This document shows, in pieces, positions 1 to 24,328 of a DNA stretch of 24,328 nucleotides (the first letter of the stretch is position 1; the number at the start of each line of letters is the position of its first letter). The translations under genes and the position numbers were made by a program. Under the pieces are notes generated by a model, which was not told where the DNA came from, ran no database searches, and saw only the letters and a program-made list of their open reading frames with translations. The DNA is taken from positions 1 through 24,328 of IMG/VR virus record IMGVR_UViG_3300023197_000041. The stretch is one strand, 5' to 3'. This DNA is from a virus (Duplodnaviria; Caudoviricetes).

Positions 1-1112
1 CGCCCGATGAAAGGCTGTTCGTTGACCCGAACCGTCTCGATGATGTAGTCCATCACGAGGCGGTTGAAACCGTACTGCATCCCGTACTCCTCGCTGTTCT
101 CCTGCGTCACCGTGGTCGGGTCGTCCACGATGCGAGCGCCACCAGCCTCGTCGGCCAGCGGAACCACGTTCTTGTCGATGAGCGAACCGCGGAACGCGCG
201 GTCCACGTCACGAGCCTGCGTGGGGTGGAGTTGCTTGTTCGAGGCGAGGCGCTTGTTGATGGGCGTCGTCTCGATGCCGATGGCCGCACGACGACCAGCG
301 TAGGCCGCAACCGCAGACGTACCGTCGGCGAACCGCGTCGGGTAGAGAACCTGCGTGCGGGAGTCGTCGTAGGGGTTGGTGAAGTCCAGCACCGAGGAGA
401 TGTGGATGGCCGCCCCGGCGTCGAGGAGAGCGAGGTCGTACTCGTCCTCCATCGCTTCCACCGTCACCTGCGCGTCGTCCACGACCGAATCGCGCTCGCT
501 GATGGGGGTGAAGAAGTCGATGACGCCGCCCGCGTCCTGCGCCATCGTGTCGTGGGCGGTGGAGTAGTCGAAGTGCTCGTAGTTCACCGTCAGGCTGTTC
601 GAGGGAGCCGCCGGAACTTCCAGCGTCCCGCGAACTGGGTTGACGTAGCACTCGCCATCTGCGACCGTGTACGTAGCGGGGTCATCGAGGACGAGGTTCG
701 TGGAGAGGTCCGTCCCGTCGAGGGTAACGGTGATGGCCGACGGGTCCTCGCGGGCGGGACCTTTGTCCAGCGTCACGGACGTATCCGAGATGCCGGAGTG
801 GTCTTCCCCGGTGACGGGGATAGCCTCGGGTGCCACCGCGTAGACCGGGAACGCACCCTCCTGAAGGGCGTCGATGATGCCCTGAGTCAGGAGGCTCGTG
901 TCGCGGTCGCCGAACCACTGCTCGGCGCGACTGGCGCGCGTGACCTGATAGACTGTGTTCGGGTCAGCAGACCCCTGCGACGCGCCGTCGCCGAGGTTTG
1001 CCTGACCAACGATGCCAACGTCACTGGGAGCCTCCCCGGTAGTCGGGATGCCGAGCGAGGAGGTAACGTCAGTGACGATTCCGGGTTCCTGCTTGTCGCC
1101 GTACTGAGTCAT
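1..1112 (-). CDS. Tail sheath protein (contractile tail), 3' end beyond the window
   Basis: Absent from the ORF track because no stop falls in the window. My translation from ATG 1112 is an acidic open frame MTQYGDKQEPGIVTDVTSS...VGIVGQA...AEQWFG...GAFPVYAV...VVPLADEAGGARIVDDPTT...NRLVMDYIIETVRVNEQPFIG. The N-terminal PG motif and C-terminal R-x-x-D-Y-I...FIG are typical of sheath proteins, and the gene follows the neck genes. Confidence 0.85.
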   Translation of the reverse strand, partial: MTQYGDKQEPGIVTDVTSSLGIPTTGEAPSDVGIVGQANLGDGASQGSADPNTVYQVTRASRAEQWFGDRDTSLLTQGIIDALQEGAFPVYAVAPEAIPVTGEDHSGISDTSVTLDKGPAREDPSAITVTLDGTDLSTNLVLDDPATYTVADGECYVNPVRGTLEVPAAPSNSLTVNYEHFDYSTAHDTMAQDAGGVIDFFTPISERDSVVDDAQVTVEAMEDEYDLALLDAGAAIHISSVLDFTNPYDDSRTQVLYPTRFADGTSAVAAYAGRRAAIGIETTPINKRLASNKQLHPTQARDVDRAFRGSLIDKNVVPLADEAGGARIVDDPTTVTQENSEEYGMQYGFNRLVMDYIIETVRVNEQPFIG

Positions 1113-1130
1113 GTTGAGAAGTCGAAAGGG

Positions 1131-1649
1131 TTACTGCTCGATGTGGAAGGATTCCTTCACCTGTTCGATGGTGTCGTAGTCCGAGCGCACGACCTCGTGG
1201 AAGCCCTTGAACAGGGCCGAAACCCCGAGTTCCGTCTCCCGTGGCTCCGTGAACTGGTGCTGTGGGTTGCCGGAACCTCGGGGGAGACAGTTGCGAAGAT
1301 GAGCGTGGAACGAATCGGGGTCGATGCGGATTTCCCGAAACACGTTCTTCACGTCGTCTTTGAGTCGGGACGCCGCGACCTCATCGGAGTGACGCGCTGT
1401 GACTTCCACTCGCGTCTCGTAGTAGAACCGGAACACGCGCTCGTACTCGCGGTTGCCATCGCCGTCGAGGTCGCCAACACGTTCCCCCGCGAACGGGGTA
1501 TTGTGGTAGGTGAAGTCGGTCGTGTCCCAGTCTTCGATGATGGCCGCCGGGACCGGGCGCTCGTCCTCGTGACCAGCCGTCCGAACAGGCACATCGAGAG
1601 CCGAGTCCAGCCGGTCTTCGAGGGTTGCGATGAGCGTTGTTTCGTCCAT
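1131..1649 (-). CDS. Putative tail completion/terminator protein
   Basis: 172 aa acidic ORF immediately upstream of the sheath gene; function inferred from size and synteny. Confidence 0.6.
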   Translation of the reverse strand: MDETTLIATLEDRLDSALDVPVRTAGHEDERPVPAAIIEDWDTTDFTYHNTPFAGERVGDLDGDGNREYERVFRFYYETRVEVTARHSDEVAASRLKDDVKNVFREIRIDPDSFHAHLRNCLPRGSGNPQHQFTEPRETELGVSALFKGFHEVVRSDYDTIEQVKESFHIEQ

Positions 1650-1656
1650 GAGAAGG

Positions 1657-2244
1657 TTACTTGAGGCCGTGTCTCCGCAGAGCGCGCTCCATGTTCTTCT
1701 CGACCTTCCGATGGAGAACCATCGGGCCGATACTGCTCATGTAGCGTTCTGCGGCGTCCATGTAGCCGATGCCGCGGTAGCCCTCTTTCTCGATGTGCTC
1801 TTTGACCGCAAAGGCCGTGAGCACGTAGCCGGGATGGTAGTCCTCGGCGAGGGCTTGGAGTTCCGGGTCCCAGTCGGAGAGGTCCCTGCCGGTCGCAGGC
1901 TCGGGGGTCAACTTGTCGCTGACCCACTCGATGATGTTCTGGACCGGCGGGTTCGCCTCACCGGGTTCGAGGCCATCTTCCACGATTTCGGCGTGTGGTG
2001 CCTCGTTACGGAGCGACCCCTCCCACGTACCACCTTCCGTGGTGCCATCGGGGTCAGAGAATCCGTGGTAGACACGCTCACGCCACACCCGGTCGGTGGC
2101 CCGCACACGTTCCTGTGCGCGACGTTTCCCACGTCGCTGAAGCCACTCGCCGGTTTCCTTGAGGCCTTCTTTCAGACCTTCTCGGAGGGCGTCGTCAACT
2201 CGCTGATGGCCGTCTATCTCGGCCTTGAGACTGAGGTCACTCAT
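1657..2244 (-). CDS. Putative neck protein (HK97 gp10-like)
   Basis: 195 aa containing NEAPHAEIVEDG-x-x-PG...P...IIEWV and a C-terminal G-x-x-G-x-x-YM pattern like gp10-type neck proteins; synteny agrees. Confidence 0.65.
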   Translation of the reverse strand: MSDLSLKAEIDGHQRVDDALREGLKEGLKETGEWLQRRGKRRAQERVRATDRVWRERVYHGFSDPDGTTEGGTWEGSLRNEAPHAEIVEDGLEPGEANPPVQNIIEWVSDKLTPEPATGRDLSDWDPELQALAEDYHPGYVLTAFAVKEHIEKEGYRGIGYMDAAERYMSSIGPMVLHRKVEKNMERALRRHGLK

Positions 2245-2258
2245 GCGATGAGGCGGCG

Positions 2259-2612
2259 TCAGTGTCGGACGTACTCGCCGAAGAACTCGACGTGCGTCTC
2301 GTAGTGGGTCGGAGACTGCATCTCGTAGACCCGACCGTTGTACCGGAGGTGGTCTTCCGGTTGCGGCGGGTCCGGCTCGGACTCGCTCTTGGGGAACAGG
2401 AACACCGGCCTGTCGGTGGTCATGTCACCCGACGCCGATTCGATGGTGGTGTTCCGGTTCGGGTACGTCCGAACCGCGTACACCGTCCGGTCCTCGGCGT
2501 AGTCGTTCTGCGGGTTGCCGAAGGCGTTCTCACCAGCCTCGGTCGGGACGAGCACGGTGGCTTCGTTCCCGAGCCGATGCAACTGGGTGGTCACGTCAGG
2601 CCCGATGTTCAT
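2259..2612 (-). CDS. Putative head closure protein (SPP1 gp16-like)
   Basis: 117 aa, beta-rich, with ENAFGNP and DHLRYNGRVYEM motifs; 4-bp overlap with the upstream adaptor gene. Confidence 0.65.
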   Translation of the reverse strand: MNIGPDVTTQLHRLGNEATVLVPTEAGENAFGNPQNDYAEDRTVYAVRTYPNRNTTIESASGDMTTDRPVFLFPKSESEPDPPQPEDHLRYNGRVYEMQSPTHYETHVEFFGEYVRH

Positions 2613-3055
2613 AGTCCGTTCAGGTCAGTAGCACCGCCGCTGTCGCGGAGCGTACCCCGCTCGTACTGACGTTCGCCGCGTACCGGACTTGCGGACTGGA
2701 TGAGTTGGTCAGCCCGGAAGTTCCGCATCGCGCCGCGTGCGTTACGGAACCACTCGGTTACGTCGTCGTCAGCCTTGGCGAGCAGGGTGTCGCTGTCAAT
2801 CGCCCCGACCTGTACGGTCTGCGAATCCAGTTCCCCGGTGGCCACCTTTGCGAACAGGCAGGTGAACCAGAACAGCGCCTCCTCGGCTTGGGCGTCCGAT
2901 AGAAGGTCGAACTCCTCATCGAGGCCGGACTTCTCCGCCCGGATGTGCTTCTCCGCCCGGTTCATCACGGCCTCGAACTCCGCGTTGGACAGTTCGTCCT
3001 CGGAGTAGTCCGTGATGACCCGGAACTCAAGTCGAAATTCGTGTTTCGTAGTCAT
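2609..3055 (-). CDS. Putative head-tail adaptor (SPP1 gp15/HK97 gp6-like)
   Basis: 148 aa helical acidic protein directly after the major capsid gene; function from synteny. Confidence 0.6.
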   Translation of the reverse strand: MTTKHEFRLEFRVITDYSEDELSNAEFEAVMNRAEKHIRAEKSGLDEEFDLLSDAQAEEALFWFTCLFAKVATGELDSQTVQVGAIDSDTLLAKADDDVTEWFRNARGAMRNFRADQLIQSASPVRGERQYERGTLRDSGGATDLNGL

Positions 3056-3111
3056 GTTACACCTGCCTGATGTGCGTACCTGCCCTCATCGGGTCAGGCT
3101 ACGAGGAACCT

Positions 3112-4071
3112 CTACGCGAGGTTGTCCGCCGTGACCTCGACAGCACGGAGCGGGTCCACGAATCGCGCACCGAAGCGCGCGTAGCCCCGAGCACCGAGGA
3201 GGTCGCCGGGCGACGTGACCGACGCGCCGTTGGGCCGGGTCACGTCAACCGGCTGGTCGTTGTAGAACTTGACCGGCCCCTCGTTGTCCACCTGCGTAAG
3301 GTAGAAGTGGTCGCCGGTCATCCACGGGGACTCGACCATCCGCACGTTGTCGATGATGATTTCGAGGTCCCGAACGTCGGCGGTGCGGAGGCCCGACGCC
3401 ATCGGGATGTGGTACTGCGCGTCCCACGTCAGTTCGTCGCGCAGTTTGCGCTTGAACTTCGTGGAGATGAGGGCCACGAAGGGACCGTCGTAGTTGTGGT
3501 GGGTCAGGTGTTCCTTCGCCCGCTCGATGTGCTCGTGAGGCTCGTGGGCGTTCGAGTCGCCGAACAGGTCGGACGTGGTGTCGAAGACGTGGTTGTGGGT
3601 GCGGTCGTGGCTGTGCTCGCCGAAGTCGGGCACGTCGTACCACAGTTCGCGCCCGTCGGCGATGCCCTGCTTGAAGATGTTGCGGATGAGGCGGTCCTGC
3701 GTGTTGGCCGCCCCTTCCAGCATCGTCTCGACACGACGCATGAGTTGGTCCGAGGTGGACTTCTCGAACCGCTCACGGGTCATGCCGAGGCCCTTGGCGA
3801 AGGTGTCGCCGTTGATGGTAATCCACTTGCCCTCCTCGTCTTCATCGACGATGGTGCGGGGGTGCTCACCCTCCGCAATCTTGTCCCAGTAGAGGTCGGT
3901 GTTGGGACGGTCTTGGAAGAAAGTCTGCTGAGTGACCTCCGTGGCGAACATATCGCGGAACGGGCGTTCCGCTTCGTTGAAACCGTTGATGAGTTCGCGG
4001 GTGAGGTCCAGCATCTCCTCCAGCGTGCGACCGTCCTTCGTCAGAATCTCGGAATGTCGTCCAGTAGGCAT
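3112..4071 (-). CDS. Major capsid protein (HK97 fold)
   Basis: 319 aa with EGEHP, FAKGLGMTRE and a C-terminal ARFGARFVDPLRAVEVT typical of HK97-fold capsid proteins; lies after the protease, scaffold and decoration genes. Confidence 0.85.
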   Translation of the reverse strand: MPTGRHSEILTKDGRTLEEMLDLTRELINGFNEAERPFRDMFATEVTQQTFFQDRPNTDLYWDKIAEGEHPRTIVDEDEEGKWITINGDTFAKGLGMTRERFEKSTSDQLMRRVETMLEGAANTQDRLIRNIFKQGIADGRELWYDVPDFGEHSHDRTHNHVFDTTSDLFGDSNAHEPHEHIERAKEHLTHHNYDGPFVALISTKFKRKLRDELTWDAQYHIPMASGLRTADVRDLEIIIDNVRMVESPWMTGDHFYLTQVDNEGPVKFYNDQPVDVTRPNGASVTSPGDLLGARGYARFGARFVDPLRAVEVTADNLA

Positions 4072-4106
4072 GGTTGTGTCTAAGAGTTAAGTTGTCAGTT
4101 TTGAGT

Positions 4107-4643
4107 CTACGCGACCGTCTCGTAGCCTGCCTCTATGTCCAGAAGCAGGCGCTCGCGGCCCTCGGCGACCGTCTCGCCCATGTCCTCGGGGTCGAGGGCG
4201 ACGCCGAGAATCTGGACGATGCTCCCCGAGTTCGAGGGCTTCGTCTGCGTGAAACCACCACCCTCGGCGAGGTAGACCGGCTCGCCGGGAGTGAGGTCCA
4301 TGTCCGCGCCGTCGTTGGCGAGTTCGACGCCGTACCGGATGAGGGTCACGCGGTCGCCGACCTCGGTGCGGTCCATCTCCGAGAACATCTGCGCCATCTC
4401 CTCGGTGAGTTCGTGACTCCCAACGTAGGAGTGCGGGTCCTCGGGGAAGACCTCCTGAGGGAGCAGGACGCCGACCGCGGGGATGCCGTTGGCCGCGTCC
4501 GCTTCGACCAACTGCGGCTCGGAGCCGGAGTTGTCCACCCCGACCAGAGTACCCTGCACGTCGTCACCCTGAATCTGGATGTTGTCGAGGCCGGTTCGGT
4601 TGATGGGCTGTTCGCTACCAGTAGCGATGTTGAAGTTTGCCAT
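4107..4643 (-). CDS. Capsid decoration/cement protein
   Basis: 178 aa with ADA...PAVGV and LTPGEPVYLAEGGGFTQTKP...VQILGVA, typical of beta-tulip cement proteins; immediately upstream of the capsid gene. Confidence 0.7.
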   Translation of the reverse strand: MANFNIATGSEQPINRTGLDNIQIQGDDVQGTLVGVDNSGSEPQLVEADAANGIPAVGVLLPQEVFPEDPHSYVGSHELTEEMAQMFSEMDRTEVGDRVTLIRYGVELANDGADMDLTPGEPVYLAEGGGFTQTKPSNSGSIVQILGVALDPEDMGETVAEGRERLLLDIEAGYETVA

Positions 4644-4663
4644 GAGAAGTTACTGAAGGGGGT

Positions 4664-5104
4664 TTACTCGTCCACGACGACTCCCGTGATGTTCGAGAGG
4701 TGGTCACGAACGTCGTCGGAGAAGTCCTCGTCCTCGCCGTGGGTCGCACCGCGCTTACCCATGTCGAAGTCCTCGTCCTCCTCGTCTTCGTCGTCCTCGT
4801 CAGAAGCCTCGTACTCCTCTGCCTCGGCGAGAACTTCGCGCTTGCGCTCGAAGGAGAGGGCTTCCGCCTCCTCGTCCGAGAGGAAGGTCTTCTCCGCGAC
4901 CTCCTCTGCCAGTTCCTCGTCCGCTTCCGTGAACTCCTCGATAGCCGCCTCGTCAACGGCTTCGAGGGTTTCTGCCGCCTTCTCGAACTCGGCGACGTTC
5001 GATTCCTGAGCGTTCTCGAACTCGTTCACCAGTTCGATGAGGCCGTCGCGGTCGAACTCTGCGAGGTCGCCATCGTAAGAGACTTGGTTGAAGTTAAGTT
5101 CCAT
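4664..5104 (-). CDS. Putative scaffolding protein
   Basis: Real start is probably ATG 5104 (MELNFNQVSY..., 146 aa); the ORF-track extension to 5536 overlaps the HNH gene. Very acidic, helical, and between the protease and capsid genes. Confidence 0.6.
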   Translation of the reverse strand: MELNFNQVSYDGDLAEFDRDGLIELVNEFENAQESNVAEFEKAAETLEAVDEAAIEEFTEADEELAEEVAEKTFLSDEEAEALSFERKREVLAEAEEYEASDEDDEDEEDEDFDMGKRGATHGEDEDFSDDVRDHLSNITGVVVDE

Positions 5105-5645
5105 GTGTGGGTTTGAGATGTGTTTCTGTGACACTCTTTGATACTGCCTCAACGCGCGGGTGGCAAGAAGCACACACGCACATGAGGTTGTCCTGATGGT
5201 TCGTACCACCAGCAGTGACCGGAACGATGTGGTGGGCATCAAGCCGACTGGCTTCCTCTGCGGATTTCCCGCAAAGTTCGCACTCATAGTCGGCAAGTTT
5301 CTTACAGATTCGAGACGCCCAAGACCAGTCGGCCAAAGCGTCTCTAACTGCTCCCGAAAGGTATCCGGCGTGCCCACCGGAGTACCTTGGATTGTTCTTT
5401 CCACGTTTACGAGCGGAGTTAGCACAGGAAGTTGAACAAAATCTCCCGGCTTGGGAAGGGTAACGTTCAACTTCTTTACCACACCACTCGCAGTTGTAGA
5501 GGACCTTTCCACCTGTCCACGCCGGACTTTCGTCACCAGTCCGTTCTTCGGAACACCACTTTCCGTAACAGCCTTCCGAACAGAACTTTCCGGTACTCCC
5601 CGGCGTCGGCTCGAAGTCCTTTTCGCACCAATTACAAGTAGCCAT
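5094..5645 (-). CDS. HNH endonuclease with N-terminal Zn-ribbon repeats
   Basis: From ATG 5645: two C-x2-C...(K/R)FCS-x2-C repeats, then CELCG...DAHHIVP...GGTN...NLMCVCASCH. Non-acidic and visibly lower GC than its neighbours. Confidence 0.9.
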   Translation of the reverse strand: MATCNWCEKDFEPTPGSTGKFCSEGCYGKWCSEERTGDESPAWTGGKVLYNCEWCGKEVERYPSQAGRFCSTSCANSARKRGKNNPRYSGGHAGYLSGAVRDALADWSWASRICKKLADYECELCGKSAEEASRLDAHHIVPVTAGGTNHQDNLMCVCASCHPRVEAVSKSVTETHLKPTHGT

Positions 5646-5711
5646 ATCGGCTATTGTGGTCCGATGGACTTGAATTTGATGCCACCACAAAGTTCAGGTC
5701 CATGTTTCGTA

Positions 5712-6773
5712 TCAGAAGGTGATGGTTTCGCTGTGAACCGCCGTCGCCGAGTTCTCTGCCGCGTCCCCCTCTCGGGTTCCTTCGTCAGCGGCGTCATCGA
5801 ACTCGAACTGTTCTGCCTCCTCTACCGCGGCCTCGGCGAACGCGGCACGGATGCCGCCCTCGTCGTAGCCACCGGGGAAGTTGACCGTCGAGAACTCCCG
5901 TAGGCGACCGTCCTTGAGTTCCGGCTCGCCGTCGGAGTTCCGCACGGCTCGATACTGTTTGCCGAACCCGACGGAGCCATCGCGCCAACTCGGCGGTTCG
6001 TGAGTGTAACGCTGGATGGCTTCGTCGTGTGTCCGACTTCCCGTGTTCGGGACCCGAGCCATGAGCATCAGTTTGCCCCGTGACTCGGAGAACCAGACCT
6101 CCTTCACGTCGCCGACCTTCGAGAAAGAATCACTCCGCTCGTGGTCAACGAGGTGCGGAGGCTGACTGGGGTCCGCGTAGTCCTTTTCAGCCACCTTTCG
6201 GAGGAAGTCCTCCGTGATGCGAACGCCGTTACGACGTTCGGGCGGGCCGGGTTCCATCGCCTCGAACACTACGTCCACGCTTTCGAGGGTGTCACCCCCG
6301 TCGGCGTAGTTCTCGCGGACGCCGTATTCGTTGAACCCGTCACCAACGCGCTCCTCGAACTCGGAAAAGTCGAAGTCATCATCGGTGGCGGTCGATGCCG
6401 TCATGGCGAACGTCTCCTCGATGTTGAGCAGACGCTCGTCGCCGTCGTCGGGAGCCGAGGTGTCATCCTCGAACTCCATCCAGTTGGTGTTGACCGTCAT
6501 GGCGTTGTCGGGGATGGGCGGGTCATCGAAGTACCGCGCGAGACGCCGAATCGAGTGTTCAACGTCCCGGTCGGTCTGTCCTCGATGATTCCACGCATTT
6601 TCGACGCTTCCACGACGCAGGTAGCCGTCGGTGTCAACCACGAGGTAAGACGACTTACGTTTCGAGCCTGCGGCGATGAGGTAGTGGTCCTCGAAGCCGT
6701 CCTTCGGGATGCGACCTTCGTTGGCCTCACCCTCTCTGGTGCCGCGGAACTTGACACCAGCCACCTGAATCAT
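5712..6773 (-). CDS. Prohead maturation protease with an N-terminal accessory domain
   Basis: Start ATG 6773 overlaps the upstream stop (ATGA). HLVDH, DGSVGF and LREFSTVNFPG match the His/Ser/Glu-Ser motifs of HK97-type prohead proteases. Confidence 0.8.
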   Translation of the reverse strand: MIQVAGVKFRGTREGEANEGRIPKDGFEDHYLIAAGSKRKSSYLVVDTDGYLRRGSVENAWNHRGQTDRDVEHSIRRLARYFDDPPIPDNAMTVNTNWMEFEDDTSAPDDGDERLLNIEETFAMTASTATDDDFDFSEFEERVGDGFNEYGVRENYADGGDTLESVDVVFEAMEPGPPERRNGVRITEDFLRKVAEKDYADPSQPPHLVDHERSDSFSKVGDVKEVWFSESRGKLMLMARVPNTGSRTHDEAIQRYTHEPPSWRDGSVGFGKQYRAVRNSDGEPELKDGRLREFSTVNFPGGYDEGGIRAAFAEAAVEEAEQFEFDDAADEGTREGDAAENSATAVHSETITF

Positions 6774-7033
6774 GGGAACAGTCGCGTCAGTTTGTCGGCA
6801 ATCCAAGTCGTGACGGCAACGCCGCCGACCGTGATGCCGTTGAGAATAGTTGTATTCCGATTCACCTTGCTTTGGAGGTCGTCTATGTCGTTGGTGTTCC
6901 CTTCGACACTTTCGGCCACCTCATCGAGTCGGGAGTCGATTCGTTCGGTGCGCTCATCGACCCGATGAAGGATGGCAAGTTCGTCAGAGGGAACCTCACC
7001 TCCATCCATCCGGGGGTCAGATTTGTCGTTCAT
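6770..7033 (-). CDS. Small coiled-coil protein with a C-terminal hydrophobic segment (holin/XhlA-like?)
   Basis: 87 aa: heptad region, then ILNGITVGGVAVTTWIA; coupled to both neighbours by 4-bp overlaps. Confidence 0.55.
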   Translation of the reverse strand: MNDKSDPRMDGGEVPSDELAILHRVDERTERIDSRLDEVAESVEGNTNDIDDLQSKVNRNTTILNGITVGGVAVTTWIADKLTRLFP

Positions 7034-8541
7034 CCTTCATCTTCTGTTACGGACTTCTTGTTCCGACCCGAAGACGAGTCTTCAGTTGGGTCTTGGCGCG
7101 AAACGACTTCGCCTCCCGAAGACTCGGTGCCGCCTTCTGTGTCGGAAGGTCGCCCGCCCTCGGGATTCTGGATGGCATCACCCTGCCCCGACAACTGCTG
7201 GAGGAGGGTCATCAGGTCCGCGTCCTCCCACATCTCGGGGACTTCCTGTGGGTCGATGCCCGCCCGCTCGGCAAGTGCCTCGGGCGTGAGCAGACCGTTG
7301 TTGAACAACTTGAGGAGTTTGTCCACCTCAAGTCGCTTCTCGGCGGACGAGTGCTCGCCGAACTCGAACTCGGGGATAGTTCCCGAGAACTCCAGATTGT
7401 CACCGCCAAGCAGGCTCTTGAAAATCTGCTGTTCAACAGCCGTCTTGACGATGTTCTGGAGCCGCGTAACCCGGCGCTTGAACGACGGCATCACGGCGGC
7501 TGTCTCGCCGCTGTTCTCCGTCATGTTCATCAGGAGCGCCGGAACGCCGAGGCCCGTGATGATGCGCTTTTCGAGGTGCTTGAACGTCTCCTCCAGCCTC
7601 ATCGCGCCTGCGCTCGATGAGGTCGAGGTCGTTCCGACCACCTCTGTCTCCACGTCGTGTGGAGCCGCGAGCATCGAGTCCGGCTGGATGTTCTCCACGT
7701 TGTCCATCCACGCTGTCACTTGGTCCTCGGTCCAGTTGTGCTCGTCATCGCCGAGTTTCCACAGGATAGGCGGGTATGCCTTCGTGGCGATGAACCGGGC
7801 GTAGTCGATTTCCATGTCGCGGAGAATATCCGCCTGCTGGCGAATCGGCTCCGCGAAGGAACGACCGTAGTCGTCACCGGCCTCCATGCGGAACCACAAC
7901 TCCGCTACCTCGTGGGGAGCGTATTTCGTCGTGTCTTCCTCGGCGTCGTCCGGGTGTTCGAGAACGTAACTCTGCGGGTTCCCGTACTGGTCGAGGTCCC
8001 GGTTCATCCGCTTCGAGGGAAGCAGACGGGGCTTGAACTGCCCGTCCTCAACGACCAGTTCCATGTAGGCGTGGCCGTCGATGAGGGCGTAACGCACCCA
8101 GTCGTTGAACACCCTCCAGAACTCCGACTGCTTCATCAGCCGTCGGAGCATCTGGACGTTGTTCACGTCCCCGTTGCCGCCGTTACCGGACTCGCCGGAA
8201 CCACCGGACTGTCCGGTGTCTCCCTGTGCGGTTTCGGCGGCCTGTTGCCCGACGCCAGTCTCCATCGCCGCGGCGAAAGACCGCGGCTGGACGTTGAAGC
8301 CGTCACCCACAATCCAATCGGTAAGCGTTTCGATGGCTTCGTGAACGTGTGGGTCGGTGTAAACTATCGAGCGATGCTCCTCGATTTCGTCTTCGGGAGG
8401 CTCGATGACTCGTGTATCGCCGACCGTCGTCCCTGCACTGTTTTCAGCGACGACGACCCCCTTCGGGGAATCGGCGGCGAAGTCCGCAGAGTCAGTGGGT
8501 TCTACCCACTCGCCACGATAGCCTTGCTGGTCAAAATCCAT
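7030..8541 (-). CDS. Portal protein
   Basis: 503 aa after TerL with DPHVHEAI, ALIDGHAYMELV, DDYGRSFAE and ITGLGVPALL motifs typical of portals. Confidence 0.9.
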   Translation of the reverse strand: MDFDQQGYRGEWVEPTDSADFAADSPKGVVVAENSAGTTVGDTRVIEPPEDEIEEHRSIVYTDPHVHEAIETLTDWIVGDGFNVQPRSFAAAMETGVGQQAAETAQGDTGQSGGSGESGNGGNGDVNNVQMLRRLMKQSEFWRVFNDWVRYALIDGHAYMELVVEDGQFKPRLLPSKRMNRDLDQYGNPQSYVLEHPDDAEEDTTKYAPHEVAELWFRMEAGDDYGRSFAEPIRQQADILRDMEIDYARFIATKAYPPILWKLGDDEHNWTEDQVTAWMDNVENIQPDSMLAAPHDVETEVVGTTSTSSSAGAMRLEETFKHLEKRIITGLGVPALLMNMTENSGETAAVMPSFKRRVTRLQNIVKTAVEQQIFKSLLGGDNLEFSGTIPEFEFGEHSSAEKRLEVDKLLKLFNNGLLTPEALAERAGIDPQEVPEMWEDADLMTLLQQLSGQGDAIQNPEGGRPSDTEGGTESSGGEVVSRQDPTEDSSSGRNKKSVTEDEG

Positions 8542-8546
8542 AGATG

Positions 8547-10292
8547 TTAACGCGGGTGACGGGGTTCGTAGTCTGTCTCTGTCCGTCTGTCAGAGGTTCC
8601 GAAATTGAAACTCGAAGTAGTCGTTCGGCTGTTCTGCGTCCCCCACGGGGACTCACTCGATGAGGCGGGCGTGGTCTGTCCGTCGTCACGCCGCATGATG
8701 CCTCGGAAGTCGTCCTCGTCGGTAACTTCCTCCGGGTCGGGTTCCGAAACGTTCTCTCGCTGTTCCGGCGTCGTCTGTCGCTCGGCGTTGAAGTTCGGCG
8801 GGTACGCGCCGAGCACGAGCGCCATCGCAAGGTCGTCCTTTCCGTCCGGGGCGTGCTTCTTCCCCGAGAACCGCGGCTTCGATGTTTCGTGCCGCTGTTC
8901 CTTGACGATGGCTTCGAGTTGGCCTTTGATGGAGGAGTCAGGGACCAACGTGATGAGGTCGTTGTGAAGGGCGTAGTTGAAGTCGCCCATCATCCGGGCT
9001 ATCTCCTCTTTGTCGGAGAAGTTGAACCCGTGAGCCTTCCGACCGATGCGTTTCTCGACCTCCTTCTGGAACCCCTTACCGGGGCCAGTCTTGTCGAGGA
9101 ACACATGGTCGATGCCCATGTTCTTCACGACGCAGTAGATGTAGTCTGCGACCGCGGAGGGGTCATCGGGCCGATGCCCGCTCAGGCCTATCGCCATCAA
9201 GTCCTGTCGGTCGAGCAGAGTGTGGAAACGGAGGTGGCGGTGTTTGCCCGAGTGCTCGAACACCGCGATGGCGGTGTCGTCTCGGTCGATGCCTATGTCC
9301 ACCCCCATCACCATCTGCCCGCCGTTCCGAGCGTGCGTGGCCGGGGACCAACCCGTGTATTTCCCGTGGAGTTCGCCGCCCTCGACGTGGGCCGCCCCAC
9401 GCTTCATCGCCTCGAAGATACCTTCCTTCGTGAAGAAGCGGTACTCGTCGGCGATGGGACGACACAGGTACTCCTGCGCGAACCCCTGCGGGTCCTGCGC
9501 TCGCTCGGCCTCGACCGTCGCCACGTCCATGTCGGGCCGAACCGGCTCCACGTCCTGCTCGTGGAGCGACTGCTCTATGTCAATCTCCTCGGGGTTCTTG
9601 AACGAGGGTTGTTTGACCGAGATGACGCCATCAGCGCCCGTCGGCGACCCCCGCTCGTGCGTGTCCAAGAACAGGTCGTTGCTGACCTTCGGCGTGGACA
9701 CTTGGAGCATCTGTCGGTGGCTCCCGAGGTTGATGAACGGCATGAAGGCCTGCATCGTGGCCTCTTGGTCCTCAAGGAAGGCCATCTCGTCCACGAAGAC
9801 CGTCTTCGCGGAGTCCATCCCACGGGCGGCGTCCGGGTCGCCCGAGAACGCCCGCACCGTGGCCCCGTTCGGGAATATCTTCTTGGCTTGGTTGTTCTTC
9901 TCAAGCCAGTCATCGGGGTTAATCCCGAGCCGGGAGTTTTCGAGCAGGTCCTCCATGTCCGAAAGCCGTTCCTCGGACTGGGACTGCGTGCGGGAAACGA
10001 CAGCAAAGTTCGCGTCCGGGGTGGTCAGTCCATCTATCGTGATGCATACCATGAAAATCCACGAGACACCGATGCGTCGCCCCTTGTAGACGTTGGTGAT
10101 GCTTTCGTCGCCGTAGAAGTAGGCGTGCATCAACTTCGGCTGGTAGGGATAGAACAGGTTGACCGGCTCCATTTCGCCAGTCTCCATGTCCCGAGTGCGG
10201 AACAGGTCTTCCGCAATCCGCTCTGGGTGTCCTTGCCAGCGTTCGAGGAGGGCTTCGGTATCCCCGTCCGCCTGCTCTGCTAACGCTTCCAT
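8547..10292 (-). CDS. terL: Terminase large subunit
   Basis: Walker A-like KGRRIGVS, ARG, Walker B VFVDE, motif III VSTP, FAQEYLC, and nuclease motifs GVDIG, DKTGPG and DDLAMA. Confidence 0.95.
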   Translation of the reverse strand: MEALAEQADGDTEALLERWQGHPERIAEDLFRTRDMETGEMEPVNLFYPYQPKLMHAYFYGDESITNVYKGRRIGVSWIFMVCITIDGLTTPDANFAVVSRTQSQSEERLSDMEDLLENSRLGINPDDWLEKNNQAKKIFPNGATVRAFSGDPDAARGMDSAKTVFVDEMAFLEDQEATMQAFMPFINLGSHRQMLQVSTPKVSNDLFLDTHERGSPTGADGVISVKQPSFKNPEEIDIEQSLHEQDVEPVRPDMDVATVEAERAQDPQGFAQEYLCRPIADEYRFFTKEGIFEAMKRGAAHVEGGELHGKYTGWSPATHARNGGQMVMGVDIGIDRDDTAIAVFEHSGKHRHLRFHTLLDRQDLMAIGLSGHRPDDPSAVADYIYCVVKNMGIDHVFLDKTGPGKGFQKEVEKRIGRKAHGFNFSDKEEIARMMGDFNYALHNDLITLVPDSSIKGQLEAIVKEQRHETSKPRFSGKKHAPDGKDDLAMALVLGAYPPNFNAERQTTPEQRENVSEPDPEEVTDEDDFRGIMRRDDGQTTPASSSESPWGTQNSRTTTSSFNFGTSDRRTETDYEPRHPR

Positions 10293-10295
10293 CTG

Positions 10296-10622
10296 TTAGA
10301 GGTCGTCCTTGATGTAGAGGAGGTCGAACTCGTCGTTCGGGAAGGTCTGTTCCTTGCCGCCGGGGTAGGTCACAACCCACTCGGCGAAGTAGAGGCCCGG
10401 TACGTTCGTGTCGCCGTCCTGCCAGTGATAGGCCGCCACGCCCTCCGAGGCGGTGACAATCTGCGCGTCACCTTCGACGCTGACCTCGTTCGAGCCGAGC
10501 GGCATCATCCGAAACGTGACGCTCTCGGCGTTCGAGAGGTCCTGCGCTTCACCGTTAACGGTGAACTGCGTCTGGAGAGGCGGAGATGTGTCTCCGGCCT
10601 TGAGTTCGTAGTCAGCGTCCAT
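10296..10622 (-). CDS. BppU-like (baseplate upper protein N-terminal domain) small structural protein
   Basis: LKAGDTSP...DLS...VTFRM...GVAAYHWQDGDT..PGLYFAEWVVTYPGGKEQTFPN matches the pattern I recognise for this family. Confidence 0.7.
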   Translation of the reverse strand: MDADYELKAGDTSPPLQTQFTVNGEAQDLSNAESVTFRMMPLGSNEVSVEGDAQIVTASEGVAAYHWQDGDTNVPGLYFAEWVVTYPGGKEQTFPNDEFDLLYIKDDL

Positions 10623-10624
10623 GA

Positions 10625-13600
10625 TTAGTACCTCGTGTCGGCCTCGTAGTCGGTGTCCGCTTCAGCCTCGTAGTCACCCGAACGCTGAAGCGTCGTGGTG
10701 AACGCGAACGTGTTGTCCTTGCTGTCCACCGTCACTTCGTGGGCAACCACCACCGATTCGACTTCGGCGGAGCCTGCCCCGACGCGAACCGTGGGGATTA
10801 CCGCCCGAACGTTGCCGTCCGCGTCCGTCGAGGCGAACACGGAGGCCTCATCGAGCGGTAGCACCTCGACGTTCACCGACCGGACCACCGACACCGAGGC
10901 CGTCTTCGGGTCAAGCCGCTGGTGGCCGAGGGCATCAAGCCGCGTGGTCTGTGCCTGTGCGACCGTTCCCGTATGGCCCTTGGCAACCGACGGCGTGACG
11001 AGCATCTTCTCGTCGCTCTCGATGAACGCCGTCGCGGTCGAAGTCCCGGTGCCGAACTCCGACGTGACCGACTCCCCGACGACCTTCGCCGTCCGGGTCG
11101 TCGTGTACGCGCTGGCCGTCACCCCGCTGGCAGAACCAGCGGTAACTCCACCGGCCCACGTCGCCGTGTCACCAGCCCCGGTCGTCGGAGTCAAACCACC
11201 GGAGGGTGCGTGTCCATCAGCGGTCGCTCTCGCGTCCACGCTGGCGGTCACAGGCGACGCCGTGGCAGACGAGACGTGTGCATCGGACGTGGTGTCCGTC
11301 GCCGCTGTTGCGGTCACGTCGCGGCTCTCGACGGTGGTCACGCCGTGGGTGGTTGCCCCGGAGTGTCCACCACCTCGGGTGTCCGTCGTCGCCCCGACCT
11401 CGGGGCCATCGACCACGAGGCCAGCATCGGCTCGATGAGGCGTCGCGGCAGTCTGCGTCATTCCGCCGTTGATGCCTTCGGAGTGAGCGCCGCCGGTCGT
11501 GACCGTAGAGGCCGAGGCCGACGCCCCGACCGAGCCGGTCGAAGCGTGCGGCTCGACCGTCGCCGGACTGCCACTCGCCGTCGCCGGAGTACCCGGCCCG
11601 GTCGTCGTGGTGTCCACGGTCGCGGTTTTCGGCGACGCCGACGCCTCGACCGTGCCCTCAGCAGTCGCCGAGGACGCGCCGTCTCCGACTTTCGAGGTCG
11701 GGGAAGCCGTTTGGGTCCCGTCGCCAGTCGCGCCAGCGTGCGGCGCGGCCTGCGCCGTGCTCGCGGTCGCTGTCGGCGACGACCCGTCGGCGGTTGCCCC
11801 GGCGTAGCCCGTGGTCAACGGCGAGGCCGTCATCGGGGTGATGCTCCCCGTAGCGGTCGTCACGGCTTCGGGCGACGCTCGAATCGTAGACGCGAGCATC
11901 CCGTCCGTGGTCACGACCGCGGTCGAGGAGGTCTTCGAGGCCACCCCGAAGGTCTGAGCCAGCGAGTCCTCTATGCCACCAGCGTTCGTGCTGGTGTCCG
12001 CAGTCGCCACAACCGGCGAGGCCGACGCCCCGGCGGTTGCCGCGTCAGCCGTCAGCGACGAGCCTGCCGTCGCCGTGACCGAACTCGCGGTGGGCTGAAG
12101 CCCGGTGGCGGTGGTTCCGGTCGTCGCGGCCCCGTCAGTCGTTGCCGAGGCCGTAGTCGGAACACCCGGACCTGTAACGGTCGTGTCCGCGGTCGCAACC
12201 ACGTCGTCGGCGGTCGCGGCCTCGGTAACACCCGAGCCGTTGACGGTCGTGTACGCAGTTGCGGTCTTCGGCGTGGTCGATGCCGACTCCACGCCGTTCC
12301 CAATCATTTCCTTGATGGGAACGACCGTTTTCGGCGAGGCCAGCGCCGAGATGATTTCGCCACGACTGGTCGGACTCACGTCCGGTGCTCTCGGCGATGC
12401 GCTCGCCGCTGACAGCGTTCCAGCCGCGGTCTGTGTCGTAGAGGGTGTCGCAGTCGAAGCGCCAGCAGACGACGCTACGACGCCGCCATCGGCGACGGCT
12501 GTCGTGCCGCCCGACGCGGGTTGTCCCGACGCCGACGCTGACTCCCGACCACTACCGGAAGCCGACGCCGAGGGGGAAGCCTCGACCGGCATCGTCTCGG
12601 CGGCGGAAGCCCCGCCAGCGGCGGCGCTCGTCGCCGCAGTAGCGCCGGAAGGGGTAACGGTCGTGGCAGTCTTTCCGCCCGTTGTCGCGCCGACGTGCGG
12701 CTCTGCGCTCGCCGGGGACGAACCGGCAGTCGTAACGCTTCCGTCGTCGTTCACGACCGCCGAGCACGAAGCCGTCCTTGTGCTCGTGCTCGATGAGGCG
12801 GTCACGCCGACCGCCGTCGTAGACGCCGAGGGCGAAGCCACGGTAGTCGCGGCTTCGACAGTTCCCTGTTTAGCAGACGACGTAGCGCCCGTTTGGGCAG
12901 TCGCCTGCTTGACCCCTGCGACCGCGCCGGTCGTCGGGACGACCGTGGTCGAACCCGTCGCGGGGTCAACCGTCAGTTCGGTGGTCCCGACGTTGGTCGT
13001 AGTCACGTCCACGGTCACGTCGGCGCGGGACGCCTGCGGCGTCATCGAAGCGGACTCCGCCGTGGCTACCGCCGTCGTGGTCGTGTCCGCCGTCGCCGTG
13101 TCCGTCGAAAGCGTCGCCGTCTCGGCGTGTGGCGGTGTGTGAACCGTTCCGCGGTTCTCGATGGTGCCAGCGTAGTGACCGCCCGTGTTCTTCGGGTTGC
13201 CGTTGGCGTCGAGGCCGTCGTAACCCGCCGAAGTGGACGAAGACCCCGAGGGAGTGCGAAACTCGAACGTTCCCGACTGGAACGACGCGGCGTCGTACCC
13301 CGAGATTGTCGCACCCGGCGACACGGCGACGTAGCCGTAAGGACTCGGGAGTGCGCCGTCCTCGTCGTACCAACTAATGTCCGTGGAACTCCACGTCGAG
13401 GCTCCGCGCACCACGTCACTCGACCCGTCGTGGGCCAGCGAGTCGGCCACATAGTCGGGTTTCGAGCTGAAGGACTGCGAAAACGTCGCAGACGTGGATG
13501 ACGTGCTGGACGCTTCGACCGGAACGCCGTCGAGCGTCATCGCGCCGTTGTCGGGAAAGGCAATCCACCCGATGCTCTCGATGTGGGTGTTCTCGGCGTC

Positions 13601-14095
13601 TTCGGAGATGAGCGCGAGGTCGAACCCGTCCGTGGTGACGTTCGAGATGCCGACGCTGGCGAACAGACCGTTGTTGTGGGTGTTCACCATCGCCACGACG
13701 ACCGGAGCCGTACTCCAGTCGTGCTCGAACTCGACGTGGTTTCCGTTCCACGGGTCGTCCCAGTGGGCCGTCTTGGTCTGGTGCGTACCCGACTCGATGT
13801 GATGGCCCTCGGGCGTCTCATGGACACCTTCCTCGGCGACGAAGTACGTCACCGTGTTGTCCATGTGGCCCTGTTGGTCGGGTTCGTGCTGGAAAACGTC
13901 ACAGCTCGAGCCTGAAACGTTGGTCGCTCGGGTGTCGATGAATTGGCTACCGTTGTTGGTGGCGATATGGGCAACGACAACAGGGTTGTCGTAAATCTGA
14001 GTGAAAGAAACCGAAGCAGAGTCCGCCGCGTTCTGAATACCGGCGCTGTCGCCGGAGAGGTACACGCGGTCAGCCTCGAAAGCTGTCGTTGCCAT
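10625..14095 (-). CDS. Long fibre/adhesin-like protein: N-terminal lectin-like beta domains plus a Thr/Ala/Ser-rich repeat shaft
   Basis: 1156 aa. The first ~270 aa carry 2-3 repeats of F-x-x-x-(Y/W/F)-x-x-x-P-V-V-V-A...NV...H...(Y/W), resembling H-type lectin domains. The remainder is aromatic-poor with a ~20-22 aa degenerate periodicity (ASASP-like motifs). Confidence 0.7.
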   Translation of the reverse strand: MATTAFEADRVYLSGDSAGIQNAADSASVSFTQIYDNPVVVAHIATNNGSQFIDTRATNVSGSSCDVFQHEPDQQGHMDNTVTYFVAEEGVHETPEGHHIESGTHQTKTAHWDDPWNGNHVEFEHDWSTAPVVVAMVNTHNNGLFASVGISNVTTDGFDLALISEDAENTHIESIGWIAFPDNGAMTLDGVPVEASSTSSTSATFSQSFSSKPDYVADSLAHDGSSDVVRGASTWSSTDISWYDEDGALPSPYGYVAVSPGATISGYDAASFQSGTFEFRTPSGSSSTSAGYDGLDANGNPKNTGGHYAGTIENRGTVHTPPHAETATLSTDTATADTTTTAVATAESASMTPQASRADVTVDVTTTNVGTTELTVDPATGSTTVVPTTGAVAGVKQATAQTGATSSAKQGTVEAATTVASPSASTTAVGVTASSSTSTRTASCSAVVNDDGSVTTAGSSPASAEPHVGATTGGKTATTVTPSGATAATSAAAGGASAAETMPVEASPSASASGSGRESASASGQPASGGTTAVADGGVVASSAGASTATPSTTQTAAGTLSAASASPRAPDVSPTSRGEIISALASPKTVVPIKEMIGNGVESASTTPKTATAYTTVNGSGVTEAATADDVVATADTTVTGPGVPTTASATTDGAATTGTTATGLQPTASSVTATAGSSLTADAATAGASASPVVATADTSTNAGGIEDSLAQTFGVASKTSSTAVVTTDGMLASTIRASPEAVTTATGSITPMTASPLTTGYAGATADGSSPTATASTAQAAPHAGATGDGTQTASPTSKVGDGASSATAEGTVEASASPKTATVDTTTTGPGTPATASGSPATVEPHASTGSVGASASASTVTTGGAHSEGINGGMTQTAATPHRADAGLVVDGPEVGATTDTRGGGHSGATTHGVTTVESRDVTATAATDTTSDAHVSSATASPVTASVDARATADGHAPSGGLTPTTGAGDTATWAGGVTAGSASGVTASAYTTTRTAKVVGESVTSEFGTGTSTATAFIESDEKMLVTPSVAKGHTGTVAQAQTTRLDALGHQRLDPKTASVSVVRSVNVEVLPLDEASVFASTDADGNVRAVIPTVRVGAGSAEVESVVVAHEVTVDSKDNTFAFTTTLQRSGDYEAEADTDYEADTRY

Positions 14096-14154
14096 CTAAG
14101 TACGGAAAGAGGAGGTTAGTTACATCGCTGTGCTACGCGGGGTGAGAACCGGCG

Positions 14155-14595
14155 TCAGTTGATGCTGATGCCGGAACTCGACAGGGTGAACGAGTCCACC
14201 GAGGAGAGGTCGTAGGTCTGGTCGAGCGACCCAGTGAACAGAAGGTGAGGATTGTCGCCGGAGTCACCCTTGTCGTCGCTCGTGAACGTCACGACGACGA
14301 AGTAGGCATCTACCGACTGGTCGGAGTCCGACGTGTCGAAGGTCACGTCGTCCATGATGGCCTCCCAGTTGCCGGAGGCGTCCTGTGCGGAGAAGTTCGA
14401 GCCGAGCGAGAGCGACTGGCGGGCGTAGGCCGAGCCGGTTGGCTCGGTCGAGATGGCACCCACGTCGTCGCTGTCGTTGAGTGCGTCGGTCGCGTCGTTG
14501 TAGAGGCCGACGGAGACGCTGGAGACGCCGTTGCCGCCGTTGAAGGCCTTGTCGATGAGCCACTCCTCGCCAGTGTCGTGAAGTTGCGTAGTCAT
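14155..14595 (-). CDS. Virion structural protein (fibre-associated, E-P-x-G-x-x-Y-A-R-Q family)
   Basis: 146 aa with VGLY, TEPTGSAYARQ, VTF and LLFTGSL; I recognise this pattern from small phage structural proteins that precede fibre genes. Confidence 0.65.
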   Translation of the reverse strand: MTTQLHDTGEEWLIDKAFNGGNGVSSVSVGLYNDATDALNDSDDVGAISTEPTGSAYARQSLSLGSNFSAQDASGNWEAIMDDVTFDTSDSDQSVDAYFVVVTFTSDDKGDSGDNPHLLFTGSLDQTYDLSSVDSFTLSSSGISIN

Positions 14596-14600
14596 GGTAA

Positions 14601-14630
14601 GAGTTGAGTCGGCTGGAGTTGAGTCTTAAG
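14601..14630 (-). promoter_or_regulatory. Putative promoter with a 10-bp direct repeat
   Basis: CTTAAG at 14625-14630, ~30 nt upstream of ATG 14595; GAGTTGAGTC occurs at 14601-14610 and 14616-14625. Confidence 0.45.
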
Positions 14631-14687
14631 GGCCGAAGCCGTCAGCCGGGGACCGGGTTCGGCGCAGGATTCCGATGAGCCGCGGCG

Positions 14688-14960
14688 TTACTCGCGGACG
14701 AAGGCGACGACTTCTTCCGGGCAGACCCGGACGCTCGAAACGATTTCATCGCCCTCGATGACGCCGTACTCCACGAGGAGGTCGCGCACGTCCTCGCCGA
14801 AGTCGAACGGCTCGGCGACGTAGCGTTCCTCGTGCTCTACGTCGGCGTTATCGAGTCCGCAGGTACAGTTCGAGCACGCTTCCGGCTCCTCGCCGAGCAT
14901 CTGCCCGGCGGAGACGCCGAGTGCGAAGGCCTGTGCCAGTTCGGTTTCCTCGTCAGTCAT
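14688..14960 (-). CDS. Hypothetical protein (CSNCTC motif)
   Basis: 90 aa acidic ORF overlapping the upstream small ORF. Confidence 0.7.
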   Translation of the reverse strand: MTDEETELAQAFALGVSAGQMLGEEPEACSNCTCGLDNADVEHEERYVAEPFDFGEDVRDLLVEYGVIEGDEIVSSVRVCPEEVVAFVRE

Positions 14961-15075
14961 CGAAGGTCAGGTCCTCCTCGAACTCTACGTCGTCTTCCTC
15001 GACGGGTTCCAGTTTACCGTCGTCCGTTACGCGAAATTCCTTGCCCTCGTCGGGCGTGAAGTTGTCTTCGGGCAT
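14953..15075 (-). CDS. Small acidic hypothetical protein
   Basis: MPEDNFTPDEGKEF..., 40 aa from ATG 15075; fills the gap between its neighbours. Confidence 0.6.
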   Translation of the reverse strand: MPEDNFTPDEGKEFRVTDDGKLEPVEEDDVEFEEDLTFDD

Positions 15076-15077
15076 CG

Positions 15078-15350
15078 TTACTTTTGGATGAGAAGCGCCG
15101 ACGGGTCGGAGTGGTTGTGCGCGGGGACCGCGCACTCGCCGCGGAACACCTCGTCGCTCGGCGCGAAGTGGTAGTGCAGTCCCCCGACGTAGCCGACGAC
15201 CGGCTCTCCGTAGCGGAGAGCGAGCGCCCGGTACATCTCGAAGTCCATGTGCGCCTCATCCTCGCGCCAAGTGCGTACCTCGGCGTCACGGACGAGGGTG
15301 TACCGGGAAGCGAACGGTTCCGTCTCGGGTTCGTATCGGTCGTCAGCCAT
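15078..15350 (-). CDS. Hypothetical protein (tentatively DUF5802-like)
   Basis: 90 aa; the EPFASRY...H(Y)HF...AVP...ALLIQK layout is reminiscent of a haloarchaeal family, not verified. Confidence 0.6.
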   Translation of the reverse strand: MADDRYEPETEPFASRYTLVRDAEVRTWREDEAHMDFEMYRALALRYGEPVVGYVGGLHYHFAPSDEVFRGECAVPAHNHSDPSALLIQK

Positions 15351-15576
15351 CGTTCTGTCCGGGCGGGCCGCCGTCGGGCGGTCCCGCGTGCTCTGGTAAG
15401 TGAGAGTTCTTCTGCCGAACGCGCTCGGCGCTCGGCATCCGTAGACCCGAATCAGGCGTCTGCTTCGGCTTGATGAACGCCACCTGCTTCGGGTTCAACG
15501 GCAGTTCCTTGCCGTTCTTGTTGACCCGAACCGGGCCGTCGGAAGTGACTTTGATGTGCGTGCCGTTCCCCGGCAT
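15343..15576 (-). CDS. Hypothetical basic protein
   Basis: 77 aa; starts 3 nt after the TerS stop and overlaps the next gene. Confidence 0.55.
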   Translation of the reverse strand: MPGNGTHIKVTSDGPVRVNKNGKELPLNPKQVAFIKPKQTPDSGLRMPSAERVRQKNSHLPEHAGPPDGGPPGQNDG

Positions 15577-15579
15577 CGC

Positions 15580-16371
15580 TTAGTCCTCCTCGAACTCGGT
15601 CGGGTCGTAGTCCTTGTCGCCGTCGGCGAGCGCCTGCTGTGCCACATCGGCCACCACGTCGTGCTGGCGCTCCTCGGCTTCCATCGTGTCCATCTTCTGA
15701 CGCTCTTTCGGCGTGAGGCCGAGTTCCTTGAGCATCGAGATGATTTCGTCCACGAGAAGCCGGTACTCGCGCGAAAGCGCGTTCTCCTCCGGCTCCTCGC
15801 CCACGACGACGCCATCCTCATCGAACACCTCTGCGAAGTGGACCTCGCCCTCCTCATCGAGGTAGTCCTCCGCTCGCTCGGAGCGGACGACGTTCGTGGC
15901 CACCTTGCGGAGCATGAGATACCGCGCGGGGTCCTCATCCTCCGAAGGCCAACCGTAGACCTCCGGCCACGTTTCCACGATAGAGTCGTAGAGCGTCTGC
16001 TCTGCGTCGTTGAAGTCCATGCGTAGATGCTCGTCTTCGGCGTAGACGCCGTGCTGGATTGCGACCGTCAGCGGGTCGGGTCGGTCCTCGTCAGAGATGT
16101 TGTCCGAGAAGTCGCCGCCGTGGAAAGGACACGAGGGCGCGTAGGCGGCCTCATCGAAGCGATGCCCGTCGTAGTCGTCTCGCTTCGAGGCGCGGCGTTG
16201 GCAGTGGCGAGTCGGGCCGTCGTACTCGTCAGGTTGCTTACCGATTTCCGTCAGGCAGTACGCAACCTCGAACGGAACCCCGTGATTCTCGTACAGTGGA
16301 GAACTCCGGTGTTCCACCCGCATTTCTGCCAACTCGTGAGGGGTTGCACCCGTGACTTCGCTCTGAGCCAT
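15580..16371 (-). CDS. terS: Terminase small subunit (putative) with an N-terminal Cys/His finger
   Basis: ATG 16371 (MAQSEV...). Contains IQHGVYA, ENAL and the P27-type ELGLTPKER motif; N-terminal C...C...CPFHGG; first gene of the structural operon. Confidence 0.75.
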   Translation of the reverse strand: MAQSEVTGATPHELAEMRVEHRSSPLYENHGVPFEVAYCLTEIGKQPDEYDGPTRHCQRRASKRDDYDGHRFDEAAYAPSCPFHGGDFSDNISDEDRPDPLTVAIQHGVYAEDEHLRMDFNDAEQTLYDSIVETWPEVYGWPSEDEDPARYLMLRKVATNVVRSERAEDYLDEEGEVHFAEVFDEDGVVVGEEPEENALSREYRLLVDEIISMLKELGLTPKERQKMDTMEAEERQHDVVADVAQQALADGDKDYDPTEFEED

Positions 16372-16669
16372 GCGTAGTGTAGAAACTCGTGGGTTCCAGC
16401 CCACGGGGTCTAACCCCTCTAACGGGTTCCTTTCCGATGACGCCGCGAGTGTTTGCTGTCGAGTTGGAACACGGGAATCAGTCCTCGGGGACTAAGCCCC
16501 GAGGGGGTCCCATCCCGTGCTGTAAGCCTCGAAGTGGTGCGCTTCGAGTGTTTGCCACGAAGCGAGTACCCACTGGGGGAGCACCCATTAGGGGATGCCC
16601 CTCCGCGCGAGCACGCGCGCGAGGGCTGGTGCCCGTCCGGGGCACCCGTTCCACTCCTATGAAAGCACA

Positions 16670-16685
16670 TCTTCTTAAATACCGT
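16670..16685 (-). promoter_or_regulatory. Putative promoter of the packaging/structural operon
   Basis: Minus strand ACGGTATTTAAGAAG is the clearest TATA-like element upstream of terS; it implies a ~280 nt leader. Confidence 0.5.
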
Positions 16686-16872
16686 GGGGGGTGGGGACCC
16701 ACCGGGCGACGCCCGCGCCGCATGGCGCTCGTCGCCCCCGCCGTGTCGGAACGCTGAGGGGTCAACCCTCAGAGGTTGTATTTCGGAATTACAACCCTCA
16801 CGGGTTTAGTACCGGCAAGAAGTTCGCCTTCTGAGCCGAACCGCGTCGAGGTTCGGGAGTAGGGCCGAAATT

Positions 16873-17133
16873 TCAGTCAGAACCCGAGTCTACTAAGTCC
16901 GAACCGTACCCTTCGCGGACCCCCGTACCCCCGTCGGACTCGGGAAGGTCCCCCGTGGGTGTCTCGACCGAGGGCATCATCCGGCGGAGCAAGTGGCCCG
17001 TCTCCTCCGCGCCCGGCTCATCGAGTGCTTCCACGTCTTCGATGACTTCCTCGATGACCTCCGCGGAGTGCTCACCCTCCAGTTCGACGCCCGCCTCCTC
17101 CAACCGTGCTTCAAGTTCGTCAGGCAACTGCAT
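16873..17133 (-). CDS. Small acidic hypothetical protein, probably leaderless
   Basis: MQLPDELEARLEEAG..., 86 aa from ATG 17133, directly downstream of a promoter-motif copy. Confidence 0.65.
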   Translation of the reverse strand: MQLPDELEARLEEAGVELEGEHSAEVIEEVIEDVEALDEPGAEETGHLLRRMMPSVETPTGDLPESDGGTGVREGYGSDLVDSGSD

Positions 17134-17163
17134 AGGTGTGGCAACACCCCGACGGTACTTAGT
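17131..17163 (-). promoter_or_regulatory. Viral promoter motif, copy 3 (divergent)
   Basis: Minus strand ACTAA-GTACCG-TCGGGGTGTTGC-CACACCT-ATG, same spacing as the copies at 17845 and 19988. Confidence 0.55.
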
Positions 17164-17340
17164 CGTGAGGTTGGCCACCTGACGTTTCCCCCCGAAAATC
17201 AGGTGAGCACCGCACACCGTCGCGTGCCAAGTTACCAACTTTCGCGCGCACGTACCCGCGCTCGTGTGCTAACCCTCGCGGGCCTCGTGCAGGCTTGACG
17301 CGCCCTTCCGCAGGGGGTACGGGGTCGCGGGCGCAAGGGT

Positions 17341-17666
17341 GGCAACACGTCAAGCGTGTGAGCCTACGTCCGGGGGCCGGCGGGGGTACGCTCACGGCCA
17401 CCCTTACTCGAAGGGTAGACACCCTTGGCAAGGCCCTCAGCAGGCAGTACGGCAACCTCGGGTTGGCAACCCTCCAACAGGCATCCCGGCAACCACCCCT
17501 CCATAGGGAAGGCTCCAGCAAGGTTCGCAACCCTTGGTTTCGGGGGGTTGGAGCAACTAACACGGCGGTTCTCAATCACGGTCGGCAACCCTTGTTCGGC
17601 AGATAGAGAGGCTATCTCCGGTCGGAACGGCAGGCTCAGAGGTTCTACCCTTCAGTCGGCAACCGT
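17341..17666 (+). repeat. Array of (G)GCAAC(C) motifs
   Basis: GGCAAC at 17341, 17451, 17465, 17488, 17584 and 17658, plus CGCAACCC at ~17525; all in the same orientation in non-coding DNA. Confidence 0.6.
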
Positions 17667-17836
17667 GGGTGGTATCCCCTAAGTTTAAGTAGCAGAGCGG
17701 CATGGCGCGTGCGCGATGCGCGACCCCCGGCTCGGAGGGTTCTTTTCCGATGAGGCTCCGTCGCACAGAACCCCCGCTACGGTTAGGCGCGCGCGCCCGC
17801 CGGGCCTTGGCCCCCCGCGCGTCGCCCGCGAAACCG

Positions 17837-17881
17837 TCGAAAGGTTTAATACCCCTCGGGGCGTTAGTACTACCTGCGATG
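17837..17881 (+). promoter_or_regulatory. Viral promoter motif, copy 1 (leaderless ORF 17879)
   Basis: TCGAAAGG-TTTAA-TACCCC-TCGGGGCGTTAG-TACTACCTGCG-ATG: purine-rich BRE plus TATA ~30 nt before the ATG. Confidence 0.8.
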
Positions 17882-18769
17882 TCCGACCGAACCGATGCCG
17901 CGACGACGATGGCAACGCTCGCAGAACAGGCCCGCGACCTCGCCCACGAGGGCGTGCTCGCGTTTGACGCAACCGGCGAAACCCTCGAAATCACCCTCGA
18001 AGGGGGGTTGAAAACCGAAATTCCGCTCGACGGCGACGCCCGCGACACGGGCGACACGGGCGACGCGCCCTCGGGCGAAAGCGCGGACACGGGCACGGAC
18101 GCCCGCGATGGCGACGCCGAGAAGGCCGAAACTGCCGGGTACAAGTGTTCTTGCGGCGAAACTTGGGCCGCGAACGTGGACCCGCAGGCCCCGCACGGCC
18201 ACACGGGCGGGACCACGGGCGAGCACACGCTCGTCCGCACGCCCGATGGCGAGGCCGAATCCGCCGAGAACGACGACGAGAAGGCTTCTGAAGGAGAATC
18301 CGCGAACGACGGCGACGCGGGCGACACGCCCGAGAGCGCACACGCCACGCTCGGCCTCGCCCGCGACGACGCGGCCCCCGCGAACCTGACGGAACGGGAC
18401 GCTGACACCCTTGAGAAGGCCGTTGAGGCAAGCGCGTACCGGTCTCGCACGGACGACGCGCTCGCCACGCAAGCGGGCAAGGCGCTCGCCAGCGAACGCG
18501 GCCTCGCCCGCGAAGCGAAGGCCGACTTCTTCAAGGCCCTTGGCTTCGGAATTTGCGGGGCTGAAGGGTGTGAACTTGCCGAAGCCGGGTTCGAGCGAAC
18601 GGGTTGCGGGCGGCACGAGGGCACGGACGCGGTTGCGGGCGAAGCGGGCGACGCGGGCGAAGCGGGCGACGCGGGCGACGGCGAAGGCCCGAGCGAAGCC
18701 GCGCTAACCCTGCTCAAACACGACGACAGCGTTTCTACCCTCGAAGAAGCCGAAGCGAAGGTCGCGTAA
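17879..18769 (+). CDS. Acidic hypothetical protein with two Cys/His motifs
   Basis: 296 aa from ATG 17879 (MSDRTD...). Motifs YKCSCGETW...H.H...H and C-x4-C-x11-C-x2-H; AG(E/D) tandem repeat at 18635-18685. Confidence 0.8.
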   Translation: MSDRTDAATTMATLAEQARDLAHEGVLAFDATGETLEITLEGGLKTEIPLDGDARDTGDTGDAPSGESADTGTDARDGDAEKAETAGYKCSCGETWAANVDPQAPHGHTGGTTGEHTLVRTPDGEAESAENDDEKASEGESANDGDAGDTPESAHATLGLARDDAAPANLTERDADTLEKAVEASAYRSRTDDALATQAGKALASERGLAREAKADFFKALGFGICGAEGCELAEAGFERTGCGRHEGTDAVAGEAGDAGEAGDAGDGEGPSEAALTLLKHDDSVSTLEEAEAKVA

Positions 18770-18943
18770 GCGGGCGAACGCCCGCGACACGCCCGCGATA
18801 GGCGGGCGACGCGACGCACCGCGCGACCCTCGCCCGCGAGGGGCGAGCGGGCAAGGGGCGTAGGCGCGAACCCCTGCGCCCCCTCGCCCGCCCTTCGCCC
18901 GCGAAGGGTCGAACCAACCCTTACGGACACGACCTTCCGACCT

Positions 18944-19249
18944 ATGAGCAACGACGCACGCGATACGACGGACGAATCGCCCGCGAACCCCCTTCCCGTG
19001 ACGGACGACGCGAACCCTTCAAGGGTGAAGGCCCTTGAGCGCGACCCCGCGAACGGCTCGCCCGAAGGGTTCGACCACCCCCTTGACCACTACCTCGCTA
19101 TCCACCGCGACGACCTCATCGCGGAGGCCGCGAGCCGCCGGACGAGCGACGAGCGAAGGGTCACGGAACCCTTGGCGAAGGCCCTTTGGGCGAGGGAGGC
19201 TTGGCTGGTCATCTACCCGGACGAGCGAAGCCCCTTCGCCCGCGAATAG
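18944..19249 (+). CDS. Hypothetical protein
   Basis: 101 aa, preceded by the GACAC...GACCT-ATG motif and followed by a terminator. Confidence 0.7.
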   Translation: MSNDARDTTDESPANPLPVTDDANPSRVKALERDPANGSPEGFDHPLDHYLAIHRDDLIAEAASRRTSDERRVTEPLAKALWAREAWLVIYPDERSPFARE

Positions 19250-19276
19250 CGAACGACCGGCGAACCCTTCCGAAGA

Positions 19277-19304
19277 CCCCCTTCCAAGGGGGCTACTTTT
19301 TTTT
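19277..19304 (+). terminator. Hairpin plus T8 terminator
   Basis: CCCCCTT-CC-AAGGGGG followed by CTAC-TTTTTTTT; the only long T-tract I saw in the window. Confidence 0.75.
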
Positions 19305-19979
19305 GCGCGTGCGCGAGGGCGAGCGACCGCCCGAGCGACCGCTCGATGACGCCCGCGACGCACCCTTGAGCACCCTTGCGAAGGGGGTCAGACCCTTCTG
19401 GAAGGGGGCAACGCGCGGGCGAAGCGCGAGCGAACGCCTTCGAGCCGCGCGAGCGGCCTCGAAGGGTGCGCGGGGCCTTGCGAAGGGGCTTGCGCGGGCG
19501 ACCTCATCGCGCTGACTCCCGCGAGCGACCGCTCCAGCGAGCCTTCGCAAGGGTTCGGGCGGGGGCAAAGGCCCTTCGGGGGCGGCCCATCGCGGGCGAT
19601 TGCTTCGCGGGCCTCTATCGCCGGGCCGGGGGTCGCCGGGGGAAGGCCCCGCGCGTCGCGCCCCCTCCGCGCGTCCCGGTCCAAACGCGCGCCTCCGCGG
19701 CCCGGTTCTGTTCAGCAGTCTCAGCGCCGAAAACTTACGGAACCCCACCGCGGTTGCCGACACCGAAAGCGGTTCGGGGGGTAGAGTTCCAGATACGGCA
19801 GTCTGTGGCAGTCTCAAGGCATCGAGCCGCCGGATTCTTGACGCTGAGTTTAAGTAGGGGGCAGAGAAATTTACAGGGTCGGAGAGAGTTGAATTAACGG
19901 AGTTCTGCGGTGTTCCCCGGAACCCCGATTCCGGCGGTAGAGCCCCGTTAGCCTGTCGAAATCAACGGCGTTCAGAGTT

Positions 19980-20021
19980 TCGACAGATTTAAGTAAAGTC
20001 GGGGCGTTAGCACTATCTGTG
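19980..20021 (+). promoter_or_regulatory. Viral promoter motif, copy 2 (no ATG downstream)
   Basis: TCGACAGA-TTTAA-GTAAAG-TCGGGGCGTTAG-CACTATCTGTG, colinear with copy 1 and sharing an identical 12-mer. Confidence 0.75.
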
Positions 20022-21016
20022 CTCGCTCGCCCCGCGCCGGGCGGCGGACACACGGACCCACACACGCGGTCTGTTGTGTTCCGCCGCTCCGGCCCCCACA
20101 CGTAATATGTGGGGTCAAGGGGGCCTTCGAGCACCCTTCGGCTGGTTAAGGCCGGAGGGGATGTACGCGATGGTCTGAACCCGGTAGGCCTTCCCAAGGG
20201 TCGTAAGGGGGATGACTCAAAGCGGGACGGTTCGACAAGTCGCGGGGGACACCCGCGATGTGCCACGAGCCGCCGAATATCTAAAGGGGTCGCCGAAGGC
20301 TGGTTAAGGCCGAAGGCCCACGGACGCCCCGAGTTCGCACCCGAAACCCATCGCGTGAAGTTAGCCTTGTTGCGGCCTCCGGGCAGACACCGCAAACGAC
20401 GCGCCCAATCTTGGCCCTCGCGGGTGAAGGACCGATGACGCGGGCGATATGCAGAGGTTCCCTCGGAAGGGTTGAAAGCAGAGCGTCGCGGAAGGTGCGG
20501 GAGCGATGCGGCCCGCTAAGGGTGGAACACCGGCCCCTTCGGGTAATCCGTCCGAAACCCTCACGGGTGAACGACGCCTCGAAGGGTGGGAACCGGGGAA
20601 GGTGGTTCGCGTGGAGCGAAGGCAATCGTCCACGCGATAGCCGACGGAGGCCGACCGACAACTGATTGCCCACGATGGCACCGGGGTAGAGCCAAAGACT
20701 GCCACGGACCTGTCACCCATCGAAGGCCTTCGCGGAGGCACCGCGAGGTACGACCGGCGAAGTGCTGGAGGGTAGACACAAGCGAGTAACCCGGTTAAGG
20801 GTCGAAAGCACACAAATGGCGCAACGGCGCGAACGAAGGGTCAGGTATCAGGCCCAAGTGCTCACGGCGATGAAGCCCCGCACCCTTTCCGGCAGGATTT
20901 TCGCCGGGGCGGTCGGTAAGGGCGAGGGTCGCATCGAGCGGCCTTCGCCCCCGACCCCGCTTCGTCCGAGCGGCCAACAATCGGACGCGAAGCCCACGCC
21001 TGCGATAGTGGCGGGA
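20019..21016 (+). ncRNA. Candidate large (~1 kb) structured non-coding RNA or giant 5' leader
   Basis: No acidic ORF; starts at promoter copy 2; near-continuous helices with G-U pairs on the plus strand, long-range pairings and repeated GGUUAA loops (see findings). Confidence 0.6.
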
Positions 21017-21030
21017 CACAACTACGACCT

Positions 21031-22089
21031 ATGAGCGACGCTTTCGGACTCAACGAGACGGTTTCGGTCGAATCGGACACGAACAACGCTGGCGACTCGG
21101 ACGCGGGCGATGACGCGGGCGATGTGACGCCCGATTACGAGGCGAACGAGACGACGGACTACTACCTTGCCTTCGGTGACACGAAGGCCGCAACGGACAC
21201 CATCGCGGAAGACTCGGGAATCACGCTTCCGAACGTCAACACCTACGAGAACGACCTTTCGGACCTCCCTCGCCTGCTCGGCGAGCACAGCGAGGCTCAC
21301 CCGCAGGCGAAGTTGTGGCTGGCCTACGCGCTGGCGAAGTCCTCCTTCGGCGACCGGCAGGCCAGCGAGAACCCGAAGATGCTCGGCGCGGGCCTCGATA
21401 CCTCGGGCGATTCGGAGGCGTACCCGAAGCCCCTCCCGAACGACCCCGAGGCGGAGCAGTTCCGCTACGCCGATGTGTACCGGAGTCTTCCCACCATCGA
21501 GACGGAAGGCCTCAAGCCGGGCGAGCGGGAAAAGTTCGCGGAGATGGACGTGGAGCCGGACACCCTCGGCTTCCGCGAGGAGGAAGGCCCCCACATCCCG
21601 GTCATCGGCGGCGAGCGGCTTCCCATCGCGGCGGCTTCGGACGAGGACGTGCAGGACGCGATTGACCTGCTGACCGAACTCCCCGACGAGCCTTCGACCG
21701 CTGACCCCATCGAGGGCGACAGCGACGAGGGCGACGACACGAGCGATGCCTCGGGCGACGACGACGGCGAGACGGTCTTCTGCCTCCGTGAGTCTTCGGA
21801 CGGAACCCCCTGCCGGAAGGAGGTCGATTCGCCCGACGAAGCGTGCAACTGGCACGATGCTGGCGACCCCCGCCTCACCGACTACGAGGAAGGGGGCGAC
21901 ACGGACGAGGCTTCGGACGAGGACGTGCAGGAAGCCGTCGAGGACGATGCCGATGAGGCCTCGCAGGACACCGACGCGAACAACGGCGGCGAGATGCCCG
22001 AAGCCGTCCAGACCCTCCTCGCCCACGACGAGGAGTGCGCGACCATCGAGGACGCGAAGCAGAAGGCCAAGGAGCACGGTCTGGTCTAA
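21031..22089 (+). CDS. Highly acidic hypothetical protein with a C-x9-C-x10-C-x2-H finger
   Basis: 352 aa containing FCLRESSDGTPCRKEVDSPDEACNWH; 24-bp internal direct repeat at 21633-21656 and 21909-21932 (ASDEDVQ). Confidence 0.85.
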   Translation: MSDAFGLNETVSVESDTNNAGDSDAGDDAGDVTPDYEANETTDYYLAFGDTKAATDTIAEDSGITLPNVNTYENDLSDLPRLLGEHSEAHPQAKLWLAYALAKSSFGDRQASENPKMLGAGLDTSGDSEAYPKPLPNDPEAEQFRYADVYRSLPTIETEGLKPGEREKFAEMDVEPDTLGFREEEGPHIPVIGGERLPIAAASDEDVQDAIDLLTELPDEPSTADPIEGDSDEGDDTSDASGDDDGETVFCLRESSDGTPCRKEVDSPDEACNWHDAGDPRLTDYEEGGDTDEASDEDVQEAVEDDADEASQDTDANNGGEMPEAVQTLLAHDEECATIEDAKQKAKEHGLV

Positions 22090-22243
22090 GGCCGCAAAGA
22101 CTCGAATCGGGTAGCCTCGAATCTTAGCCCGTAGGGGTCACGCCCCCTCCGGTTCACGACCGGAACGGGCCATCGAGGGCGAGGTGCCGGGGACGCCTCG
22201 CCTGCGGTTCCCTTCCCCGAATCCCAACCGGGCTGACCACCCT

Positions 22244-22456
22244 ATGAACGACGGATACGCTATCGACACTATCGACACGGACGAATCGCGCGGCGAAACC
22301 GAGTGGAGCATCAACCCCTACTACTCGGGGCCGGAGGCCGGGAACAATCCCGACCGACACCGGGGCCTCGGAGACTTCGACCGCATCAAGACGCCTGCCG
22401 AGCGAGCGACGATGCTCCCGCCCGAACTCCGCAAGGAGCGAGATGAGGCGGTATGA
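22244..22456 (+). CDS. Hypothetical protein
   Basis: MNDGYAIDTID..., 70 aa from ATG 22244; ATGA-coupled to the next ORF. Confidence 0.65.
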   Translation: MNDGYAIDTIDTDESRGETEWSINPYYSGPEAGNNPDRHRGLGDFDRIKTPAERATMLPPELRKERDEAV

Positions 22457-22638
22457 GCGCGGCGGCAGGAACCGCCGACTTCGACCGCGATGCTACGAAC
22501 TACGAACCAACGATGCATCTCATCAACCAACTGAAAGACCGGAAGGCCCTCACGACCGAGATGGTCGCGGAAGCCATCGAGGTCGTCATCGACGTGGACA
22601 ATCGCAAGGTCGTGACGGCTTGCGAGCGAGGACGATGA
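22453..22638 (+). CDS. Hypothetical protein
   Basis: 61 aa; GAGG SD-like element and ATGA overlaps on both sides. Confidence 0.65.
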   Translation: MSAAAGTADFDRDATNYEPTMHLINQLKDRKALTTEMVAEAIEVVIDVDNRKVVTACERGR

Positions 22639-22739
22639 TGGACGAATCCACAGCAGAAGCCGCGAAAGACGCGCTCGAACAGACCGACCGACGAGAACCG
22701 ACCCTTCTCGAACGAATCTGGAACTACATCCGACGATGA
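22635..22739 (+). CDS. Small hypothetical protein
   Basis: MMDESTAEAAKDALEQTDRREPTLLERIWNYIRR (34 aa); ATGA-coupled on both sides. Confidence 0.55.
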   Translation: MMDESTAEAAKDALEQTDRREPTLLERIWNYIRR

Positions 22740-22984
22740 GTGACGACCACCGTAACGAAGGATGGGGGCATCGCTCCGAGATGCAAGGCCCGAGTGACCC
22801 GCAGTGCAGGTCAGTCACGGCCAACGTGAACGAACGGCGGGCCGGAACGACGATGGACCGCCAAGAGGTGCGGGCGATGCTGGACGATGGCCCCGAGCAG
22901 GATGCCGATGACGAGGGAGACGGCGATGAATCCTCCGAGGATTGGGAAGACCGCTTCGAGGCGCAGCACCTTCCCGGCGAATAG
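22736..22984 (+). CDS. Acidic hypothetical protein
   Basis: 82 aa; ATGA overlap; an internal start at MDRQEV is possible. Confidence 0.55.
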   Translation: MSDDHRNEGWGHRSEMQGPSDPQCRSVTANVNERRAGTTMDRQEVRAMLDDGPEQDADDEGDGDESSEDWEDRFEAQHLPGE

Positions 22985-23017
22985 CGCGAGCGACCAACCC
23001 GACACAACCTTCCAACG

Positions 23018-23311
23018 ATGTTCAATATGAGTGACGTTAGCGACTTCGTGAGCGACGGCAACGAGCGGACGACCGAGCAAGAAATCGGCCTCATCGCGGG
23101 GATGATGGACGGCCACATCGAGTCCTTCGACTTCCGGGGCTTCGAGGTGCTTCGAGTGAACGGCTCGATGTACGTGACCGACCGCGAGATGCAACGGACC
23201 CTCGGCGGTGCCCTCCACCTCGAAGGGGCGAGCCTTCAGTTCGCCCACGACTGGCTCTGCCGGAAGGCCGCCCACTACGACGGCGACGCCGAGCCGGAGG
23301 TGGTGGCGTGA
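23018..23311 (+). CDS. Hypothetical protein
   Basis: 97 aa acidic ORF preceded by the GACACAACCTTCC motif. Confidence 0.7.
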   Translation: MFNMSDVSDFVSDGNERTTEQEIGLIAGMMDGHIESFDFRGFEVLRVNGSMYVTDREMQRTLGGALHLEGASLQFAHDWLCRKAAHYDGDAEPEVVA

Positions 23312-23883
23312 TGCTGTCCGATGACGCCGCCGAGGCCGCGAAGGATGCTCTCGGCCCGCGAGTGATGGCCGACGGCGGTTCGACCCGGAAGTGGGACACC
23401 TTCGAGAGCAGGGTCGTCTACGAGATGCAAGGCACGATGGTCGAGCACCCCGACCCGAAAACCATCGAGCGACGGGCGGCGGAAGCCTCGCTTCACTCGG
23501 CGGCGACGCTGGAATACGACGAGATGCTGAAGGCCAACATCATCAATCTCGACAGTTGGCTGATGCCGACGTGGGCGGAACGGATGCCGCGAGAAATCGA
23601 ACTCGACAACGACCGCACCTTCGCCCCGAAGTGGCGCGAGGGTGTCGAAGTGAGCCTCGACGTGTTCAAGGGTGAGGTCATCGAGGCCGCCGAGCAACGA
23701 GCAGGCGAAGATGCGACCCATCCGGCCTACGTCCTCGGTTCGTGGGCCTACCTCGCGGCAGAAGCCGACCATCTCAAGTCGGGCCAGCGTACCATCGAGA
23801 AGGCCTTCGAGGAGGTCTGCGAGCGACCGGATGCCCCGGACGATGCGACGACCGACGAGTTCGGAGGTGGTCGGGATGAGTGA
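23308..23883 (+). CDS. Hypothetical protein
   Basis: 191 aa acidic; GGAGGTG SD upstream; contains the halovirus-typical ADGG motif. Confidence 0.75.
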   Translation: MMLSDDAAEAAKDALGPRVMADGGSTRKWDTFESRVVYEMQGTMVEHPDPKTIERRAAEASLHSAATLEYDEMLKANIINLDSWLMPTWAERMPREIELDNDRTFAPKWREGVEVSLDVFKGEVIEAAEQRAGEDATHPAYVLGSWAYLAAEADHLKSGQRTIEKAFEEVCERPDAPDDATTDEFGGGRDE

Positions 23884-24061
23884 CGCCCTCCGCGCCGAGA
23901 TGGAACGGGCCGAAGCCGAATCGAAGGCCGAGCAACACCGAAAGGTGCGCTCTGTGAAGGATGGCCTCGCGGCCCTCAAGACGAGCCGGAACCTGACCGA
24001 GGGGCAGAAGGAACAACTCCAGACCTACATCGACCGGCTCGATGAGGTGGCACAGGGATGA
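23876..24061 (+). CDS. Small helical hypothetical protein
   Basis: MSDALRAEMERAEAE..., 61 aa from ATG 23876 with a GGAGGTG SD. Confidence 0.7.
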   Translation: MSDALRAEMERAEAESKAEQHRKVRSVKDGLAALKTSRNLTEGQKEQLQTYIDRLDEVAQG

Positions 24062-24273
24062 GCGTCACGCAAGCAACGCCCTCGGCGGGCGATGAGGTCT
24101 TCGTGGACAGACCCTTCCGGGGCGTGGTCGAAGGGGAAGTGCTCTACCGGACGCCAACGATGTGCGCCATCCTGCCGCTCGAAGAAGGCGGCGTCATCGA
24201 GGCGTCGCCCGACAGGGTGATGCCTGCGGGTGAGGGGTACGCGATTAGACCACTTTCCAAAGACTCAAGTTAA
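24058..24273 (+). CDS. Small hypothetical protein (possible SH3-like beta fold)
   Basis: 71 aa with GDEVFV...EGEVL pattern; GAGGTG SD and ATGA overlap. Confidence 0.65.
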   Translation: MSVTQATPSAGDEVFVDRPFRGVVEGEVLYRTPTMCAILPLEEGGVIEASPDRVMPAGEGYAIRPLSKDSS

Positions 24274-24328
24274 CCCACTCTGAATCTTTGGGCGAAAGGG
24301 GCGCAAGCCCCTCGGGTCGGAGGTCGCC

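Follow-up and report, generated by a model that had tools for sequence, protein, structure and literature searches.

Positions 20019..21030 on the plus strand of the window almost certainly encode a functional folded RNA; by the window we mean the whole 24,328-base stretch of DNA analyzed, a virus record that is 32% complete. Homologues, covariation, frame-breaking indels, a TATA box at a conserved position and the lack of an Rfam match all bear out the original prediction of an undescribed large structured viral RNA, and these sequence comparisons indicate that the class is real. Large structured RNAs are rare, and for the phage-borne GOLLD and ROOL, which set a precedent for RNAs of such size, the text available to us of bioRxiv 2024.12.08.627333 describes no function. 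The RNA reported here represents a separate class, with covarying tertiary contacts, in archaeal viruses, and would show how RNA of kilobase length folds in high salt. It is experimentally accessible, being carried by cultured viruses whose hosts are known (8 GenBank records), and since it lies at the genome's early end, the function of giant viral RNAs becomes easier to test.

Head genes place the window virus as a probable relative of Hafunaviridae. Its capsid protein shares 52% identity with the capsids of HSTV-2, HRTV-7 and HCTV-6, and PHROGs matches in the window include the portal, the protease and both terminase subunits. The RNA region lies on the plus strand and is oriented divergently from the head module. 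At 19277..19302 (+), a hairpin followed by a T-run likely ends the upstream transcription unit and provides a local example of how a terminator looks. About 30 nt upstream of the RNA, at 19981..19995 (+), is a predicted archaeal promoter composed of a CGACAG box and then a TTTAAGTA TATA box; it resembles the ordinary BRE/TATA type, which the host polymerase likely reads. The TATA box, at 19988, recurs at 17684 and at 19849, the latter 139 nt ahead of the RNA promoter. A TATA-like box, picked by regular expression, was found about 30 nt upstream of all 14 full-length copies of the RNA. Further upstream, the segment 18751-19500, which overlaps ORF 18944 and the terminator, is GC-rich and contains many short inverted repeats.

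The first lead to homologues was a weak blastn match (E 8e-3) just 5' of HSTV-2 gene 102, itself a homologue of ORF 21031, the gene that follows the RNA in the window. Alignment of the window with HSTV-2 revealed shared motif islands in conserved order, preceded by the same promoter. Motif scans, four on IMG/VR and one on metagenomes, from which chance matches were removed by an nhmmer profile, returned 6/18, 8/13, 7/15, 8/16 and 8/111 true members among their raw matches, the last scan adding no further member. Their combined yield was 8 contigs from IMG/VR, HSTV-2 among them, and 7 from metagenomes; one of the latter scored identically to an IMG/VR copy. After exclusion of L030, L041, L048 and L036 as partial or duplicate, the set comprised 14 full-length copies, window included, in 9 lineages, among them the cultured mincapviruses HSTV-2, HRTV-11 and HCTV-6. 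Counted from the predicted start up to the last base ahead of the next AUG, the homologues span 1013-1254 nt. Identity between lineages was 45-68%, except for one pair at 78%; 143 alignment columns were invariant over the 9 lineages, and most invariant bases lay ~150-800 nt upstream of the AUG.

The HSTV-2 region was present in 8 GenBank records, its copy lying 2.3-3.4 kb from the end of the record, and a sequencing-run search for that copy listed no holder of the RNA. A covariance model of the core gave one strong match in each of 8 of the 14 records searched and no match in HF2, HRTV-24, HCTV-7, HRTV-25, HRTV-27 or a 7-kb fragment; this last contig was the one retrieved by a capsid query of IMG/VR, and it is without the RNA region. 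Each carrier genome has one copy. One motif pattern scanned against 185,579 prokaryote genomes produced a single chance match and no cellular copy. In a terminase tree of 13 viruses, rooted at the midpoint only, the 8 carriers formed one clade (100/99) beside the haloferacalesviruses. The tree of the RNA partly conflicts with the terminase tree, which suggests module exchange.

The region does not behave as coding sequence. As originally noted, it holds no halophile-like ORF: the only plus-strand ATG ORFs of at least 40 aa encode 76 and 44 aa, with a D+E fraction of 0.09-0.11 as opposed to 0.27 in ORF 21031. Conservation of a reading frame among homologues, an outcome that would have spoken against an RNA, was contradicted by the indels, which break frames: lengths that are not a multiple of 3 accounted for 14/15, 1/1, 6/6, 8/10, 2/3 and 51/65 of the indels in 6 close pairs. 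Translated matches between lineages were short and spread over many frames and both strands. The small ORFs annotated over the RNA differ among HSTV-2 (gene 103), HRTV-11 (gp105-107) and HCTV-6 (gp102-104), the mincapvirus records L002-L004, and are probably not real genes.

For the structural model, 59 base pairs were named on a MAFFT alignment of 11/14 copies that was left unedited; helices P1 and P2 were left out of this count because MAFFT misaligns them. Bearing in mind that the pairs were picked by eye in the very sequences tested, that 28 of them never vary and that kinship inflates the shuffle test, 95.7% of 645 cells were paired, 25/59 pairs changed on both sides, and 0/500 shuffles reached these pairing and two-sided values. 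Slid controls paired at 30-47%. For further pair types the alignment did not exceed the shuffles, 47/500 of which reached its count. Run without the 59-pair model, RNAalifold recovered P5, P7, stem 1 of the H-type pseudoknot, Pb and Pc. The excess of G-U pairs noted originally on the plus strand was also observed here, with 30 G-U/U-G against 9 A-C/C-A cells in the 59 pairs over 9 lineages, a count that is biased by the choice of the plus strand. On that strand one pair is an invariant G-U (11/11) and another a U-G in 9/11, and GNRA-type loops occur in the RNA.

Folding energy was a poor guide. The whole region gave z-scores of -3.35 on the plus and -3.06 on the minus strand (20 shuffles per strand), so the strand asymmetry that had been proposed as a check was slight. 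The core, 20251-20750, folded no better than shuffled sequence (250-nt tiles, z +1.3 and -1.1), whereas tiles of the same size in the upstream DNA at 18751-19500 outfolded their shuffles (z -3.3 to -5.6). The folding z-score was therefore dropped as a criterion. The decisive evidence for a folded RNA is covariation, not thermodynamics.

The RNA begins with a 5' domain (20019..20134, +) whose sequence is not conserved between lineages. Its first bases, GUGCUCG (20019-25), were correctly predicted to pair with CGAGCAC (20128-34) and to enclose two hairpins, and this segment has a predicted folding energy of -76.1 kcal/mol; only some lineages fold a comparable closing helix near the 5' terminus. 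Helix P2 (20164..20357, +) closes the first core domain, and here the long-range match already proposed, UACGCGAUGG at 20164-73 with CCAUCGCGUG at 20348-57, forms 10 bp in the window. The equivalent helix is the best duplex in the window, L002, L040 and L035, and not in the other 5 of the 9 lineages. Within P2 lies a conserved junction (20224..20342, +) made of three helices and near-invariant strands. Pa (20224-26/20340-42) barely varies, while two-sided changes affect 3/6 pairs of Pb (20229-34/20266-71) and 4/4 pairs of Pc (20286-89/20327-30). The alignment shows the near-invariant strand GCCGAAUAUCUAAA at 20272-85 and a second junction strand, AGUUCG, at 20332-37.

An internal loop presents the kissing strand GUGCCA (20260..20265, +), the complement of the loop UGGCAC (20676-81) of a hairpin at 20673..20683 (+). 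Located by anchors rather than by alignment, this 6-mer match was perfect in 14/14 copies, with the partner 416-527 nt upstream, and it occurred as GUGCCA/UGGCAC, GUGGUA/UACCAC, GUGGUG/CACCAC and GUGUCA/UGACAC. This predicted kissing contact is the clearest signal in the data, and it could form within one molecule or between molecules. The segment 20260-20281 seems to resemble the 530-loop region of 16S rRNA, probably by chance; the Rfam rRNA models had no match there, and other lineages depart from the likeness. In the window the word GGUUAAG occurs three times at hairpin loops (~20143, 20302 and 20790), and other lineages repeat loop words of their own, such as GAGUUCC five times in L027. 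These words are possible protein-binding or RNA-RNA contact sites.

Downstream of the junction, the long-range helix P3 (20369..20659, +; 20369-81/20645-59) encloses a variable domain; 100% of the cells in its 13 pairs are paired, and 2 pairs show two-sided changes. Helix P4 (20701..20820, +), GCCA with UGGC, encloses a second variable domain and exchanges an A-U for a G-C pair in HSTV-2 and HRTV-11 only. Helix P5 (20826..20862, +) opens with the invariant G-U pair, and hairpin P7 (20911..20956, +) carries a conserved 3-nt UNA bulge. An H-type pseudoknot with an A-rich loop follows at 20957..20986 (+), ~45 nt ahead of the AUG. Its stem 1 (20957-60/20970-73) has two-sided changes in 3/4 pairs and is 95.5% paired; for stem 2 (20964-68/20982-86) the values are 4/5 and 84.3%. 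The last hairpin (20993..21015, +), folded in 8/9 lineages, leaves a 15-nt A/C-rich spacer to the AUG in the window. The sequence GAUGA near 20869 was considered as part of a hammerhead or a group II domain V and rejected, as inspection by eye did not reveal the remaining core elements and Rfam gave no match.

The fold originally proposed was right on the sequences that it named and lacked both pseudoknots and the main long-range helices. Among its local stems, those at 20134-59, 20240-58, 20607-37, 20911-56 and 20959-93 are strong and four others are weak or displaced. The stem at 20198-218 is weak (-5.5), 20762-811 does not fold as a single stem, 20865-906 reaches -12.2, and 20370-95 (-8.0) competes with the covarying P3 (-20.6). 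Several of these stems are probably alternatives. The hairpin at 20370-95 holds the 5' strand of P3, and such a weaker local hairpin is found in 9/9 lineages, at -8 to -13 versus -18 to -21 kcal/mol for P3. A rival partner for that P3 strand is the invariant strand at 20273-81, which leaves the core with more than one possible fold; of these pairings, P3 alone shows covariation. In 6/9 lineages a sequence further upstream could also engage the 5' strand of P7, through 5-7 bp (3 bp in the window), a match whose probability by chance in each case is ~0.12 at 5 bp and 0.03 at 6 bp. Such alternatives may represent intermediates of folding, a switch, or exchange of strands between molecules.

The RNA is followed by an acidic 352-aa ORF (21031..22089, +), a homologue of HSTV-2 gp102 (tblastn E 5e-6) that corresponds to phrog_32210. 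The protein matched no Pfam family, its structural model (pLDDT 54.6) had no Atlas match with a TM above 0.3, and as a query against IMG/VR it found no relative; the alignment of the homologous proteins is too divergent to serve as a search query. At residues ~247-277 it has a Cys3-His cluster where its homologues have a helical C-terminal region, from sequence a possible swap of nucleic-acid-binding modules. A gp102-like ORF lies directly 3' of the RNA in 12/14 copies. In L028 the contig end cuts off the region after the RNA, and in L024 the RNA is intact and the gp102 homologue lies 1.2 kb off, with other small ORFs between. Judged by eye, the spacer from the last hairpin to the AUG is 7-15 nt and A/C-rich in 9/9 lineages; short A/C-rich spacers are also found 5' of other window genes. 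No terminator was found before ORF 21031, though the upstream unit has one. Runs of five or more T are absent from every copy of the RNA, and the primary transcript therefore probably reads through into the ORF that follows. After the stop codon of ORF 21031, positions 22127-22170 contain a small tRNA-like element in which a stem closes off a short arm and a hairpin similar to a T-arm, the 7-nt loop of the hairpin reading UUCACGA. Similar elements were seen by eye in HSTV-2, L027, L035 and perhaps L031, and the element may be a processing signal.

Related viruses offer a view of the same slot. In HF2 (L069), the 1.4 kb at positions 550-1969 follow a TATA box and carry no annotation; this region, which other haloferacalesviruses share, may be another giant RNA and was matched, with near-invariant islands, in 41 phage records. 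Like the RNA described here, it has a similar promoter near the early end and lies directly 5' of the first ORF; unlike it, it is followed by an ORF that is not a detectable gp102 homologue, and the two regions have no similarity by nhmmer or the covariance model. In HRTV-25 the slot holds a ~0.9-kb structured-looking stretch that runs from a TATA box to the first large ORF and matches HRTV-25 itself only. Its 3' end is a type II hammerhead (L068:10523-10596, minus strand; 42.3 bits, cut-off 37). This hammerhead may be unrelated to the slot, since hammerheads occur elsewhere in such genomes: HF2 has one at 10292-10359, and hammerhead-like sequences below the cut-off (31 bits) were found in the carrier genomes G001:55419-55485 and G002:64925-64991. 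The last 7.6 kb of HRTV-27 contain no annotation gap of comparable size. For HF1/HF2, PMC3088659 places a hammerhead 13 nt upstream of a start codon and maps a 5' end at most 3 nt from the cut site. The corresponding genome end of HF2 is transcribed first, and the virus depends on the host polymerase, according to the portions available to us of PMC7230728 and PMC8707807. By analogy with HF2, we infer early transcription of the RNA by the host polymerase in the window clade. An HF2 RT-PCR product is described in section 3.4 of PMC8707807, as far as that text is accessible, as starting at the first CDS; it concerns a different RNA and is weak evidence here.

We favor, at roughly even confidence, an immediate-early folded RNA of a new class, similar to GOLLD and ROOL, that would be released by processing and act in trans as a particle. 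Conservation with compensating changes in nine lineages implies that a compact, doubly pseudoknotted fold is likely. The host polymerase would make one transcript, the RNA first and then ORF 21031; local hairpins would occupy the 5' strand of P3 pending transcription of its partner, after which the kissing contact would lock both halves. A cut near the last hairpin would free the RNA and leave a short-leader mRNA, the pseudoknot and hairpin would shield the 3' end of the freed RNA, and the invariant unpaired strands would form a surface for a host partner, at a guess most likely the translation apparatus or a defense protein, by analogy with GOLLD. Such a released RNA agrees with the covariation, the kissing 6-mer, the frame-breaking indels, the placement of the invariant bases far from the AUG and the intact RNA of L024, where the gp102 homologue is displaced. 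Processing of early HF1/HF2 transcripts (PMC3088659, in the part accessible to us), the HRTV-25 hammerhead in the same slot and the size of GOLLD and ROOL provide precedents. However, the missing terminator and T-runs count against this reading, and the copies scanned contain no known ribozyme that could account for the releasing cut. The constant 7-15 nt spacer would fit a leader equally well. The original prediction had named a noncoding RNA or a giant leader of ORF 21031; a structured RNA is upheld, while on the choice between the two the lack of a terminator before ORF 21031 is set against the other ORFs that come next in L024. A giant cis-acting leader, IRES-like or a switch, that would remain part of the first early mRNA and recruit host ribosomes to the AUG right after the 3' pseudoknot and hairpin is a serious but improbable alternative. 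The region has the sequence properties of an IRES-like leader, being structured, with a pseudoknot adjoining the start codon and no terminator between; the short spacer, the gp102-like ORF directly after most copies and the alternative P7 pairings, which could form a switch in 6/9 lineages, are in keeping with it. Yet the following ORF is exchanged in L024, short A/C-rich spacers precede other window genes too, and a length of 1.0-1.25 kb with a conserved core far from the AUG exceeds what prokaryotic leaders known to us need.

The 143 invariant columns, many in strands without a covarying partner, also bring to mind a catalytic RNA of a new class, the junction strands being an active site that cuts or modifies the RNA itself or host RNA. 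Two pseudoknots and mutually exclusive helices, as found in large ribozymes, would suit such an activity, but there is no Rfam ribozyme or intron match, no gene is interrupted, and GOLLD and ROOL are equally ornate with no function described in the accessible source; we consider catalysis quite unlikely. The position of the HSTV-2 copy near the record end and the similar z-scores of both strands would be compatible with a single-stranded DNA structure or a replication primer near the genome terminus. This is very unlikely given the invariant G-U (11/11) and U-G (9/11) pairs of the plus strand, the GNRA-type loops and pseudoknots, and boundaries set 30 nt behind a TATA box and at an AUG. Readings as small proteins, or as GC-rich intergenic DNA folding by chance, to which the GenBank ORFs in HSTV-2, HRTV-11 and HCTV-6, the short translated matches and the shuffle-like core tiles might point, are scarcely credible beside the frame-breaking indels, the scatter of those matches over frames and strands, the non-acidic ORFs and the covariation. 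We tentatively propose, while thinking it rather doubtful, that this is the first giant ornate RNA of an archaeal virus, an immediate-early machine (a new ribozyme or a particle self-assembling in molar salt) that would seize host translation, and that the same slot in sister genera would hold unrelated giant RNAs.

Comparison with known RNAs gave no class assignment. Rfam, at its cut-off and at E up to 10, returned nothing real in the window, and on 10 other loci (8 homologue loci among them) the HRTV-25 hammerhead only; the scan that detected this hammerhead found no known small self-cleaving ribozyme inside the RNA in the copies scanned. ARAGORN reported 0 tRNA genes and no tmRNA in the window and the 8 homologue loci (3.5-6.9 kb). 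The original reading that RNase P, tRNA and group II intron hallmarks are missing therefore holds. A literature search, mostly excluding subscription papers and supplements, found no description of the RNA class; PMC8651126 contains 0 occurrences of ncRNA terms, and PMC10544981, in its accessible part, concerns another element and was discarded as a prior description.

The dicistrovirus intergenic IRES likewise places a pseudoknotted domain close 5' of a coding region, but the RNA here is much longer, its pseudoknot is followed by a hairpin and the AUG, and it has no Rfam sequence match. With the large ribozymes (RNase P RNA and group I/II introns) and tmRNA it shares size, junctions of invariant strands and a long-range loop-loop contact, and differs in having no Rfam or ARAGORN match and in interrupting no gene: unlike a group I or group II intron, it has a promoter on one side and an intact ORF on the other. 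ROOL (RF03087) is likewise phage-borne, large and rich in pseudoknots, with long-range covarying contacts; the RNA here has no RF03087 match, is nearly twice as long and lies in no tRNA island. GOLLD and ROOL, which self-assemble into RNA-only cages, commonly lie next to tRNA genes. GOLLD (RF02032), as described in the accessible sources, resembles it in being virus-encoded, over 800 nt and ornate, with kissing loops, pseudoknots and a variable 5' part, whereas the RNA here fails the RF02032 model in the window and the 8 homologue loci, has no nearby tRNA, is archaeal-viral and enters an ORF with no terminator. Our best guess, by analogy with these and with the phage K lncRNAs (PMC9241854), is that this RNA would act like GOLLD and ROOL; with no match to either model and no tRNA context, it belongs to neither.

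Follow-up and report, generated by a model that had tools for sequence, protein, structure and literature searches.

Short hairpins, three of them capped by the same GGUUAA loop, recur between positions 20134 and 20812 of the viral DNA analysed here (the window, 24,328 nucleotides in full), raising the question of whether they belong to a functional RNA and what a shared loop on several stems might do. The window is a 24-kb virus fragment with terminase, portal and capsid genes on the minus strand, and by sequence it is a fragment of a Hafunaviridae halovirus. Its portal is 60-61% identical to those of 8 records of the HSTV-2/HRTV-7 group (Mincapvirus) and less than 60% identical to those of 45 other records, for example HF1/HF2 (Hafunaviridae); blastn with the window sequence matched zero phage records.

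The repeats listed in the initial annotation were all recovered at their stated coordinates. The 15-nt exact repeat, GGCTGGTTAAGGCCG, is found at 20140 and 20298 and has no further copy on either strand, the shared loop word GGTTAAGG occurs only at 20144, 20302 and 20793, and the twofold word AAGGGTYGAAAGCA is found at 20467 and 20797. Units of the form RCCC-N4-6-GGGT-(N)GAA start at 20414, 20511, 20557 and 20789. All six reported copies of TAAGG exist, but only 5 lie inside 20134-20812, the sixth being at 20917. AGUA (20785-88) and GAA (20804-06) do flank the third hairpin, as the claimed likeness to a bulged-G motif would have it, but an extra C (20803) separates the stem from GAA and the match is imperfect. 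Chance was assessed with 2000 dinucleotide shuffles of 20090-20830, using patterns picked after the sequence had been viewed: the 15-nt repeat was reached in 1 shuffle, five TAAGG copies in 2, and three GGTTAAGG copies or four RCCC-loop-GGGT-(N)GAA units in none.

A syntenic non-coding element

The hairpins fall within a stretch of about 1 kb that begins behind a promoter-like motif and ends at a protein-coding gene:

19981..19995, + strand: predicted archaeal promoter, a CGACAG box and a TTTAAGTA TATA-like box (motif shared with relatives)
20015..21030, + strand: predicted structured non-coding RNA or leader of ~1 kb, the whole element (nhmmer, folding, 9 lineages)
21031..22089, + strand: gene for an acidic 352-aa protein, function not assigned (PHROG 32210, E 2.9e-6)

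Searches with nhmmer detected the first relatives at syntenic loci with E-values of 1e-22 to 1e-28. Scanning yielded true element matches at 7 of 36 viral loci, 8 of 17 metagenome loci and 0 of 4 GTDB loci; two further scans gave 8/48 true matches, one of them new (L074), and 8/37, none new. The element is present in all 8 Mincapvirus-group phage records, and the cultured viruses that carry it include HSTV-2, HRTV-7, HRTV-2, HRTV-11, HCTV-6 and HCTV-15. In HSTV-2 (NC_020159.1) its locus is at about 66298 to 65143, on the minus strand. Near-identical sequences were merged to leave 9 lineages: the window, L007 (HSTV-2; with L008 and L115), L074, L002, L030, L036, L003, L023 and L054 (which includes L059, L033, L048, L050 and L049). 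All 9 are syntenic, with 44-75% identity in a matrix calculated without L074. A wider family outside haloviruses was considered and rejected, as pattern matches gave no nhmmer match beyond the pattern itself; among non-halovirus pattern matches (9/17 metagenome, 4/4 GTDB and most viral loci), the 13 inspected look protein-coding. The exact pattern of the third hairpin was found in 0 viral contigs.

Members of the 352-aa protein family lie 3′ of the element at every locus examined. The window protein is a homologue of HSTV-2 gene 102; 9 aligned homologues are 23-36% identical, and the nearest protein relative, P0012, is 61% identical. Pfam gave no match for this protein, and a search among viral contigs returned none.

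At the 5′ side, a promoter-like motif of the form CGACAG...TTTAAG/TTTATG precedes the element across lineages. The same motif is at the same place in L007, L115, L074, L030, L003 and L023 and is visible in L002 and L036, while the corresponding region of the L054 group has only CCTTTAAGT; HF2, Serpecor1 and VOLN27B carry the motif as well. With the -26 spacing given in the accessible text of PMC8707807, we infer a transcription start near 20015. A second TTTAAGTA box occurs at 19849, and the upstream segment 19797-19814 is complementary, over 14 nt and at 93%, to the conserved core segment 20696-20709.

Several observations indicate that the element does not encode protein. The 8 ORFs that overlap it are basic (D+E 0.03-0.10, K+R 0.12-0.26), in contrast to a D+E of 0.19-0.27 in the five viral ORFs checked, and no conserved acidic ORF of halophilic composition was found among them. 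Spacings between anchors shift out of frame between relatives, and phage records that are 99% identical annotate from 1 to 4 different ORFs over the element. The short hypothetical genes annotated there in GenBank records are probably spurious. Rfam produced 0 matches at the gathering score in the window and just 3 unrelated sub-threshold matches in the 9 loci (E 3-4), with no model of group I/II introns, RNase P or rRNA fragments matching in either; ARAGORN found no tRNA in the window. No terminator-like site was found inside the element up to the next gene, and no description of the element was found in the open-access literature. E. coli 16S and 23S rRNA gave no nhmmer match at E<=10, and model R1 had no match in L186. 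A likeness to domain I of 23S rRNA was also rejected: four short words do exist in E. coli rrlH, there is no nhmmer or CM match, and as many shared 10-mers as were seen are expected by chance. We predict that the element represents an uncatalogued family of large structured RNAs of haloviruses.

Other features of the window were recorded in passing. A terminator-like hairpin with a long T run (19277-19303) lies 3′ of a 101-aa ORF (18944-19249) and is followed by ~400 bp of GC-rich palindromic non-coding DNA. The genome terminus or a terminal repeat is probably located in the gene-poor 1.3 kb (16404-17700) that separates the small terminase gene from a TTTAAGTA promoter (17684). The acidic ORF at 17702-18769, which has a CSCG...H motif, low-complexity repeats and no PHROG match, sits in the slot of HSTV-2 gene 104, and its translation probably begins further downstream than listed. 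On the minus strand, 10625-14095 encodes a 1156-aa Thr/Ala/Ser-rich low-complexity protein, upstream of terminase and likewise with no PHROG match.

Covarying helices and a pseudoknot in the core

All column pairs were searched in an alignment of 11 of the 14 sequences, three near-duplicates of L054 having been left out. The structural features of the core are as follows:

20224..20342, + strand: conserved three-way junction with GGG/CCC, CGGU/GCCG and CGAAU/GUUCG pairings and a near-invariant AUAUCUAAA internal loop (RNAalifold on A2)
20260..20264, + strand: 5′ strand of the pseudoknot, GUGCC, pairing with 20677-81
20369..20381, + strand: 5′ strand of a long-range helix, pairing with 20645-20659 (13 pairs, 100% of cells paired, 2 double changes)
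20645..20659, + strand: 3′ strand of that helix, pairing with 20369-81 (20373-81x20645-53 in the column-pair search)
20677..20687, + strand: 3′ strand of the pseudoknot (20677-81), then directly the 5′ strand of helix 20682-87x20875-80
20701..20820, + strand: helix GCCA/UGGC (20701-04x20817-20), closing a second variable domain (covariation)
20875..20880, + strand: 3′ strand of the helix with 20682-87, after a conserved ...AUGA joiner
20912..21017, + strand: three predicted 3′ hairpins, the last ending 13 nt before the ATG (A3 fold)

Four long-range helices with compensatory changes were identified, all paired in 11/11 sequences. The helix of 20369-81, in which one double change differs between HSTV-2 and HRTV-11, closes a variable domain that contains the units at 20414, 20467, 20511 and 20557. 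The pseudoknot (20260-64x20677-81) arises out of an internal loop and occurs as GUGCC/GGCAC, GUGGU/ACCAC and GUGUC/GACAC, paired in all 11 sequences, with double changes at 2 pairs. The 6-bp helix 20682-87x20875-80 exists in six sequence versions, all paired, with double changes at 5 of its 6 pairs, and helix 20701-04x20817-20 becomes GCCG/CGGC in HSTV-2 and HRTV-11. Pairs of the three-way junction are kept in 9-11 of the 11 sequences and are mostly invariant (RNAalifold, A2). In the A3 fold of the 3′ hairpins, the first of which has a conserved 3-nt bulge (20917-19), 13 of 24 pairs show double changes.

Across the 11 sequences of A5, 92.4% of cells were paired over the 48 pairs counted, compared with 28-45% in slid controls, and double changes were present at 12/48 pairs, compared with a shuffle mean of 7.7 (0/500 shuffles reached 12). 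Because the helices were derived from the very alignment used for the counts, and from ~9 related lineages, these controls are not independent proof. Two of the 9 helices scored poorly: one had been entered one pair off register, and the other is misaligned at the alignment end and is supported in A3. In L023, one helix is out of register. Folding was better than in shuffled sequences on both strands (z of -5.9 on + and -4.9 on -), and the element was assigned to the + strand because of the promoter and because one-sided changes in the helices are of the G-U type on that strand. The minimum-free-energy structure of the window sequence by itself includes neither the pseudoknot nor helix 20682x20880.

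Some further pairings were considered. We do not claim that the 5′ and 3′ ends are joined by a conserved helix, as duplexes form at inconsistent positions, and a bulge-helix-bulge at the 20917 bulge was rejected by inspection since there is no second bulge. Window positions 20133-20141 and 20881-20892 are both complementary to 20152-20163, and the base of the first hairpin could switch to long-range pairing (-22 kcal/mol), inconsistently in relatives. Inspection of L002, L003, L023 and L036 suggested a possible second pseudoknot of one clade, absent from the window, in which the conserved loop UUCCAC/CUCCAC could base-pair with GUGGAG, itself conserved; the two sites correspond to ~20548 and ~20762. 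TTTATA occurs in the loop of the first 3′ hairpin (homologous to window 20931-20940) in L002, L030, L036 and L023; ~85 nt before the ATG, it is a possible internal promoter, also absent from the window.

Taken together, synteny and covariation place the hairpins within a conserved, structured non-coding element, predicted to be an RNA, in agreement with the initial annotation on this point.

Variable arms and their loops

All of the hairpins first noted in the window sit in peripheral arms, the lengths of which vary by tens to more than 100 bases:

20134..20159, + strand: hairpin arm a, GGUUAA loop (20144-49), in a variable 5′ domain (loops differ among relatives)
20298..20312, + strand: hairpin b, GGUUAA loop (20302), tip of a variable arm of the three-way junction
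20414..20429, + strand: GCCC-UCGC-GGGU-GAA unit, a lineage-specific hairpin in a variable arm (alignment)
20467..20480, + strand: AAGGGUUGAAAGCA, first copy (counterpart in relatives)
20511..20523, + strand: GCCC-GCUAA-GGGU (alignment to relatives)
20548..20576, + strand: CGAAA internal loop and ACCC-UCAC-GGGU tip (20557) (alignment)
20785..20807, + strand: hairpin c, ACCC-GGUUAA-GGGU with AGUA and C-GAA flanks, in a variable arm

GGUUAA had been proposed as a conserved loop presented on varying stems. The loop itself is not kept: on a 4-bp stem it occurs in 1 of 9 lineages, the window, and in 0 of the 8 others, so the claim fails as it was worded. The principle of one loop on varying stems does recur at the same arms in L002, L030, L036 and L003. 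Arms a and b carry AGUUC in L002 and L030, CAUUA and AAUUA in L036, and CUUCU in L003 (CUUCUA at arm a), with other loops at arm a elsewhere; the b loop equals the a loop in the window, L002, L030 and L003 and differs by one change in L036. In L007, L074, L054 and L023 the two arms bear unrelated loops. Arms a and b of one genome have longer words in common than arms taken from different genomes do (diagonal sum 79; mean of 6.2 per off-diagonal cell; 0/20000 permutations). Against the same-genome background, sharing is clear in 4 of the 9 lineages (window 0/106, L002 0/164, L030 0/29, L036 0/36), marginal in 3 (L003 8/164 and, more weakly, L007 12/147 and L074 2/32) and absent in 2 (L054 31/33, L023 19/30).

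A looser pattern, NNUU(C/A) on a 4-bp stem, which was defined post hoc and takes the form GGUUAA in the window, is present in 2-6 copies in 8/9 lineages and absent in L003. It exceeds shuffles (p<=0.024) in 7/9 lineages and is not above chance in L023. Its UU(C/A) core is kept on different stems and different arms in both clades.

The remaining units have diverse counterparts. As a conserved unit, RCCC-loop-GGGU-GAA did not hold up, with a match in 1/14 other sequences scanned (L002). The 20414 unit is absent from L007, L115 and L074, and its flanks (CCCAAUCUYGG) are common to L003 and L023. These two lineages have AAGGGACGAAAGCAG at the place of the 20467 word, the 20797 copy of which is confined to the window. 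At 20511, the UAA of relatives seems to form one strand of an internal loop or junction, not a hairpin loop; the site reads UAA in L007, L074, L054, L002 and L003, and GCA or UCA in L030, L036 and L023. In the 20548-76 arm, NGAAA or NGAAG is kept in 8/9 lineages and the sequence of the tip hairpin is not. Arm c is deleted in L030 and has AAUUA in L036 and UGUUC in L002; its AGUA/GAA flank is not conserved, and HSTV-2 has a clean AGUA/GAA-flanked hairpin on a neighbouring arm.

Copies of TAAGG are structurally unlike one another: the one at 20917 is the conserved 3-nt bulge (UAA/UGA/UUA), that at 20204 is a predicted internal-loop strand, and that at 20517 aligns to internal-loop or junction strands of relatives. 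TAAGG is thus not one motif. Beyond the element, RCCC units occur at 18897 and 19014, CCC-N4-6-GGG is equally dense in 16001-17000 and 20001-21000 (8 vs 8), and GAAGGG is denser in 19001-20000 than in 20001-21000 (6 vs 3). The RCCC-loop-GGGU-GAA and TAAGG "units" mostly represent unrelated structural parts together with a regional sequence idiom. Overall, the initial interpretation is partly supported.

Possible functions of the element

We tentatively favour, with doubt slightly uppermost, a reading in which the hairpins are the variable outer arms of a pseudoknotted RNA of Mincapvirus-like haloviruses and their U-rich loops provide multivalent docking for one virus-specific partner. Transcription of the element would start from the TATA box at 19988 shortly after the DNA enters the cell, a timing suggested by analogy because the equivalent left genome arm of HF2 is transcribed early, at 0-1 h (PMC8707807, accessible text). 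The pseudoknotted core would fold compactly and organise the arms, and one partner protein, most likely virus-encoded or else a U-rich-binding host factor, would bind two to six loops at once, the RNA acting as a decoy, or as the scaffold of a ribonucleoprotein, while the host is taken over. The joint change of loops within a genome suggests either a common partner, not the same from virus to virus, or gene conversion.

The loops had initially been compared to a CsrB-like sponge for a host protein. Sponge RNAs of the CsrB/RsmZ type display one fixed loop motif (GGA) on several stems of one RNA. The three GGUUAA loops of the window resemble this arrangement, but the motif of the element changes between viruses and has only 2-6 copies, and a conserved pseudoknotted core dominates the RNA. 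A sponge for a conserved host protein is accordingly a poor fit, and a partner varying with the virus fits the loops better.

Alternatively, the element could act in cis as the 1-kb leader of the first early operon, serving antitermination, processing, translation control or possibly as a ribozyme, with the loops as intramolecular tertiary docking modules. We think this rather unlikely. The element may be a leader because no conserved terminator precedes the next gene; in the window it fills the space between the promoter and a point 13 nt short of the ATG, and the gene that follows is the same at every locus. Many invariant unpaired A-rich residues would suit a leader or ribozyme, and the available portion of PMC3088659 places a hammerhead of HF1/HF2 13 nt before a gene. 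However, no complement of the loops, and no receptor for them, was found to be conserved among the lineages, the TTTATA of the 3′ hairpin loop in four of them could be a separate promoter, and no known ribozyme model in Rfam matches the window or the 9 loci.

We consider it improbable that the core is functional and the hairpins neutral, as stable caps copied by local duplication or gene conversion and assembled from a CCC/GGG idiom near the genome end. Such processes could homogenise arms without function, arms are freely lost or replaced, the RCCC unit also occurs outside the element, and the CCC/GGG and GAAGGG words are equally dense or denser elsewhere in the window. Against this, homogenisation affects the same arms in at least 4 lineages but with different loops, and selection is tentatively favoured over gene conversion because the UU(C/A) core is retained on different stems and arms in both clades.

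ROOL and GOLLD are large RNAs associated with phages. Like them, the element is large and highly structured, with a conserved core, variable linkers, long-range covarying pairings and no assigned function (PMC12286853, partial text); its large size, many covarying helices and long-range pairings are features of OLE as well. A protein-free oligomer or cage of this kind would agree with the size, viral origin and core-and-arm organisation of the element. In the text available from PMC12286853, covarying "tertiary" pairings of ROOL and GOLLD proved intermolecular; in a cage of this kind, 20260-64x20677-81, not the UUAA loops, would be the best candidate bridge. The element differs in belonging to an archaeal virus and in having no Rfam match to ROOL or GOLLD at E<=5. 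UUAA kissing, put forward in the initial annotation, was rejected as a conserved mechanism. Palindromic 4-nt cores occur in two loop types, UUAA of the window and AAUU of L036, and thus in 2 of the 5 lineages with a loop shared by arms a and b; AGUUC, CUUCU, ACUUC, UGUUC and GUUUC have none. No complementary partner lies at a homologous position, and there is no palindrome-to-palindrome covariation, the symmetric kissing-loop signature of OLE L9.3 or GOLLD L21a. We regard a cage as quite improbable.

Mimicry of haloarchaeal type I-B CRISPR repeats by CCC-loop-GGG-UUGAA units, titrating Cas6/Cascade as an RNA anti-CRISPR, is exceedingly improbable and was rejected: the AACCC and GTGGG motifs and 3-bp stem before the handle of the haloarchaeal repeat (PMC4872114 and PMC6546412, in part) and a gapped alignment of 20455-20476 to a CRISPR repeat are countered by similarity at chance level to 4 repeat types read from arrays, 2 of them haloarchaeal I-B-like (window score 20 vs shuffle mean 20.2, 127/200; other 8 lineages p 0.42-1.0), and by presence of the pattern in only 2/13 other sequences. 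Solitary repeat units of RNA anti-CRISPRs are likewise virus-encoded RNAs with short CCC/GGG stems followed by UUGAA-like letters (PMC10651486, accessible part), but the element is ~30 times longer than one repeat. Separately, long haloarchaeal I-B-type CRISPR arrays were seen on contigs classed as viral (L134, L177, L118, L132 and L184); the L134 and L177 contigs are 81 kb and 54 kb in length.

The left-end region of Haloferacalesvirus (HF2 307-1969, Serpecor1, VOLN27B) resembles the element in lying before the first early gene, behind the same promoter motif, and in being hairpin-rich with several UUAA loops. It differs in its length of ~1.45 kb and is not alignable (HF2 nhmmer E 2); Serpecor1 and VOLN27B gave no nhmmer match to the element at E<=0.05. 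Model R1 gave no match to the left-end region. In HF2 (L009:500-1970), L227 and L228 this non-coding stretch after the promoter motif contains CCCTTAGGG hairpins and may represent another large RNA family occupying this slot; no description of it as an RNA was found in the portions of the literature available.

A broader version of the favoured reading, possible but with doubt clearly prevailing, is that the element founds a new class of large ornate RNA, made as soon as the DNA has entered, whose pseudoknotted core (perhaps bridging molecules to build a cage) displays an array of U-rich loops retuned in concert by each virus. Such an RNA would serve as a multivalent scaffold or decoy, in co-evolution with a viral protein or a host defence protein. 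Literature and database searches found no example of a large ornate RNA from an archaeal virus. Large structured non-coding RNAs of unassigned function are rare, and recent ones have yielded surprising RNA-only cages. A repeated loop that changes in concert genome by genome would be an unusual mark of co-evolution between an RNA and its partner, and since the element is carried by cultured viruses with known hosts, it is directly testable, in molar salt.
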